This document shows, piece by piece, positions 1-64,000 of a stretch of DNA of 64,000 nt (within the stretch, counting starts at the first letter, position 1; the number at the start of each line of letters is the position of its first letter). The notes under the pieces were generated by a model, which did not search any database, had not been told where the DNA came from, and worked only from the letters and a program-made list of their open reading frames with translations. Where the stretch lies: assembly GCA_963701965.1 (NCBI GenBank), contig OY969695.1:2688001-2752000 (forward strand). Direction: 5' to 3'. The position numbers were made by a program, and so were the translations under genes. This DNA comes from an uncultured Gemmatimonadales bacterium. Lineage in GTDB: Bacteria; Gemmatimonadota; Gemmatimonadetes; Gemmatimonadales; Gemmatimonadaceae.

Positions 1-1056
1 CACCAGGCGACGATAACAATCGTCCTCGTCGCGACCGGTGGCGAACACCGTGCAGATCGGAGCACCGGCGCGGATGACCGAACCCGGGCACGGGATGTCG
101 CGGACGCTAGGATCGCCGAGCCACGACGTCGTGTCGTCCACGGTCACCATGCGCCGCGCATAGACGATGGCCTTCCCAATGGTGCCTCGACGGCGGACAC
201 GCGGCGCTTCGGCCAGCCGTCCCGCGCACGCCGCCACATGGGCCGTGGCGATCGAGATGCCGTAGTGGCGCTCGGCCAGCTCCATCGACGCGCAATACCG
301 CGGATTGACCTCGATGGGAATCGGCACGCCTCGGCGCACGATGAAATCGATGCCGTTGATCCCGACGAGCCCGAACGCGCGCGTCGCGATCCCCGCCAGG
401 ATCACCGCGCGATCGTAGAGCGCGCGGTGCTCACCCGGATGCATCAGGATGTTGCCCGCGTAGCGGAATCCCGACGCCCCGAACGCCGCATCGCCGACTA
501 ACTGGCGGGTCAGCGCCAACGGAGCCGCCGATTCCCCGTCGGCCACAAAGACGATCGAGCCCGGGACACCCGCGATGCGCTCCTGCACCACGCAGCTCCT
601 GGCGATCGGCATGTGCTGTCGCCACGGCACGATCGCGTGCCCGCCACCGGACCGCCGCGGTTTCCGGAGCCATCGCCCCACCGCCGGCGCGCTGGCGCGC
701 ACGGCCGGCGTCGCGATCGCATGCGCCGCGAACGCCCGCCGGAGCGCGAACGGATCGCGCACCCGCGCGGTAACCCCTGGTGGGTTCCCCAGGAGCGCCC
801 GATCTCCCGCGAGCGCGCCGAGCGCCGCCGGGTGATTCTCGAAGTTCGACGTGTAGGCGACGACGTCGGCGGCGACGCCGCGCGCGCGCAGCGCGGCGGC
901 AGACGCCGAGTACCGTCCCGGAAGGGCGTGCACGGTCGCCACGGCGCGGAGATCGAGATCCCCGTATCCATCGATCGCCACCACGCGATACCCCGCCGCG
1001 GCCGCCGACTCGGCGAACGCGCGGACGCTGGCCCCGGCCAGGAGCAGCGTCGCCAT
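1..1056 (-). CDS. ATP-grasp domain protein (COG2232-like, C1/H4MPT cluster); runs off the window edge
   Basis: Not in the ORF track because there is no stop in the window. Translated by hand from ATG 1056, which overlaps the upstream TGA (TGATG): MATLLLAGASVRAFAESA...WLRKPRRSGGG...VQERIAG...GINGIDF...IEVNPRYCASME...GKAIVYAR...PICTVFA; open at the window edge. Confidence 0.85.
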   Translation of the reverse strand, partial: MATLLLAGASVRAFAESAAAAGYRVVAIDGYGDLDLRAVATVHALPGRYSASAAALRARGVAADVVAYTSNFENHPAALGALAGDRALLGNPPGVTARVRDPFALRRAFAAHAIATPAVRASAPAVGRWLRKPRRSGGGHAIVPWRQHMPIARSCVVQERIAGVPGSIVFVADGESAAPLALTRQLVGDAAFGASGFRYAGNILMHPGEHRALYDRAVILAGIATRAFGLVGINGIDFIVRRGVPIPIEVNPRYCASMELAERHYGISIATAHVAACAGRLAEAPRVRRRGTIGKAIVYARRMVTVDDTTSWLGDPSVRDIPCPGSVIRAGAPICTVFATGRDEDDCYRRLV

Positions 1057-2108
1057 CAGGCGATCCCCAGGCGGCGCCGCGCATCACCCGGCGCCACGGC
1101 GTAGAGATGGTCCAGCACCGTTCCCCGCGCCTCGCGCAACCCCAGCGCCTCGACCAGCGGTTGGCGCGGCCCACCGGCGAGACCGTCGGCGATCAACGCC
1201 GCGCCTTGCGCCGCCTGCTTGGCGACGGTGGCGAAACCACCCAGCCGCCGCACGGGGGCGATGTGCCCGAGACGGTCGGCGAACGCGTCGAACACACGGT
1301 CCGAGCGGGCCATGCGCCCCGAGAGCACGATCTCCGCCGGCGCCGGCACGGCCACCATGAGCAGCGCGATCGCTTTGAGACCGCCCTCGAGGAACGCCGC
1401 CCACGACACGTCGGCCTCGGGGATGGCCCCGAGGCCGCCGGCGAACAACATCGCTTTGGTGACCTGTCCCGCCAGGTACGCGACCTCGCCATCCCACGCT
1501 CCGGGCGACTGCTGCCCCGCGGGTCCGGACGATCCCCCCAGCCCGTCGACAATGCGCCCCGCGTCGACAGCGACCGCCGCGGTGAACGCGCCGCCCAGCT
1601 CCAGGAGGATGAGCGAGACGTCGCTCACAGCGCAGTCGCGCCGCCGGCACTGCGCATCGATGGCCAGCGCCGCCGCGCAGACCTTGTCCGCGGTTCCCAT
1701 GTCGACGCGATTGACCTTGCGGTGCGCGGGCACCGAGGCGAGATGCACCACACCGGGCGTGAAAACGACCGGCAGGCCGGAGGACGCCAATGCCCGCACG
1801 AGCGACGTCAGGCCCCCGAGGCCGCCCACCTCGCCCGCCTCGGCGAGCACCGCGAGCCGCAGGTCCTCTTCGGTCAACTCCCACCCTGGCACGAGCGGAA
1901 GCCCGTAGCCCGATGGGCCCGCGATCACGTCGAGCGGCCCGCAGGATCGCAGCATCCGCACCACCTCATCCGGTTCGGCCAACGCGTCGGCCGTCGCCAG
2001 CGTGCGATCGAGAAACACGGCGTCGCCGGCCAGTCCGCAGAGATCGATGCTCACCGTCCCGGGGTCGATGCCGACGACCCGCGGCCCGTTTCGCGCCGCC
2101 TCCGCCAC
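1056..2108 (-). CDS. DUF1464 family protein (ASKHA/butyrate-kinase-like)
   Basis: GIDPGT..SID, GPSGYGLP, NRVDMGTADK, ELGGAFTA, GRIVDGLGG, KQAAQGAA. Start placed at GTG 2108 after a GAGGA SD. Confidence 0.8.
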   Translation of the reverse strand: MAEAARNGPRVVGIDPGTVSIDLCGLAGDAVFLDRTLATADALAEPDEVVRMLRSCGPLDVIAGPSGYGLPLVPGWELTEEDLRLAVLAEAGEVGGLGGLTSLVRALASSGLPVVFTPGVVHLASVPAHRKVNRVDMGTADKVCAAALAIDAQCRRRDCAVSDVSLILLELGGAFTAAVAVDAGRIVDGLGGSSGPAGQQSPGAWDGEVAYLAGQVTKAMLFAGGLGAIPEADVSWAAFLEGGLKAIALLMVAVPAPAEIVLSGRMARSDRVFDAFADRLGHIAPVRRLGGFATVAKQAAQGAALIADGLAGGPRQPLVEALGLREARGTVLDHLYAVAPGDARRRLGIA

Positions 2109-2116
2109 GATGTCCT

Positions 2117-2974
2117 CTAGCCTATCGATTGCGCCAGCTCGTGTATCGCCTCGGCGTCGAGCACCACATCGTTCGACTCGAACAGCCGCGCGATGCACCG
2201 TTTGTGAATTTTCATCTTGAGCCCACCGACGCCGAGCGCGCCAAAGCACACGACGCCGTCGCGCTTGACCCCATCGTCATTGGCATCAATGCCTTCGATG
2301 CCCAGTGGCGGCACGGCGTTGAGATCGACGGCGACGATGAGTCCGCGGTTCGCCCACGCCGCCCGTGGTACCATCTGCACGCCCGCCGGCCCGCAGTTGA
2401 GCAGAATCTGCGCCCCGTCGACAATGCCGGCGGCTTGCGACGGCTCGGCCATCGGCTTGCACGAGACGTGGCCGCCAAACCGGGCGATGATGTTGCGCTG
2501 CGCGCGCTCGCCATCCGGGCCGCGGCGCGATGTGATGACGACATCGGCGCCTTCTTTCGCGAGCAGACCCGCGGCGCGGGCGCCCACCGGGCCCGTGCCC
2601 GCCGTGACCACCGCGCGCTTGCCCCGCACATCGCCGACCGTGCGCACGATTTTCCGAACCGCCGCCACGGCCGTCGTGTTCGAACCGTTCGAGTCCAGCA
2701 TCAACGAGACGCGGAACGGTCCGAACAGCGTTTCCTGCGCGGCCGTCAGGATCGATTCACCGACATTGATATCCTGGCCGCCGATGAACACCGCCGAGTT
2801 CACGAGGTCCTTTGGGCCCCGCGTGAAGATCAGGCCGTAAATGAGATCCCGTGCGTCGGCCGGCACGATACTGCCGTAGCTCATGATCTCATCGGCGCCG
2901 CCGTCGTAACCGACGACGCGGTCAAAGGCGCTCGGCAGCCGGTTGCTGTCGAGCTGCAATAACAGTTTTCGCAT
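2117..2974 (-). CDS. mtdA: NAD(P)-dependent methylene-H4MPT/H4F dehydrogenase (MtdA/MtdC family)
   Basis: KLLLQLD...PSAFD.VVGYDGGAD, FTRG, FGPFRVSLMLDSNGSNTTA, AGTGPVG, NAVPPLGIEGI, FGALGVGGLKMKIH all match MtdA-type enzymes. MtdA versus MtdC needs a tree. Confidence 0.9.
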   Translation of the reverse strand: MRKLLLQLDSNRLPSAFDRVVGYDGGADEIMSYGSIVPADARDLIYGLIFTRGPKDLVNSAVFIGGQDINVGESILTAAQETLFGPFRVSLMLDSNGSNTTAVAAVRKIVRTVGDVRGKRAVVTAGTGPVGARAAGLLAKEGADVVITSRRGPDGERAQRNIIARFGGHVSCKPMAEPSQAAGIVDGAQILLNCGPAGVQMVPRAAWANRGLIVAVDLNAVPPLGIEGIDANDDGVKRDGVVCFGALGVGGLKMKIHKRCIARLFESNDVVLDAEAIHELAQSIG

Positions 2975-3016
2975 GGGCGGCTGGGCTCGTAGCGAGGATA
3001 TCACCAGCAACCCCTA

Positions 3017-3042
3017 GGCCGCCCGCGGCTGTGCGGGCGGCC
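3017..3042. terminator. GC-rich hairpin between fae and mtd (stabiliser or partial terminator)
   Basis: GGCCGCCCGC-ggctgt-GCGGGCGGCC, perfect 10-bp stem, no clear U-tract. Confidence 0.5.
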
Positions 3043-3070
3043 CAGGCTTGGGTCGCTGCTACTCCGAGCC

Positions 3071-3592
3071 CTACTTGCCTGCCGAGTCCGCTCCGCCCGC
3101 GAACGGATGCTTGGCCGTTCGCGCCCCGTTGATCACCGCATCGACCGTCGGCTGCTTCTTGAGGGCTCGCTCGATCGATTCCTTTGTCGCGCGGTAGTTG
3201 TAGTCGAAGATCTTCTTGTCGTCCGCGGCGTCCCAGTGAATGAACACGCCGACGGTGATGACGAGATCATCGACTTGGTTGCGCGGAATCACACCGCTCG
3301 ACACCGAATCGACGACGGCGCGCGCGACGGCGGCCTGAGCCGGACCGAACATCTGCACGGCCTGCTTCGCGCCCTTGATCGTCACCTTGTTGTAAAGGAT
3401 CGTGTCAGGCTTGGCAGGGAGATTTGGCGCGACGACGGCAAGCAACGTGGTGAAGCCGTCCTTGTTGTTCGTGAGCGCTGCCGCGAAGGCGTGCCCTACG
3501 GGGCCCTGCCTGGAACCGATCATGAGATCGATATGCGCGACTTCGTTGCCGTCGCCGACCAGCGATTCACCGAGGAAAAAATCCGCAGCCAT
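3071..3592 (-). CDS. fae: Formaldehyde-activating enzyme
   Basis: [67 protein letters not shown]. Confidence 0.97.
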
Positions 3593-3696
3593 GCTGACCT
3601 CCGAACCAGGTTATGTGGGAGCGGCACGCCGGAGATCCGGTCGCGCGGTCCCTATCCACGCAGTCGTGGGCATAGGGTAGCTCGACGAGGACCAAG

Positions 3697-3726
3697 AGAA
3701 TGGCCAGTGCTACGCGTAAGTGTCAA
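3697..3726 (-). promoter_or_regulatory. Candidate sigma70 promoter of the fae operon
   Basis: TTGACA-N18-CATTCT on the minus strand, about 100 nt upstream of fae. Confidence 0.45.
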
Positions 3727-3783
3727 GGGGGACAATGTGCTCAGAGGCCTGGTGAGGTGCTTCGGTGTCCGTTTCATTTGGTT

Positions 3784-5100
3784 ATGCAGATCCCCATTGA
3801 CACGTTTCGGCTGAGCAACGGGCTCTTCGTGACCCTCTCCGAAGACCACACCGCGCCGATCGTCGCCGTCAATCTCTGGTATCACGTTGGCTCGGCCAAC
3901 GAGCGCGTGGGACGAACGGGATTCGCCCATCTCTTTGAACACATGCTGTTTCAAGGATCGGCGAACGTCGGCGCCAACGAACATTTCGAGCTCATTCAAC
4001 GCGCCGGCGGGACGCTCAACGGTTCGACCTGGCTCGACCGGACGAATTACTACGAGACCGTGCCGTCGAATCAACTCGCGATCGCGCTCTGGCTGGAGGC
4101 GGATCGCATGGGCCGTCTCCTGCCCGCAATGACGCAGCAAAAGCTCGATACCCAGCGCGACGTGGTGAAAAACGAGCGCCGATGGTCGGTCGATAACCAG
4201 CCCTACGGCACGTGGTGGGAACGACTGCCCGCGTTGGCGTTCCCTGCCGATCATCCCTTCCATCATTCATTGATCGGCTCGATGGAAGATCTCTCGGCCG
4301 CCAGCCTCGACGATATCGCCCAGTTCTTCGCGACGTATTACCGGCCGGATAACGCCGTTCTGACGATCGCCGGTGACTTCGACGCCGCGGAGGCCCGCGC
4401 GCTGGTCGATCAGTATTTCGGCCCCATTGCGAAACCGCGCGACCGCAAGCCGCCTCTTCCCGAGATGTCGCTGCCGGCGCGGTTCGACATGCCGCCGCGC
4501 GAGGTCGTCGCCGACGACGTGCGGGTGCCGCGCGTCTATATGGCGGTGCGATCGCCGGCATTCGGGACCGACGGGTACTACGAGGCCAGTGTCACCGCGG
4601 CCGTGCTGGGTCTCAAGAAAGGCAGTCGTCTGCACAAGGCGTTGGTGCGCGACCGGCAAGTGGCGGTCGACGCCAGCGCCTCCACGTTCGATTTGGGCAG
4701 CGGCACGGATCTCTTGATCGTCGATGCGACGGCCCATCCGGGCACGAGCGCCGAGGAGCTGGAACGGGCCGTCGCCAGTGAGATGGACCGCCTGGCGGCC
4801 GAGGGAGCGTCCGTGGAGGAAGTGGAGCGCGCCATCGCGTTGATCGAGACCGACTTCGTCAAGTCGATGCAGTCGGCGGGGGATCGCGCCGACAAGCTGT
4901 CAATGTTCGCGACGTATTTGGGTGACCCGGCGCGCATCAACCAGCATGTCGACCGCTATCGCGCGGTGACGGCCAAGGCGGTCACCGCGTTTGCCCGCGC
5001 GCGCCTCGGCGCGCCGCATCGGGCGACGCTGATCTACGTGCCCCGCAGCACGGTGCCCGTGGACGTTGCGACCCATGATGCCGTGGCGGTCGGCGCATGA
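3784..5100 (+). CDS. M16B (pitrilysin-family) zinc peptidase, catalytic subunit
   Basis: WYHVGS, GFAHLFEH (HxxEH), NGST..DRTNYYE, LEADRM, VVKNERR. Confidence 0.93.
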   Translation: MQIPIDTFRLSNGLFVTLSEDHTAPIVAVNLWYHVGSANERVGRTGFAHLFEHMLFQGSANVGANEHFELIQRAGGTLNGSTWLDRTNYYETVPSNQLAIALWLEADRMGRLLPAMTQQKLDTQRDVVKNERRWSVDNQPYGTWWERLPALAFPADHPFHHSLIGSMEDLSAASLDDIAQFFATYYRPDNAVLTIAGDFDAAEARALVDQYFGPIAKPRDRKPPLPEMSLPARFDMPPREVVADDVRVPRVYMAVRSPAFGTDGYYEASVTAAVLGLKKGSRLHKALVRDRQVAVDASASTFDLGSGTDLLIVDATAHPGTSAEELERAVASEMDRLAAEGASVEEVERAIALIETDFVKSMQSAGDRADKLSMFATYLGDPARINQHVDRYRAVTAKAVTAFARARLGAPHRATLIYVPRSTVPVDVATHDAVAVGA

Positions 5101-6467
5101 CGGCGATCGCCACGCGGCCGACGGCGCTGCCGCCGCGGCCCTATCAATTTCCGCGTTTCGAGACCGGTGTGCTGAGCAACGGCGTGCGGCTGGTGGTCGC
5201 ACCCGTCGCCAAGCTTCCCGTCGCCAGCATCATGGCCGTGATCAATGCCGGCGCCGCAATGGATCCAGCGGGCAAGGAGGGCGTGGCGCTCCTCACCGCG
5301 CGTGCGCTCGTCGAGGGCGCTGGACCGCGCAATGGCGCGGCCCTCATCGCGAGCGCCGAGCGGCTGGGGACGGAGCTGGTGACCAGCGCGGACTGGGACG
5401 CGGCGTTGGTCGAGCTGACGGTGCTGTCCCCCCGGCTCGACGAGGCCCTGAGCCTCGTGGGCGAGATCGTGACGGCGCCGACGTTTCCCGCGCCCGAGTT
5501 TGGGCGGCTCAAAAGCGAGCGGTTGGCCGAGCTGCTGCAACTGCGCGCCGAGCCGCGGGGGTTGGCCGACGAGATGCTCGGACGATTCCTCTACGCCGCC
5601 AATGTCCGTTATGCGCGCCCCGAGGGCGGGTCGGAGTCGTCCGTCGCGGCGCTCACGCGCGAGGACGTCGTCGCGTTCTATCAGGCGCGATATCGCCCGG
5701 CGGCGGTGACACTGGTCGTCGTGGGCGATGTGACCCTCGCCGATGTACAAGGCATGGCCGAGGCGGCGCTCGGCGGCTGGCGGGGCGGAAGCGACCCGGG
5801 CCGCCCGGTGGCGTCGGATCGGCCGGCGCGACTCACGTCCGCGGTCCATATCGTCACCAAGGCCGACGCGCCGCAGTCGGAGCTCCGGGTGGGCCAGATC
5901 GGCGTGCCGCGCACGCACCCGGATTACTTCAAAATCACCGTGATGAACGCGATCCTCGGCGGTCTCTTTTCCTCCCGGATCAATCTGAATCTGCGCGAAG
6001 TGCACGCGTACACCTACGGCGCCCATTCCGGATTCGAGTGGCGGCGCGAGGCCGGTCCGTTTGCCGTCGACACGGCCGTACGGAGCGACATCACGGACAA
6101 GGCGCTCGCTGAGATCCTGGGGGAGATCACCCGGATTCGCACCGAGACGGTGACGGAAGACGAGCTCTCGCTGGCCACCAGTTATCTCGACGGCATTTTC
6201 CCGATTCGATACGAGACGGTGTCCAGCATCGCCGTGGCGCTGGTCAACCTCGTCATCTACGGGCTGCCGCCGGATTTCTACGATCAGTATCGCTCGCGCG
6301 TCAGGGCCGTCAGCACGGCCAATGTGCTGGCGACGGCCCGCACCCATCTCGATCCGTCGCGTCTCCAGATGGTCATTGTTGGCGACCCCGAGACGATCCG
6401 CGTTCCGCTCGAGCGGTTGGCGGTCGGGCCGGTCGCGACCTATGACGACAGCGGGCGTCCGCTGTGA
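5097..6467 (+). CDS. M16B peptidase, non-catalytic partner subunit
   Basis: M16 fold without HxxEH; NAILGGLFSSRINLNLREVHAYTYG (R/Y pair); ATGA-coupled to the upstream gene. Confidence 0.9.
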   Translation: MTAIATRPTALPPRPYQFPRFETGVLSNGVRLVVAPVAKLPVASIMAVINAGAAMDPAGKEGVALLTARALVEGAGPRNGAALIASAERLGTELVTSADWDAALVELTVLSPRLDEALSLVGEIVTAPTFPAPEFGRLKSERLAELLQLRAEPRGLADEMLGRFLYAANVRYARPEGGSESSVAALTREDVVAFYQARYRPAAVTLVVVGDVTLADVQGMAEAALGGWRGGSDPGRPVASDRPARLTSAVHIVTKADAPQSELRVGQIGVPRTHPDYFKITVMNAILGGLFSSRINLNLREVHAYTYGAHSGFEWRREAGPFAVDTAVRSDITDKALAEILGEITRIRTETVTEDELSLATSYLDGIFPIRYETVSSIAVALVNLVIYGLPPDFYDQYRSRVRAVSTANVLATARTHLDPSRLQMVIVGDPETIRVPLERLAVGPVATYDDSGRPL

Positions 6468-7018
6468 CGGGCCGCCCTGGACGCGTCGGCACGCGCCGGG
6501 TGTATACCGGCCGCGTGATCGACCTGGATGTCGATACGGTCCAGTTTCCGGACGGGTCGATCGGCGAGCTCGAGATCATCCGGCATCCCGGTGCCAGCGC
6601 CGTCGTGCCTTTCTTGACCGACCCGTCGGGTGAGGATCCCCAGGTCCTTTTGATCCGGCAGTACCGGTATGCGGCGGACGGGTATGTCTACGAGATCCCG
6701 GCCGGCCGCCTCGAGCCGGGCGAAACACCCGAAGCGTGCGCGGTCCGGGAACTCGAAGAGGAAACCGGGTGTACGGCCGAGCGCGTCGAACCATTGACCA
6801 CCATCTACACGACGCCCGGGTTCACGAACGAGCGCATCCATCTCTTCATGGCGTCCGGATTGGCGAAGGGTGTGGCGAAGCGCGATGTCGACGAGTTTCT
6901 GGAGGTAGCCCCCCGGCCTCTCTCGGAGGCCCTGGGGATGATCGCGGCCGGCGAGATCTCGGACGGGAAGACCATCGTGGCCCTCATGTATGCGGCGGGA
7001 TTCCGCCTTGGGGCCTGA
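6464..7018 (+). CDS. NUDIX hydrolase (ADP-ribose pyrophosphatase-like)
   Basis: Nudix box GRLEPGETPEACAVRELEEETG; IRQYRY; DGKT. Confidence 0.92.
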   Translation: MTGRPGRVGTRRVYTGRVIDLDVDTVQFPDGSIGELEIIRHPGASAVVPFLTDPSGEDPQVLLIRQYRYAADGYVYEIPAGRLEPGETPEACAVRELEEETGCTAERVEPLTTIYTTPGFTNERIHLFMASGLAKGVAKRDVDEFLEVAPRPLSEALGMIAAGEISDGKTIVALMYAAGFRLGA

Positions 7019-7209
7019 ACGGGGACACGACTGTCGCTCAGAGTAGACATTTCGGCAAGGTTTCGGTATTTTCCAGCGAGGTACGATCGGCATAACTCTT
7101 TGTCAGCACAAGCGTTGAAAGGAATTCGCCTCACCGGGGTACCGGGCATGGCGCGTGCGATTCGTTTTTTGTGCTACCGGGTCGCCATTGAGAATGAGCA
7201 GGAGAGAGC

Positions 7210-7824
7210 ATGGCCGAAGTCGCGCTGAAGCGGGTCGCCCCGAAATGGACCACCATGGAGGATTCGACGGTTGTCGCGTCCTTCCTGGCTGGTGATGAGC
7301 GGGCGTTCCAAATACTCGTCGAGCGGTACCAGACGCGCCTGCTCAACTTCGTGTTCCGGACGATCGGTGACCGGGAGAAGGCGGAGGACTTGGTGCAGGA
7401 GGTGTTCATCCGGGTGTACCGGCATTTACACCGGTTCGACCGCGCCAAGAAGTTCTCCACCTGGGTGTACACGATCGCCTCGAATCTGGCGAAGAACGAG
7501 CTGCGCAATCGCTCGCGAAATCCCCTGGTGCTGTTCCAGACGATCCGCCGGAATTGGGAGGACGAGGACCGTCCCCTGCAGTTCGAGGATCCGGCGTCGC
7601 GTCCCGACGATCTGTACCGCAAGCGCCATCTCCGGGAGCTGGTCGAGGCCTCGGTCGCGCGGCTGCCGGAGCATCACCGGCAGGTCTTCATCCTGCGCGA
7701 GCTCGAGGGCAAGTCGTACGAGGAGATCGCCGAGATCACGTCCTGCAACCTCGGCACGGTGAAGTCCCGGCTCAACCGGGCCCGGACGTCGTTCGCCGAC
7801 ATTATCGCGCCGGCACTGCGCTAG
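7210..7824 (+). CDS. ECF RNA polymerase sigma factor (RpoE/SigW-like)
   Basis: AEDLVQEVF, FSTWVYTIASN, LRELEGKSYEEIA, GTVKSRLNRAR. Confidence 0.93.
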   Translation: MAEVALKRVAPKWTTMEDSTVVASFLAGDERAFQILVERYQTRLLNFVFRTIGDREKAEDLVQEVFIRVYRHLHRFDRAKKFSTWVYTIASNLAKNELRNRSRNPLVLFQTIRRNWEDEDRPLQFEDPASRPDDLYRKRHLRELVEASVARLPEHHRQVFILRELEGKSYEEIAEITSCNLGTVKSRLNRARTSFADIIAPALR

Positions 7825-7840
7825 CCCCGCTAAGCAGGGT

Positions 7841-7872
7841 CTAGAGCTCCGCGCAGCGGAGCTCTGTCCAAC
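7841..7872. repeat. REP-like palindromic repeat, copy 1
   Basis: CTAGAGCTCCGC-gca-GCGGAGCTCTgtccaac; related copy at 38468-38497. Confidence 0.55.
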
Positions 7873-7950
7873 TGAGTTGTTCCCGCAGGTGCGGCTCTTA
7901 TGCCCCCTGCGGGAACCCTCAGGGGGGCGCCCGGGTATGTCCCGCCTATC

Positions 7951-8550
7951 ATGGACTGTGGCACGTTCCGCGAAAATCACGCGGCATTCTTCGATAACGC
8001 GCTAGACGAGCGCGCAATGGCCGCCATGCGCGCCCACCGCGCCGAGTGTGCGGCCTGCGCCGCGCACGATACGATCGTACGGCGGGCGTTGTTGCTAGTC
8101 AGAAATCTTCCGACCATTGAGCCGTCGCCGCAATTTGCCGCGCGGCTCGATGCGCGTTTGCGGCAGGTCGCGCATGCCGAGGGCCGGCGCAACGTCGTGG
8201 CCGGTCCGGGGCTGACCTCGTTCGCGACGGCCGCGGCGGCGCTCATCGCGGCCGGCTACATCGTGATGGCGGCGTTGGGTAGTGTGGAGACGGCGCGCGC
8301 GCCGGAGTTGGCGTTGTCACCCGTGGTGGTCACCGCGCCCGTCGACTTGACCGCGCGGCCACTCGACCCGGATTCGGAGCTGTTCCCCGCGAGCCGGCTG
8401 CCGGCGACGCCGACGTCGCCCATGGTGAGCCCCGCGATCGTGGCATCGGTGTCCATGGGCATGCCCGTGTGGCCCGCCGCGCTGCTCGCCGCCCAGGCAC
8501 CCATGCACTTCGCGGCGTCGGAGTTCTCGCTCGTCAGCCTCGGACGATAG
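7951..8550 (+). CDS. Anti-sigma factor, zf-HC2 domain plus TM helix
   Basis: MDC...HRAECAAC (Hx3Cx2C), a central hydrophobic helix, downstream of the ECF sigma. Confidence 0.85.
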   Translation: MDCGTFRENHAAFFDNALDERAMAAMRAHRAECAACAAHDTIVRRALLLVRNLPTIEPSPQFAARLDARLRQVAHAEGRRNVVAGPGLTSFATAAAALIAAGYIVMAALGSVETARAPELALSPVVVTAPVDLTARPLDPDSELFPASRLPATPTSPMVSPAIVASVSMGMPVWPAALLAAQAPMHFAASEFSLVSLGR

Positions 8551-8776
8551 CCCGGACTGGGTCTCGGCCAGTGAGATCGCCGCCTACGCGTACTGTGGGC
8601 GCGCCTACTGGCTGGAACGCGTCCGCAACATAAAGACCGACGACACACGACGCGCCGCCGGCGTGCGGGCCCACGCGGGACACGGTGCCCGGGTGGCGTG
8701 GGCGCGGATACTGTTCCGCCTTGGCGTCGCCGCTCTGCTCGTCCTGATTTTCCTGATCTGGCGGCGCGTGTCGTGA
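8549..8776 (+). CDS. Small Cas4 N-terminal-motif protein with a C-terminal TM helix (start codon missing in this assembly)
   Basis: Open frame SPDWVSASEIAAYAYCGRAYWLERVR...AAGVRAHAGH...ILFRLGVAALLVLIFLIWRRVS*. No ATG/GTG/TTG between the in-frame TGA at 8426 and the motif. One G added to CGATAG (8545-8550) gives an ATGA-coupled start MSPDW. Confidence 0.65.
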   Translation, partial: SPDWVSASEIAAYAYCGRAYWLERVRNIKTDDTRRAAGVRAHAGHGARVAWARILFRLGVAALLVLIFLIWRRVS

Positions 8777-9276
8777 TCGCGCTCGTCGGCGTCGCGGTTC
8801 TCGCTCTCGTGCTCTTCGCGTGCGCATGGGCGGTGGGACGGACCACCGGTGTCCGGGCGCCGGTGGTGACATCCGACGTGAGGGACGAAGGGGGCCCGAC
8901 GTTGCTGGACCCCACGTCGGGATTGCGAGGGCGTCCCGACTACGTGGTGCGCGAGCGCGCCGGGCTGGTGCCCATCGAGGTCAAGCCGCTCCGGCGCGCC
9001 AGCGTCCTCTATGATTCGGATCGGATGCAGTTGGCGGTCTATCTGCTGCTGCTCCGCGCCGTCGAGCCGACCCGCTTCGCGGGGTTCGGCCGCGTGCGCT
9101 ATGCCCGGGCGGCGTTCGTGGTGACGTTGACCGCGGCGCTGGAACGCCAGTGCCTGGAGCTTGCGGGCCGCGTGCGGGCCGCCCGGCACGCGGCCGACGT
9201 GCACCGGACGCACGACGTGCCGGCCAAGTGTCGCGCGTGCGCGGTGCGTGCGGCGTGTGGCGAAGCGTTGGTGTAG
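8773..9276 (+). CDS. Cas4-like PD-(D/E)XK nuclease, C-terminal part, with N-terminal TM helix
   Basis: GTG start overlaps the previous TGA; GRPD...IEVK, QLAVY, C-terminal CRACAVRAAC (CxxC-x5-C). Confidence 0.82.
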   Translation: MIALVGVAVLALVLFACAWAVGRTTGVRAPVVTSDVRDEGGPTLLDPTSGLRGRPDYVVRERAGLVPIEVKPLRRASVLYDSDRMQLAVYLLLLRAVEPTRFAGFGRVRYARAAFVVTLTAALERQCLELAGRVRAARHAADVHRTHDVPAKCRACAVRAACGEALV

Positions 9277-9286
9277 CTTATTGGCC

Positions 9287-10336
9287 ATGCCGCCGTCGAC
9301 GGAGCGCGCGCTGCGCGCCGCGATCACGCGCCGGACGTTCGAGCCGGTGTACTACCTCCACGGCGATGAGGATTTCCGCAAAGACGAGGCGGTGGCGGCG
9401 ATCGTGGCCGCAGCCGTCGATCCCGCGTTGCGGGATTTCAACGTCGAGATCCGGCGGGGCGCCAATGTCGACGGCGAGGTGCTGGAGACGCTGCTCGGGA
9501 CCCCGCCGCTCATGTCGGACCGGCGCGCGGTGGTCATCCGCAATGTGGCAGCGCTCAAGAAAGACGCGCGGGGTGTGCTCGACCGGTATCTCGAACATCC
9601 CGCCTCCGATGCCGTCGTCGTCCTGGTCGCGGTTGCCGGGGGCAAGCCGGACAAGGCGCTCGTCGACCGGGCGGCGGCCATCGATCTCGGCGCGCTGACC
9701 GGGGACCGGCTCGGCGATTGGATCACGCGGCGCGCCGAGTCGCTGGGCGTCACCATCAGTGCCGAGGGTGCGGCGCTGCTGCAGGATGGGGTGGGCAACG
9801 ATCTGGGGCAGCTGGCGGCCGAACTCGACAAGCTGGCGTCCTACGTCAACGCCAGCGACACGCGCGTCATTGACGAGCGCGCGGTCTCGGCGATCGTCGG
9901 CGTGGTGCGCGACGAAACCCTGGGGCGCCTGCTCGATCTGGTGGCCGCGCGCGATGCGGCGGGAGCGTTGGTCGTGCTCCCGCAGGTGTTGGCGTTGCCG
10001 AAAACCACCGCGGTGTCGATCGTCATGGCATTGACGACCCAGACGCTGGCGCTGGCCTATGCGGCGGCGGGTGGTGGGCGGTCGGCTGGGGAGTTTTTTG
10101 GACTGTTGAAGGACACCGGGGCGTTCCCGGGTCGGGCGTGGGGGGAGGCGGTGTCGGCGTGGGTGAAGGCCGCGCCGGCGTGGAGCGAGCCGGCGCTGGG
10201 CCGCGCGCTCGATGCATTGTTGGCGGCGGATGTCGCGCTCAAGGAGACGCGGGTGTCGGACGACGAGCAGATTCTCGTGTCCCTGATCTTGAGATTGTGC
10301 GCCGATGTGTCGAGGCGCGAAGGGAGAGCCGCATGA
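9287..10336 (+). CDS. holA: DNA polymerase III subunit delta
   Basis: PVYYLHGDEDF, RDFNVE, TPPLMSDRRAVV, GNDLGQLAAELDKL, ADVALK. Confidence 0.9.
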   Translation: MPPSTERALRAAITRRTFEPVYYLHGDEDFRKDEAVAAIVAAAVDPALRDFNVEIRRGANVDGEVLETLLGTPPLMSDRRAVVIRNVAALKKDARGVLDRYLEHPASDAVVVLVAVAGGKPDKALVDRAAAIDLGALTGDRLGDWITRRAESLGVTISAEGAALLQDGVGNDLGQLAAELDKLASYVNASDTRVIDERAVSAIVGVVRDETLGRLLDLVAARDAAGALVVLPQVLALPKTTAVSIVMALTTQTLALAYAAAGGGRSAGEFFGLLKDTGAFPGRAWGEAVSAWVKAAPAWSEPALGRALDALLAADVALKETRVSDDEQILVSLILRLCADVSRREGRAA

Positions 10337-11561
10337 TGCGCCCACTTTCTCTCGTCCTTCTCTTGGTATGCGGCGGGGTGGCCCGGGGGCAGGCAATGGC
10401 GCCGGTCGTGGCGGACCCCGCCGACTCCGTGTTGCAACGGGCCGAGCGTATGGCCGGCGAGGGGCATGCGGCCGCGGCGCGGCTGGTAGTCGACTCGGTG
10501 CTCGCGGCGACGCCTCCGGGGAGTCCGCAGTATGCCGAGGTCTTGTTCACGAGAGCCTCGCTATCGGCCACGGCGTTCGAGACCGAACGCGATTATCGGC
10601 GCATTACCGTCGAGTATCCATCGTCGCTGCGGGCGGACGACGCGCTGTTGCGGTTGGCCCAGTTGGAGTTGGCGCGGGGCAGCAAAGACGAGGCGCGCGC
10701 GCATCTGCTGCGCCTCGAGCGCGATCGGGCGCCCGCGCAGACTCCCCCGCGCACCAACCTGTCGATCGCGCATGCGTGGTTCGCGGTCGCGGAGCCCGAG
10801 CATGCGTGCGCGGCGTTGGACGCGGCGCACCAGGCGGCGCCGCCGACGGAGGTCGAGTTCATCCATCAACTCGACTACGCGGGACAACCCTGTGCCCGCC
10901 TGCCGAAGGCGGTCGCGGTCAAACCCGCCGTCACACCCAAGCCGGCGGCGCCTGCGGCGCCTGCCGTAAAACCAGATAGTGCGGCCGCGGCCAGCGTGAC
11001 GCCGGTGAGCGCGCGCCGACGCCCGAGAGTGCGCCCGCCGCCAGGTGCCCCGGCGACACGACGGGAGCCAGTGCGACGGGAGCCAGTGCGCCTGCCGCTA
11101 GCGTGTCTCCAGCGAGTACGACTGGAGCTGGTGCAACTGGAGCGACGGGAGCCAGTGCGACGGGCGCGGGTACAATCCCGCACCGGCTGCGCCTGCGCCG
11201 CCACCGGTACCGTAGGGTCGCACCAACGAGCGGCGTCCCGTCACCGCGTGCTCCCAGCCTGGCACGGACCGCCGACCCACCGCGCCGCCGGCGAAAGCGC
11301 CGGATCACCGCGCCACCCGCACCGGCCGCCACCGGCAAGTACACCGTGCAAGTCGCCGCATACGACACGCGCGGCGAAGCCGAGGCGCTGTCGTCGAAAC
11401 TGGTTTCGAGGGGATACGAGAGCCGGGTATGGGGCACGGCCGCGCCGTTCCGCGTGCGGATCGGCCGCTACGCTACGCGATCGGCGGCCGAGTCGGAGCT
11501 GGCGGCGCTGAACGTGAAGGGGATGTCCGGCTTCGTCATCGAGACCGAGTCTCCGCGCTAG
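10333..11561 (+). CDS. Secreted TPR + SPOR domain protein, frameshifted in its Pro/Ala linker
   Basis: Signal peptide and TPR-like YRRITVEYPSS..ADDALLRLAQLE in one frame. SPOR YTVQVAAY...PFRVRIGRYATR in another frame. Frame break(s) at about 11010-11300. Confidence 0.8.
11061..11164 (+). repeat. Degenerate 15-nt repeats (ACGGGAGCCAGTGCG) in the SPOR linker
   Basis: Tandem pair at 11061-11090 and a further copy near 11145-11159; encodes TGASA-like units. Confidence 0.6.
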
Positions 11562-14118
11562 CCATCGCCTTCAACTCGGCGAGCGCCGCCAGCGCTTGCA
11601 TGGGTGTGAGATGATCGGGCTCGAGTGCCGCCAGGCGCACCAGCGCCGGGTGCGGCGCCTCGGCAAATAGCGGCAGCTGCTCGGCGCGCGGCGCGGGTGT
11701 CCCCGCGAGTCCCGCCACGAGCTGCTCGCCCTCGAGCAAGTGCAGCACCTCGCGCGCCCGGGCGAGCACGGGTTCCGGCAGCCCGGCCAGCCGCCCCACT
11801 TCGATGCCGTACGACCGGTCCGCCCCACCCGGCTGCATGCGGTGCAGGAACAACACCCGATCGCCGACCTCGCGGACCGCGACGTTGTAGTTCCGGAGCG
11901 CCGGCAGCTCATCGGCCAGCTGCGTCAGCTCATGGTAGTGGGTGGCGAACACCGTCTTGCACCCCACTCGCGTGTGCAGATGCTCGGTGACGGCCCAGGC
12001 AATGGAGACGCCATCGTACGTCAATGTCCCCCGCCCGATCTCGTCGAGCAACACCAGACTCCGCGCGGTTGCCGTGTGCAAGATGGCGCTCGTCTCCGCC
12101 ATTTCGACCATGAAGGTCGACTGCCCCCGCACCAGATTGTCGCTGGCGCCCACGCGCGTGAACAAGCGGTCGACAATGCCAATGGTCGCCCGGGTCGCCG
12201 GCACGAAGCTGCCCGCCTGCGCCATGGCCACGATCAAGCCGACCTGTCGCAGGATCGTCGACTTTCCCGCCATGTTGGGACCCGTCAGAATGATGACGCG
12301 CTCGGCATCGTTGAGGCGGACATCGTTCGGGATGAACTGCTCCCGCGGCATCATGCGCTCCACCACCGGATGCCGGCCGCCGACAATGTCCAGCGCCAGC
12401 TCATCGGTGATCTGCGGCCGCACGAACCGCTCCCGCTCCGCCACCTCGGCGAACGTGGCCACCACATCCAGCTCGGCGACACACCGCGCCGCGCGTTGCA
12501 ACCGCGCGATCTCGGCGCCGGCCGCGCTTCGCGCGCGCTCGAACAATTCCCGCTCCCGGACCTCGATCCGCTCGGCCGCGGTCAGCACGCGCTCCTCGTA
12601 CTCCTTGAGGGCCGGCGTCACATACCGCTCGGCGCCCGTCAACGTCTGCCGCCGCTGATAATCCGCCGGTACCGCCCCCCGATGGGAGTTCGTCACCTCG
12701 ATGAAGTAGCCGAAGACGCGGTTGTACCCGACCTTGAGCGATGCGATGCCGGTCCGCGCCCGCTCGGCCGCCTGGATCTCGGCGATCTTGTCCTTGCCGC
12801 CATCGCGCAGCGCCCGCAACTCGTCCAGCGCCGGATCGATTCCCGTCGCGATGGTCGCCTCGTCGCCGACGGCCAGCGGCGGCCGTTCGACGAGCGTGCG
12901 CGTGATGGCCGACGCCACGTCGGCGCACGAATCCCACGCCGCGCCGAGCGCCGCGAACGCCCCATGATCGAGCCGCTCGATGGCCGCGATGACGCGCGGC
13001 AGCCGGTCGAGCGAATCGCCGAGCGCGCGCAACTCCCGCGGCGTGGCCCGCGCCGCCGCCGCTTTCCCCGCCAGGCGCTCCACGTCGCGCACCCCATCGA
13101 GCGCCTCCCGCAGCGCGGCCCGCGCCAGCGCGTCGGCCGCGAGCGCCGCCACGCGATCGAGTCGCGCGTCGATGGCGGCGCGATCCGTGAGCGGGGCCAA
13201 GAGCCACTGCCGCATGAGACGCGCGCCCATGGCCGTGCCCGTGCGGTCGAGCACATCGATCAGCGTCCCGGCGGCTTCCCCGCGCAACGACTCGACCAAC
13301 TCCAGGTTGCGTCGCGTCATCTCGTCGAGCGGCATGGCGCCGCCCGGCCGCTCGATCACCGGGCGCGCCAGATGCGGCAGTCCGCCGGGCTGCAGCTCGG
13401 TGAGATACTCGAGCAAGGCTCCGGCGGCCGCCACCGCCGGTCCGTCCGCGGCGCCAATCCCGAAGCCCTCGATCGACGCCACGCCAAACCGTCGCGCCAA
13501 CTGCCCGGCGCCGTGGACGGGCTCGAATTCCCACGGTTCGCGCTCGGTGACGAGCACATTCTCGATGCGCACCGCGGCGAGCGCGGCGGCCGCTCCGCGC
13601 GCGACGAGCACTTCGCGCGGCGCGAAGCGCGCGACCAGCGTCGGGGCGTCGGCGTGGGGCGCGGTCGCCAACCGGAACTCGCCCGTGGAGACGTCGACCG
13701 CGGCGAGACCGAGCGTCGCGCCCTGCGCGAACAGCGCGCAGAGGAAGTTGTTGCGCGCGCCGTCCAAGAGATCATCGGCCAGCGCGGCGCCGGGCGTGAT
13801 CGTTTCCACGACCTCCCGGCGCACCGGTCCCTTCGCAAACTTCGGATCCTCGACCTGCTCGCAGATCGCGACCCGAAATCCCTTGCGGACGAGGCGTTTG
13901 ACGTACTCGCCGACAGCCTTCACCGGAATTCCGGCCAGCGGGACCGCGGACGCCGCGCCGTTGTTGCGCGACGTCAGCGTCAGGCCGAGCGCGCGGGCGC
14001 CGGTCTCGGCGTCGTCGTAGAACATCTCGTAGAAGTCGCCCATGCGGAAGAACAGGATCGCGTCCTGATGGCGCGCCTTGATCTCCCGGTACTGCTGCAT
14101 CAGCGGAGTCTCGGTCAT
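11536..14118 (-). CDS. mutS: DNA mismatch repair protein MutS
   Basis: TPLMQQY, FRMGDFYE, GPNMAGKS, STFMVEM, DEIGRGT, ATHYHEL, C-terminal clamp-type motif EQLPLF. Confidence 0.97.
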   Translation of the reverse strand: MTETPLMQQYREIKARHQDAILFFRMGDFYEMFYDDAETGARALGLTLTSRNNGAASAVPLAGIPVKAVGEYVKRLVRKGFRVAICEQVEDPKFAKGPVRREVVETITPGAALADDLLDGARNNFLCALFAQGATLGLAAVDVSTGEFRLATAPHADAPTLVARFAPREVLVARGAAAALAAVRIENVLVTEREPWEFEPVHGAGQLARRFGVASIEGFGIGAADGPAVAAAGALLEYLTELQPGGLPHLARPVIERPGGAMPLDEMTRRNLELVESLRGEAAGTLIDVLDRTGTAMGARLMRQWLLAPLTDRAAIDARLDRVAALAADALARAALREALDGVRDVERLAGKAAAARATPRELRALGDSLDRLPRVIAAIERLDHGAFAALGAAWDSCADVASAITRTLVERPPLAVGDEATIATGIDPALDELRALRDGGKDKIAEIQAAERARTGIASLKVGYNRVFGYFIEVTNSHRGAVPADYQRRQTLTGAERYVTPALKEYEERVLTAAERIEVRERELFERARSAAGAEIARLQRAARCVAELDVVATFAEVAERERFVRPQITDELALDIVGGRHPVVERMMPREQFIPNDVRLNDAERVIILTGPNMAGKSTILRQVGLIVAMAQAGSFVPATRATIGIVDRLFTRVGASDNLVRGQSTFMVEMAETSAILHTATARSLVLLDEIGRGTLTYDGVSIAWAVTEHLHTRVGCKTVFATHYHELTQLADELPALRNYNVAVREVGDRVLFLHRMQPGGADRSYGIEVGRLAGLPEPVLARAREVLHLLEGEQLVAGLAGTPAPRAEQLPLFAEAPHPALVRLAALEPDHLTPMQALAALAELKAMASAETRSR

Positions 14119-14780
14119 ACGCGATCGACGAACACGACGGCGCCCAGCGCCGGCCCGATATCCCGCGTGCCGCTATTGGAGATGTCGAGCGACAGCGGTC
14201 CTTCGTACGGTGCCCGCCGGACGACGGTGACGACGGCGCCGGGCACGAGACCCAGCTCCGCGAGATAGCGGAGCCGGTCGGGATCATCATCGCTGACGCG
14301 CACGATGCGCGCCCGCTCACCGGGTCGGAGCTCGGCCAGCGGCGTGTGCGGCCGCTCGTCGATCGCGCCCTCGGCGGTCGGAATCGGCGCGCCATGCGGG
14401 TCGACGGTCGGATGGCCGAGGACACTGGCCATGCGATCGATGAGCGCGTCGGATGCCGCGTGCTCCAGCCGCTCGGCCTCGTCATGCACCAGGTCCCACG
14501 ACAGGCCCAGCGCCCGGCTCAGATACGTCTCGAGGACGCGGTGGCGGCGCAGCGTGCGGAGCGCGACCCGCTGTCCCTCATCGGTGAGTCGCGCGCCATG
14601 ATACGGTTCGTACGCGATCAAGCCAGAATCCGCCAACCGGCGCATCATCCCCGTGACCGACGGCGGCGCCACGCCGAGCCGGTGGGCCAAGTCGGTCGTG
14701 GAGACGGTGCCCGACGCCCGTTCCAGCTCGTAGACCGCCTTGAGGCAGTCTTCCATGGAAGCCGTATACACGACGCTCAT
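14115..14780 (-). CDS. mntR: DtxR/MntR-family metal-dependent regulator with FeoA domain
   Basis: [52 protein letters not shown]. Start ATG 14780 overlaps the mntH TGA. Confidence 0.9.
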
Positions 14781-16108
14781 AGGAGCGCAGCCACCAGGAG
14801 CCAGGCGTTGAGCCCCGCGATCGCGATCGCCACGGTCCACGCGAGAACTGCCAGCGAGCGCCCGTTCACAAACTCCCCCATTTTGGCCCGACTCGACGTG
14901 AACTGCACGAGCGGGATGACGGCGAACGAGAGCTGCAGACTGAGCACGACCTGGCTGAAGACGAGGAGCGTGGCCGTGCCGTGCTCGCCATAGAGCGCCG
15001 TCACGATCACCGCCGGGATGATCGCGATCGCGCGCGTGATCAACCGCCGGAGCCACGGCCGGAGCCGAATGTCGAGAAACCCTTCCATCACGATCTGTCC
15101 GGCCAGCGTGCCCGTCAACGTCGAGTTTTGTCCGGAGGCGAGGAGGGCGAGCGCGAACACCACGCTGGCGCCGCCAAAGCCCAAGAGCGGCGTGAGCAGC
15201 TTGTACGCGTCCTGGATCTCGGCGACATTGGCATGGCCCGTCGTGTGGAACGTGGCCGCCGCGACGATGAGAATCGCCGCATTGATGAAAAGCGCGAAAC
15301 TCAACGCAATCGTCGAGTCGAGGAACGCGAAACGGATCGCTTCGCGCTTGCCCGACGGACTGATCTCGTAGCTCCGGGTCTGCACGACCGAGGAATGCAG
15401 ATAGAGATTGTGCGGCATCACCGTCGCGCCCAGGATGGAGATCGCGATATAGAGTTGGGCCGGGTTCGTGATGATCGACGCCGTCGGCACGAATCCCCGC
15501 ATCACCGCGCCGTAGTCCGGCCGCGAGATCACGAGCTCGAACAAGAAGCAGAGGCCGATCGTCGCGATCAATACCACGACCAACGCCTCCAGCCGCCGGA
15601 ACCCGAAGTGCTGCAGGTACAGCACGATCAACACATCGAGCGATGTCAGGATGACGCCGGCGATCAGCGGCAGATGAAAGAGCAGGTTGAGCGCGATCGC
15701 CGATCCGATGACCTCGGCCAAGTCGCAGGCCGCGATCGCGATCTCCGCGAACAGCCACAGCGCCACGCTCGTGGGCCGCGAATAGGCGTCGCGGCACGCC
15801 TGGGCCAAGTCGCGCTCGGTGACGATGCCGAGCTTGGACGCGAGACCCTGGAGCAGGACCGCGAGCAGGTTCGAAACGAGGATGACGCTGAGCAGCGCGT
15901 AGCCGAACCGGGCCCCGCCGGCCAGATCCGTGGCCCAGTTGCCCGGGTCCATGTAGCCGACCGCCACCAGGTAGCCGGGCCCGGCAAAGGCGAGCAGCTT
16001 ACGCCACCACCCGCCCGTGACCGCCACCGTCCGGTAGGACTCGGCGAGTGTCGGTGTGGGGCGCGACCGTCGCCACCGGACTTCAGGCTCAGCGGATAGT
16101 TTAGCCAC
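14777..16108 (-). CDS. mntH: Nramp-family Mn2+ transporter
   Basis: [51 protein letters not shown]. Confidence 0.96.
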
Positions 16109-16114
16109 GGCTAA
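16101..16114. promoter_or_regulatory. Candidate MntR/DtxR-type operator over the mntH start
   Basis: Perfect palindrome TTAGCC-AC-GGCTAA in the only AT-rich patch between mntH and the MFS gene. Confidence 0.7.
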
Positions 16115-16125
16115 TTATTATCTCA

Positions 16126-17406
16126 ATGCCACCTAAATTACAAGACGAGGCAGGAGACTGGGCCGGTCCGCGTGCCCGGCGCAACGCGTGGGTCGCGCTG
16201 GCGGTGCTCACTGCCATGAACCTGCTCAACTACCTCGACCGGTTCGTCGTCCCGGCCGTCCAGGAGAGCATCAAGCACTCGCCCATTGCGCCCAGCGATC
16301 AGCAGCTGGGCTTCGTGTCTTCCGCGTTCCTCTTGGTCTACATGTGCGCCGCACCGTTGTTCGGGATCCTCGGCGCCCGACACTCCCGGATGCGCATCAT
16401 CGCGGCCGGGGTCGCCATTTGGAGCGTCGCCACGGCACTGGGAGGACTCGTCACGACGTACGCATCACTCGTCGTAGCCCGTGCCCTGGTCGGCGTCGGC
16501 GAGGCGGCGTACGGGACCATCGCGCCCGCGGTCCTCGCCGACGCTTTCCCCGAGCGTTGGCGCGCCCGCGTGTTCGCGATCTTCTACATGGCGATTCCGG
16601 TCGGCTCCGCGCTCGGATACGTCCTGGGCGGCGCCGTCGACCACGCGTACGGCTGGCGGGCCGCGTTTTTTGTCGCCGGCGCGCCCGGCTTGTTGTTCGC
16701 CCTCGCGGCTTTCTTCATGACCGATCCTCCGCGCGGGGAGGGTCCGCCGGTGCCCCGGGGCCTCGGCGCGTACGGGACGCTGCTCGACAATCGACCCTAC
16801 ATGCGGACGGTGCTGGGGTACGCCGCATATACGTTCGCGCTGGGCGGCATCGCGGTCTGGATGCCCACGTTCCTGGCGCGGATTCGACACGTGCCGCTGG
16901 TGACCGCGAATACGCGCCTCGGCGGCGTGCTCGTGGTCACGGGATTCCTCGGCACGTTCCTCGGCGGCTGGGTGGCCGACCACATCGCCAAGCGGACGGC
17001 GCGGGCGAATCTCTGGGTGTCGGGCGTCGCGACGCTGGCGGCCGTGCCGTTCGCTTGGATCGCCCTGGTGACGCCCGATCAGTCGGTGTTCTGGGCGACG
17101 ATCGCCATCGCCGAGGTGCTGCTCTTTGCGTCGACCGGACCGGTCAACGCCGCCATCGTATCCGGGGTGAGCTCGGCGATGCGCGCGCCGGCGATGGCGC
17201 TCTCGATCCTCACTATCCATCTGCTGGGCGACGTCCCGTCGCCCTGGATCATCGGCACCTGGTCAGACCAGGGCTCGCTCGCCACGGCGGTCCTCATCAT
17301 CCCCGTCGCCGTCCTGGTGTCGGGGATCATCTGGACCTACGCGGCGTGGAAGCCTACATCGTCGTCGCCGGCTGATCAGGCATCAGGAACCGAAATTCCT
17401 GCCTGA
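16126..17406 (+). CDS. Spinster-family MFS transporter
   Basis: MNLLNYLDR, RALVGVGEAAY..IAP..LAD.FP, AIPVGSALGY, IHLLGDVPSP. Confidence 0.9.
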   Translation: MPPKLQDEAGDWAGPRARRNAWVALAVLTAMNLLNYLDRFVVPAVQESIKHSPIAPSDQQLGFVSSAFLLVYMCAAPLFGILGARHSRMRIIAAGVAIWSVATALGGLVTTYASLVVARALVGVGEAAYGTIAPAVLADAFPERWRARVFAIFYMAIPVGSALGYVLGGAVDHAYGWRAAFFVAGAPGLLFALAAFFMTDPPRGEGPPVPRGLGAYGTLLDNRPYMRTVLGYAAYTFALGGIAVWMPTFLARIRHVPLVTANTRLGGVLVVTGFLGTFLGGWVADHIAKRTARANLWVSGVATLAAVPFAWIALVTPDQSVFWATIAIAEVLLFASTGPVNAAIVSGVSSAMRAPAMALSILTIHLLGDVPSPWIIGTWSDQGSLATAVLIIPVAVLVSGIIWTYAAWKPTSSSPADQASGTEIPA

Positions 17407-18058
17407 CCCACTGGCGAACCAAACGCCCTCCCAGCTCCGCGGGCACGAATCGCATATGCGGCAGGGCCGCGCGCAGGGACTGCTCGAAGGCCGGGTGGGA
17501 CGAGTGGACCACGCGCAGGCTCACGCTATCGGCCTGGCCCGCGGTGTCGACCACAAACTCGACGGTGAGCGCCCCTTCGATATGGCTCTCCTGCAAGTAC
17601 TGCGGATACTCGGGGGCGGCGCTCGTCGGATCGCGCTGGACTTCCCGATCGACCTCGGCGTCCACGTAGACCTTGTTGGCCGTCTCTTCGGCGTCCGGCG
17701 TCGGCTTGGGGGTCTCCGTCTCGGCTTTCCCCCGCCGTCCGAGCCCGATGCCCCTCCGCCGATCGCCAGCGACGCCGTCGCCCAACTCCTTGGTCGCCTT
17801 TGGCTTATCCCCGCTGCCGTCGGCGTTGCTCGGCGCCCACTCGACACCGGCGGTGTCCAGCGTGTGCCCATGTGGGATGGGCGGAGCCAAATACACGACC
17901 CGCCGGGTTTCGTGATTGGCGGGCGTGGATTGGTCAGGTTGAAGATATGCCGAACGGCTCGCTACGATAAAGCAGATAGCACTCATAGCGGTGCCGACAA
18001 AAAACGACGGCACCGTACACAACCCTGGCACATCCGAAGCCAGCAGCTGCCGAAACAT
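17354..18058 (-). CDS. TonB family energy transducer
   Basis: N-terminal TM, PEYPQYL..SHIEG.LTVEFVVDTAG, FVPAELGG..VRQ.VRQEF. Confidence 0.85.
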   Translation of the reverse strand: MFRQLLASDVPGLCTVPSFFVGTAMSAICFIVASRSAYLQPDQSTPANHETRRVVYLAPPIPHGHTLDTAGVEWAPSNADGSGDKPKATKELGDGVAGDRRRGIGLGRRGKAETETPKPTPDAEETANKVYVDAEVDREVQRDPTSAAPEYPQYLQESHIEGALTVEFVVDTAGQADSVSLRVVHSSHPAFEQSLRAALPHMRFVPAELGGRLVRQWVRQEFRFLMPDQPATTM

Positions 18059-18195
18059 GACGCACCCCCCAAGGCGCGTGCGCGCGATCTACTATGGGAA
18101 GATTTCCCGCTCTACGCTAGTCTCGGTAGTATTCACGAACCATGTAGTCGGGACGAAACGTGCCGCCGGTGGGGTTAAGCGACGGAATGCCGTGA

Positions 18196-18930
18196 TCAAT
18201 GTCCCGGACCTGTCAAAATGGCCTCAAAAAGCGCCAGGGCCCGTGGGTCCCCGGACTGGCCGAGCCAGAACATCGCTTTGCGGCGGAGCGCGGGGTCGGG
18301 GTTGGTTCGGGCGATCCGTAGGAGAATCGGCACCCCCTCGTTGGCCGGTCGCTGCGACAGGGCGAAAATCGCCTCCTCCCGCACCGAGCGGTCGAGTTGC
18401 GGCTCGTTCGCCAGCGAATCGAGCGCGCCGGTGGCACTGGCGGCGGCCTGGCCGAGCCAGAACACCGCCTGCTTCCGGGTCTCGTTGGGCGCGTCGGCGT
18501 TGCGCGCCAGGGCGATCAGCCGGGGCCAGACCGTCACGCTGTCCGCGAGAGTCGCCGGGAAGATGGCGTCGCGGCCAATGTGCGTCGGGGTGTGTTCCGC
18601 CAGGCCCAAGAGATAGTCGGCCGCCTCGCGATCGGAGACCGGACCGAGGTCGGTGATCGTGGTGCCCGGGCGGGCGCGCCACTGGCCTCCGACGTACGTG
18701 TGGAGCTTGGTCGGCTGGTGTCCCGCGACCCAGAGGACGATCCGGATGGGCCCGGGCTGGCAGTCCGGATTCCATTCGACGTCCGCGTCGTCGTCCGAGC
18801 CGTAGTACGTGCGCCCGTGATTCCCCGCACAGATCCCGGGTCGGGCCGCGAACGTCATGCGCACCTCGCCATCAGGCGCGGCCGCCACCCGCGACGCAAG
18901 GTCGGCGGCCAGAATCAGGGCGAGAATCAT
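18196..18930 (-). CDS. Exported HEAT-repeat protein
   Basis: Repeated RKQAVFWLGQ / REEAIFALSQ / RKAMFWLGQSGDPRA. Confidence 0.85.
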   Translation of the reverse strand: MILALILAADLASRVAAAPDGEVRMTFAARPGICAGNHGRTYYGSDDDADVEWNPDCQPGPIRIVLWVAGHQPTKLHTYVGGQWRARPGTTITDLGPVSDREAADYLLGLAEHTPTHIGRDAIFPATLADSVTVWPRLIALARNADAPNETRKQAVFWLGQAAASATGALDSLANEPQLDRSVREEAIFALSQRPANEGVPILLRIARTNPDPALRRKAMFWLGQSGDPRALALFEAILTGPGH

Positions 18931-20276
18931 CGGTCGATGAGTTGGGCGAGGAACTGCGCCGCGCGCGGGTCACGGGATTGACCGAGCCAGAAAATTGCCC
19001 GCTTGCGCAGTTTGGGATCGCGGTCGGACCGGGCGACCTTCATCAAGGCGTCGACGGCAGCCGGCTCGTCGCGTTGGGAGACGGCGAACAGCACGCCCTC
19101 GCGCGTGTCGGCATCGTGGGTCCGGTCGTAGAGACCCATGAGCTGATCCAGACTGGCGCCGCCCTGGCCGGCCCAGAAGATCGCCTGCTTGCGGATGTGC
19201 GGGGTTTGGGTGGAGTCGCTCGCCACGTTGATCAGCCACTGGCTCGACGCCCCACTCCAATGCTGACTCACGGAAAACAGGATCTTCTCCTTGAGGTCTT
19301 CGTTCGGCTCGCGGGCGAACTGTGTCTTGAGCCAGGCGGCATCGTCGTCGTTACCGGTCTGGCCGATCCAGAACAGCGCTTTCTCCCGCAGCTCCTGTGG
19401 CTCCGACGTGCGGGACGCGAACTGCCGCAGCATCTGGCCTCCGCGCCCATCGCGCTGTTGTTGCTGGGAGAGCGCGAACAGGGCTTTCTCGCGGAGCGCT
19501 TCGTCGGTCGAGTGCTCGAGCACACTGTCCACCATCGTGACGGCGCGCGGGTCCTGCACCTGCGACAGCCAGAACACGGCTTGTTGGCGCACGTCCTCGT
19601 CCGGATCGGAGCGCGCCGATGCCAGGAGGAGGTCGGCGCTCTCCGGGCTCTCCTTCTGAGAGACGATGAAGAGCGCTTTGCGCCGGAGGCCGACGGAGCA
19701 CCGGTCGCGGCGGGCGAGCACGTGCTTGAGGATGGGGAGCGCCTTCTCGGCGTCCACCTGCATCAGGGCGTTCATCGCGGCGATCCGCGTGTCGTTGTCA
19801 TCCTCGTCGCCATCGCCGCCTTTGGTGGCGCAGGTGCTCGTGTCGTCCTGCGCGGCGTGCGTGAGCTGCGATTGGCAGGACGTATCGCCGCGTTGGGCGA
19901 GTACGCCGCACACGCGGGCTTCGAGCGCCGTGGCGTCCGAGTGATGCGACGCGGTCGGGTATTTGGCGGCCAGCGTCGACAAGCCTTGCCGCGCCGACCG
20001 CAGGTCCTCCGTCGTGCCCATCTTGTAGTGGGAGAACGCTTCGTAATAGAGCGCGGTGCTCGCGTACTGCGAGCCGGGGTAATCGGTCGCGATGCGGTGG
20101 AACAGGTCCGCGGCCTGGCCATAGCGTTTCTCGGCCAGCGCCGCGCGGGCGGCCGAGTACAGCGAATCCGCCGGATCGGCGGGGTAGGCGCCGCTCGGTG
20201 CCGGCCACGGCGCGGCCGCGTGCGCGGGCGCGGCCGGCAACCCCATCGCCAGCAAGAACGCGATCATGATCTTCAT
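18927..20276 (-). CDS. Exported TPR (BamD-like) + HEAT-repeat protein
   Basis: Signal peptide, ADSLY..AR, YPGSQYASTALY, several A(L/I/V)F(W/A)L(S/G)Q repeats. Confidence 0.85.
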   Translation of the reverse strand: MKIMIAFLLAMGLPAAPAHAAAPWPAPSGAYPADPADSLYSAARAALAEKRYGQAADLFHRIATDYPGSQYASTALYYEAFSHYKMGTTEDLRSARQGLSTLAAKYPTASHHSDATALEARVCGVLAQRGDTSCQSQLTHAAQDDTSTCATKGGDGDEDDNDTRIAAMNALMQVDAEKALPILKHVLARRDRCSVGLRRKALFIVSQKESPESADLLLASARSDPDEDVRQQAVFWLSQVQDPRAVTMVDSVLEHSTDEALREKALFALSQQQQRDGRGGQMLRQFASRTSEPQELREKALFWIGQTGNDDDAAWLKTQFAREPNEDLKEKILFSVSQHWSGASSQWLINVASDSTQTPHIRKQAIFWAGQGGASLDQLMGLYDRTHDADTREGVLFAVSQRDEPAAVDALMKVARSDRDPKLRKRAIFWLGQSRDPRAAQFLAQLIDR

Positions 20277-20935
20277 AGACCAACCTGGTTGACGGGAATA
20301 GCCGCGCGCAGGCGCCGGAGCACCTGGGCATCGGCGAGTGTGCGGTCGATAGCGGCGCGGTCGCTGGCCGAGGCGTCGGGTGAGAGCTCGACGATTTGCA
20401 CCAGCACCAGCTCCAGATCCTCGAGCAACTGGCGGCGGTGCGGGTCGGCGCCCGCGGGAGAGTCGATGAGGAGTCGGGTGTTGGAGAGCAGCTCGCGCGC
20501 CCAGCCCGCGAGACGGGCGTTGGCGCCGCGGTCGCGGTCATCGGCCGCGAACGCCGTCAGGAGCGCTTGCACCTGCACGAGTTGCTGCGCCGCGATGATC
20601 TGATACGGTGCGTTCGGCGTCGGCGCGCCGGGCGGAGGCGCGAGGACGACCAATGCCGGAGCCAGCTGGCGCATAGCGACCGGTGCCTGTTGGCTGGTCG
20701 ACCGTCCAATGCCGATACCCAAGGCCAGCACCACGGCCGCCGCGGCCAGGAGCGGCGCCCATCGCCGCACGGCCGGCCCCACGCCGAGCGCCAGCAATGC
20801 CCGCGCGGCGCGGCGCCGGGCGGTAATGGCGTCCCACATCTCATCCCGCGGCACCGCGTGTTGCGGCTCGTGGTAGTCCCGCGCCATCTCGCGCAGCGCG
20901 TCGACCCACTTGTCGTCGTCCAAGTCGTCAATCAT
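20273..20935 (-). CDS. Putative membrane anti-sigma factor
   Basis: ATG 20935 overlaps the sigma TGA; PRDEMWDAI, single TM, LLEDLELVLVQI. Confidence 0.75.
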   Translation of the reverse strand: MIDDLDDDKWVDALREMARDYHEPQHAVPRDEMWDAITARRRAARALLALGVGPAVRRWAPLLAAAAVVLALGIGIGRSTSQQAPVAMRQLAPALVVLAPPPGAPTPNAPYQIIAAQQLVQVQALLTAFAADDRDRGANARLAGWARELLSNTRLLIDSPAGADPHRRQLLEDLELVLVQIVELSPDASASDRAAIDRTLADAQVLRRLRAAIPVNQVGL

Positions 20936-21477
20936 GCGATCCACTCCCCGGCGAAATCCGCCAATGCGGCACGGAGCTTGGCGCGCGCTCGGGAGAGCTG
21001 CGCTTTGGATGTGCCCGACTCGATGCCGAGCACGGCTCCGATCTCGACGTGCGTATATCCCTCGATGTCGTGCATGATGAACACGGTGCGATATCCGTCC
21101 GGCAGCGCGTCGATCGCTTGCGCCAGCCGCTCCTTGAGGTCCGGTTCCGCCCGTCGTCCCGCGACGGGCGCTACGATGTCCTTCGTCTCCATCACGGTCT
21201 CCCGTCCCCGGAGGCGCCGCACGGACCGCAGTCCGTTGAGCGCCACCGACACGCCGATCGTATGCAACCACGTCGCGACGGACGACTGCCGCCGGAACGT
21301 GGCGATGCGGTCGAACGCCCGGATGAACGTCTCCTGGGTGAAATCCCGGGCGAGATCGCTATCGCCGGCGAACCGGTAGGCGAGCCGATAGATACGGTCG
21401 ACGTGCGCGTCGTACAGCGCACGCTGCGCCGCCGGATCCCCGGCCACCACCCGCTCGATCAGCGCTGCCTCGTCCAC
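20932..21477 (-). CDS. ECF RNA polymerase sigma factor
   Basis: DFTQETFIRAF, ATWLHTI, LPDGYRTVF.MHDIEGYTHVEI, GTSKAQLSRAR. Confidence 0.93.
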   Translation of the reverse strand: MDEAALIERVVAGDPAAQRALYDAHVDRIYRLAYRFAGDSDLARDFTQETFIRAFDRIATFRRQSSVATWLHTIGVSVALNGLRSVRRLRGRETVMETKDIVAPVAGRRAEPDLKERLAQAIDALPDGYRTVFIMHDIEGYTHVEIGAVLGIESGTSKAQLSRARAKLRAALADFAGEWIA

Positions 21478-21504
21478 CCGGCCTCGTCGTTAACGACGCC
21501 CCTC

Positions 21505-21531
21505 TGACACACGCCCCTCACAAAGGGTTGC
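21505..21531 (-). promoter_or_regulatory. Candidate ECF-type autoregulatory promoter
   Basis: GCAACC-N16-TGTCA on the minus strand just upstream of the sigma gene. Confidence 0.4.
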
Positions 21532-21541
21532 GCCGCGGCCC

Positions 21542-23600
21542 CTAAGGCTTGAGTTGGCGGTCCAGGAAGTCGGCCGCGGCCGCGTAGAGCGCGACCCATG
21601 TGCCGTGCAACAGGATGTCGTGCGTCTCGTCCGGAAACACGAGCGTCTCGACGTGCACGTGCCGGGCGCGGAGATCCTCGGCCAGCTGTACCGTCTGGGC
21701 GAACGCGACGTTGCGGTCGTCGTCGCCGGCGGCGAGGAGCACGGGCGAGCGCCAGGTGGCGACATCGGCCATGGGCGACGACCGGAACGCGAGCGCCCGT
21801 GCGTGCTGGTCCTTGGCCACATCCCAACCCGGGATGAGCGCCTCGAACTCCAGGTTCCAATCATGCACCCCCGCGTAGTCGACGCCGGCGGCGAACATGT
21901 CGGACGCCCGCGCCAGCGCCATCGCCGTGAGGTATCCCCCGTACGACCCACCCCACGCCCCGATGCGCGCCGGGTCGACGTCGGCCCGCGCGCGCAGATA
22001 GAGCCCCGCGCCCTGCACGTCGTTGAATTCGCTGGCGCCTGTCGCGCCGTAGTTCAGCGCCTCGCGGAAATCGAGACCGTAGCCGATGCCGCTCCGGTAG
22101 TTGACGGACAGGACGATGTACCCGCGGCTGGCCAGGTACTCGTTCATGGCGTAGGCGTTGTGATAGAACTGCAGGTAGTGGAACCCCAGCAGCATCTGCC
22201 GGCGCGAGCCGCCGTGGAAGAACACCACGGCCGGTCGCCGCTCGCCGGGTTTGAGATTGCCGGGCAGAAACAGGTCGCCATGAAGCACCAGGCCGTCCGC
22301 GGCCGGGAACGTCACCGGCTGCGGCGTGACGAGGAGCCGCTCGGCAGGGAATGAGGCCGGCAATGGAGAGATGTCCCGCATCGCGCCGCTCGACACGACG
22401 GCGGCGCGCGCGGGGGCGCGCGCGCCGGAGTGCAGGACGGCGACCTGGCCGTCCGGGAGCGCGACCGGTGACCACTCGATCCCGTCGCCACGGGTGACCG
22501 CCGAGGGCGGGCTCCCCGATGCCTCGACGCGCCAAATGTGCCGTCGCTCGCCATCGTTCTGGTTGCTGGTGACCAGCGCCGCCGCGCGATCGTTCGTGAG
22601 CGCCGCTTGCTCCACCTCGAACGCGCCAGGCGTCAGCAGTCGCGCGTCGCCGCCGGAGGCGGCGATCGCGTACAAGTGCAGCCACCCATCCCGCTCCCAA
22701 GGGAACACGAGCGCGTTCAATGCGGTCCACAAGAGCTGATCCGGCGAGTCCAGCTCGTGAAAGACGCTGCCCGTCCCTTCGGCTGCCGTCCAGAATGGCG
22801 CGCGCCGCGCCGGTGGTCGCGTCCGCCACCCAGATGGCCCACGGGCGCCCGGTGCGTCGCGCGCCGAACACGCTCGTCCGCGTGACCGCCGGCGCGCGCA
22901 CGTAGGCGAGCGAGCGGCCGTCGGGCGACCACGCGGGCGCCTGATCGACGTCCAGCCCCGGCGCGACGTAGCGCAGCGTGTGCGTCGTGAAGTCGTACAC
23001 GCCAATGAACGCGTGGTCCCCGCGCGTGCTCACCCAGGCCAGGCGCATGCCGTCCGGCGACCACCGGAGAGCACTGGCCCGGCCCCGCGTATGTGCCAGC
23101 TGCGTGGCCGTGTCGTGCGCGTCGGCGCTCACGCTCCAGATCTGCCCGGCGTGCACGAACGCGATCCGGGAGCGTCCGACTGCCGCTCCAGTGCCGGCAC
23201 CGAGCCGCCGCGGCGGCCCGCCGACGAGCGGGGCCAACCAGACGTCCTGCGTGGCGCCATCGGGAACGAACGTCGGATTCGGGATCTCCCCCTGCGTGTT
23301 GGGATCGCCGCCCCGGACATAGACGACGCCGCTCGCATCGTCCAGCCAATGCAGATCGGTGATCTCTTGGCCGTTGTCTCCCGTGTACGCCGTCAGCCGC
23401 CGCGCGGCGTACCCGGGGGCCGGAGCGACCCAGACATTGCGGGCGCCGTTGCTGTCGAGCACCCACGCGACGCCGCCGGCGCCAGTGGCCAGCTCGGTTG
23501 GAAACGGCGCGCTCATGACGCCGGCCAGGGTCACGGCCTGGCCGGCGAGCGCCGCCGGCGCCAGCGAGACGACAGCGCACACAATGGGGAGTCGGGTCAT
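21542..23600 (-). CDS. S9 (DPP IV/prolyl oligopeptidase-like) peptidase, 1-nt frameshift at about 22794
   Basis: Signal peptide and WSPDG propeller repeats in one frame; HGG, NYRSGIGYG, WGGSYGG, DDRNV, ETHD in the next. Removing one A at 22794-5 gives ...GAARAIWTAAEG. Confidence 0.88.
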
Positions 23601-23648
23601 GGCCGCGACGTTAGCGACGCGACGTCCGGATGTCTATATTCGCCGGCC

Positions 23649-24527
23649 ATGCTGCCCTTGCTGCTCGCCCTGACCGTCGGCGCGGATTCCCTGCAGGCCC
23701 AGGTGAACGCGCGCATTGCCGCGGTGCCCGGCGCCCAAGTCGGCGTCTACTACCGCCGCCTGTCCGACAATGACACGCTGAGCCTCGCCGCGGACACGGT
23801 CTTCCATGCGGCGAGCACGATGAAGATACCGGTCATGATCGAGCTGTTTCGGATGATGGAGGCCGGCCAGGTCACGCTCGCTCAGCCGCTCCTTCTCTCC
23901 AACCGCTTCACGAGCATCGCCGACGGTTCACCTTTTTCCGCCGACTCGGCCGACGACTCCGACAGCACGCTCTATCGGCGCATCGGCCAGCGGGTCCCGA
24001 TCCGCGACCTGCTCCGGCTCATGATTCAGCGCTCCAGCAACCTGGCTACCAACACCCTGATCGCGCTCATGGGGGCGGCGCGGGCCGACTCGGCCGCGCG
24101 GGCCCTCGGCGCCACGCACACCCAGGTGCGGCGCGGCGTCGAGGACGGAAAGGCCTTTGCGGCGGGGATCAACAACGTGACCACGGCGCGCGACTTGGCG
24201 ACGCTGATGGCGGCCATCGCCGGCAACACGGCCGCCTCGCGCCGGAGCTGCACGCTCATGCGCGACATCCTCCTCGGCCAGGAGTTCAACACCGAGATCC
24301 CGGCCGGGCTCCCGCCGGGTACACGCGTGGCGCACAAGACCGGGTCGATCACGGGCCATCTGCACGACGCGGCGATCGTGTATCCGCACTATCCCAGCGA
24401 GAAGGACGCCTACGTGCTGGTCGTCATGACGCGCGGGATTGCCGTAGAGAAAATCGCGCGGTCGATGATCGCCGATATCTCGCGCCTCGTCTACGCCCGG
24501 GCCACTAGCGCGAATACGTCCCCGTGA
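23649..24527 (+). CDS. Serine hydrolase, class A beta-lactamase-like
   Basis: ASTMK (SxxK), SSN, HKTG; signal peptide. Confidence 0.9.
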   Translation: MLPLLLALTVGADSLQAQVNARIAAVPGAQVGVYYRRLSDNDTLSLAADTVFHAASTMKIPVMIELFRMMEAGQVTLAQPLLLSNRFTSIADGSPFSADSADDSDSTLYRRIGQRVPIRDLLRLMIQRSSNLATNTLIALMGAARADSAARALGATHTQVRRGVEDGKAFAAGINNVTTARDLATLMAAIAGNTAASRRSCTLMRDILLGQEFNTEIPAGLPPGTRVAHKTGSITGHLHDAAIVYPHYPSEKDAYVLVVMTRGIAVEKIARSMIADISRLVYARATSANTSP

Positions 24528-25038
24528 GCGTGCCTTGCGCCAAGAGGTGCCCGCGCATGCCGAAGTTCATGCGGGCGCCGGTCGTCATGGAACCGATCCC
24601 GGAGATGGTGGCGACGTCGAGAGCGAACACGGTGAAGTGATAGTGGTGCGGGCCATCGTCTTCGGGCGGACACGGTCCCCCGTAGGTGCTCTCGCCGTAG
24701 TCGGTCAGTCCCTGCACACTGCCTTGGGGCAGGAGTCCGGCGGCGACGGCGTTTTCGGGCAGACTCGTCACCGCGGCCGGGATGTTGGCCAGAATCCAGT
24801 GATGAAATCCCGACCCGGTCGGCGCGTCCGGGTCGAAGCAGATGAGCACGAAGCTCTTCGTGCCTTTCGGCGCCTCGCTCCACGACAGTTGCGGCGATAC
24901 GTTCTTGCCGCCGCACCCGCCAAACGCGGTGCTGGCCGGCATCGCGCTATCCGGCTTGAACGTCGTGCTGGTCACACGAATGGGTTGCGGGCTCGCGGGC
25001 GCCTGCGGCGCGCGCACGGACACGGTCGGGTTCGTCAT
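24505..25038 (-). CDS. YbhB/YbcL (PEBP) family protein
   Basis: NVSPQLSW, DPDAPTGSGFHHW, YGGPCPP, HHYHFTVFALD. ATG 25038 overlaps the TAA of the corrected amidohydrolase. Confidence 0.9.
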   Translation of the reverse strand: MTNPTVSVRAPQAPASPQPIRVTSTTFKPDSAMPASTAFGGCGGKNVSPQLSWSEAPKGTKSFVLICFDPDAPTGSGFHHWILANIPAAVTSLPENAVAAGLLPQGSVQGLTDYGESTYGGPCPPEDDGPHHYHFTVFALDVATISGIGSMTTGARMNFGMRGHLLAQGTLTGTYSR

Positions 25039-26691
25039 TACTTGAGCTCCGTGGAACGTTCGTAAACAATGCGGCCCCCGACGACCGTGGCGAGGACGTG
25101 CGCCTCGCGGATGGTCGCGGGAGGGGATGCGCGTGAGATCCCGGTCGATCAGCACGAAATCGGCCAGCTTCCCCACGGATAACGTGCCGAGCGTAGAATC
25201 GCTGAACGTCGCGTAGGCCGCGTCGCGAGTGTAGGCGCGCAACGCTTCCTCGACCGTGATCTTCTGCTCGGGAATCCACCCGTCGGGGTGAGCGTCATCG
25301 AGCGTCCGCCGCGTGACCGCCGCATCGATCCCCTCGAGCGGCGTGGGAGGCGCGACGAACCAGTCGCTCCCGAACGCCAACCGGGCGTGCGTGTCGAGCA
25401 GCGTCCGGAACGCGAACATCGTCTGCGCGCGCTCGTGTCCGATCACGCGTTCGGCCCACCGGCCGTCGTCCATGGCGTGATACGGCTGCATGCTGGCGAT
25501 CACGCTCAGCGTGCCGAACCGCGGCACATCGGCCGGCGCTAGGTGCTGGGCGTGCTCGATCCGGAACCGCCGGTCGCGCGGACCGTTCTCGCGTTCCACG
25601 CGCTCGTAGATATCGAGCATGAGGCGATTGGCCCGGTCGCCAATGGCGTGAACCATGACTTGTAGTCCCGCCTGATCCGCGGCCTTCGTGCGGGCATAGA
25701 GGCTCTCGGGGGGGGTCACGAGGAGTCCAGTGTCCCGCGGCGCATCGTTGAACGGCGCCAGCATGGCGGCCGTACGCGAGCCCAGCGACCCATCGGCGAA
25801 TCCCTTGAGCCCGCCCCAGTGGAGCCAGGCGTCGCCGCGGCCCTCGGCGGCGATCGTGTCGCGCAACAGCGCCCAGTCCCGGAGCGGCACCACCGCGTAG
25901 ATGCGGGTCTTGAGTCGCCCGCTCGCCCGGGCGCGCTTGAATGTCTCGAAGTCCGCCCACGAGCCCATGTTCGTCACGGCGGTGACGCCCCGCTCGGCCA
26001 GGTAGGCCGTCGCGGTGTCCAACGCGCGGTCCTGTGCCGCGAGGGACGGCGCCGGAATGACGCGGCCGATCAGCCCCATGGCGTTGTCTTTGAGGATGCC
26101 GGTGGGCTCGCCGGCGGCGTCGTGCACGATCTCGCCGCCATCGACCGCGTTGGCGCGCGTGATCTGGGCGGCGGCCAGCGCCGCCGAATTGGCCAGCCCC
26201 ATGTGCCCGTCCACGCGGCCGATCCACACCGGGTTGTGCGGCGTCACCGAATCGATCCACTGGCGGGTGGGTAGCTCGCCGCCCCAGTGCGTGTGATCCC
26301 AGCCGCCGCCCCGGATCCACGTGCCCGGTGGCACCCGGCGCGCGTAGGCGCCGAGGCGGGCCACGAAGTCGGCGCGGGAATTCGCCTCGTGCAGCTGGAC
26401 GGACATGAGCGAGAACCCGGCGTCGATGGCGTGGACGTGGGAGTCTATGAGGCCCGGAGTGACCATCGCGCCGTGCGCGTCGATCACCCGCGTGTCCGGT
26501 CCGCGCCACTTCATGGCCTCGGCCGAGGTCCCGACCGCCGCCAGGCGATCGTCGCGCGCCGCCAGCGCCTGCGCCCACGGGCGCGCGCTGTCGCCGGTCC
26601 AGATACGGGCGTTGACGACGATCAGGGAAGCGGGGGCGGTGGGCATGCCGACGGGCCAGAGCGCGAGAGCCAGCAAGAGGAGGGAGCGCAT
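25038..26691 (-). CDS. YtcJ-like amidohydrolase (Amidohydro_3), +1 frameshift near the 3' end
   Basis: PGLIDSHVH, DGHMGLANS, FADGSLG, HAIGD, RIEHAQ, GSDW. Removing one base at 25123-6 restores the typical end TIREAHVLATVVGGRIVYERSTELK*. Confidence 0.9.
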
Positions 26692-26762
26692 GGGCCAACG
26701 TTGCGCCGAACTCCCACTCGGCGCAACGCTTGACCAGTGCCACTGCTAGATTATTTCACGCC

Positions 26763-27172
26763 ATGATCCCGCCCAAGCCGCTCGGCCTGCTCGTGTTGTT
26801 GGCGCTCGGCGCCTGTGTCAGCAAAGACGACGCGAAAAAGGCGATCGACGCGCTGGCCGAGTCCAAGACCGTGGTGCCGGACCAGCTTCCCCTGATGCAG
26901 AACACGACGCCGCCGTTCCGGTACCCCGAGGCGCTCGTCGCCTCGGGCGCCCGCGACACCGTCGTGCTGCGGATCTTCATCGACTCCCTGGGTGCCGTCC
27001 GGCCGGAGTCGACGCGGCTCGACCATCCGTCGCACTATCCTGCCCTCGACACGGCCGCTCTCGCCGGCGCCAACGCGTTGACGTTCTCGCCCGCGCGGCG
27101 CCAGGGTCGCGCAATGGCGGTGTCCATCAAGCTCCCCGTGCAGTTCAACCCGCCACCATCGCGAGCCAAGCC

Positions 27173-27176
<4 letters not shown>
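26763..27176 (+). CDS. TonB C-terminal domain lipoprotein
   Basis: Lipobox LGAC, PPFRYP, LDTAAL, FSPARRQG, LPVQF. Confidence 0.8.
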
Positions 27177-29604
<2,428 letters not shown>

Positions 29605-29703
29605 GGTGACGGCCCGTGCCACGACTCGTCGTGGCTGACAGGAACCGAACCCCACGGGCCGGGTCCTACTAGATATACTTAGTCTGCCGCACCCGACTCC
29701 CCC

Positions 29704-30618
29704 ATGTCCTACCCCCTCACCGACGACTCCGACGCGCACCGGGTGACCCCGGCGGTGCAGTGGCTGATCGGGATCAATGTCCTGATCTACTTCCTGCAGG
29801 TCACGGTCACGCGCCAAGGCCTGGTCGACCTCCTCGGATTTCGCGCGGCGAACCTGCCGACGCAGTGGTGGACGGTCGTCACGTACATGTTCGTGCACGG
29901 GGGGCTGTTCCATCTCGGCTTCAACATGCTCACGCTCTTTTTCTTTGGCCCGCGCGTCGAGCGGGCCTGGGGCGCGGGGCCGTTCGTCCGGTACTACATC
30001 CTCTGCGGACTCGGGGGGTGGCTGGCGCACCTCATGCTGGCGCGGAACACGACGCTCATCGGGGCGTCGGCGGCGATTTACGGCGTCATGTTGGCCTACG
30101 CGGTGCGGTGGCCCGACGACGAGGTGTATCTCTTTTTTGCAGTGCCGGTCAAGGTCAAATGGTTGGTGGCCATTCTCGTGGTGATCAACCTCGTCATGGG
30201 CCTGGCGCCGGGCGGGGATGTGAGCGGTCTCGCCAACTTCGCGCACCTGGGCGGATTCGCGGCCGGCTGGCTGTATCTGCACTATCCGAGCACGGGCAGC
30301 ATCCAGCGGCTGCGGCAGCGGGTGTCGCAGGTGCCCGACGTGCCGGATGAGACGCCGCGGGCGATTCCCCGGTCGGGACCGGCGCCGCGGTCGCGCGAGC
30401 GGCACGACATCGACGAGATCGTGGCGCGGAGCAAAGCGGCGGTCGTCAAGCGGCCGTCGCCCCCCGCGCCGGCGCCGTTGCGCGTCAATCCGGCCGCGTC
30501 CCGCACCGAGGAATTGGACCTCGTGCTCGACAAGATCAACCGGCAGGGGATGGAGAGCCTGACGGTCGACGAGCGCCGGTTGCTGGACGAGATGTCGCGC
30601 CGGTTGCGCGACCGCTAG
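29704..30618 (+). CDS. Rhomboid intramembrane serine protease with C-terminal DUF6576-like helix
   Basis: TYMFVH...HLGFNM, GASA, AHLGG, LDKINRQGMESLT.DER. Confidence 0.92.
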   Translation: MSYPLTDDSDAHRVTPAVQWLIGINVLIYFLQVTVTRQGLVDLLGFRAANLPTQWWTVVTYMFVHGGLFHLGFNMLTLFFFGPRVERAWGAGPFVRYYILCGLGGWLAHLMLARNTTLIGASAAIYGVMLAYAVRWPDDEVYLFFAVPVKVKWLVAILVVINLVMGLAPGGDVSGLANFAHLGGFAAGWLYLHYPSTGSIQRLRQRVSQVPDVPDETPRAIPRSGPAPRSRERHDIDEIVARSKAAVVKRPSPPAPAPLRVNPAASRTEELDLVLDKINRQGMESLTVDERRLLDEMSRRLRDR

Positions 30619-31011
30619 ATGCCCCAGCCGGAGCTGCTGGAGTCTTTTCCCAATCCGTACCCGGGGCGCGACTACACGATCGCGATGACGTGTCCCGAGT
30701 TCACGTCGCTCTGTCCCCTGGGCGGCATCGAGAGCGATGCCCGGGAACTGGACCTCCTCAAAGGCGGCGCGCCCGACTTCGGTACGATGATCATCTCGTA
30801 CCGGCCGGACGCGCTGTGCCTCGAGCTCAAAAGCTTGAAGCTCTACCTCTGGAGCTTTCGCAACGACGGCATCTTCTACGAGCGCGCCGTCAACCGCATC
30901 CTCGATGATCTCACCGCCAAGGTGACCCCGACGTGGATGGAAGTCGTTGGCGACTTCAACATCCGCGGCGGCATCAAGTCGGTGATCACGGCGAAGTTCT
31001 CGGCTCCCTGA
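30619..31011 (+). CDS. queF: preQ0 reductase QueF (type I) with a loop insertion
   Basis: PEFTSLCP...PDF, ELKSLKLYL, FNIRGGI. Confidence 0.92.
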   Translation: MPQPELLESFPNPYPGRDYTIAMTCPEFTSLCPLGGIESDARELDLLKGGAPDFGTMIISYRPDALCLELKSLKLYLWSFRNDGIFYERAVNRILDDLTAKVTPTWMEVVGDFNIRGGIKSVITAKFSAP

Positions 31012-31018
31012 AAGAGTC

Positions 31019-31211
31019 CTAGAAAGCGTACCGGGCCGAAAGCTGGATCTGGTACACCGACGACAGGTTCGTCGCGCTGTACCGGTTCTGCCCGGAGAGG
31101 GTGAACTCCAGTGAGGGCGCCCGTCGTGATGCTTTGCGCTGCAGCGCGCATCGCGTTCAGGAACAATCCACAGCCGATCGCGACTACGAACCGACAGCGA
31201 AGACTCATCAT
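31019..31211 (-). pseudogene. Internally deleted TonB-dependent (Oar-type) receptor remnant
   Basis: SD AGGAG plus MMSLRCRFVVAIGCGLFLNAMRAAAQSITTGALTG, joined out of frame at about 31105 to FTLSGQNRYSATNLSSVYQIQLSARYAF*. Confidence 0.75.
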
Positions 31212-31359
31212 CCCGTCTCCTGTGAGGTGTAGAGAGCGGGAGAAAATGAAGGTTGACGCTTTACGGTCCGGTAACGTCGACGAAACGAAACGCGTAATTA
31301 TTACGGTCGCATTTCCATCCAAACGCGCGCGAAACGTGGAGTGTATCCCGTATTCCCCA

Positions 31360-32454
31360 TCATACGGCGAGCCGTTGGCGTTCCAGTTCGCGTGAGGCGC
31401 GATCCGCTTCGAGGCTGGGCAGCGTGCGGCCCGCGGCTTCGGCGAACGCGCGCAAGCGTCGCATCATGGCGTCGAAGTGGTCGAACGTAAGACTTTGCTC
31501 GCCATCGGAGCGCGCCGATTCGGGTTCGGGGTGTACCTCGACGATCAGTCCATCGGCGCCCGCGGCGATCGCGGCGAACGCCAGCGGTGCGACGAGCGAG
31601 GCGCGGCCGCCGGCGTGGCTCGGGTCGACGATCACGGGTAAATGCGTCTCGGCCTTGAGGACGGGGACGGCGGCGATGTCGAGCGTGTTGCGCGTGGCGG
31701 TCTCGTAGGTGCGAATGCCGCGCTCGCACAAGATCACGCGCCGGTTGCCGTAGGATAGCACGTACTCGGCCGCCATCAAGAGCTCCTGGATCGTCGCCGA
31801 GAGCCCGCGCTTGAGCAGAACCGGGCGGTCGACGCGGCCGACTTCCGCCAGCAGTGAGAAGTTCTGCATGTTGCGGGCGCCGATCTGGAGACAGTCGGCG
31901 ACCTCGGCGACGGCGTCGACCTGTCGCGGATCCATCACTTCCGTCACGATAGGCAGGCCCGTCTCGGCGCGCGCCTCCGCCAGCATCTCGAGCGCCGGGT
32001 TGCCCAGGCCTTGGAACGCGTACGGGGAAGACCGTGGCTTGAACGCGCCGCCGCGGAGGGCGCGCGCGCCCGCGGTGCGGACCGCGCGCGCGGTGGCGCG
32101 GATCATGTCGCGCCCTTCGACCGAGCACGGGCCGGCGATGACGGCCAGCGCGCGACCCCCGACGATGCACGGGGAGTCGGTGGTCCCGGCGCCGAGCGTG
32201 ACCGGAGTCGTGGCGCCTTCGGCGGCGAAGCCCCGCGCGGCCAGCTTGTAGGGACGCAGCACTGGCGTCACCGACTCGACGCCCGGCAGCGCCAGCAGCG
32301 GCACCTCGGCCAGCGCGGACTCGTCGCCGACGCAGCCGATCACGACGCGCTGCTCGCCGCGTGAAAGGTGGGTTCGCAGGCCGAGCGACTCGACTCTCGC
32401 GCAGATGTGCGCGATCTCGGCTTCGGTAATACCGGCTCTCGCCACGATGATCAT
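31360..32454 (-). CDS. aroF: DAHP synthase, class I-beta, with N-terminal regulatory domain
   Basis: [56 protein letters not shown]. Confidence 0.95.
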
Positions 32455-32472
32455 AGGAAGAAGAGAAGAAGT

Positions 32473-32505
32473 AAAAAAGGCCCCCGTCGTTTGACGGAGG
32501 CCTTT
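32473..32505 (-). terminator. Attenuator (intrinsic terminator) upstream of aroF
   Basis: Minus strand AAAGGCCTCCGTC-AAAC-GACGGGGGCCTTTTTT, ending 18 nt before the aroF ATG. Confidence 0.88.
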
Positions 32506-32537
32506 GGTGTTCGCTGCTCGCCGCTATGTGCTAGCGT

Positions 32538-32606
32538 CTACGCGCGCGATCGCCAGGCCCCCGGAGGGAAGGCCCAATAAAAGCGGTAGGCGTAGTGGCA
32601 GCGCAT
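32538..32606 (-). CDS. aroF leader peptide MRCHYAYRFYWAFPPGAWRSRA
   Basis: 22 codons with 3 Tyr, 2 Phe and 2 Trp, directly upstream of the terminator. Candidate promoter TTGCGA-N17-GACATT ends 7 nt before its ATG. Confidence 0.85.
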   Translation of the reverse strand: MRCHYAYRFYWAFPPGAWRSRA

Positions 32607-32647
32607 GATGGACAATGTCTCTCGGGCGAAGGGCTTTCGCAAGGGTA

Positions 32648-33058
32648 CTACATGCCCGCCATGCCCAACTCACCGCAGGCGACGATGGTGCCCAGATCGC
32701 TCGGTGACTTGTGCACGTTGATGGCGAAGCTTCCATCATCCGGCGTCGCGTACGGCAACGTGACGTCGACCTTCGCGCTGCCGTCCTTCCCCGCCTTGAG
32801 CGGCGTATAGGCCGTCGCCGGGCCCACGACCTTGCCGTGGTCCGCGCACTTGCCTTCGTGCACGTGCCAGGGATACGTCGCACCCGGCTCCCCGCCCGTG
32901 ATCATGACCGTGGCGTGCGTGCTCTTGGCATCCTTGCCCGGCTCGACGGTGGCCGTGCCGACGATCGTCGACCCGCTCTCGGATGCAAGCTTGGCGGCCC
33001 ACTTCATGGGCATGATGGCGGCACCGGCGGCCAACGCAACAGTGGCGAAACGGTTCAC
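32648..33058 (-). CDS. Exported Cu/Zn-SOD-like/CHRD-like protein
   Basis: Signal-like N-terminus, YPWHVHEGKC, INVHKS, IVACGEL. Confidence 0.75.
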   Translation of the reverse strand: MNRFATVALAAGAAIMPMKWAAKLASESGSTIVGTATVEPGKDAKSTHATVMITGGEPGATYPWHVHEGKCADHGKVVGPATAYTPLKAGKDGSAKVDVTLPYATPDDGSFAINVHKSPSDLGTIVACGELGMAGM

Positions 33059-33164
33059 TCTGCTCTCCTCGAGGTAGGGGCTACGAAGTAAGGGATCACG
33101 ACGGAACTTGCGAGATGTACGCCGCTTTGCGCAAACCGGATCACTATCGTGTTACCGGGCGCGT

Positions 33165-33488
33165 CTAGGCAGAGCGCCGGAGAAAAAGCTCCAGCTGCCG
33201 GGGGTCGGCCGGCGATTCTTGTCGGAGCTGGCAAGTTTGATGGTAGAACGACCACAGCGCGATAGGCGCGCGCAGGCTCGCGCGCGGCAGCGACGCGATC
33301 GCCAGCGCCTCCTCGCGGACGCGGCGCGGCAGCACGGACGCCGCGCCCGTCACGAGGCTGTACACGGCTCCCACGTCCCGCGCGGCGACCGCGGCGGACA
33401 GCGCGGCGAGGAGCCGGAGCGGGGAGCGATCAAGCGCTCTTTCGCGACCGCGATCGACCAGATTTTGCCTTCGACGTTTTCGCGCCAT
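33165..33488 (-). CDS. Hypothetical protein, start uncertain, C-terminal QLELF
   Basis: ORF downstream of ku, overlapping its end by 59 nt; helical-looking; ends DPRQLELFLRRSA. Confidence 0.55.
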   Translation of the reverse strand: MARKRRRQNLVDRGRERALDRSPLRLLAALSAAVAARDVGAVYSLVTGAASVLPRRVREEALAIASLPRASLRAPIALWSFYHQTCQLRQESPADPRQLELFLRRSA

Positions 33489-34326
33489 GTTTGGCTGCCG
33501 GCTCGGTTTCGGCCTCTGCTTCGGTTTCTTTCTTCTCTTCGGCCGCCGGGCGCTTGCGGCCCTGCTCCAGGCTCTGGCGCAGCCGCTCCATGAGATCGAG
33601 CACTGGCGTGCCCTCCGGTTCGGTCTCTTCGCCGACTACGATCTCCTTGCCCTTCAGCTTGTCCTGGATGAGCCGCATGACGTACTCGCGGTAGTCATCG
33701 GTGTATTTCGAGGCGTCGAACGGCGAGGCCAGGCTGCCGATGAGCTGCTCGGCCATCGCCAGCTCGGCGGGCTTCACGCTCTCGGCCGGGAACGTGTAAT
33801 CCGCCGGGTCGACGAGCTCGGCCCCAAATCGCATGACCTCCAACACCAGCGCATCGCCGAGTGCTTTGATGCTGGCCAGCGATTCGCGCTGCCGGAGGGC
33901 GAACTTGCCGATCCCGACCATCTTGGTCTTCCGGATGGCCTCGCGCAGCAGCGCGTACGGGCGCTCGCCGCCTTTCTGGGGGACACAGAAGTACGGCGTG
34001 TCGAAGTACCGCGGGTCGATCTCGCTCTCCTTCACGAAATCGAGAATCTCGAGGGCCTTTGACGTCGTGGGCCGCGCCGCCTTGATCTCCTCGTCCGTAA
34101 TGACCACGAACTTGCCCTTGGCGTACTCGTAGCCCTTGACGATCTCGGCCCAGGGAACGGCCTTCTCCTCGGCGTTGCAGAAGCGCTCCAGATGAATCGG
34201 AGACAGGTCTTCCGCGTGTAGTTGGCGAAAATGCACGCCGTCCCCGTCCGAACGAACGGCCGATCGCAGCTCAATGGGTATGTTCACCAGCCCGAAGCTG
34301 ATTGCGCCCTTCCAAATGGCAGCCAT
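33430..34326 (-). CDS. ku: NHEJ DNA end-binding protein Ku
   Basis: IWKGAISFGLVNIPI, IVKGYEY, DPRYFDTPY, YALLREA, DLMERLRQSL, basic tail. Confidence 0.96.
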   Translation of the reverse strand: MAAIWKGAISFGLVNIPIELRSAVRSDGDGVHFRQLHAEDLSPIHLERFCNAEEKAVPWAEIVKGYEYAKGKFVVITDEEIKAARPTTSKALEILDFVKESEIDPRYFDTPYFCVPQKGGERPYALLREAIRKTKMVGIGKFALRQRESLASIKALGDALVLEVMRFGAELVDPADYTFPAESVKPAELAMAEQLIGSLASPFDASKYTDDYREYVMRLIQDKLKGKEIVVGEETEPEGTPVLDLMERLRQSLEQGRKRPAAEEKKETEAEAETEPAAKHGAKTSKAKSGRSRSRKSA

Positions 34327-34359
34327 GGTAGGGGGCGTAACGCCGCAAACACGGGACCC

Positions 34360-34386
34360 TTGTGGATGTCCACAACCTGTGCACAA
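34360..34386. promoter_or_regulatory. DnaA-box-like palindromes between ku and the dnaA paralog
   Basis: TTGTGGA-TG-TCCACAA (34360-75) and TGTGCACAA (34378-86, reverse complement TTGTGCACA). Confidence 0.6.
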
Positions 34387-35411
34387 AATCCGGTGTGCTC
34401 AACCCCAATTACACGTTCGCCCAGTTCGTGATCGGCCCGTCCAACGACATAGCCGCGGCGAGCGCCTCGGCCGCCGCCGAAGCACCAGGCCGGGCGTACA
34501 ACCCGCTGTTCATCTACGGCGACACGGGCCTCGGCAAAACGCACCTCATGCACGCGGTCGCGCACGCGGTGATGGCGCGCCAGCCGGCGACGCGCGTCGT
34601 GTGCGTGTCGGCGGAGCGCTTCACCAACGATCTCGTGGCATCCATGCAGCAGATCGCGCTCGAGGCGTTCCGCCTGCAGTACCAGACGGCCGACATGCTG
34701 TTGATCGATGATGTGCACGTGCTCGCGGGTCGGCGCGCCGCGCAGGACGCCTTCGCCGAGACATTTCGGGTGCTGTACGAGCGGGGGCGGCAGATCATGC
34801 TCACGTCCGACCGGGCGCCCCAGTCGTCGGGGCTCGATGCCGAGTTGGTGGGACAGTTTCGCTGGGGGCGCGTCGCCAATGTCTCGCGACCCGATGTCGA
34901 GCATCGGTTGGCGATCCTGCGCGCGAAGATCGGGACGGGTGCCCACGGAGCGCTGCCGGACGATGTGCTGCTGTTCTTGGCCGAACAGGTCCACACCAAC
35001 GTGCGCGCGCTGGAAGGGGCCCTCGTGCGCCTCGTGGCCTACGCGTCGCTCACCGGGCGGCCGGTGACCCTGGCGCTGGCCCACGAAGCGCTTCCGCTCG
35101 CTGCCGCCGCAGGGAGGGAGACGGCGGCGCCGGATGCCTCGGCGGTCACGCGCCGGGTGGCCGCCGAGTGGGGGGTGACGCCAGAGGCCCTGGCCTCGAA
35201 ACGGCGTACCCGGGAGATCGTGGAGCCCCGCCAGGTGGCGATGCATCTCTGTCGTGAGCTATTGGGCATGACCCTCACGGACATCGGTGCCGCATTCGGT
35301 GGGCGCGACCACTCGACGGTGATACATGGGCTGGAACGCGTGCGTGATGCGATGGCCTCGAACCCCGCATTTTCCGGCCGCATTCAGCGCATCGAAGCGG
35401 CGCTCAAGTAG
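34362..35411 (+). CDS. dnaA: DnaA paralog, domains III-IV only (start possibly GTG 34395)
   Basis: LNPNYTF..FVIG, AYNPLFIYGDTGLGKTHL, LLIDD, NVRALEGAL, PRQVAMHL, FGGRDHSTV. No room for domains I-II because ku starts 35 nt upstream on the other strand. Confidence 0.9.
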   Translation: MDVHNLCTKSGVLNPNYTFAQFVIGPSNDIAAASASAAAEAPGRAYNPLFIYGDTGLGKTHLMHAVAHAVMARQPATRVVCVSAERFTNDLVASMQQIALEAFRLQYQTADMLLIDDVHVLAGRRAAQDAFAETFRVLYERGRQIMLTSDRAPQSSGLDAELVGQFRWGRVANVSRPDVEHRLAILRAKIGTGAHGALPDDVLLFLAEQVHTNVRALEGALVRLVAYASLTGRPVTLALAHEALPLAAAAGRETAAPDASAVTRRVAAEWGVTPEALASKRRTREIVEPRQVAMHLCRELLGMTLTDIGAAFGGRDHSTVIHGLERVRDAMASNPAFSGRIQRIEAALK

Positions 35412-35529
35412 CGTAAACGCACGTATCCGCAAGTCCCCGTCATCTGGTCGCCTGTGACGGATCGGCAGGCCTCCGCGTGACACGGCGACCGCCGTTGTTA
35501 CGAAGCGGATTCCGGGTGCGCGCGCGGCA

Positions 35530-35626
35530 ATATCCACATTCCACCCGATGCCGCTAGTGCCACGTATCGCGCGGGTTAGGCAGACACCGGCGAGTTATCC
35601 ACATAGGGTTATCCACGTTATCTACA
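35530..35626 (+). promoter_or_regulatory. DnaA-box cluster
   Basis: ATATCCACA 35530-38, TTATCCACA 35595-603 (perfect), TTATCCACG 35609-17, TTATCTACA 35618-26; all on the same strand. Confidence 0.8.
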
Positions 35627-35755
35627 TACAGGGCAACAACTTACACTGTCACAGGGCGTTGCGTTCCCGGCATGAACCTCGTATACCTCTCGCACCCGGC
35701 TGGAATGTGCCGGAATACCACCGGATCGCGAGCGGAGTCGAGAGGGCTACTTGGG

Positions 35756-36133
35756 ATGAATCTTGTTGCGTGCGACGCGCCGGCGGGCGTGCTCGATCGG
35801 GCCCCGCATACGGCGCTGCGACAGGACACGTCGACCGAAAACTGGGACGGATTCTGGGGTAGCGATGACCGCTACTATGCCCGATGCACCACCTCGGGCG
35901 GCCGGGTCAACTGGTTTCGGCTGGACGATGGCGGCGACGAGGCCGCCCCGGCCATCGACGTCCCCCAACCCTCCGTGGCCGCCCTGCCGGTCCCTTCGCC
36001 AGCCGCCTCGGCCATTGCCGGCCGTCACACCGTGGTCTTCCGTGTCGGACGCAGCGCGTCCCACGGTTGCGTGATCGGTGTGCGCCGTCCGATCAAGCGC
36101 TCGCGAGCGCGATCTGCTGACTTCACGGCGTAA
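35756..36133 (+). CDS. Hypothetical protein
   Basis: Plausible ORF filling the gap (WDGFWG..YYARC..VNWFRL); no family recognised. Confidence 0.45.
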   Translation: MNLVACDAPAGVLDRAPHTALRQDTSTENWDGFWGSDDRYYARCTTSGGRVNWFRLDDGGDEAAPAIDVPQPSVAALPVPSPAASAIAGRHTVVFRVGRSASHGCVIGVRRPIKRSRARSADFTA

Positions 36134-36213
36134 CCGTGTTTGGCTACGCCGTCGTGTCCGGGGCGATCCGCGCCTCGGTCAGAGTCGCTTTTTCTTTACT
36201 GGGTAAGGCCGCC

Positions 36214-37149
36214 CTACTGGGCCAAGCCCGGCAGCGCGAGCTGTTCCGTGCGGCGCTGGGCGAGCATGACGGCGCCGCCGTGCAGCCAGGAGAGCGCGAC
36301 GTCGATGGTCGCGTTGCCGGACGCTGCGGCGCGGGCGACCGTGAAGTGCAGCGACAGTTGCCGCAGAATATCGACGGGCTCGGACCGCGTGAGGTAGGTG
36401 ATGAGCGCGGCGGCGGCGTCGGCAATGTGATAGAGCGTGAACAATCGGAAGCGCACCGTGGCTGCCGCGTCGTCGTCGAGTCCCGCGAGGAGCGCGGTCT
36501 CGCCGGCCTCGCGCTCCTCACGGATCGCGCCCAAACGCGAAATCGCGCGGCGGTACGTGGTACCGCTGGAACGCGAGGGCGCCAGCAGATCGACCCACAC
36601 GTGCGCGAGGCGGTCGGTGAGCACCGCGGCCCAGTCGGCGCCGGCACCCGCGTGCAGCGTGCGCAAGACGTCGCCGGTGCGGAGCCAGTCGCCGAGGTCC
36701 GATCGCCGATCGCCCACGGTGCCCAGCGCCGCGACGTGCAGGAGACCAATGAGTCCCGTCTCCCCGGGCCCGCGCGTGGGCAGCACGCGATGCAGTTGGA
36801 ACGCGCGCGCGGCGACGGCGACCAACGCGGGACGGAGAGCGTCGGCGGTGTCCGGCGCGGCGACGGCGCCGCCGTTTCCACTGGAGCGCCGCACGAAGGG
36901 ATCGAGCCAGTCGAGGGCCGCGACATCATACGCCGTGGCGAGTACGCTGACGGCGGGGATGTCTTCGTCGGTCGGCGACGCCGGTCCGTGTCGGGCCGAC
37001 CACAGACGCTGCGCGGCCGCGAGCGCTCGCGAGCGCTCGTGTGCGTCAATGGCGGTAACCGCCCAATGACCATCGAGCGCGCTGACGGCCCCCGGCGGAC
37101 CGGGGGATCCGTGCAGCGGCTCAGTCTTGAGCGGCGACATCGGAGTCAT
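36214..37149 (-). CDS. Hypothetical all-alpha protein
   Basis: 311-aa ORF with SD GGAG and protein-like composition. Confidence 0.75.
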   Translation of the reverse strand: MTPMSPLKTEPLHGSPGPPGAVSALDGHWAVTAIDAHERSRALAAAQRLWSARHGPASPTDEDIPAVSVLATAYDVAALDWLDPFVRRSSGNGGAVAAPDTADALRPALVAVAARAFQLHRVLPTRGPGETGLIGLLHVAALGTVGDRRSDLGDWLRTGDVLRTLHAGAGADWAAVLTDRLAHVWVDLLAPSRSSGTTYRRAISRLGAIREEREAGETALLAGLDDDAAATVRFRLFTLYHIADAAAALITYLTRSEPVDILRQLSLHFTVARAAASGNATIDVALSWLHGGAVMLAQRRTEQLALPGLAQ

Positions 37150-37461
37150 TCAATCTCCGCGGAGTGGATCTCGTTCGCTCTGAACCACCGTTTATCACAA
37201 TACTGCGGGAGCAATAATCGCGAAAGGACTGGTCGTGCCTAACGTTACGGACGATTTACAGCTGGTATCGTCCGGCAGGGCCCGGGGCTGTCACGGCTCA
37301 GTAGCGAAATCCGCGAATCCCGGTACATTTCCCGACCCATTTTCCGTTCTTGGATAGTGGGGTTTGAACCCGGCGCGGCGCGCCGTTTCCGCCTGCTGTG
37401 CTCGTCGTCCCGAGACACAGATCTTCGTTTCATCCTCAACGCGGTCCTTGGGGAAGTCGAC

Positions 37462-37812
37462 ATGCCATCTCTCCCGCGCGAGCTACTTCTGCCGTCATTC
37501 GAGGCGGAGGGCCCGTGCGACCTCGCTCCACCCTCACACTGTAACGAGCTCGGCGGTTCGCTGTCCGCGCTCGCGACTGGTCTCTCCCACGCAGAGTCGG
37601 CGGGCGCATTGCTCGCCCTGTCCGAGCACGCTTCCGTGCTGCGGCTCATATGGGAAGCGCACGCCCGCGGGGCGATCGCGTTACCGCCGACTCTGGCCAG
37701 TCGCGTCGTCCAAGCCCGTCGCTCGATGCCGACCTTCCTCAGCGCAAGCTCGGCCACCAGCGCCTTTGCTCATGCGTCCATGACGCACGAGCCTCCGATT
37801 ACGCCGTCGTAG
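37462..37812 (+). CDS. Hypothetical protein
   Basis: ATG after a GGGGAAG SD-like sequence, followed by a strong terminator. Confidence 0.55.
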   Translation: MPSLPRELLLPSFEAEGPCDLAPPSHCNELGGSLSALATGLSHAESAGALLALSEHASVLRLIWEAHARGAIALPPTLASRVVQARRSMPTFLSASSATSAFAHASMTHEPPITPS

Positions 37813-37834
37813 CCGTCCGCTTTTTTCGGTTTTG

Positions 37835-37864
37835 AGGCGCCCCGCACCCGGGGCGCTTTTTTTT
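37835..37864 (+). terminator. Rho-independent terminator
   Basis: AGGCGCCCCG-cacc-CGGGGCGC followed by T8. Confidence 0.85.
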
Positions 37865-37976
37865 GCCTACGATCCAGCTGTTGTCATCGCGGCAAATGGC
37901 GTTATACTGTGACCGTTTCGTTGCATGCCGTGACACAATGGTGACTCAGCTGGCAGGAAATTGCCGGGGGTGGAGC

Positions 37977-38471
37977 ATGCGGGCGCTATGGGGCGTGATC
38001 GGCGGGTTCTCGGTCCTCTCGGGGTGTGCGGCGCACCATCCCGCGGCCGAAACGGCGCCTGACCGGGGGTTCACCGTCGTCGAAATCCGGCCCGTGTCCG
38101 GCCAGACGCTGGGGCAGCAGTTGGTTACCCAGGCGGAGCGCGCCCAAGGCTTGAGCCTGGCGCCGATCCTGGAATTGACGTCGCCGTGGTGCCACGAGTG
38201 CTTCGTGCTCGACCATACGTTCGATGACCCGCATATGCGCGAGGCGCTCAAAGGGACGTACATCATCCGCATGGACGTCATGCGCTGGGCCGGCCGGTAC
38301 GGCGAGACCGGCCTGGGAGCAGTCACGATGGCGCTGCCGTCGTTCGTCCAGCTGTTCGACAACGGCCGGGGGATCGGCCAGTTCGTGGACGCGCGCTCCT
38401 GGGTCGCCGATGCGCCGGGGACGGTCGCGCCGTCCCTCGGCGCGTTCGTCCGGTCGGTCGAGGATCGCTAG
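37977..38471 (+). CDS. Thioredoxin-fold lipoprotein
   Basis: Lipobox LSGC, WCHEC (CxxC), ALPSF cis-Pro loop. Confidence 0.75.
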   Translation: MRALWGVIGGFSVLSGCAAHHPAAETAPDRGFTVVEIRPVSGQTLGQQLVTQAERAQGLSLAPILELTSPWCHECFVLDHTFDDPHMREALKGTYIIRMDVMRWAGRYGETGLGAVTMALPSFVQLFDNGRGIGQFVDARSWVADAPGTVAPSLGAFVRSVEDR

Positions 38472-38497
38472 AGCTCCGCGCTGGAGCTCAGTGCAAC
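38468..38497. repeat. REP-like palindromic repeat, copy 2
   Basis: CTAGAGCTCCgcgctGGAGCTCagtgcaac between convergent genes; first 14 nt identical to copy 1. Confidence 0.5.
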
Positions 38498-38503
38498 CGC
38501 TTC

Positions 38504-39136
38504 CTACGGCTTGGCGACGGGGGCCGCCACCAACGGCGCGATTTGGGGCGCCGGCGGCAGGAACTGGCTGGGATAGTAGAACACGAACGCGTGTCGGTCG
38601 CACTGCACCAGCGCGAACGCGTCGCCACGGGCGATGAGCTTGCGGGCGTCCTCCCGGCTCGCCTGGCAACTATAAGCGTCGGCGCCGCCGGCGTAGCACT
38701 GGTCGGGGCGGTCGCTGTAGCACGTCGCCGGCGGATGCGTGTGCACTTCGGGCACGCCGGGCGGACAGGCGAAGGTGGCGCCGTTGGGCGTGGCCTCGAC
38801 GGGCGCGATCGGCTGGATCGCCATCACGCGATACACGGTATCGGCATCGCGGCCGTCCATGACCGTGGTCTTGCGCGCCCCTGGCGCTGCCTCCGGCGAG
38901 CCGACATGCGCATTGCGCGAGGTGGCAGTCCACCACTGCGTCACGCAGTAGGTCCGCTCGACCTGCCGGGCACCATCGCTCCACTGCGCCGCCAGCGCGT
39001 TCCGGGCGTTGTCCATGACGACGCCGTACCGCATCACCTGTGAGGCGAGCGGCTGGGCCGCGGCCAGCCAGAGGCTGGCGACGACGGCGTACCGTCCTAT
39101 GGATGCACTGGCGTTGATGTGTCGCAAGCGAGTCAC
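38504..39136 (-). CDS. Exported Cys-rich protein with a JAB/MPN-like motif
   Basis: Signal-like N-terminus, VERTYC...VHTHP...ASRED, six Cys. Confidence 0.7.
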   Translation of the reverse strand: MTRLRHINASASIGRYAVVASLWLAAAQPLASQVMRYGVVMDNARNALAAQWSDGARQVERTYCVTQWWTATSRNAHVGSPEAAPGARKTTVMDGRDADTVYRVMAIQPIAPVEATPNGATFACPPGVPEVHTHPPATCYSDRPDQCYAGGADAYSCQASREDARKLIARGDAFALVQCDRHAFVFYYPSQFLPPAPQIAPLVAAPVAKP

Positions 39137-39210
39137 CTACCGTAGCGAACATGCTTATTGGGTCGACGAGCGTTTTTTCTTAGCGTCACTTTTGGCAACT
39201 TTCTCCTTCC

Positions 39211-39624
39211 ATGCCCCCACGACCGTCCCGTGATCTGTCGCACCTCCTCGCGGTGATGCAGCCCGTGCTCGATCCGCGCGAGTTGGTGTTCGCCACACTC
39301 CCTCACCCGATCCTTGGCCTCGCGTCGATCGCGTCCTTTGTCGAACCCGAAGGTCTCAGCGTGATCCTCGAGCGCAGCGAGGCGACGCGCGCCGGCCTGC
39401 CGTACATATATCCTTGCCGCCTCATCACCTTGTCGGTGCATTCGGCGCTCGACGCGATCGGTTTTGTGTCCGCGGTCACACAGGCGCTGGCCGACGCCGC
39501 CATCAGCGTGAATCCGGTCTCGGCGTACCATCATGATCATCTTTTCGTGCCGGCCGATCGGGCGATGGATGCGATGGCGGTCCTGGCCGCGCTCAGCGCG
39601 CGCGCGGGGCCATCGGCGCCGTGA
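39211..39624 (+). CDS. ACT-domain protein (DUF2241/ACT_3 + ACT_7 type)
   Basis: MQPVL, F.EPEGLSVIL, ITLSVHSALDAIGF, NPVSAYHHDHLFVP. Confidence 0.88.
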   Translation: MPPRPSRDLSHLLAVMQPVLDPRELVFATLPHPILGLASIASFVEPEGLSVILERSEATRAGLPYIYPCRLITLSVHSALDAIGFVSAVTQALADAAISVNPVSAYHHDHLFVPADRAMDAMAVLAALSARAGPSAP

Positions 39625-39736
39625 CCGCCGCGGAGGACGCGGCCGCTCGCTATTTCGCGGGACGCCCGGATGCGCTCCCGGCGCCGCGCCGGACGCGGAT
39701 CGTGCGAGCGATGGTCTGAGCGCGTTATTTTACGCC

Positions 39737-40300
39737 ATGTCCACCACCGACGAGATTCTCGCCGCCAACGCGCGCCACGCGGCGTCGTTCGATCGGGGCA
39801 ATGCGCCGCTGCCGCCCAAGCGGCATTTGGCGATTGTGACCTGCATGGACGCGCGTATCCTGCCGTCGCGGATCTTCGGGCTGGAGGTCGGCGACGCGCA
39901 CATCATCCGGAACGCAGGCGGGCGCGCGGCGGAAGCGTTGCGGTCCCTCGTCATCTCGCAGCAGTTGCTGGGGACGACCGAGGTGGCGCTCGTCCACCAT
40001 ACGGACTGCGGCATGTTGACGTTCACGAACGTCGACCTGCGCGCGAAGGTTCGGGCGGCGCTTGGCGCCGAAGCGGCGGCCGAAGCGGAGCAGATCGATT
40101 TCTTGACGTTTCCCGATCTCGCGCAGAGTGTGCGGGACGACGTCGCGTTCCTGCGCGATTCGCCGCTCATCCCGGACTCGATCATCATCCGCGGATTCAT
40201 CTATGACGTGCGGCGGGGGACCTTGACCGAGGTCGACTCCGACCCGGTCGCTCTGCCGGCGACATCGATTGGCACGCGAAAGGCCGGCACCGACTACTGA
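39737..40300 (+). CDS. Beta-carbonic anhydrase
   Basis: TCMDAR, IRNAGG, HHTDCGM, GFIYDV. Confidence 0.93.
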   Translation: MSTTDEILAANARHAASFDRGNAPLPPKRHLAIVTCMDARILPSRIFGLEVGDAHIIRNAGGRAAEALRSLVISQQLLGTTEVALVHHTDCGMLTFTNVDLRAKVRAALGAEAAAEAEQIDFLTFPDLAQSVRDDVAFLRDSPLIPDSIIIRGFIYDVRRGTLTEVDSDPVALPATSIGTRKAGTDY

Positions 40301-41504
40301 TTTCCGACTGCTCTGGGGCGGCCAGACCGTCTCGGAGATCGGCTCGCGCATCACCCGGGAGGGGTTGCCGCTCACCGCGGTCCTCGTGCTGGGCGCCACA
40401 CCGGCGCAGATGGGCGTGCTGGCCGCGACGGGCGGAGTCGCGGTGCTCGCGGTGGGCCTCGCGGCGGGCGTGATCGTGGACCGCCACCGCCGCCGGCCGC
40501 TCATGATCGGGGCCGACGTGGGTCGGGCGCTGTTGCTGGCGAGTATTCCGGTGGCCGCGTTCCTCCACGTCCTCACGTTCACACAGCTGCTGGCGATCGC
40601 GCTGTTCGCGGGCGTGCTGACGGTGACGTTCGACGTGGCGTATCGATCGTACCTGCCGTCGCTGGTGCCCCCCGATCAACTGATGGACGGCAACCGGCGC
40701 CTGGCGATCTCCTCGTCGGTCGCCGAGGTCGTCGGCCCGGCGGCCACCGGTGTGCTGGTCCAGGCGCTGACCGCGCCGATCGCGATCCTCATCGACGCGG
40801 TGAGTTTCGTGGTGTCGGCGGTGTCGCTGGGGGCGATCCGCACGCCGGAACCTGACGCCGATCCCGGCGCCGCCGGATCGTCGCTGTGGAGGGATGCGCT
40901 GGCGGGAGCGCGGACGATCGCCGCGCACGGGACGTTGCGCGCGTTGGCGTATCGCTCCGTGCTGGCGTACTTCGGCTACGGCGTTCTCGGGCCGCAGTAC
41001 ATCCTGTACGCGATCCGGGTGCTGCACTTGAGTCCATCGGTGCTCGGCGTGCTGATCGCCATCGGCGGGGCGGGGGCGTTGTCGGGGTCGTATTTCGCGG
41101 ACCGGTTGACGGCGCGGCTCGGCGTGGGTGGGGGGTTCGTGACGGCGGCGATCATCATCGCTGCCGCGGCCGTTCTCATCCCGCTGGCGTCACATGACCT
41201 GTCGTTGTCGGTGGTCTTGCTCGGGGTGTCGCAGTTCCTCGGCGACAACGGGTTCGCGCTGTACACGGTGAATGAGATCACGATCCGGCAGCGGGTGGCG
41301 CCGCCGGATGTGCTGGGGCGCGTGAACGCGGCGATGGAGTTGGCGTCGCGCGGCGTGATGCCGGTCGGCGCGCTGGTCAGCGGGGCGTTGGCTCAGGCGT
41401 TCGGTGTGGTGCCGACGCTGTGGGCGGGCGCGCTGATCGTCTTTTGCTCGTGCTTCTGCCTGATTCCGCTGCTCACGCCGGAGCCGGTCGGTTCTTTGTC
41501 GTAG
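40269..41504 (+). CDS. MFS transporter
   Basis: FRLLWGGQTVS, VDR.RRRPLMIGAD, FDVAYRSYLPSLV, LGRVNA. Confidence 0.9.
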   Translation: MARERPAPTTDFRLLWGGQTVSEIGSRITREGLPLTAVLVLGATPAQMGVLAATGGVAVLAVGLAAGVIVDRHRRRPLMIGADVGRALLLASIPVAAFLHVLTFTQLLAIALFAGVLTVTFDVAYRSYLPSLVPPDQLMDGNRRLAISSSVAEVVGPAATGVLVQALTAPIAILIDAVSFVVSAVSLGAIRTPEPDADPGAAGSSLWRDALAGARTIAAHGTLRALAYRSVLAYFGYGVLGPQYILYAIRVLHLSPSVLGVLIAIGGAGALSGSYFADRLTARLGVGGGFVTAAIIIAAAAVLIPLASHDLSLSVVLLGVSQFLGDNGFALYTVNEITIRQRVAPPDVLGRVNAAMELASRGVMPVGALVSGALAQAFGVVPTLWAGALIVFCSCFCLIPLLTPEPVGSLS

Positions 41505-42369
41505 CGACCATCGGCGCGAGCACGTCATCCATGGTGGTCGTTCCGCGCCGGACGGGGCCCGCGCCGCGCTCGGCGTCGATGCGTCCGGCGTTGTGGGCAT
41601 CATACAGGTCCGCCACGAGCTGGGCGTAACTGGCACTCACGCCGCCGCGCAGTAGCGCGGGCACGCGCTCCCCGGCCGCGAGCGCGCGCGCCGTGATGGG
41701 GCGCCCTGCCAGTCGACCGAGGATCGCGGCGACCTCCTCCGATGTATACCGGCGCGGCCCCTCGACGTGCACGATCCGGCGATGCTCGGCGTCGCCATCA
41801 GTCAGGAGCTCGGCCGCGACGATGCCGACGTCGGGCGCGGACACGACGGGGAATTCCTTGGTAACGGGCGCGTGCAGGGTCGTGAGCACGCCGTTGGCCA
41901 CGGCGCCCCCGGCGAACCGCGCCCAGTTCTGCATGTGCTCGGCCGACCGCAGGAACGTCACTCTCCCATTCAGCCGGGCGAGGCGCTGTTCGAGCCGATG
42001 GAACAGGAGCGTGACGCCGGTACCGTCCGGCACTTCGGCGCCATAGTCGGAGATCGCGAGCACGTGCGGCACCCGCGCACGGTCGAGCGCGGCTCCGAGC
42101 CTCGCGATCGACTGCTCCATCTCGCGGACGGCGTCCTCGGCGCGCGGGGTGATCGGGCAGATCACCTGTGCCGCGTCCGCTCCCTGAAACGCCGCGACGA
42201 GCCCGTCCGGTTGCTCCAGGTCCGCCACGGCGAGCTCGCAGCCGAGTGCTCCGAGGTCGCCGGCGCGGGCAGCGTCGCGCACGACGGCCTGCACGTGTAC
42301 ACCCTGCCCGCGCAGCGCCCTCACCGTCGCCCGTCCGATTTTCCCCGTGGCACCGAGTATGGCCAACAT
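41473..42369 (-). CDS. NmrA-family NAD(P)-binding protein
   Basis: GATGKIG, VSAPDVG, VEGPRRY. Confidence 0.88.
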   Translation of the reverse strand: MLAILGATGKIGRATVRALRGQGVHVQAVVRDAARAGDLGALGCELAVADLEQPDGLVAAFQGADAAQVICPITPRAEDAVREMEQSIARLGAALDRARVPHVLAISDYGAEVPDGTGVTLLFHRLEQRLARLNGRVTFLRSAEHMQNWARFAGGAVANGVLTTLHAPVTKEFPVVSAPDVGIVAAELLTDGDAEHRRIVHVEGPRRYTSEEVAAILGRLAGRPITARALAAGERVPALLRGGVSASYAQLVADLYDAHNAGRIDAERGAGPVRRGTTTMDDVLAPMVATTKNRPAPA

Positions 42370-42465
42370 ATCAAATCAAGTCCTGCAGTCTCGCGATGGG
42401 TTCCGGACGCGATGGTTCATCGTTTGCTCGAGTCCGCTCGCGGGGGCTCTGGCGCGTCCAATGTG

Positions 42466-42495
42466 GTAGTACTACGTTTTTGTATGTACAGAACG
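42466..42495. promoter_or_regulatory. Candidate TA-operon operator palindromes
   Basis: GTAGTACTAC (perfect) and the imperfect CGTTTTTGTA-TG-TACAGAACG, just upstream of ATG 42504. Confidence 0.5.
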
Positions 42496-42503
42496 GTACT
42501 TAC

Positions 42504-42613
42504 ATGCGCTATACGTGGAGTGTCGGGACACGGGCGAGGAGACCGTACGGATCATTTCCGCGCGAAAGGCGACGCGGTTGGAACGGAGCGCGTATGAAGA
42601 CAGGCTCAGGTAA
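42504..42613 (+). pseudogene. brnT: BrnT toxin remnant (internal deletion)
   Basis: MRYTWS start, then in another frame RDTGEETVRIISARKATRLERSAYEDRLR*, the BrnT C-terminal motif. Confidence 0.8.
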
Positions 42614-42953
42614 GGGTCGTGGGCGGCCGGTCGCGCAACCTCGAGTTGCGCGCGAACTGACGGCGTCCCAGCGGAGGGAGCTGTCGTTTCTAGCCACGCT
42701 TCCCGATGAGTCGATCGACCTTTCGGACGCGCCCGACGTTGCCAACTGGACGTCGCCGGTGGTGGGCCGGTTCTATCGCCCGATCAAGGAACCGGTGACG
42801 CTGCGGATCGACGCCGACGTGTTGGCCTGGCTGAAGGCGTCTGGCCCCGGCTATCAGACGCGGATCAACCGATGGCTGCGGACTGCGATGGAGACAGAAG
42901 GCGCGCGCGTGAAGCGTTCTGTCGCGAACAGGAGCGGCCGCGCGCGACGCTAA
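42594..42953 (+). CDS. brnA: BrnA-family antitoxin
   Basis: IDLSDAPD, FYRPIKEPVTLRIDADVLAWLK..GPGYQTRINRWLR. Confidence 0.9.
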   Translation: MKTGSGKGRGRPVAQPRVARELTASQRRELSFLATLPDESIDLSDAPDVANWTSPVVGRFYRPIKEPVTLRIDADVLAWLKASGPGYQTRINRWLRTAMETEGARVKRSVANRSGRARR

Positions 42954-42957
42954 CGCG

Positions 42958-44469
42958 TCAGGTCGACGCCCAGAGATGTTGCGCCGCGTACGCGCGCCAG
43001 GGGCGCCAGGCGTGGGCGCGATCGAGCAGCGCCGCGGGGGTGCGGTCGAGGCCCTCGTGCGTCGCCATGACGCGCATGAGTCCTACGTCGGCGGCCGGGA
43101 ACGCGTCGGGTTCGCGCAGTTGGCGGAGCGCGATGTACTGCGCGGTCCATTCGCCGATGCCGCGGATCGACCGGAGGCGACGGACGGCGTCTTCGAGTCC
43201 CGCGGTCGCGTCAAACAGGTGCGGATCGGCGACGGCGGCCGCGGCGAGCGCCGAGACGGTCGCGGCGCGGCTCCGCGGCATGCCGAGACTCGCGATGTCG
43301 GCACCGATCAGCGCGTCGGGTCGCGGAAAGACGCGGGTGAGCGCGCCGTCCGGCTCGGCCAGCGGCGCGCCATAGGTCGAGACGAGGCGCCCGGTCAGGC
43401 GGCGGGCGGCCGTGAGCGTGATCTGCTGGTGGAGCACGGCGCGGATGGCGAGCTCGAACCCGTCCCATCCGCCGGAGACGCGGAGTCCCGGGCGCGCCTT
43501 GACGAGCGGCGCGAGCGTCCGGTCCTTCGAGAGATGCGCGCCGATCGCGACCGGATCGGCCGCGAGATCGAATACGCGGCGGAGCCGCGCGATGATCGCC
43601 GGCAGCGCAGGAATCCCGGTGACGCTTCGCGTCGCGTGATCCGGGGTCGGTTGGACCGATCCCGGCCAAGCCGGGATCATTGGGAAGCGGACCGTGGCCC
43701 GCAGCGCGTTCTTATCGGCCAGCTCGACGGTGACCGTTCCCTGGGCCCCATCGAGATCGATCGATCGCGTGTAGCGGTCCGCCGTGACGTGCTCGATGCC
43801 GGGGATGGCGCGCCGGCGGAGGTGTTCGATCATCGCCGGCCAGTCGTACGGCGGCTGATAGCGGAGCAGGAGCGCGATCTCCCCGCGCGGTCCGATCGCG
43901 CCGTCGGGTGTGCGGGTGCGCCGGAGCATGCCGGGCGATCGGCCGAAGAGCGTCGCGAACGTCTCATTGAACCGTCGGACGCTCTTGAACCCCGCGGCGA
44001 ACGCCACGACGCCGAGGGGCATCCGCGTCTCGTGGATGAGTTGTTTGGCGAGGAGGACGCGGCGCGTTTGGGCGACGGCGATCGGCGAGGCGCCGAGGTG
44101 TTCGCGGAAGAGGCGCCGGAGTTGGCGTTCGCCGACTCCAAGCCGTTCGGCGAATCCCGCGACGTCCGCTTCGTCGAGCGCGCCGTGCTCGATGAGCGCC
44201 AGGGCGCGGGCGACGGTGCGGGACGTCGTCCGCCACGCGCCCATGTCGGGCGCCGTCTCCGGCCGGCAGCGGAGGCAGGGGCGGTAGCCCGCCTCTTGGG
44301 CCGCGGCGGCCGTTGGGTAGAACACGACATTCTCCGGTCTCGGTGTGCGGGCGGGGCACGTTGGGCGGCAGTAGATGCCGGTCGTCTTGACGGCCGTGAA
44401 GAAGCGGCCGTCGAACCGCGAGTCGCGCAGCGCGAGCGCTCGAAAGCAGGCGTCGTGGTCGAGATCCAT
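42958..44469 (-). CDS. alkA: Ada Zn-binding/AraC + AlkA DNA-3-methyladenine glycosylase
   Basis: RDSRFDG, TGIYCRPTC, RPCLRCRPE, FELAIRAVL.QQI, GIGEWTAQY, DAFPAAD, WRPWRAYA; 21-aa insertion. Confidence 0.95.
   Translation of the reverse strand: MDLDHDACFRALALRDSRFDGRFFTAVKTTGIYCRPTCPARTPRPENVVFYPTAAAAQEAGYRPCLRCRPETAPDMGAWRTTSRTVARALALIEHGALDEADVAGFAERLGVGERQLRRLFREHLGASPIAVAQTRRVLLAKQLIHETRMPLGVVAFAAGFKSVRRFNETFATLFGRSPGMLRRTRTPDGAIGPRGEIALLLRYQPPYDWPAMIEHLRRRAIPGIEHVTADRYTRSIDLDGAQGTVTVELADKNALRATVRFPMIPAWPGSVQPTPDHATRSVTGIPALPAIIARLRRVFDLAADPVAIGAHLSKDRTLAPLVKARPGLRVSGGWDGFELAIRAVLHQQITLTAARRLTGRLVSTYGAPLAEPDGALTRVFPRPDALIGADIASLGMPRSRAATVSALAAAAVADPHLFDATAGLEDAVRRLRSIRGIGEWTAQYIALRQLREPDAFPAADVGLMRVMATHEGLDRTPAALLDRAHAWRPWRAYAAQHLWAST
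43613..43678. mobile_element. 63-bp in-frame palindromic element (RPE/MITE-like), copy A, inside alkA
   Basis: 60/66 nt identical to 44723-44788; ATC at both ends 63 nt apart. Confidence 0.8.
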
Positions 44470-44501
44470 ACGGAATAGTCGCCGGGGTGCTGGCCCAAAA
44501 C

Positions 44502-44566
44502 TAGCGGATTTCGGACACTGACATTCGGCGGCGTTTTCCCTCGGAGTTGGCGTCCGAAAACCGCCA
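44502..44566. promoter_or_regulatory. Inverted pair of candidate Ada-binding motifs
   Basis: TAGCGGATTTCGGAC (44502+) and TGGCGGTTTTCGGAC (minus strand, 44552-66). Confidence 0.5.
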
Positions 44567-44619
44567 ACTTTGCCGAATTCACCAGGCATGTTTCGGGACC
44601 ATTCTTTTGGGAGTGCATC

Positions 44620-45231
44620 ATGCCGGTTTCCGCATTTCATCTCGAGCGCGTCGGGACCCCGACCGGGCCGTTTCTCATCGTCACCGATGACGAAGGGCGC
44701 CTGCGGGCGGCGGAGTGGGAGGATCTCGGCGACGCTCCGCGTCGCGAGATCCGAGGTCGGTTGGACCGATCCCGGCCGAGCCGGGATCTCGCGCATCGCA
44801 TGCATCGGTCGCTGCGCGTGCCGTACGGGGAGCGGGTCGAGTTGCGGCCGATCGCGGCGCCGTCGGCCGCTGCCCGGGCGCTGGAAGCGTATTTCGAGGG
44901 CGAGCTGGAGGCGGTCGGTGTGCTACCGACCTCGACGAATGGGACGGAGTTTCAGCGCGCGGTGTGGGATGCGTTGCGGCGGATTCCTGTCGGCCAGACG
45001 ATGAGCTATAGCGGCGTCGCGCTCGCGATCGGGCGGCCGACGGCGACGCGCGCCGTCGGACTGGCGAACGGTTCGAATCCCATTCCCATCTTCGTGCCGT
45101 GTCACCGCGTGATCGGCGCCAACGGGTCGCTCACCGGGTTTGGCGGCGGAATCCATCGCAAGCGGTGGCTCTTGGCCCACGAGCGGGCGCTCGTGGACGA
45201 GCAGCACTCGCTGTTGGTTGGCGCGCGGTAA
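44620..45231 (+). CDS. ogt: Methylated-DNA--protein-cysteine S-methyltransferase
   Basis: GTEFQRAVW.ALRRIP.G, RAVGLANGSNP, VPCHRVIG, KRWLLAHE; 21-aa insertion. Confidence 0.94.
   Translation: MPVSAFHLERVGTPTGPFLIVTDDEGRLRAAEWEDLGDAPRREIRGRLDRSRPSRDLAHRMHRSLRVPYGERVELRPIAAPSAAARALEAYFEGELEAVGVLPTSTNGTEFQRAVWDALRRIPVGQTMSYSGVALAIGRPTATRAVGLANGSNPIPIFVPCHRVIGANGSLTGFGGGIHRKRWLLAHERALVDEQHSLLVGAR
44721..44791. mobile_element. 63-bp in-frame palindromic element, copy B, inside ogt
   Basis: Direct repeat GGATCTCG at 44721-28 and 44784-91; internal hairpins. Confidence 0.8.
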
Positions 45232-45236
45232 GACAC

Positions 45237-45776
45237 TCACCCGCTGTGGCCGGCGCACTGCATGACGCCGAGGTATTGACTCCACGGCCCCACGGCCTGC
45301 CGATACTGGCAGGCCATGATCCGTGAAATCTGGTGCACGTGCGTGAGGTCGTGTCCCGCCCATGCCGCGAGCAGCTGCGCCATGGTGACCGTTCCCAGCG
45401 CGGGATGGCGTCCACGCAACGCGAGCTCTCGCGGGCCGAGGTTCATGGCGCGAAGCGCCTGAAGGTTCTCCTTTCGCGCGCGCGCGAATTCATCCAGCAA
45501 TTGCGCGAGCGATTGGCCTTGGGATTCGCGAACGTGGCCGAGGCGGTCGAACGGTTCGAACGAACGGCTCTCACCGTGCTCGAGAATCATGCGGGCGCGG
45601 GGCATCCAGTCGGTGCGCTCCCCGTGTATCAGATGGCCGACGACATCGTACGCCGTCCACGAGTCGCCGCCTTCGTTCTGCGTCGTCCACGCGTCCGGCA
45701 GGTCGCGGAGCCACGCGTCGAGCGTGGCGGGCGTGCGTTCGAGGAGCGCCATCGTATGAGCGAGGTCGTGGTCCAT
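45237..45776 (-). CDS. DinB family protein
   Basis: LERTPATL, WTAYDVVGHL, HPALG.VT..QLL..WAGHDLTH. Confidence 0.9.
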   Translation of the reverse strand: MDHDLAHTMALLERTPATLDAWLRDLPDAWTTQNEGGDSWTAYDVVGHLIHGERTDWMPRARMILEHGESRSFEPFDRLGHVRESQGQSLAQLLDEFARARKENLQALRAMNLGPRELALRGRHPALGTVTMAQLLAAWAGHDLTHVHQISRIMACQYRQAVGPWSQYLGVMQCAGHSG

Positions 45777-45821
45777 GACCGGTCCTCAGGTGCGGCATGT
45801 TTCTTTCGTTACGAACGTGTT

Positions 45822-46632
45822 ATGACGCTCCGACGAGTCTGGCTTGCGCCCATTCCCGTGCTCCTGGCCGCGGCGGGCTGCGCCGTCTCCCAGCAGCAGG
45901 AGGTGGCCATGGGGCAGCAAGACGCTCTTCAACTGAGCCGCCAGTTACCGGTCGTGCAAGACCCGGCGATCGACGCCTACATCAATGCACTCGGGAACCA
46001 GAATGGCGAAGCTGACGCCGCGCGCGGATCTCGACTGGCACTTCTACGTCGTGAACACGGGCGTCGTAAACGCGTTCGCGGTGCCCGGCGGGTACATCTA
46101 CGTCAATCGTGGCTTGATCGACCACACGGAGCGCATGGATGAGCTGGCCGGAGTGCTCGGGCACGAGATCGGGCACGTGGTGTTGCGGCATTCGGTCAAG
46201 CAGATGCAGCAGATGCAGGGCACCAACATCGGCGTGGCGTTGGGGTGCATTTTGACCCAGGTCTGCGACGATCCGGCGGCGCAGGCCGCGGTCAACACCG
46301 GCGCCGGGCTGGCGTTCGCGAAGTTCAGTCGGGACGATGAGCGTCAGGCCGATGAACAAGGGGTCCTCAATACCACGCGCGCCGGCATCAGTCCGCAGGG
46401 GATGGAGTCGTTCTTTCAGAAGCTCGTGGCGCTCGGCGGGCCCGGGGCGTCGGGCGGGGTGGCGGTGTGGTTCCAGGACCATCCCGGGACGCAGGATCGC
46501 ATCGACAATGTGCACCGGCAGATCAGCGCGATCCCGCCGGCGAAGTTGGCGACGCTGCGGACGGACGATCCGGGCTTTCGGGATTTCAAGGGGCGCATCG
46601 CAGCCTTGCCGGCACCGCGGCCCGCCAAGTAG
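45822..46632 (+). CDS. M48 metallopeptidase lipoprotein, 1-nt frameshift at about 46002
   Basis: Lipobox AAGC, SQQQEVAMG; next frame NAFAVPGG, GHEIGH, FSRDDERQAD, DHP. Confidence 0.88.
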
Positions 46633-46636
46633 CCGC

Positions 46637-47428
46637 TCAAGACCGGGTGAGCTCCTGGCAGAAGAGGTCTGTCGCCTCATCCGCCGGAAAGAAGCACTCG
46701 ATCCGGAGCTCCTCCAGCGTGACATTCTGCGGCGTCGCGAACGTGGTGATGGTCCAGAAGAACGTCATCTCGCGCCCGTCCTTGCGATAAATGATCGTCC
46801 ACACCGGCTCCGTGGGCGCGTCCCACGCCTCGCGCGTGCGCCAGCGTGGCGGCACGGTTGGAAATGCCAGGACCTGCGCCAGCAGCGCCCGCGCCCGCGG
46901 ATCGAGCGGCGCGGCCGCGACATCGGCATGAAGCTGGCGGAGGAGGTCGATCGCGACGTCTTCCCAGTTCGCGATCAGTGGCCGGAGGATCGCGGGATCG
47001 AACACCATGCGCATCGCGTTGCGATCCGCCGGCCGTTCGCCGAGCAGCCAATCAAAGAGCCGGCCAGTGCCGCCGTTGGCCATGAGCACGTCCCAGTGTC
47101 GGCTGACCACCACCGCCGGATACGGTTCCTGCTGCTTGAGGATCAATTCGATCGCGCGCCGCGCGCGGGTCATCTCTGGCGCCGCGATCTCGTTCTCACC
47201 ATAGAACGGCGCATAGCCGGCCGACATCAAGAGCGCATTGCGCTCCCGCATGGGGACGTTGAGCGCCCCCGCCAGCCGCCCGATCAACTCGCGACTCGGC
47301 TGCGCCTTGCCCGTCTCCACGCAGCTCGAATGCCGCGACGAGACATCGGCGGCGAGCGCCAGATCCAGCTGACTGACCCGGCGCGCCACGCGCCACTCGC
47401 GGAGGAGATCGCCAATCGGAGAAGACAC
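46637..47428 (-). CDS. XRE/MmyB-like transcriptional regulator
   Basis: GDLLREWR...SQLDLAL, RERNALL..AGYAP, QEPYPA, ELRIECFFPAD. Confidence 0.92.
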   Translation of the reverse strand: MSSPIGDLLREWRVARRVSQLDLALAADVSSRHSSCVETGKAQPSRELIGRLAGALNVPMRERNALLMSAGYAPFYGENEIAAPEMTRARRAIELILKQQEPYPAVVVSRHWDVLMANGGTGRLFDWLLGERPADRNAMRMVFDPAILRPLIANWEDVAIDLLRQLHADVAAAPLDPRARALLAQVLAFPTVPPRWRTREAWDAPTEPVWTIIYRKDGREMTFFWTITTFATPQNVTLEELRIECFFPADEATDLFCQELTRS

Positions 47429-47459
47429 ATCGGATGTTAGACGGCCGCCGTGCCAAAGA

Positions 47460-47480
47460 CCATGACCTCCGAGGTCATGG
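47460..47480. promoter_or_regulatory. Operator palindrome of the XRE divergon
   Basis: CCATGACCTC-C-GAGGTCATGG, perfect 10-1-10. Confidence 0.8.
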
Positions 47481-47512
47481 CTTTTGCCGGGACGCGTCGC
47501 GACTATGCCGCC

Positions 47513-48475
47513 ATGCAACGCCGACACTTCATCCAGCTTAGCACCGGCGCCGCGCTCGGTGCCTACGTCGGACGCTCGCGCGTGCTCGCCGCGGACGCGC
47601 CCGGCGGCCCCATCGATGCGTCGACCTTCCATGCAATGCGGCGGTTCGCCGATACGCGCTACGGGCGTATCGCCTACGTCGAGCGCGGATCCGGCAAAGC
47701 CGCGCTATTCCTCCACGGCTTTCTCCTCAACGGCTTCCAATGGCGCGGGGCCATCGAGCGGCTGTCGCCGTACCGGCAATGCGTCGCGCCGGATCTCATG
47801 GGCCTCGGGTACTCGGAGATCCCCGAGGGACAGTCGCTCGCACCGCTCGACCAGGTCGGGATGCTGGCGGCGCTACTCGACACGTTGCACATCCCGGATG
47901 TCGACCTCATCGCCAACGACAGCGGTGGCGGCATCGCGCAGCTGTTCGTGGCCCGCTACCCGCACCGGGTGCGCACGCTGTTGTTGACCAACTGCGAAGT
48001 CGTGATCGACAGCCCGCCGCCGTCATTGCTGCCCGTCATCGCCATGGCGCGTAAGGGGACGTTCGCCGACGAGATCATCGTGCCGCAGCTCAACCCGACG
48101 TTCGCGCGATCGCCCAAAGGCATCGGCCCCCTCCTGTATCAGGATCCGGCGCACCCGACCGACGAAGCGATCCAGTGCTACTTCACGCCGCTCGTCAGCT
48201 CGCCGCGGCGCGAGGCGCAGGTCGGCGCCTACGCGATCGCGCTCGAAAAGGACGCCTTGCTCGGCATCGAGCCGGCATTGCACCGGTTCAATGCCCCCGT
48301 TCGCATCGTCTGGGGTACGGCCGACACGATCTTCTCGCCCGCCTGCCCCGACTGGCTGGACCACGCGTTCCCGCGCTCGCGTGGCGTGCGGCGCGTGGAG
48401 GGCGCCAAGTTGTTTTTCCCCGAGGAGCAGCCGGATCTCCTCGCGACCGAGGCTCGGGCGCTCTGGGGCGGCTAG
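47513..48475 (+). CDS. Tat-exported alpha/beta hydrolase (dehalogenase/epoxide-hydrolase-like)
   Basis: MQRRHFI Tat motif, LHGF, PDLMGLG, ANDSGG. Confidence 0.88.
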   Translation: MQRRHFIQLSTGAALGAYVGRSRVLAADAPGGPIDASTFHAMRRFADTRYGRIAYVERGSGKAALFLHGFLLNGFQWRGAIERLSPYRQCVAPDLMGLGYSEIPEGQSLAPLDQVGMLAALLDTLHIPDVDLIANDSGGGIAQLFVARYPHRVRTLLLTNCEVVIDSPPPSLLPVIAMARKGTFADEIIVPQLNPTFARSPKGIGPLLYQDPAHPTDEAIQCYFTPLVSSPRREAQVGAYAIALEKDALLGIEPALHRFNAPVRIVWGTADTIFSPACPDWLDHAFPRSRGVRRVEGAKLFFPEEQPDLLATEARALWGG

Positions 48476-48632
48476 TGGGTCCACTGGCGACGTATCACAT
48501 AGCGCACACATTTTGGATCGCCCATGAGGCTGCGCTTTTACCGGCACACGCAGTCATGTGACCGAATGGCGGGTCGGATGGTTGGTTCAGCTGTCGATCA
48601 CGATCCAGCCATTCTCTTTGGAGCGATCAGAT

Positions 48633-49124
48633 ATGACCGTTGAACGTTGGGGGCGCGGGATCATCCCCGCCGTCGTCCTGTCAGCCACCATCGCCGCGTG
48701 CAGTGCCTCGACGGCGCCCAGTGGGAGCCGGACGCCGACGGCATCCGTGGCGGTACAGAGCGCGAGCAACAAGTCGACGAGCCGCATCGAGGGCCTCGTC
48801 GTTGGGGATAGCGACCAGCAACGGAGCGCGATTCCGCTGGCCGGCGCGGTGGTGAGCCTTACCCTCCTGACCAGCCCCGATACTTCGGTGGCAAAGGATA
48901 CATTGCCCGTCGTGGACACATCGGGGGCGGGTGGGAAATTCGCGTTCAGTCGCCTGAGTGCGGGCACCTACATCGTGGCCGCGTCGCCGCCGCCGGGAGC
49001 CCCATATCTCCCGAGCGCTGGGACACTCGTGACCGTGCGGTCCGGCGGCTCGGTGAAGGTCAATGTTGTGCTGCAGACATCGACGCCGACGTCGCCGCCC
49101 CCACCGCCGCCTGATTCCGCCTGA
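48633..49124 (+). CDS. Lipoprotein with carboxypeptidase-regulatory-like domain
   Basis: Lipobox IAAC, IEGLV, PLAGAVVSL, GKFAFSRLSAGTY. Confidence 0.75.
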   Translation: MTVERWGRGIIPAVVLSATIAACSASTAPSGSRTPTASVAVQSASNKSTSRIEGLVVGDSDQQRSAIPLAGAVVSLTLLTSPDTSVAKDTLPVVDTSGAGGKFAFSRLSAGTYIVAASPPPGAPYLPSAGTLVTVRSGGSVKVNVVLQTSTPTSPPPPPPDSA

Positions 49125-49161
49125 TTCCACCGCGCCGTGAGCCCGTCTCGCCGCTGACGGC

Positions 49162-49743
49162 GTGACGAGTGACGCATCGTCAGCCGATGCCGAGGTCCCG
49201 TCGGACGCTGCGCTGGCGGCGGGTGTCCGGCGGGGCGTCGCGGCGGCGTTCGCGGCTCTTGTCGGCCGGCATTACCCGACGTCGCTCCGCTACGCCGTAC
49301 GCTTTCTGGGGCATCGAGAGGATGCGGAGGATGCCGTTCAGGAGACGTGGCTGCGCGTCTACCGCGCGTTGGGGAGCGGCGCGTACCGGGAGCAGGCCGT
49401 CTTCGAGCGGTGGTTGTTCCGGATTTTGCTCAACGTATGCCGGACGGCGGCGGCGAGTCGACGTCGGCGTGACGCGGGACGAACGCCCGTTCCGGACATC
49501 GACTTGGCTCCGGTCGCGGCGGATGCCGGCGGAGGCGGGCCGGTGGGCGAGCCGATGATGGACGCGCTGCTCGCGACGCTCGATCCGCGCACGCGAGAGG
49601 CCCTCTTGCTCAAGCATGGGCTGGGGTTGGATTATCCGGAGATGGCGCGCCGAACCGGCGACAGCGTGTCGGCGCTCAAGATGCGCGTCAAGCGCGGCTT
49701 GGAGGCGCTCCGGTCGCGCGTGCTCGAAGGAGACGATCGGTGA
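49162..49743 (+). CDS. ECF RNA polymerase sigma factor
   Basis: DAEDAVQETWLR, WLFRILLNVCR, REALLLKH, SALKMRVKRG. Confidence 0.92.
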   Translation: MTSDASSADAEVPSDAALAAGVRRGVAAAFAALVGRHYPTSLRYAVRFLGHREDAEDAVQETWLRVYRALGSGAYREQAVFERWLFRILLNVCRTAAASRRRRDAGRTPVPDIDLAPVAADAGGGGPVGEPMMDALLATLDPRTREALLLKHGLGLDYPEMARRTGDSVSALKMRVKRGLEALRSRVLEGDDR

Positions 49744-50270
49744 CGGACGAGGGCGAGCTCGAGCGGCGCATGGAGTCGGCAATCCGCCAGTGGTATGCGG
49801 GTCCACTCCCGATCGACCACGCGCATCGGTCGACCGTGATCGACGCGGCGATCCGTGGCGGCCGGCGATCGATGGGGCATCGCCGTTGGATCGCGGGCGT
49901 GTGCGCGGCGGCCGTACTCGTCGGAGCGGTCGTCGCCGTGCGCGGGGAGCACGGCGGGAGGCATCGGGTGCGGGTCACGCCGACCGAGGTCAATGTGCGA
50001 TTCGTTCTGCGCGGGGCGGAGGCGGAGCGCGCGGGCCGCGTGAGCATCGTCGGCGATTTCAACGGCTGGAACGTTGCGGCGACTCCGCTCGATCGGGTGT
50101 CGTCGAGCGAAGGCGTGTGGGCGGTTGACGTGCACATTCGCCCAGGGAGATATGCGTATGCGTTCGTGGTCGACGGCCGCGACTGGATCGCGGATCCCAC
50201 GGCACCGCTCGCGCCGGACGGATTCGGCAATCCGACGTCGGTGATTGTCGTGGGATCGGGCGCCACGTGA
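49740..50270 (+). CDS. Membrane anti-sigma-like protein with CBM48/AMPK glycogen-binding domain
   Basis: TM helix, VSIVGDFNGW, PGRYAYAFVVDG..WIADP, DGFG. Confidence 0.85.
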   Translation: MTDEGELERRMESAIRQWYAGPLPIDHAHRSTVIDAAIRGGRRSMGHRRWIAGVCAAAVLVGAVVAVRGEHGGRHRVRVTPTEVNVRFVLRGAEAERAGRVSIVGDFNGWNVAATPLDRVSSSEGVWAVDVHIRPGRYAYAFVVDGRDWIADPTAPLAPDGFGNPTSVIVVGSGAT

Positions 50271-50899
50271 GTGGTGCGCCGCGTGGCGTTTGGGCCGTCG
50301 CCGCGGTGCTCGCGATGATGGGCGATGCGGTGCGCGGTCATGCGCAGCCGCCCGTCATCGATAGTCTCGTCGCGCAAGCGAACGCCGAGGGGTTGCCGGG
50401 CGACGTTCTCCGGGCCAAGGCGCTGGAGGGGGCGAGTCGCGGCGTGTCGAGTGAACGCATTGCGCAGGTGGTCGTCGCCTACGCCGGCGCGTTGCGCCTG
50501 GCGCGATCCATTCTGGCGGAAAGTGGAGAGACGCCCGCGCTGCGGGAAGAGTTGGTGGCCGTGGCGCAAGCGCTGACCGCGGGCGTGTCGCGTTCGGCTG
50601 CCGGGACGTTGGCGACGGCGGCGCATGCCCGGACCGCGGCGCCGCCGGTGACGGTACCGTTCGTGGTGACGGTCGATCTCGTGGCCCGCGGTGTCCCGGC
50701 GGATTCGGCGGCGGTGGGCGTCCAAGTGGCCGTGCGGCGCGGGGCGTCGGACGCGGAGCTGTCGCGGTTGCGAGAAGCGATCGCGCGGGACATTGGCGAC
50801 GGCGTGCCGCCGCTCGACGCGGCGATGGTCCGCAGTGGGGCGGATCCGGCACGGCCGGCGAGGCCACCGGCGACGTCGATGCCGCCCGTCCCCCCGTGA
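50267..50899 (+). CDS. Exported hypothetical helical protein
   Basis: Signal peptide, GLP..L.AKALEGASRG, DLVARGVP; GTGA-coupled on both sides. Confidence 0.75.
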   Translation: MSGAPRGVWAVAAVLAMMGDAVRGHAQPPVIDSLVAQANAEGLPGDVLRAKALEGASRGVSSERIAQVVVAYAGALRLARSILAESGETPALREELVAVAQALTAGVSRSAAGTLATAAHARTAAPPVTVPFVVTVDLVARGVPADSAAVGVQVAVRRGASDAELSRLREAIARDIGDGVPPLDAAMVRSGADPARPARPPATSMPPVPP

Positions 50900-52122
50900 G
50901 GTCCGTCCTGGTGGTCGTTTTCGTCGTCCTCGTCGGAGCCGTGAGCCCGACGCTGGACGCGCAGGCGCCACAGGTGCTGGGTGGTTCCGGCCGGGTGTTC
51001 GGCGCACCGTCGGCCACGAGCGCGCAGCTGGGTCTCGTCACGCCCAACGGGTTCGGTGTCGTGGATGCGACGTCCGACAATGGGACGACGGGGACACCGC
51101 GCACGACGTGGACGTCGAGTATTACGGGAGTTGTGCCGCTCGCGTCTCAAGGGCGCGTGGTCGGGAATGCGGTGTACGCGACGGCCGTGCGGCAACCGGG
51201 GTTCGCCCTGCGGTACGAGCGGGGCGTGGCATCCGGCGCGTGGGCTGGCGTTCGCGCGGGGCCGGCACGCCTCGACAGCCTGGGAGACGATCCGTGGGAT
51301 CCCGTCGCGCCGTCGTTCGTGTTACCGATGCCCCGTCCCGTCATCGGCGGGCCGATCGGGCTCGGGGGTGGAGTGTGGAGCCACCGGTGGGGCGTGGTGT
51401 TCGGTGCGTCGGTGACAACGGGTACCGAGGGATACCGTACACCGCACGTGTCTCAACAGTGGGTCTCCGCGTCGGTGGGTGGCGCACCGGATTCGACGGT
51501 GGCGGAGCTCGTCACTGACACGAGCATCTCGTCCAGAGCGGTGACGACGTGGTTGCTCAAGCTGTCAGCCCATCGCACGCTGTCACGGTTGACGCTGGAC
51601 GCGAGTGGCGGTGTGCTGTCGACGCCGGAGACATCCCGGATCGGGTGGGCGAGCGCGTCGGCGGCGTGGCGACTGCTTTCGCCGATCGCTGTCGTGGTCG
51701 CGGCCGGCACCCGAGGCGCAATGTTGGTGTCGCCGCTCGGCGGCGTGCGCGAACGGGCCTATGCCACGGGTGGGCTGAGCATCGGCCGGCCGGTCGCCGT
51801 TCGGACGCCGCGCACGAGCGACGCGGCGTCGAGCGATCTCCGGTACTGGCTGGCGCGGTCCGATAGCGGGTACACGCTCGAGATTCGGGCGAGAGACGCG
51901 CGGCAGGTCGAGGTGATGGGCGACGTGACGGATTGGCGGGCGGTGGTGTGCGATCCCGTACGCGGCGACGAGTGGAGACTGTCGACGCCGGTGATGCCCG
52001 GCGTCCATCAGCTGGTCGTCCGCGTCGACGGGGGGCGGTGGACGGTGCCCCCGGGGGCGTCGCGCGCCGTGAGCGAATTCGGCGACGTCGTGGGCGTGAT
52101 CGTCGCGCCAGTCCGGGGGTAA
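50896..52122 (+). CDS. Exported beta-rich protein with C-terminal CBM48-like domain
   Basis: Signal peptide, amphipathic beta strands, VEVMGD.TDW, PGVHQLVVRVDGG.W.VPPG, EFG. Confidence 0.75.
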   Translation: MRSVLVVVFVVLVGAVSPTLDAQAPQVLGGSGRVFGAPSATSAQLGLVTPNGFGVVDATSDNGTTGTPRTTWTSSITGVVPLASQGRVVGNAVYATAVRQPGFALRYERGVASGAWAGVRAGPARLDSLGDDPWDPVAPSFVLPMPRPVIGGPIGLGGGVWSHRWGVVFGASVTTGTEGYRTPHVSQQWVSASVGGAPDSTVAELVTDTSISSRAVTTWLLKLSAHRTLSRLTLDASGGVLSTPETSRIGWASASAAWRLLSPIAVVVAAGTRGAMLVSPLGGVRERAYATGGLSIGRPVAVRTPRTSDAASSDLRYWLARSDSGYTLEIRARDARQVEVMGDVTDWRAVVCDPVRGDEWRLSTPVMPGVHQLVVRVDGGRWTVPPGASRAVSEFGDVVGVIVAPVRG

Positions 52123-52134
52123 TCGCGGCGGCGG

Positions 52135-52848
52135 TCAACGCTCCCAGAGCTTGAATCCCCCGAGAAAGGCGTCGTTATTGTGGCCGCGTCGGCAACCGTG
52201 TGGCAGGCGCTTCAACTCCTTCGCGTTTCCGCCGCCGAGCACCAGGTCGTCGAGGAAGAGTCCCGACATCAGCCGGAGCGCAATCCGCTCGACGCGCTTG
52301 CCCCACTGCTTGCGCCCGCTCTGTTTCAGCCCACGAGTGCCAATGTAGTCCTCGAGCGTCCTCTTCCCGAAGGCGAGATTGCCCAGGCGCATCGGCAGGA
52401 CGGTGCCATCCATCACGAGCGCGCTGCCGAGTCCCGTCCCGAGTCCGAGAAATAGCATGACGCCGTGCCGGTAGCAGCCCAACGCCTGCATGACGGCGTC
52501 GTTCGTCAGTTTGACCGGGCAACCGAAGGCCGCTTCGAAGTCGAATCGTGTCCACCCCGGCGCGAGGTTCGGCGCCTCGCCGACGGCGTGTCCGTCATGG
52601 ACGCTCCCCGGGTAGCCAAGCGAGACGACGTCGTAGCTCCAGTGCTCGGCGTGCTCCTTCACGCCTTCGACCATCGCCGCCGGTGTCAGCGCCCGTCCCG
52701 ACGGGAACTTGCGGCGCTGACGCTGGCCGCTCGCCAGCATCTTGACGTTCGTACCGCCGACGTCGACGACCAGCACCTTCACGGCCTCACCCGTGTGCGA
52801 CCGATCATTCCCGCTCGTGCGACCGCGTGTCTTGGCTGGTGCCGTCAT
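52135..52848 (-). CDS. ROK-family kinase (polyphosphate glucokinase-like)
   Basis: VDVGGTNVK, LGYPG, NDAVMQALG, GLGTGLG, GGGNAK. Confidence 0.85.
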   Translation of the reverse strand: MTAPAKTRGRTSGNDRSHTGEAVKVLVVDVGGTNVKMLASGQRQRRKFPSGRALTPAAMVEGVKEHAEHWSYDVVSLGYPGSVHDGHAVGEAPNLAPGWTRFDFEAAFGCPVKLTNDAVMQALGCYRHGVMLFLGLGTGLGSALVMDGTVLPMRLGNLAFGKRTLEDYIGTRGLKQSGRKQWGKRVERIALRLMSGLFLDDLVLGGGNAKELKRLPHGCRRGHNNDAFLGGFKLWER

Positions 52849-54059
52849 AGGATCTCCCGATTCGGTCGCATTGCAACACCTGCTCCGATCACGCCCATCA
52901 CCTCGCGCAACATCGTGAGGTCCTCCCGCGTCTCCACGACGAGAATCCGGGTGCGGGACCCCTGCCGCGAGACATCGGCGTCCGGACGGCAGTTCGCGTT
53001 GGCGTCCGGATCCACATCGACGCCCAAGAACCCGAGCCCAGCGCAGCATGCGGCGCGGATCTCAGCAGAGTGCTCGCCGACGCCGGCGGTAAAAACGAGC
53101 GCGTCCAGCCCGCCCAGCGAGGCGCTGAGCGCGCCGATCGCCTGCCGCACGCGATACGTGTAGACCCGAAGCGCCAGAGCCGCCCGCTCGTCCCCGTTGG
53201 CGGCCGCGCTCAAGACTTCGCGCATGTCCCCCGAGGTCCCGGAGACGCCGAGCAATCCCGATTCGTGGTTCAGGATGTGCTCCACCTCCGGAGCGGTGAG
53301 GCCATGGTACGTCTGAACGTGCAGCACGACGCCAGGATCCAGGGCCCCGCTTCGTGTCCCCATCATCAGGCCGTCGAGCGGCGTGAAGCCCATCGTGGTG
53401 TCGACCGAGCGACCACCCAGCACGGCGCAGGCCGAGCAACCGTGACCCAAATGGCAAATGACGAGCCGCAGCGCTTCCGCTGGCCGGCCCAGCATCGCGG
53501 CCGCGCGACCCGCGCAATACGCGTGACTGAGACCGTGGAACCCGAAGCGGCGAATGTTCCAATCGCGGGCCCAGCGGCCTGGCACGGCAAAGGTGTAGGC
53601 CTCCGCCGGCAACGTGGCGTGGAATGATGTGTCGAACACCGCGACGTGCGGCACGTCCGGCAAGAGGGCTTCGGCCGCGGCGAGCGTCTCGAGCGCCGGC
53701 GGGTTGTGGAGCGGCGCCAACTCCGAGAGCTCGGCGATCCGTGAGCGTACCGCCGGTCCAATGGGGACCGCGCGCGTGAACTCGCCGCCGAACACAATGC
53801 GGTGTCCAACGGCACCAAACACGGATCCGTTCGCGCCTCGCGCTGGCGACGACGCGTAGTCTTCAGCCACACGCCGCACGGCCTCGGCGTGCCCTCGCCA
53901 CGGCACGTCCTCGGCCGCGCGCGCATCTCCAGTCGGGGAGAACGCATAGCGCGTCACCGGACCGGCCCAGTCGGCCGAGGCCTGCGCGATCACGCGACAG
54001 TCCTCAGCCTCCATGACCACGCATTTGAGGCTGCTCGATCCCGCATTCAACAGCAGCAC
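52845..54059 (-). CDS. ackA: Acetate kinase
   Basis: NAGSSSLK, GHRIV.GG, APLHN, FDTSFH, GFHGLSH, HLG.GCS, MGTRSG, FTAGVGE. Confidence 0.95.
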   Translation of the reverse strand: MLLLNAGSSSLKCVVMEAEDCRVIAQASADWAGPVTRYAFSPTGDARAAEDVPWRGHAEAVRRVAEDYASSPARGANGSVFGAVGHRIVFGGEFTRAVPIGPAVRSRIAELSELAPLHNPPALETLAAAEALLPDVPHVAVFDTSFHATLPAEAYTFAVPGRWARDWNIRRFGFHGLSHAYCAGRAAAMLGRPAEALRLVICHLGHGCSACAVLGGRSVDTTMGFTPLDGLMMGTRSGALDPGVVLHVQTYHGLTAPEVEHILNHESGLLGVSGTSGDMREVLSAAANGDERAALALRVYTYRVRQAIGALSASLGGLDALVFTAGVGEHSAEIRAACCAGLGFLGVDVDPDANANCRPDADVSRQGSRTRILVVETREDLTMLREVMGVIGAGVAMRPNREIL

Positions 54060-54061
54060 CC

Positions 54062-56527
54062 TCAGACGTTATCTCCTTCGGTCGAGGTGCCGCCGCCAGC
54101 CACCGCGGCGCCGCCCTCCCAGCGCCAGCCCACGATCTCCGGCATGTCATCGCCGTACTCCTCAATGTAGTGGCGGTGCTCGATCAAGCGGTCGCGGATC
54201 GCTTGCTTGAAATACGCCGCGCGCGCGCCGAGCTGCGGCACGCGATTGATCACGTCCTCGACCAGATCGAAGCGATCGAGCTTGTTCAGCACGACCATAT
54301 CGAAGGGTGTCGTCGTCGTTCCCTCTTCGTTGTAGCCGTGCACGTGGAAATTCCGGTGATTGGTGCGCGAATAGATGAGCCGATGGATGAGCGCTGGGTA
54401 TCCGTGAAACGCGAAGACGACAGGCCGGTCCTTGGTGAACAGCACATCGAACTCGTCGTCCGGGAGACCGTGCGGATGCTGCTTGGCCGGTTGGAGCCGC
54501 ATGAGATCGACGACGTTGATCACGCGAACCTTGAGCCGTGGCAGGTGACGGCGGAGGAGTTGGACGGCGGCCAGCGTCTCCAAGGTGGGAACGTCACCGC
54601 AACAGGCCATCACGACATCGGGCTCGACGCCTTTGTCGTTACTCGCCCACTCCCAAATGCCGATGCCGGCCGTGCAATGCTTGACCGCCTGGTCCATGTT
54701 GAGCCACTGCGGTGCAGGCTGCTTGCCCGCCACGATGACATTCACATAGTTGCGGCTTCTCAGGCAGTGATCCGTGACCGACAGGAGCGTGTTCGCATCG
54801 GGCGGCAAGTAAATCCGAACGACCTCCGCCTTTTTGTTCGCCACATGGTCGAGAAATCCCGGATCCTGGTGGCTGAAGCCATTGTGATCCTGACGCCAGA
54901 CGTGTGAGCTCAACAGGTAGTTGAGGGACGCGATGGGTCGTCTCCACGGAATGTGCCGGCAGGCGTTCAACCACTTCGCGTGCTGATTGAACATCGAATC
55001 GACAATGTGGATGAACGCCTCGTAGGAACTGAGGAACCCGTGACGGCCGGTCAGGAGGTATCCTTCGAGCCACCCCTGACACTGGTGCTCGGAGAGCACT
55101 TCCATCACGCGACCGTCCGGTGCCAAGTGATCGTCCTCGGGTCGTATCTCCGCGACATAGCATCGATTCGTCACCTCGAGGATGTCCTGCCAGCGATTGG
55201 AGTTGTTCTCATCCGGGCTGAACACGCGGAAGTTCTGATACCCCATGTTCAACTTCATGACGTCGCGCAAGAAGCGCCCCTGCACGCGTGTCGACTCGGC
55301 GATCGTGGCGCCGGGACTCGGGACGTCGGCCGCGTAACCGCGAAAATCCGGAAGGCGCAACTCCTTGAGCAGCGTCCCGCCGTTGGCGTGCGGGTTCGCG
55401 CTCATGCGGCGGTCGGCTCTGGGCGCCAGCTCCGCCAATTCGAGCACCAGCTTGCCCTCGGCGTCGAACAGCTCCTCAGGGCGGTAGCTCCGCATCCATC
55501 GCTCGAGGATGCTGATGTGCTCGGGTTGGTCCATGTCACCCATTGGGACTTGGTGACTCCGCCAGTAGCCTTCCTCCAACTTGCCGTCGATCTCGCGCGG
55601 ACAGGTCCAGCCCTTCAATGTGCGGAGCACGATCATCGGCCACGCCGGACGCTGCTCGATGCCGCGCTCCCGGGCGTCCGCCCAGATCCGTTCGATCTCG
55701 CCCACCACGTGATCGAGCGTCTCGGCCAACTCCTTATGGACGGCCTCCGGGTCGGTGCCCTCGACGACGTACGGCGTGTAGCCCATGCCCTCGAGGAGCT
55801 TCATGAGCTCACCCCTCGGGATGCGGTCGAGGTAGCACGGGTTGGCGATCTTGTAGCCGTTCAAGTGCAGGATGGGGAGGACGCACCCATCGCGTGCCGG
55901 GTTGAGGAACTTGTTGCCGTGCCAACCGGTGGCCAGCGGGCCTGTCTCGGCCTCGCCGTCGCCCACCACGCAGGCCACAATGAGGTCCGGGTTGTCGAAC
56001 GCGGCGCCGAACGCATGGGAGAGGGCGTAGCCGAGCTCTCCCCCTTCGTGCATCGATCCCGGCGTCTCCGGTGCCACGTGGCTTGGAATGCCACCAGGGA
56101 AGCTGAACTGCTTGAACAGCCGCTTCATCCCCGCCTCGTCCTGACTGATGTCGGGATAGACCTCGCTATACGTGCCTTCCAAGTACGCGTTGGCGACAAT
56201 GGCTGGTCCACCGTGGCCCGGCCCGATGACGTACATGATATCGAGATCGCGACTCTTGATGACCCGATTGAGGTGCGCGTAGATGAGGTTGAGACCGGGC
56301 GTGGTGCCCCAATGCCCGAGCAACCGCGGTTTGATATGGGCTCGCGTGAGCGGTTGGCGCAGGAGCGGGTTGTCGAGCAGGTAGATCTGTCCGACCGATA
56401 GGTAGTTCGCCGCGCGCCAGAGGGCGTCGATCTTCCTCAGCTCGTCGTCGGCGAAGCGAGGCGCCGCGGCACGAGCGCGACTGGTCTTTCGGTCGGCGGT
56501 CATCGGGTTTGGGATCGTCGTGCTCAT
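54062..56527 (-). CDS. xfp: Phosphoketolase (XFP/XPK)
   Basis: [53 protein letters not shown]. Confidence 0.97.
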
Positions 56528-56554
56528 GCAGTCCTCCTGAGCAGTTGTCTGGGT

Positions 56555-57677
56555 CTACTTGGTCACGGCGATCGATTTCCGGAACAGGATCACGCTGTAG
56601 GCGAAGAACGCCGTACCAACGGCCGCGACCATCGCGAAGTGGCGCCACACCGCGCTGATCCCGCCGCCACGGTAGATGATGATTTGCGAGAAGCTGACGA
56701 AGTGCCGCGACGGCAGAAAGTACGTGATGGCCTGGAGCCAGCTCGGCTGACTCTCGACGGGCGTCGATCCGCCCGACAGCAGCTGGAGCACGACGATCAC
56801 GAGGACGATCAGCAGCGCGAACTGCGCCATCGAACGCGCCATCGTCCCCAGAAAGACACCGAGCGCCGTGGCGAAGAACAGATACAGCACGACCCCAAAG
56901 AACCAGAGCGGCATCGAGCCTGCAAACGGCACCTGGAGCGCCATCCGCACGATCAGGAAGAGCGATGCGGCCGTCGCGACGAGGATGACGAGACTATTGG
57001 CCCACACCTTGGCCATGGCGATCTCGAAGGCAGTGAGCGGCATGACCAAGAGGTGCTCGAGCGTCCCGTGTTCGCGCTCGCGAATGACCGCGGCTCCGGT
57101 GAGGACCACGGTGAGCAGCGTCAGCTGGTTGATGATCGCCACGATGCTGGTGAACCATGCCAATGCCGTTCGGGTTGAACAGCTTGCGCACCACCAGATT
57201 CACGGACTTGGGCGGTGTGACATCGGTGCGACTGAGAAAGGACGCGATGCGGTCGTCAATGATGTTCTTGATATACCCGGAGCCAATGCCCGCCTGCTGC
57301 ATGGCGGTCGCATCGATACTCACCTGGATGTCCGGCTGACGACCCGCGCGCAGGTTCCGCTCGAACTGCGGCGGGATCGTCACGACGAACATGAATCGCC
57401 CTTCATCCATCACATCTTCCACCTCGCTGGTCCGGATCGGCTGGGCGAATTGGAAGCGGGGTGGGTAGAACGCGTTGAACAACTCCTGCGAGAGCGCCGA
57501 GCCGTCCTCATCCGCGAACGCGATCGAGGCATTGTTCACTTCGTTCGAGGTCCCCGTGGCCTGAGAGTAGATCGCCAGCGTGAAAGCGTAGATGACGAAC
57601 AGCACCATCACCCGGTCGCTGACCAGACTGCGGATCTCTTTGATCCCGAGCCAGAGAATGTTCAGCGCGGAGCGCAT
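56555..57677 (-). CDS. ABC-2 permease (YhhJ-like), frameshift at about 57160
   Basis: LGIKE, DATAM, FNPN in one frame; REREHGTLEHLLVMP, LSGGSTPVES in the next. Confidence 0.88.
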
Positions 57678-57679
57678 CC

Positions 57680-60475
57680 CTAACTCTCCTGCTTTTTCAG
57701 GCCAAGCGTGCTGATGGCCCACAGGATCGGGAACGAGCAGGCGAGTATGAGCAGATCGGGCGCCATGAGTCTGGGCATGAGTCCTTTGGTGTACGCCCCG
57801 AGGCTCGAGTGCATATAGTAGGTCGTTGGCCAAATCGTCCCCACAATGCGCGCGCCGCCTTCCAGCGTCGAGACCGGCTGCAAGAGACCGGCGAATTGGA
57901 GGGTCGGCTGGATGGTGAGAATCGCCGTCACGAAGACAGCCGCGACCTGCGTCTTGGTGAAGGTCAATGTCACCATGCCGACGCCCGTCGTCACGATCAG
58001 GTAGAGCAGCGTGCAGAGTGTCAGGAGGAGGAAGCTGCCCTTGATGGGCACACGGAAGACAATCAGCGCCAGGGCGGCCATGATGAAGAAGTTGATCATC
58101 CCGATGGCGACATAGGGGATTTGCTTGCCCAGCAGGTATTCGAACCGGCCCGTCGGCGTGACATAGAAGTTGATCATCGACCCCAGCTCTTTCTCCCGCA
58201 CGATGCTGACGGTCATGAGAATGGCCGGAATCAGGATCAAGAGCAGGGCCGGCACACTCGGCACGATCGAGTAGATGCTCTCGAAAGTCGGGTTGTACAT
58301 GTACCGTTCTTGGATCGATGCCGTGTACTTGGACCGCCCGGCGCCGAGCTCGGTGGCCCGATCATCCTCCAGTGTATTGTGCACGCCCCGGACGTACTGG
58401 GAGACGGTCTCCCCCCGGTAGGTCATGGCGCCGTCCACCTCGGCCAAGACATCGGGTTTGGAGCCCCGCCGGAAATCGCGGCCGAAATTCGGCGGGATCT
58501 CGAGCAGCAGCGAGATCTCGTCCCTGCGCATGCGATCGAGTCCGGCCACGTCCGACTGGGCCGGGCGCGTCGGCGTGAAGTACACCGCCGTTCCGGCGAA
58601 CTCCTCGAGATAGGTGCGGCTCTCGGGCGACCGGTCGTTGTCGAGCGCGGCGTACCGAATGTGCTCCACATCCGTGGTGATCCCGAAGCCGAACACGAGC
58701 ATGAGCAGCGCTGAACCAATGAACGCAAACGCCAGGCGGATCGGATCGCGGAGGATCTGCATCGTCTCGTTGCGCATGTACGCGACCATGCGTTGGAGTC
58801 CCTTGCCTTTCGTGGTCTCGTGTGGTGCCGCGTGGACGGTCGCGTCCGCTGCGACCGGAGTGGTCGTGGGCGTCGCCGCGGCGGGTGTGGCCGGTGTGGC
58901 CGGTGTGGCCGGTGTGGCGGTAGAGGCGATGGCATCCTCCATATAGGCGATGAATGCCTCTTCCAGGGTGGCCGCGCCGCGATCATCAATGAGCTTCTGC
59001 GGCGCGTCGCAGGCGAGCACTCGCCCCGCGTGCATGAGCGAGATGCGGTCGCAACGCATCCCCTCGTTCATGAAGTGTGTCGTCACGAAGATCGTCACGC
59101 CCTGGTTGCGCGACATGTCGATCAATACCTCCCAGAAGCTGTCGCGCGCGATCGGGTCGACCCCGGACGTCGGCTCGTCGAGGATGAGCATCTTGGGTTC
59201 GTGTAACACGGCGACGGCGAGCGACAGGCGCTGGCGGAGGCCGAGGGGTAGCGAGTCCGCCAGCGCATCGAGGTGAGGGCGCAAGCCGAAGCGATCGACC
59301 AGCGCATCGATGCGGGCTTCCGCCTTCTCTTTGGGGATGTGGAACAGTCGCGCGTCGAGCACCAGATTCTGCCGGATGGTCAATTCGCCATAGAGCGAGA
59401 ACGCCTGGGTCATGTACCCGAGGTTGTTGCGCACCACGAGACTTCCCGCTTCGACCGAGCTGCCGAACAGTGTCGCCGTTCCCTCGCTCGGCGGAAGCAG
59501 TCCGGTCAGCATCTTCATGGTGGTCGACTTCCCGCAGCCGTTGGAGCCGAGGAAGCCGAAGATCTCGCCCCGCTCGATCGACAAGGTCACATGGTCGACC
59601 GCGGTGAAGGTGCCGAAGCGGCGCGTCAGACCCTTGGCATCGATGGCGATGTCCGAGGCGCCCGCGGGTCGCGGCGGAATCGTGATGTCGGTGTGCCCTT
59701 GGCGCAGCGCTTCCGGCAGGAGCGCGATGAAGCAGTGCTCCAGGTCCGCGCTGTGCGTCCGCTCCATCAGCTCCGTGGGCGTGCCCGTCGCGAGCACCTG
59801 GCCGGCGTTCATCGCGACAATCCAGTCCCACTGCTGTGCCTCGTCCATGTAGGCGGTCGAGATGATCACGCTCATGGTCGGCCGATCGGCCCGGATGTCG
59901 TTGATCAACGTCCAGAATTGCCGTCGCGACAAAGGATCGACGCCGGTCGTGGGCTCATCGAGGATGAGGAGGTCGGGGTCGTGCACCAGCGCGCCGCAGA
60001 GGCCCACCTTCTGCTTCATGCCCCCCGAGAGCTTGCCCGCGGGCCGGTCGGGGAATGGCGCGAGCCCCGTCGCCTCGAGGAGTTGCGGGACGCGGGCGGC
60101 GCGCTCGGCGGCCGATAGGCCGAAGAGCCGCGCCATGAAGTCGACGTTGTCGTACACGCTGAGCTCGAGGTAGAGGTTCTTCCCCAACCCCTGCGGCATG
60201 TAGGCGATTCGAGGACAGACGGCGCGCCGGTGCCGGACGTCGTCAATGTTGCCACCGAGCACCGTCACCGTGCCCTGCTGCAGTTTCTTCGAACCCGCCA
60301 CGATCGCCATGAGCGTCGACTTGCCGACGCCGTCCGGGCCAACGATGCCCACCATGAGGCCACTCGGGATGTCGAGAGAGATCCCATCGAGCGCCGTCAC
60401 CTTCCCATAGTGGTGGGTGACATTCTTGATCGACACCACTTGTTGCCGAGACGTTCCGACCCCGGTGGACATCAT
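57680..60475 (-). CDS. rbbA: RbbA-type ABC protein (two ATPase domains plus permease)
   Basis: GPDGVGKS, YMPQGLGKNLY, LSGGMKQK, GSNGCGKS, VREKELGS. Confidence 0.93.
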   Translation of the reverse strand: MMSTGVGTSRQQVVSIKNVTHHYGKVTALDGISLDIPSGLMVGIVGPDGVGKSTLMAIVAGSKKLQQGTVTVLGGNIDDVRHRRAVCPRIAYMPQGLGKNLYLELSVYDNVDFMARLFGLSAAERAARVPQLLEATGLAPFPDRPAGKLSGGMKQKVGLCGALVHDPDLLILDEPTTGVDPLSRRQFWTLINDIRADRPTMSVIISTAYMDEAQQWDWIVAMNAGQVLATGTPTELMERTHSADLEHCFIALLPEALRQGHTDITIPPRPAGASDIAIDAKGLTRRFGTFTAVDHVTLSIERGEIFGFLGSNGCGKSTTMKMLTGLLPPSEGTATLFGSSVEAGSLVVRNNLGYMTQAFSLYGELTIRQNLVLDARLFHIPKEKAEARIDALVDRFGLRPHLDALADSLPLGLRQRLSLAVAVLHEPKMLILDEPTSGVDPIARDSFWEVLIDMSRNQGVTIFVTTHFMNEGMRCDRISLMHAGRVLACDAPQKLIDDRGAATLEEAFIAYMEDAIASTATPATPATPATPAAATPTTTPVAADATVHAAPHETTKGKGLQRMVAYMRNETMQILRDPIRLAFAFIGSALLMLVFGFGITTDVEHIRYAALDNDRSPESRTYLEEFAGTAVYFTPTRPAQSDVAGLDRMRRDEISLLLEIPPNFGRDFRRGSKPDVLAEVDGAMTYRGETVSQYVRGVHNTLEDDRATELGAGRSKYTASIQERYMYNPTFESIYSIVPSVPALLLILIPAILMTVSIVREKELGSMINFYVTPTGRFEYLLGKQIPYVAIGMINFFIMAALALIVFRVPIKGSFLLLTLCTLLYLIVTTGVGMVTLTFTKTQVAAVFVTAILTIQPTLQFAGLLQPVSTLEGGARIVGTIWPTTYYMHSSLGAYTKGLMPRLMAPDLLILACSFPILWAISTLGLKKQES
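58884..58918. repeat. 9-bp tandem repeat (GGTGTGGCC) x3.9 in the rbbA linker
   Basis: Encodes (ATP/TPA)n in frame. Confidence 0.8.
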
Positions 60476-60486
60476 CAACCCATCCC

Positions 60487-61488
60487 TCAGTTGCCGACCT
60501 TGGAGGTGCGAGTCGTTGCGCCCTGCAGCCAGGCGGGCCACGGCGCCGCGGCGTTCACCTTCACGTACCCGATGCCCCGCACGCCCGTCTTGATCTGGTC
60601 CACGTACTCCATCACCAGATCGCGCGGCACCTGGATCTTCACGCGGAACATCAGCTTTTCCCGCTCGCTGCGCGTCTCGACCTGCTTCGGCGTGAACTGC
60701 GCTTCCGGCGACACGAAACTCACTTGCGCGGCGGCCGCCCGGTCCGGTTGATAGTCGACCGTAATCCGCGCGTCGGCGCCGACCTTGACCGCGGCCGCTT
60801 GCTCGGCGGGCAGGAAGATCTCCATGTACACGTCCTCCAGATTCACCAGCGTCAGCGCCTTCCCGCCCGGCGCCAGCACCTCGCCCGGCTCGGCGAGGCG
60901 ATACAGGACGCGACCCACCACCGGCGACACGAGAGTGGCGTCGGCGATGCGGGTTTGTATGGTCGCCACGTCGGCGCGCGCCACCGCGACATCCTGACGT
61001 GCCGCGGCGAGCCGGGCCTGCTCCTCGACGAGGGCAGCCTGGGTCGTCTCCAGTACGGTGTTGCGCACGTCGCTCTCCCGCTGCGACCCGGCGCGCTCGG
61101 CGACCAGCGCGTTGGCGCGCTGCGCTTCGATTTTCGCCAGCCCGATCTCACTCTGCTGTCGGACGATCGCCGCTTGCGCCACGGCGATCTGCTCCTGTGC
61201 GGCTGCCACGCGCGCCTTGGCTTCCGCGAGCTGCGACTCGAGCGTGGAGACGTCCATGTGCACGAGCACCTGCTCGGGCTTCACCAGATCGCCTTCCTCG
61301 ACCAGAATCTCCTTCACTCGCAGCGGCTCCCGGGCCGCGACGTCCACCAGCTTGGCCTCGATGCGGCCGTTCCCCGACGCAATCCCGGCCGGCAACGCCG
61401 ACTGCTTGGACTTCCAGTAGCGATAGCCAAAGAAGCCTGCCGCGGCGACCACCACCACCGCGAGGATCCATGTTCCACGCTTGGACAT
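60487..61488 (-). CDS. HlyD-family membrane fusion protein (YhiI-like)
   Basis: ASGNGRIEA, EPGEVL, AQFTPKQVET..EREKLMFRVK. Confidence 0.93.
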   Translation of the reverse strand: MSKRGTWILAVVVVAAAGFFGYRYWKSKQSALPAGIASGNGRIEAKLVDVAAREPLRVKEILVEEGDLVKPEQVLVHMDVSTLESQLAEAKARVAAAQEQIAVAQAAIVRQQSEIGLAKIEAQRANALVAERAGSQRESDVRNTVLETTQAALVEEQARLAAARQDVAVARADVATIQTRIADATLVSPVVGRVLYRLAEPGEVLAPGGKALTLVNLEDVYMEIFLPAEQAAAVKVGADARITVDYQPDRAAAAQVSFVSPEAQFTPKQVETRSEREKLMFRVKIQVPRDLVMEYVDQIKTGVRGIGYVKVNAAAPWPAWLQGATTRTSKVGN

Positions 61489-61494
61489 CGTGCA

Positions 61495-63099
61495 TCACCT
61501 TGGCTTCGAGGGACCGGCCGGTGCGGGATTGGGCAGCGGCTGCGAGAGCATGTCGCCCCAGTTGGTGCGTCCTTCCATCTCTTTCCGCATGCTGTCCGAC
61601 ACGAATGGCTGCCCGAGACGGATCTGCCATCCGCCACCCATCGCCTTGTACAGACCGACGAGGCTCGTGGCGACGGATGAACGCGCATTGGCCAGATCGT
61701 TTTCATCGGTCAGGAGAGAGCGCTGGGCGTCGAGGACCCGTTGGAAGTCCACGGCGCCTTCGCGATACTGCACGAACGACAGGTCTACCGACCGTTGCGC
61801 GCTCTGTACGGCTTTCTCAGCGGACGCCACCCCTTCTTGTGACCGGAGGAAGCCGACGATCGCGTCATCCACCTCTTGTGCCGCTGCGAGCACCGCCTGC
61901 TGGTACTCGACGAGGGACTGCTGATACATCGCATCCTGCACCCGCACGGTATTCTTGATGCGTCCATAGTTGAAGAGCGGATACAACAGCTGGGCCCCCA
62001 ACGAGTAGAAGAAGCTCGCCGGATTGAAGAGCGGTCCGCCGGTTCCCGGAGGGCCGCCGATGAGGCTGCGGAAACCCAGCACGGCGTCGATGGAGAACTG
62101 CGGATACAGCTCGGCCTTGGCGACCCCGACGCGCTCGCTCTGCGCGATGGCGCTGAGCTCCGCGCTCCGGACGTCGGGACGCCGGCGGAGCAAATCGGCG
62201 GGCACGCCCAACGCGACGTTGGGCGGCACCGTTGGAATGCCTTTCTGGAGCTGGAGCAGCTCTTGGAGCGAGCCGGCATTTTGCCCGAGCAAGGTGCACA
62301 GCGCGTTCTGCGTCTGTTGCAAGTTCGCCAAGAGCGGTGGGATCGATGCGCGCGTGCCCTCAAGTAACGTCGTCGCTTGGTCCACGTCCAGTTCCGAAGT
62401 GGCGCCGTTGCGGAATCGGGCATCCGCAATGCGGAGTCCTTCTTCTTGAATCCGGACATTCGTCCGGGCCTGGTCGACGAGCACCTCGTACGTGCGCATG
62501 ATCGTGTACGTCCGCGCGACTTCGGCGGTCAGCGAGACGACGGCGTTGTCGTAGTCGGCGACCGTTCCCAGGTAATTCGCGGTCTGCGCCTTCACTTCCT
62601 TCCGGTACTTGTGCCAGAAGTCCAACTCCCAGACCGCGTCGAACCCCACCTCGTACACACCGAAGTTGGAAGCGGCTGTACTGCTGAGCGCGTCGGCCGC
62701 GCGATCACTCAGGCCGACGGCGGCCACCCGGGCGAGCGCCACCTGGAACTGCGGATACTGCGAGCCGACGGCGATGTGCAGCTGGGCCCGCGCGGTCAGG
62801 ATGCGGAGCCCTGACGTCTGGAGCGGGAGATTCTGGTGGTAGGCGAGCGCAATGAGGCGCGCGAGTGTCGTATCGCCGAACACGGTCCACCAAGCGCTGT
62901 CGATGCTCGTCAGCGTCCTGAGCGTGACGCGCGGGTCGCCCTGCCCCTGCCATTCGCTCGGTACGGGAAGCTTGGGCGCCACGTACTTCGGGCCCACGGC
63001 GCAGCCCGCGACCACCGACGCCGCGGCGACAAATGCCAGCGCCGCTCCGGAGCCTGGCCAGCCGGGCGCGCGGCTCCTGCGGTGTCTGCCGTCGCGCAT
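61495..63099 (-). CDS. NodT/TolC-family outer-membrane efflux lipoprotein
   Basis: VAGCAVGP, WW..FGD..L, WELDFW, LLRRRPDVR, LYKAMGGGW. Confidence 0.93.
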   Translation of the reverse strand: MRDGRHRRSRAPGWPGSGAALAFVAAASVVAGCAVGPKYVAPKLPVPSEWQGQGDPRVTLRTLTSIDSAWWTVFGDTTLARLIALAYHQNLPLQTSGLRILTARAQLHIAVGSQYPQFQVALARVAAVGLSDRAADALSSTAASNFGVYEVGFDAVWELDFWHKYRKEVKAQTANYLGTVADYDNAVVSLTAEVARTYTIMRTYEVLVDQARTNVRIQEEGLRIADARFRNGATSELDVDQATTLLEGTRASIPPLLANLQQTQNALCTLLGQNAGSLQELLQLQKGIPTVPPNVALGVPADLLRRRPDVRSAELSAIAQSERVGVAKAELYPQFSIDAVLGFRSLIGGPPGTGGPLFNPASFFYSLGAQLLYPLFNYGRIKNTVRVQDAMYQQSLVEYQQAVLAAAQEVDDAIVGFLRSQEGVASAEKAVQSAQRSVDLSFVQYREGAVDFQRVLDAQRSLLTDENDLANARSSVATSLVGLYKAMGGGWQIRLGQPFVSDSMRKEMEGRTNWGDMLSQPLPNPAPAGPSKPR

Positions 63100-63109
63100 C
63101 GCATCCCCC

Positions 63110-64000
63110 TCAGGCTCTCGCGCTCCCGGCAGGTTCGACGCGTACGGCCTGGAACGTGTCGACCCACGTGCGGTAGCGGCGTGCAATCTCCGTGACCGCC
63201 GCGTCTCGCGTGATCTTTCCGGCCCGCCAGTCCACGAGTGGATCCCAGAACGTCGTGCGTCCCACCGCGAAGCCCACGAAGCCCGGGACCGCCGCCGCCG
63301 TGGTGAGCCAGTGGCGCACCTTGTCATCACCCTCGGCCCGGCCCAGGACGATGCACCCCACGTGATCCCGCCCGCCGCGGCGCGCCGTCTCTACGATCCG
63401 CACGCAGTCGTCGCGGCGGTCCAGGCCTTCGATCTTCCAGACGTCGGGCTCGACGCCGGCGTCCTGCAGCTCTTCGATAGCGCGCACCATGAGTCGCGGC
63501 CGAACCTGGAGATCATACACGTCCCTGCCACGATCGAGCTGCGATTTCTCGGGCGGCACCAAGAGCTCGAACATGTATCGCGTCTGGTCGCTCGTATGCA
63601 GGTAGTCCGACAGCTGTGCCAGGCGTCGCGCCTGACGTCGGTTCAACGGCACATCACCCTGCGGATTGTAGCGGACCAACACCTTGCAGAACGTGGTGGG
63701 GCGCGCGGCGATCTGGGCGGCGAAGTTCTCGTACTCGAAGTCGAACTCGGCCTGGCCGCTTTTCTCGGCCGGACTCGCGGTGACGAAGCCGCCCTTGATC
63801 GCGTCCGAGAGAATGTCCGAGCCGAACATTCTCATCGACGAGGATTCCAGCCTTCTCCCGAGGGACCCCCGCCTGTACGGCCGCCTCGAAGGCGTCGTAG
63901 ATCACTCGCTTGGTGGCAGCGATCTCCGCCGTCTGCTCGGGACTCAGCTCGCCCCGCCAGCCGAACATTTGCGTCTTGAAGGAGCCACGATGGTCGAACG
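63110..64000 (-). CDS. DUF2090 aldolase-like protein (5' partial, frameshift at about 63829)
   Basis: FDHRGSF, GILVDE, EKSGQ, KVLVRYNP, EPDVWKIEG, VLGR, GFAVGRT. Confidence 0.88.

Follow-up and report, generated by a model that had tools for sequence, protein, structure and literature searches.

A Cas4-like nuclease divided between two genes with predicted membrane anchors outside CRISPR loci in Gemmatimonadaceae

The window analysed here, a stretch of 64,000 nucleotides from a Gemmatimonadaceae genome, contains two adjacent genes, ORF1 and ORF2, over which a Cas4-like iron-staple nuclease is split, each gene supplying one half of the enzyme and one predicted membrane anchor (Table 1). This arrangement, with halves that must pair and a location outside CRISPR, had been proposed in an initial annotation of the sequence and is supported by the present analysis. 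The two products very probably form an obligate heterodimer with both nuclease parts in the cytoplasm, the split corresponding to a helical hairpin whose outer loop has been opened. The pair would act as a membrane-tethered Cas4-type nuclease, likely degrading single-stranded foreign DNA as it enters the cell, a reading to which we give a probability of about 0.5. The finding bears on the function of solo-Cas4 proteins, and it describes a build in which membrane helices lie inside the nuclease domain and the Fe-S and catalytic metal sites would be shared by two small membrane proteins. Annotation either overlooks the small half or calls it hypothetical, and the enzyme consequently looks truncated in databases.

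Table 1. Features of the locus (positions in the window)
Feature	Position	Strand	Evidence or remark
ECF sigma factor, likely transcript head	7210..7824	+	Pfam Sigma70_r2/r4_2 and TIGR02937 above cut-off
zf-HC2 zinc-finger anti-sigma	7951..8550	+	final ~10 codons shared with the inferred ORF1 start region
GGAG (8520-8523), 7 nt, in-frame TCG (8531-8533); candidate non-canonical ORF1 start (inferred)	8520..8533	+	
ORF1, N-half of nuclease	8531..8776 (also delimited as 8549-8776)	+	TIGR00372 2-42, PADLOC Cas4 models, alignment A2, dN/dS
First Fe-S cysteine, ORF1	8594..8596	+	aligned with Pcal_0546 Cys64 (4R5Q)
His of G-x3-H, ORF1	8672..8674	+	aligned with Pcal_0546 His94 (= SSO0001 His62)
Transmembrane helix of ORF1, predicted, nuclease side inside	~8702..8758	+	mean Kyte-Doolittle 2.44
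ORF2, C-half of nuclease, 167 aa, GTG start	8773..9276	+	PF01930 above cut-off; AF2; Foldseek
Transmembrane helix of ORF2, predicted	8773..8847	+	KD 2.83; AF2 helix 2-25
RecB-type catalytic motifs PD, ExK, QhxxY, ORF2	8935..9042	+	invariant 32/32
CxxC-x5-C, three C-terminal Fe-S cysteines, ORF2	9229..9258	+	invariant 32/32
TAGCTT, TANNNT hexamer 7 nt before holA ATG	9274..9279	+	sequence
holA	9287..10336	+	TIGR01128 152.8 bits, cut-off 80

ORF1 (~75-81 aa) is read in the +1 frame relative to the anti-sigma gene, in an open frame that spans 8429 to 8776; its conserved stretch runs from the D-W at 8555 onward, and its translation includes ...DWVSASEIAAYAYCGRAYWL...G..AH.... The GTG of ORF2 (8773) overlaps the TGA stop of ORF1 (GTGA). 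The Cas4 N-terminal motif and C-terminal transmembrane helix of ORF1, as well as the transmembrane helix, PD...EVK, QLxxY and CxxC-x5-C of the GTGA-coupled ORF2, were found where the initial annotation had placed them. The four Cas4 cysteines are present only across both genes, one in ORF1, invariant in 32/32 homologues, and three in ORF2 (9229, 9238 and 9256), whose CxxC-x5-C pattern was found in 146 of the best 150 representatives. The histidine of G-x3-H in ORF1 was invariant across the homologues aligned, and its counterpart in Pcal_0546 is proposed, in PMC4176176, as a ligand of the catalytic metal. The catalytic residues of ORF2 are D56 (8938), E69 (8977), K71 (8983), Q86 (9028) and Y90 (9040). 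An excess of lysine and arginine on the nuclease side of the membrane helix was observed in 31/32 and 28/32 homologues for ORF1 and ORF2, respectively.

ORF2 scored 30.8 bits against PF01930 (Cas4/DUF83; gathering cut-off, 22.7), and Cas4 and PDDEXK_1 were the only Pfam domains at the pair. With TIGR00372, ORF2 matched positions 53-178 (E 1e-11, 44.9 bits) and ORF1 positions 2-42 (E 0.005, 16.7 bits), and the halves thus tile a single model; both scores lie below the curated cut-off of 65, which three fused homologues passed with 87-95 bits. Judged from these profiles, the match of both halves to Cas4 is more than chance. The AF2 model of ORF2 (pLDDT 92) had Cas4 structures as its top Foldseek matches (7MI5, 7MI4 and 8D3Q; E 3e-5 to 1e-4), and the model of a natural fused form (P0177; pLDDT 91.5, pTM 0.87) aligned over residues 5-273 with Cas4 7MI4 (Z 19.3, rmsd 2.7, 178 aa). 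The predicted fold, taken from the model of ORF2 alone and that of the fused homologue, is that of Cas4.

The initial annotation had proposed a profile search of both halves and an examination of pair conservation. Besides the tiling described above, these analyses yielded a separate adjacent N-half at 90 of 110 related loci, a set that includes near-identical loci, and at 60 of 80 GTDB loci, from Chloroflexota and methanogens among other groups, which were collected with a single motif (A4) and are thereby biased toward Chloroflexota and archaea. A4 was used for the GTDB scan because the broad alignment (A3) offered no conserved stretch. Among the GTDB loci, the split form occurs across two domains of life. 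The C-half was detected in 44 of 401 Gemmatimonadaceae genomes, the N-half in 41 and both in 40; a divergent adjacent N-half was present in two further genomes, which raised the genomes with both halves to 42 of the 44 with ORF2. The two in which ORF2 was found without an N-half are 76% and 91% complete (G156 and G310, respectively). The N-half may also be unlinked, as it was found elsewhere in 6/6 GTDB genomes tested, in one of them megabases away on a closed chromosome.

Single-chain forms accounted for 20 of the best 150 representatives and for 9/80 GTDB loci, and C-halves with one helix for 114 of the same 150. In 17 of the 20 fused representatives the halves were joined via 2, 4 or 8 helices, and some single-chain forms share the clade of the window's copy in the tree. 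Three further apparent fusions (L038, L039 and G121) were set aside as frameshift or decay, given that the ORF1 helix is scrambled in them. The existence of single chains with the same helices, some in the very clade of the window's copy, speaks against the earlier description of the enzyme as assembly-gated in a regulatory sense; the split is better read as an interruption of the hairpin loop, which does not by itself show a switch. For its part, ORF2 may retain some activity alone, since in Pcal_0546 and SSO1391 cutting survives loss of the cluster, according to PMC4176176.

As already remarked in the initial annotation, ORF1 has no start codon as assembled, and no ATG, GTG or TTG was found in its frame upstream of the motif. 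The missing G suggested there as an assembly error is not borne out, as the start-less junction recurs in separately assembled relatives and is under selection. The identical junction was present in 4/5 same-genus genomes and in 6 metagenome contigs. Among start-less relatives the dN/dS of ORF1 was 0-0.34, with dS up to 1.6, and the frame remained free of stops, with purifying selection, at dS above 1; in comparisons between the window's genome and its relatives the values were higher for ORF1 (0.35-0.68) and were 0.31-0.41 for ORF2. The GGAG-7 nt-TCG arrangement was invariant in 11/11 start-less loci. Silent variation affected only 1/8 of the last anti-sigma codons versus 18/21 codons upstream, although the difference from control lineages was not clear (1/8 versus 9/16, p 0.08). 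Together, the recurring junction, the low dN/dS and the frozen silent sites point to non-canonical initiation. At the coupling position, separate branches carry near-cognate codons (ATA, CTG or ACG), and Shine-Dalgarno use is low in the genome (23/198 versus a background of 5.8%). To our knowledge, TCG is not among the recognised start codons. Two other candidates were discarded: the ATC of S-E-I, because the upstream W-x-[ST]-A-S-E is conserved with silent changes, and an in-frame ATG/GTG situated 60-65 codons upstream in one relative (G005), which is absent from the others.

ORF1 is probably translated, at a low level, from a non-canonical codon in the 3' end of the anti-sigma gene, TCG 8531, 7 nt after GGAG, being the best candidate, and translation of ORF2 would be coupled to it through GTGA; with weak translation of the one and coupling of the other, little enzyme would be made. 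A +1 shift near the anti-sigma stop, which would render an anti-sigma-ORF1 fusion with no separate initiation, is a weaker contender. It would account for the lack of a near-cognate start conserved in frame, for the survival of the +1 register after a 3-nt insertion in the window's genome, and for the rare codons (AGA, CGA), the stop followed by C and the frozen silent sites at the junction, and a second, weakly hydrophobic segment of the anti-sigma (KD 1.65) could bring its C-terminus back to the cytoplasm. However, no one codon pair would permit tRNA re-pairing in every variant (CGA-TAG versus CAC-TAA), a search for conserved RNA structure at the junction found covariation in only 1/26 pairs and thus no support, and other start-less branches lie in frames 0 and -1 with ACG, CTG or ATA at the coupling position, so that re-initiation fits better than three kinds of recoding. 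The view of ORF1 as a pseudogene or assembly artefact, and of the split as a product of decay, is already contradicted and most improbable: the lack of a canonical start and the decayed copies known in mobile elements would agree with it, but the junction recurs in same-genus genomes and metagenome contigs, the frame is under purifying selection, and the split is found in two domains of life. The matter of a +1 shift is independent of that of function. A conserved and selected gene without a normal start constitutes a natural test case for bacterial non-canonical initiation or recoding.

The pair lies directly behind the ECF anti-sigma gene and ahead of holA, as the initial annotation stated. 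The link to envelope stress or to holA drawn from this position finds no backing elsewhere: in 8/8 relatives in which both genes were seen, holA comes after the anti-sigma gene with no pair between them, and other lineages keep the pair in unrelated contexts. The pair is retained in 5/5 same-genus genomes, and the window's copy sits in a housekeeping junction. The TAGCTT hexamer is likely holA's own promoter, of the leaderless type; similar hexamers precede holA in several relatives, and TANNNT is enriched genome-wide. No terminator-like site was found on the + strand from the sigma gene to ORF2, which makes their co-transcription plausible. This co-transcription, together with the unlinked halves of some Chloroflexota, which would permit separate control, and the contribution of a catalytic-site histidine by ORF1, would be in agreement with a split that works as a switch, assembly of the nuclease having to await a signal, in this case envelope stress via the ECF sigma factor. 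We regard such a switch as very unlikely, as fused and split forms are interleaved in the tree, the halves are here translationally coupled, the junction without the pair was seen in every other relative inspected, and the ECF link is absent from the other contexts of the pair.

The absence of CRISPR noted for the window extends to the whole genome (95% complete), in which neither a match to cas1 (PF01867) nor a spacer array was found; the 8 periodic repeat regions detected in it consist of units repeated head to tail, with no unique spacers between them. The subfamily comprises about 600 clusters at E<=1e-10 and about 600 GTDB stretches, hosted by Chloroflexota, methanogens, Thermoplasmata and Gemmatimonadaceae. 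Its spread is patchy, the C-half not being found in 357 of the 401 Gemmatimonadaceae genomes, and in a sample of 301 genomes of the phylum strong matches were restricted to Gemmatimonadaceae. Weak matches in that sample (E 1e-11 to 1e-18, 13 genomes, mostly frames of 500-700 aa) were left out and are probably CRISPR Cas4. In the tree, the window's Gemmatimonadaceae clade is nested in Chloroflexota copies, and on this phylogeny the Gemmatimonadaceae copy appears to be acquired horizontally. The sister clade is situated in defence islands and mobile elements, and neighbouring copies adjoin a CBASS cyclase with CapP, PDC-S60, type I MTase, AbiEi, TIR, NADAR, Schlafen, HEPN, integrase, VirB4 or relaxase. 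Most copies, for their part, lie among housekeeping genes, with SSB, NAD kinase, RecN, HisS, RseP, CdsA, Trm5 and TIM recurring; no helicase was found among the recurring neighbours named by Pfam. PADLOC at 1e-25 matched 7/88 neighbours from 22 GTDB loci, by all appearances through cross-hits to widespread domains such as methyltransferase, AAA/SMC, subtilase and GlgB. The dN of ORF2 amounted to only about 1-2 times the holA value, and no arms-race signal was seen.

In the reading that we favour, the products of ORF1 and ORF2 would come together on the cytoplasmic side of the inner membrane, form one iron-sulfur enzyme and degrade single-stranded foreign DNA on entry. By analogy with the unrelated SNIPE, there is an even chance that the tether holds the nuclease clear of the chromosome and close to the sites at which DNA from phages, conjugation or transformation passes through the membrane. 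Such a role is favoured by the patchy spread, the nesting in Chloroflexota, the defence and mobile neighbours, the lack of any match in the phages, plasmids and viral contigs searched, and the SNIPE precedent (see below). Against it, the island neighbours may reflect only the vehicle that carries the pair, contexts are mostly housekeeping, and the rate of ORF2 is near that of holA. In addition, stationary phase, but not virus, induces a soluble solo-Cas4 in M. mazei, according to PMC12501428. A possible but less likely alternative is that the same heterodimer serves the cell itself, trimming or turning over endogenous single-stranded DNA or RNA at the membrane, with repair intermediates, or taken-up DNA processed for recombination or nutrition, as substrates. 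The housekeeping neighbours in Chloroflexota and archaea (including SSB and RecN in Anaerolineae), the few credible defence neighbours at the 22 GTDB loci, the A4 motif carried by about 600 GTDB stretches, the rates near those of holA and the stability within genera all agree with this role. It is harder to reconcile with the absence from most Gemmatimonadaceae genomes searched, the horizontal acquisition, the decayed copies present in mobile elements and the island contexts in one clade, and, tethered to the membrane, the enzyme would be out of reach of most lesions in the chromosome.

Service to integrative mobile elements, in second-strand exclusion or transfer processing, with the chromosomal copies as domesticated leftovers, is improbable. 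The pair does adjoin MobA/VirD2 relaxase and NikA/MobC at 18 metagenome loci, VirB4 lies near it in G310 and an integrase in G291 and G354, but no match was found in 72,556 plasmids, 50,697 phages or viral contigs, and the deep branches (Chloroflexota and archaea) are chromosomal. The foreign-DNA reading can be widened, more tentatively, to a widespread bacterial and archaeal defence family in which a membrane-embedded Cas4, of one or two chains, would destroy DNA crossing the inner membrane. Repeated start-codon loss in Gemmatimonadaceae would then hold the dose down, in this lineage through a start codon two changes from AUG or through +1 recoding off the anti-sigma gene.

The closest known proteins are those of the Cas4/DUF83 family (PF01930, TIGR00372; SSO0001 4IC1, Pcal_0546 4R5Q, type I-C 8D3L and Cas4-Cas1 7MI4), which have the RecB motifs and the four cysteines in common with the pair. 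In contrast to their single soluble chain, the pair consists of two polypeptides, in which two inserted membrane helices follow the helix of G-x3-H, and, unlike that of CRISPR Cas4, its genome has neither cas1 nor an array. Solo-Cas4 proteins likewise lie outside CRISPR loci; a monophyletic group occurs in many Chloroflexi (Hudaiberdiev 2017, PMC5704561), and the solo copies that this paper lists for Anaerolinea, Caldilinea and Aciduliprofundum may include fused forms or C-halves of the present family, in whose tree the clade of the window's copy falls within those from Chloroflexota. The words "split", "fission" and "transmembrane" are absent from the main text of that paper and "membrane" from its supplements, "membrane" and "split" are absent from the paper on the M. 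mazei Solo-Cas4 (PMC12501428), and literature searches outside subscription journals and bioRxiv supplements found no description of this architecture.

The iron-staple nuclease domains of AddB, AdnA, Dna2 and Exo5, and that of ACE1, belong to the same fold class as the P0177 model (Z 12-15), and ACE1 is a Cas4-family enzyme in defence outside CRISPR, as described in PMC12094033. These enzymes are soluble and partnered with Argonaute or a helicase, whereas the pair has no such recurring partner, and its nuclease, unlike that of AddAB, AdnAB or Dna2, is neither fused to nor paired with a helicase. SNIPE, as described in the text of PMC13190303, unites GIY-YIG and DUF4041, domains that the pair lacks, in a single chain, and "Cas4" is absent from that text; the two are unrelated and the analogy is functional only. 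The inner-membrane anchor and cytoplasmic nuclease of the pair are, for their part, predicted from hydropathy and charge bias. The same text on SNIPE provides a precedent for tethering to the membrane a nuclease directed against entering DNA, and if the pair does guard the membrane, it would represent a second, independent solution of this kind.

The genome that carries the window (G000; single contig, 5.12 Mb, 95% complete; window at C1:2688001-2752000) encodes the two halves of a Cas4-type nuclease as separate genes, ORF1 and ORF2. In profile searches the two halves tiled TIGR00372, ORF1 at positions 2 to 42 and ORF2 at positions 53 to 178, and ORF2 exceeded the cut-off of PF01930. By hydropathy analysis, each ORF has a single, strongly hydrophobic helix where the two halves part. 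All the Cas4-like motifs listed in the initial annotation were found in the window sequence, and its statement that the window has no CRISPR held genome-wide: cas1 was not found in the genome (a control search was positive in 7 of 14 named genomes), and a periodic-repeat scan detected no array, its eight regions being tandem repeats without spacers (periods, 55 to 85 nt). Units of two of these resemble a single palindromic REP-like element located between the sigma and anti-sigma genes. Cys64 and His94 of Pcal_0546 align with the ORF1-type Cys and His in the family profile (numbering offset counted by hand). Since His94 is a proposed metal ligand, equivalent to SSO0001 His62 (available text of PMC4176176), ORF1 would help to form the Fe-S site as well as the catalytic site. 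By motifs and fold the pair belongs to the Cas4/DUF83 sequence family, and presumably works like Cas4; it is neither a CRISPR Cas4 nor a single soluble chain.

Coordinates of the pair, its neighbours and related loci (window positions unless a contig or locus is named)
Feature	Position	Strand
ECF sigma	7210-7824	+
Single REP-like element	about 7842-7880	
G000 tandem arrays with similar units	near C1:4,078,000 and 4,117,000	
zf-HC2 anti-sigma	7951-8550	+
Anti-sigma C-terminal segment, VASVSMGMPVWPAALLA	8400-8500	+
GGAG, start of frozen stretch	8520	+
TCG	8531	+
ORF1 (N-half)	8531/8549-8776	+
ORF2 (C-half)	8773-9276	+
Probable holA leaderless-type start	9274-9289	+
holA	9287-10336	+
Anti-sigma-holA locus without ORF1 (L104)	G156:C20:279753-283235	
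Pair beside CBASS genes (L275)	G134:C163:6470-10951	
Mobilisable element with pair (L064)	314-3423	
Anaerolineae-type locus (L191)	3948-8740	
Methanotrichaceae-type locus (L148)	5897-7297	

An adjacent separate N-half was present in 90 of 110 related loci (L002 to L116, with five same-genome duplicates removed and near-identical contigs retained). In the other 20, it lay farther upstream (2), formed a single frame through a frameshift (2), was truncated by a contig end (6) or was missing (10), six of the ten being decayed copies of the mobile-element clade. Among 401 family genomes, including an unpublished one (G153) on which no claim rests, the C-half occurred in 44, the N-half in 41 and both in 40; a divergent N-half adjoins the C-half in G291 and G354, so that both halves occur in 42 of the 44 C-half genomes. 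No N-half was found in G310 (91% complete) or anywhere in G156 (76%), whose locus occupies the same anti-sigma-holA site with ORF2 intact.

A profile search yielded 601 clusters at E≤1e-10, the best 150 of which included 114 one-helix C-halves and 20 fused forms, 17 of these with 2, 4 or 8 predicted helices. A GTDB scan gave ∼600 stretches; the best 80 came from Chloroflexota, Methanotrichaceae and other methanogens, Thermoplasmata, one Syntrophobacterales and one Acidobacteriaceae, and comprised 60 split, 9 fused and 11 loci without an adjacent N-half. Six of these 11 genomes were tested, and all encoded the N-half elsewhere, in one case on a closed chromosome, megabases from the C-half. That a 75-aa partner is kept even when unlinked is the best indication of an obligate two-subunit enzyme. 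The proposed division of a Cas4-like nuclease into two polypeptides was thus borne out by the 90 and 60 split loci, and the pair is a real feature.

The AF2 model of ORF2 (pLDDT, 92) gave Cas4 chains as best structural matches. That of P0177, a natural fused homologue (pLDDT, 91.5; pTM, 0.87), contained a hairpin of helices 41-86 and 96-129 (in the alignment, many C-half helices fell on the first of these); its residues 5-273 superposed on 7MI4 with a Z of 19.3 and an rmsd of 2.7 over 178 residues. From K/R bias, the nuclease part is predicted to lie on the cytoplasmic side in 31 of 32 N-half and 28 of 32 C-half homologues. The helices and halves of ORF1 and ORF2 very probably pair at the inner membrane face (probability, about 0.93); gene anatomy, conservation, co-retention and selection were established, as was the fold for the fused relative. 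In the Thermoplasmata members P0154, P0176, L157 and L171, the nuclease domain contains eight membrane helices. For its part, the anti-sigma bears a weakly hydrophobic C-terminal segment, conserved in all aligned relatives, which could be a second membrane segment.

A link to envelope stress and holA, suggested by the neighbouring genes, was not supported by comparison. In all eight other family genomes with both anti-sigma and holA in the locus, holA follows the anti-sigma without the pair (directly in seven, with about 1 kb between them in G017); therefore, the pair was inserted into an old junction, with holA seemingly retaining a TANNNT hexamer of its own. Between sigma and ORF2 no terminator-like site was found on the + strand, so the pair could share the ECF transcript in the window, but this link is local. 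For the same genome pairs, dN was 0.07 to 0.17 for ORF2 versus 0.08 to 0.10 for holA.

At the junction the anti-sigma stop is followed by C-GAC-TGG; ORF1 lies in +1, with ATG, GTG and TTG absent nearby. The initial annotation had suspected a G missing from the assembly; the same junction recurs in four of five same-genus genomes (G001, G003, G004 and G005; G002 has a spacer and GTG) and six metagenome contigs, which argues against it. Among start-less relatives ORF1 showed dN/dS of 0 to 0.34, with dS up to 1.6 and zero stops; against G000, values were 0.35 to 0.68 for ORF1 and 0.31 to 0.41 for ORF2. Translation probably enters upstream of ATC, the sole shared near-cognate codon, because the conserved stretch starts before it. 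Silent variation, nearly frozen at the 3' end of the anti-sigma gene, affected 1 of 8 codons there versus 18 of 21 in the stretch before it (Fisher P = 0.0005, for sequences that are not independent); control lineages varied at 4/8 and 5/8 (P = 0.08, start-less lineage versus pooled controls). The TCG lies seven bases downstream of the GGAG, and ORF1 read from it begins x-SASDDSPDW, resembling MPASNDW and MSPSNDW of normally started relatives. In a tree of 25 anti-sigma-linked loci, a clear start was lost in separate branches: the +1 branch of the window (support, 82) and others with ACG directly after TGA, CTG over TGA, ACG (L022), or ATA over TAG, the last also with GTG just before the motif. 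We favour weak non-canonical initiation as the probable source of ORF1, although low Shine-Dalgarno use in G000 counts against it; +1 recoding seems unlikely. The poor start would keep expression low. Shine-Dalgarno motifs were present in 23 of 198 cases, and among 906 genes called crudely, 154 had TANNNT 5 to 9 nt before ATG (1 to 11 per position elsewhere); leaderless-type starts look common, holA included.

In a tree of 90 C-halves, Gemmatimonadaceae-type copies grouped among those of Chloroflexota as a single clade (support, 0.965), which also included two-helix fused forms. Its contexts are holA; lipid A acyltransferase, ABC permease and class V aminotransferase; and a mobile group, in which 18 metagenome loci carry genes for relaxase and NikA. 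Eight family genomes of this group were inspected. Near the pair were a CBASS cyclase and CapP (G134); PDC-S60, type I MTase and AbiEi (G373); TIR and HsdM (G294); integrase, SNF2, PDC-M41B, NADAR or Schlafen (G291 and G354); and VirB4 (G310); G133 and G017 had no defence or mobile genes of these kinds nearby. In G134 the pair directly adjoins the cyclase with its HTH and CapP regulator pair. The pair is also borne on a mobilisable element (L030-L073 and L087) that encodes an HTH_17 protein besides a MobA/VirD2 relaxase and NikA/MobC; in several copies the N-half is gone or disrupted by a frameshift, and HEPN_AbiU2 is among nearby cargo. The plasmids, phages and viral contigs searched gave no match to the pair.

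By analogy with the Cas4 family (available text of PMC4176176), the enzyme would cut single-stranded DNA in a metal-dependent manner. There is perhaps an even chance that its target is DNA entering the cell, as island contexts, patchy horizontal spread and analogy with SNIPE suggest; in SNIPE, a single-chain membrane-anchored GIY-YIG/DUF4041 defence nuclease unrelated to Cas4, the anchor prevents self-cleavage (accessible part of PMC13190303). The main rival, a housekeeping role, is rather unlikely. PADLOC on 88 neighbours of 22 GTDB loci gave seven matches, resembling shared housekeeping domains, and a recurring Anaerolineae order includes SSB, DUF3467, a PRK14562 protein (which we take to be translin-like), NAD kinase and RecN. 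In L191 and 23 other such loci the PRK14562-family gene lies upstream of the N-half; SSB and DUF3467 precede it, and NAD kinase and RecN come after. In L148 and five other Methanotrichaceae-type loci, a secreted protein that by eye resembles a micrococcal-type nuclease lies 3' of the pair, with no Pfam or NCBIfam match at the thresholds used.

No description of a split Cas4, or of membrane helices inside Cas4, was found in the literature searched, including the available portions of PMC5704561, PMC4176176, PMC12501428, PMC12094033 and PMC13190303. The locus adds a Gemmatimonadaceae branch with contexts in islands and mobile elements, halves that are not linked, and a small subunit whose lack of a normal start is conserved. 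Compared with CRISPR Cas4, the pair shares motifs and fold but, in a genome without cas1 or an array, consists of two helix-bearing chains.

Follow-up and report, generated by a model that had tools for sequence, protein, structure and literature searches.

A short double-hairpin repeat inserted in frame in alkA and ogt belongs to a genus-restricted repeat family in Gemmatimonadales

The window analysed here, a stretch of 64,000 nt from the genome of an uncultured Gemmatimonadales bacterium (contig OY969695.1), includes an Ada-AlkA fusion gene and ogt, which are divergently transcribed (Table 1). The preliminary description reported that positions 43611-43678 and 44721-44788, 1.1 kb apart, carry the same palindromic element and that both genes translate it. 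The sequence and the open frames agree with this: the two stretches run in the same direction and are identical at 61 of their 68 nt, each insert lies inside an open frame, and the peptides are those given. The Ada-AlkA protein has 503 residues (most homologues have 482), and its Ada cysteines and FPAAD motif are unbroken. The PCHR motif of Ogt, which we take to be the active-site motif, is likewise unbroken at residues 160-163; the functional roles of the cysteines, FPAAD and PCHR are presumed here.

Table 1. Features of the alkA-ogt region (positions in the window)
Feature	Position	Strand	Remarks
Ada-AlkA fusion gene	42958..44469	-	Ada Zn domain, AraC HTH, AlkA_N, HhH-GPD glycosylase
alkA left junction word GAATC	43611..43615	+	Imperfect RGATC, from sequence
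63-nt unit in alkA	43616..43678	+	Minus-strand reading gives residues ~265-285 (IPAWPGSVQPTPDHATRSVTG)
ogt, O6-methylguanine-DNA methyltransferase	44620..45231	+	203 aa
63-nt unit in ogt	44726..44788	+	Plus-strand reading gives 21 additional residues, N-terminal domain
8-bp direct repeat GGATCTCG at ogt	left 44721-44728, right 44784..44791	+	Confined to the ogt locus; from sequence
Hairpin A	44721..44752	+	Bulged stem, takes in the left GGATC junction word; sequence variable, covarying
Linker GTCGGTTG(G/A)AC	44756..44766 (alkA copy 43646-43656)	+	Conserved, unpaired, family signature
Hairpin B	44768..44788 (alkA copy 43658-43678)	+	9-bp stem closed by the unit's own GATC

The alternative that these residues are ancestral loops was ruled out by homologue comparison. 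Ogt has 35 residues at the insert site versus 14 in all 119 closest homologues listed, and AlkA has 39 versus 18 in all 119 of its own; since every one of them lacks exactly 21 residues, the inserts are not ancestral. An AlphaFold model of AlkA (56-row alignment, mean pLDDT 83.6) predicts that the fold is kept intact, with the insert as a loop that joins a strand to a helix in AlkA_N and has pLDDT <50 at residues 267-281. The single-sequence model of Ogt had a mean pLDDT of only 39. An assembly artefact is unlikely, because the two copies differ from each other and relatives of the element are present in five other assemblies and nine metagenome contigs. The nearest relative of the alkA copy is the ogt copy (57 of 63 nt), and the ogt copy is equally near or nearer to three other copies (58-59 of 63). 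A direct hop between the two genes is therefore at most possible.

Searches of the genome, a single contig of 5.12 Mb, with an HMM, a covariance model and motifs identified about 99 units at 63 loci, once four weak HMM matches and one mis-anchored row (3742229) had been removed. The suspicion that the genome holds multiple copies was thus correct. The nhmmer search alone gave 90 matches at E<0.2 in the genome and none at this level in the reversed genome, which shows that the family is not a product of chance, and the covariance model gave 89. Tandem arrays occupy 14 of the 63 loci, and those in genes reach 7 units. The family is present in all six genomes of the genus, with 7-64 matches in each of the five congeners; among other genomes of the taxonomic family, one of 138 was positive, with two weak matches. 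The exact pattern occurs on only four contigs among GTDB genomes, all from Gemmatimonadales or Gemmatimonadaceae, and the viral contigs, plasmids and phages that we searched gave no match. Rfam returned no match at the gathering score (three sub-threshold matches are ascribed to chance). The proposal that this is an undescribed palindromic family agrees with its absence from the libraries and the largely open-access literature searched.

Each unit comprises hairpin A, an unpaired linker and hairpin B. Among 39 copies, two-sided changes affect 12 of the 14 pairs of hairpin A and 6 of the 9 pairs of hairpin B, where 95.7% of cells are paired. Two-sided changes affect 20 of 27 pairs overall, a value reached by none of 500 shuffles, although such covariation counts are inflated by the relatedness of the copies. 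Hence, the sequence changes while the structure is kept. The preliminary description had drawn three hairpins, of which A and B stand as covarying structures; the middle one (GGTC/GACC) does not, since 18 of 39 copies have lost its outer pair and the three inner pairs together yield one two-sided change. The 11-nt linker is nearly invariant across the genus while the stems turn over, which suggests recognition by a protein. Among 46 clear examples of hairpin B, 33 have a loop that reads C-GNA-G on the reverse strand, and none has such a loop on the forward strand; the alkA and ogt copies have variant loops. The sequence GCGNAGC is described as an exceptionally stable, DNA-specific mini-hairpin that occurs at single-stranded DNA (ssDNA) priming sites (PMC13037366). 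The loop polarity is therefore of the DNA type and suggests that the unit would act as ssDNA.

We divided the loci by their end sequence into those ending in GATC (young) and the rest (older). The 25 young loci (48 units) have 86% mutual identity over the linker and hairpin B, and the 38 older ones 64%; 3-5 out-of-register loci were left out of the identity, stop and flank counts, with n stated each time. Genes were called with our own codon model and three manual corrections. On this basis, 19 of the 25 young loci lie within called genes, all in frame, versus 3 of the 38 older ones (Fisher p 3e-8). These 19 include 16 internal loci and 3 near N-termini, where the gene start is uncertain. The hosts include pyruvate kinase, a SNF2-like helicase, PaaD, a TMEM260-like protein, AlkA and Ogt and, with several units, HisH (2), a PIG-L deacetylase (2), Lhr (2), VirD4 (2), an ABC ATPase (7) and ImuB (4). 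Ten of the 19 in-gene loci were compared with orthologues (alkA, ogt, imuB, virD4 and, with congeneric orthologues, pyruvate kinase, HisH, PIG-L deacetylase, Lhr, TMEM260-like and ABC ATPase), and all ten sites are empty there; the orthologues of HisH and VirD4 vary in length at the insert site. Most insertions are exactly 63 nt long and leave the host codons complete, and the 21-residue loops would likely be harmless passengers.

The older copies lie outside genes at 35 of 38 loci; at 25 of the 38 they touch or overlap a called stop codon, and at 24 the 5' foot is CTAG or TTAG. Genome-wide, called genes contain only 27% of the CTAG words, and 23% of these words fall on stops. Among the 42 copies of relatives in the fetched loci, a subset of all matches, 39 are outside genes and 3 within. 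The earlier idea of coding as a design feature of the element is thus not supported, because relatives carry the family mostly between genes. Age is a confounder of the in-gene contrast, given that young copies are 86% alike and older ones 64%: the contrast may stem from age rather than from the target, if older in-gene copies were purged.

The junctions point to a target rather than to a strict duplication. The 8-bp direct repeat noted at ogt is real there but is not a rule of the family, in which the junction repeat is a 4-6 nt RGATCY-like word (GAATC/GGATC at alkA). By comparison with empty sites elsewhere, the GAATC word at alkA is probably the host target. The right GATC, which closes hairpin B, is present in 20 of 20 registered young copies, and the left word is an exact GATC in only 12 of these 20. 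Where it can be checked, the left word corresponds to conserved host codons: W-E-T in the TMEM260-like gene, E-I in lhr and G-S in the ABC gene. The base before the left word is a purine in 18 of 20 copies, and the one after the right GATC is a pyrimidine in 23 of 25 (background 37%). This asymmetry and these flanks define an RGATCY-like target, and the apparent duplication would be mostly the resemblance of the target to the unit's own end.

These junctions also bear on the earlier label of MITE, taken here to mean that a DDE transposase moves the element and duplicates a GATC (or CTAG) target. Many young copies do read GATC-YCGGC...GCCGR-GATC, in which a palindromic 4-bp repeat encloses a 5-9 nt imperfect terminal inverted repeat. 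The genome also contains multi-copy repeats that we take, from their sequence features, to be IS3-, IS21-, IS256- and IS30-like, together with three IS110-family matches and one IS4/5-family fragment. However, older copies lack the terminal inverted repeat, the left word is host sequence that often departs from GATC, the right GATC pairs inside hairpin B, and the TMEM260-like host site reads GAAACC, with no GATC to duplicate. No IS examined shares the element's ends (those of the multi-copy IS differ), no model match better than E 0.06 was found near the seven IS110/IS4-5 loci, and PF13751 (IS1182-type) is absent from this genome. DDE MITEs do not usually form head-to-tail arrays in which neighbouring units share one GATC. 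We thus consider a classical MITE improbable.

The residence of young copies in genes matches what the target word alone would give. RGATCY sites lie in genes in 85% of cases and the element in 76% (19/25, p 0.26), and the three frames are used 12:6:1 by young in-gene loci versus 56:38:6% at RGATCY sites (p 0.82). The element had been described as stop-free on both strands as used. This holds for the frames used, not in general: among 21 young copies, a stop, often TGA, interrupts forward frame 0 in 8 and forward frame 1 in 7. The frame read in ogt is open because the ogt copy carries GGACCGA instead of the commoner GGACTGA, and both copies read in this frame (ogt and imuB) have the stop-free variant. 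In-frame residence therefore needs no selection, given the 63-nt length, the open frames, and an in-gene share and frame use that match RGATCY sites.

A function as an RNA or DNA signal (in mRNA stability, translation or the coordinated control of alkA and ogt) could be read into several of these patterns. Folds are stable on both strands (z -3.4 to -4.6), the older loci hug stop codons, repair genes recur among the hosts (alkA, ogt, imuB, lhr), and the host gene reads the reverse strand of 18 of the 22 in-gene copies (p 0.004). Yet this strand bias is not significant when stops in the forward frames are taken into account: 4 of the 19 young in-gene loci are forward-read versus 39% expected (p 0.16), so we rejected selection on strand in genes. 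An opposite strand preference of intergenic copies was rejected as well (15/25, p 0.42). The alkA and ogt mRNAs bear opposite strands of the element, Rfam gave no match at its gathering score, and the loops have DNA-type polarity. An RNA-level role in the adaptive response, as once suggested, is unsupported, since the element also sits in unrelated genes (pyruvate kinase, HisH, ABC ATPase, VirD4, helicases) and none of the 119 AlkA and 119 Ogt homologues carries it. We regard a signalling function as improbable.

Young copies are clustered along the chromosome. The median distance to the nearest young locus is 15 kb, versus 73 kb for random GATC sites, and nearer young copies are more alike (Mantel p 0.027); these are signs of the local hopping proposed earlier. 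Within 400 kb of dnaA, a distance chosen after seeing the data, lie 15 of the 25 young loci; dnaA coincides with the GC-skew minimum and parAB. The forward strand of the unit is on leading-strand sequence at 18 of 25 young loci (p 0.043), a weak replication-strand bias, and at 18 of 38 older ones, which is no bias. Local spread near the replication origin, which repair genes may have eased through their known tolerance or exposure, would account for the two matches 1.1 kb apart. The best reading of the alkA-ogt pair is a passenger that spread locally rather than regulation.

Clustering and origin proximity also fit a process with no dedicated enzyme, in which stalled forks would switch templates and host replication or repair would thereby copy the unit to RGATCY sites close by, guided by short homology to the ends of the unit. 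The frequency of tandem arrays and the lack of a mobiliser in six genomes agree with it, as do several irregular junctions: lhr has a host-like duplication of ~27 nt and 69-nt units, virD4 has 15 nt identical to the unit's end, and inverted remnants follow two arrays. The ABC gene has 12 extra nt, and the unit at 2439127 is shortened by 3 nt. For the growth of arrays at least, the irregular junctions at lhr, virD4 and the two arrays speak for template switching by the host. In contrast, the near-invariant unpaired linker amid changing stems and the exact unit length of most insertions favour a dedicated protein. As a full account, we judge template switching rather unlikely.

The search for a mover covered named families. 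PF01797 (Y1_Tnp) is absent from this genome and four congeners, and NF047646 (REP_Tyr_transpos) from all six genomes of the genus. No small GIY-YIG gene was found in this genome or in G002, G003 and G005, and the GIY-YIG matches here are limited to frames of 615 and 510 aa. The DUF559 search gave one weak match, in a 1644-aa frame; that for Y2_Tnp gave none, and its controls were equally silent. No transposase or nuclease family occurs among the 105 and 64 proteins neighbouring copies. Neither the two Y1 loci of genome G023 nor the short GIY-YIG loci of genomes G023 and G001 have a match to the family model. Because this genome is rated 95% complete, the absence of a mover is likely, not certain; a mover would have been lost, be present transiently or belong to a family not yet recognised. 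The left flank of a copy pairs with the internal arm slightly better than swapped flanks do (4.80 of 7 pairs for own flanks, 4.56 for swapped ones; p 0.08; 20 copies), so guide-like target pairing is at most a possibility. Three other candidates were rejected: an inverted pair at 339250/340736 flanks ordinary genes; hairpin A of older copies, considered as an IS5/IS1182-like mini-element, has a motif that occurs only within the family; and an integron attC, which we assume to carry the motif GTTRRRY, is represented by one word resembling it, in the linker, with no inverse core upstream in the flanks viewed by eye.

The phenomenon itself is not new. Rickettsia palindromic elements (RPEs) are established as repeats inserted in frame in proteins (PMC10969869, PMC3733652), and the proposed RPE-like insertion at GATC-containing sites is what we see at the 19 young in-gene loci, in unrelated genes and with all ten orthologous sites checked empty. 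As far as the cited accounts go, the two share a recurring peptide, additional intergenic copies and no evident mobiliser. Unlike RPEs, which are ~150 nt long and read as one conserved peptide, our element has 63 nt, two hairpins and a linker, and is read in five of six frames; it has no CGTC-tagged hairpin, forms in-gene arrays of several units, and belongs to a free-living, high-GC host. We found no sequence relationship to RPE-1 to RPE-10, and among GTDB genomes the pattern is confined to Gemmatimonadales records.

Repetitive extragenic palindromes (REPs) offer a second comparison. Intragenic copies of GTAG/CGTC REPs code for 20-30 residues, often in DNA repair genes, and their termini supply TAG stops (PMC3733652; see also PMC3184786). 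The present element is likewise a lineage-restricted, mostly extragenic hairpin near gene 3' ends, with TAG-supplying termini and intragenic copies in repair genes. It differs from REPs, as these sources present them, in having no RAYT in six genomes, head-to-tail units instead of inverted dimers and an RGATCY context; a GT(A/G)G guide 0-2 nt 5' of the hairpin B foot occurs at 0 of 63 loci on the forward strand and 1 of 63 on the reverse. Like the Ssn/SRM-NTS repeats, as described in PMC11893778, it has a short hairpin plausibly recognised as ssDNA, and hairpin B resembles their GC-rich stems; the SRM consensus taken from that source is found at 0 of 63 loci. Derivatives of IS200/IS605, in the description of PMC6006769, share with it two subterminal hairpins, insertion beside an end-like host word, the lack of a strict duplication and a weak replication-strand bias. 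No Y1 transposase was found for our element, and its unit has only 63 nt.

Overall, we think it somewhat more probable than its negation that the alkA and ogt inserts represent young copies of a non-autonomous double-hairpin repeat confined to the genus. This repeat likely moves as ssDNA, likely aided by a dedicated enzyme that recognises hairpins and acts in trans, and would land at RGATCY-like words as a probably neutral passenger. The anatomy, the copy number, the empty sites in orthologues, the net gains of whole units, the RGATCY context and the clustering are observed. In the mechanism that we envisage, a protein would recognise the conserved linker and hairpin B on one strand and would paste the unit beside a word resembling its own end, and tandem arrays would grow by slippage between short direct repeats. 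Older copies would sit at CTAG/TTAG words and stop codons, and the GATC-ended subtype would yield in-frame peptides without selection, because 63 is divisible by 3, its frames are mostly open and most RGATCY sites are in genes. More tentatively, changes of the end from CTAG to GATC might have retargeted a stop-hugging repeat into coding DNA near the origin, and so, singly or in arrays of up to 7 units, into at least 19 proteins; the mover would then be host replication or repair, or else an ssDNA enzyme from none of the Y1, GIY-YIG and DDE families tested. We see this as a possible change of lifestyle, not as the expected one.

Judged from sequence, this is a real REP/RPE-like family, apparently not yet catalogued, whose young subtype has turned into a coding repeat. 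To the known cases it adds one family in two states, extragenic across the genus and coding in one lineage after a GATC-ended expansion. It occupies genes and uses frames in the same proportions as its target word, which argues that such peptides can arise without selection. The linker, the GNA-loop hairpin and the RGATCY target together provide a defined substrate for finding the mover of REP-like DNA.

The ABC ATPase gene (L051) carries seven tandem 63-nt units plus 12 nt, which add 151 residues immediately ahead of the Walker A region, and comparison with orthologues shows this site to be empty in the congeners. Both units in lhr (L047) are 69 nt long, and duplicated host sequence forms part of their hairpin A (ASMRAARREI / ASTRAARREI); this insert looks like a template-switch product. 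The imuB gene (L043/L183) holds four tandem units, in frame and read in the ogt frame. Its own frame is shifted by one additional C within a C-run, 18 nt 3' of the array, and this is either a sequencing error or a genuine break. The gene call of the nearby dnaE2 is likewise split, into two pieces, and another gene intervenes between it and imuB.

In-frame copies are rare in the relatives, where the hosts are a TROVE protein, a histidine kinase, and an oxidoreductase (loci L086, L089, and L118), and many of the relatives' copies have a third, upstream hairpin. Elsewhere in the genome under study, a tandem array of about seven 66-nt units, entered as one unit in the family census, has the linker GTCGGTTG in common with the 63-nt family and hairpins unlike those of that family. 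The 240-bp inverted repeat pair directly 5' of parA/parB, which has internal palindromes, is a distinct repeat.

Features discussed, in window positions or on the single contig of the genome (G000:C1)
Feature	Location	Observation
DnaA-like ORF	window 34362-35411	349 aa, lacks N-terminal part; TIGR00362 match above cut-off
Short ORF region	window 42592-42953	adjoins alkA
alkA-ogt pair	window 42958-45231	
DnaA-like protein	G000 593-594 kb	tandem domains
66-nt array	G000:C1:2249755-2250220	
imuB	G000:C1:2274465-2276188	
lhr insert	G000:C1:2478529-2478670	
ABC ATPase gene	G000:C1:2605630-2607573	
Inverted repeat pair	G000:C1:2612434-2613130	
Full dnaA	G000 2642875	

The window also holds a partial DnaA-like ORF and, beside alkA, a short ORF region that, by eye, looks like a BrnT/BrnA-type toxin-antitoxin pair. 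AlkA itself is closer to proteins of other groups, some named Stellaceae (72-78% identity), than to its homologues in the congeners (about 40-46%), which suggests that the alkA-ogt pair was acquired horizontally, and that this gain preceded the arrival of the 63-nt element.
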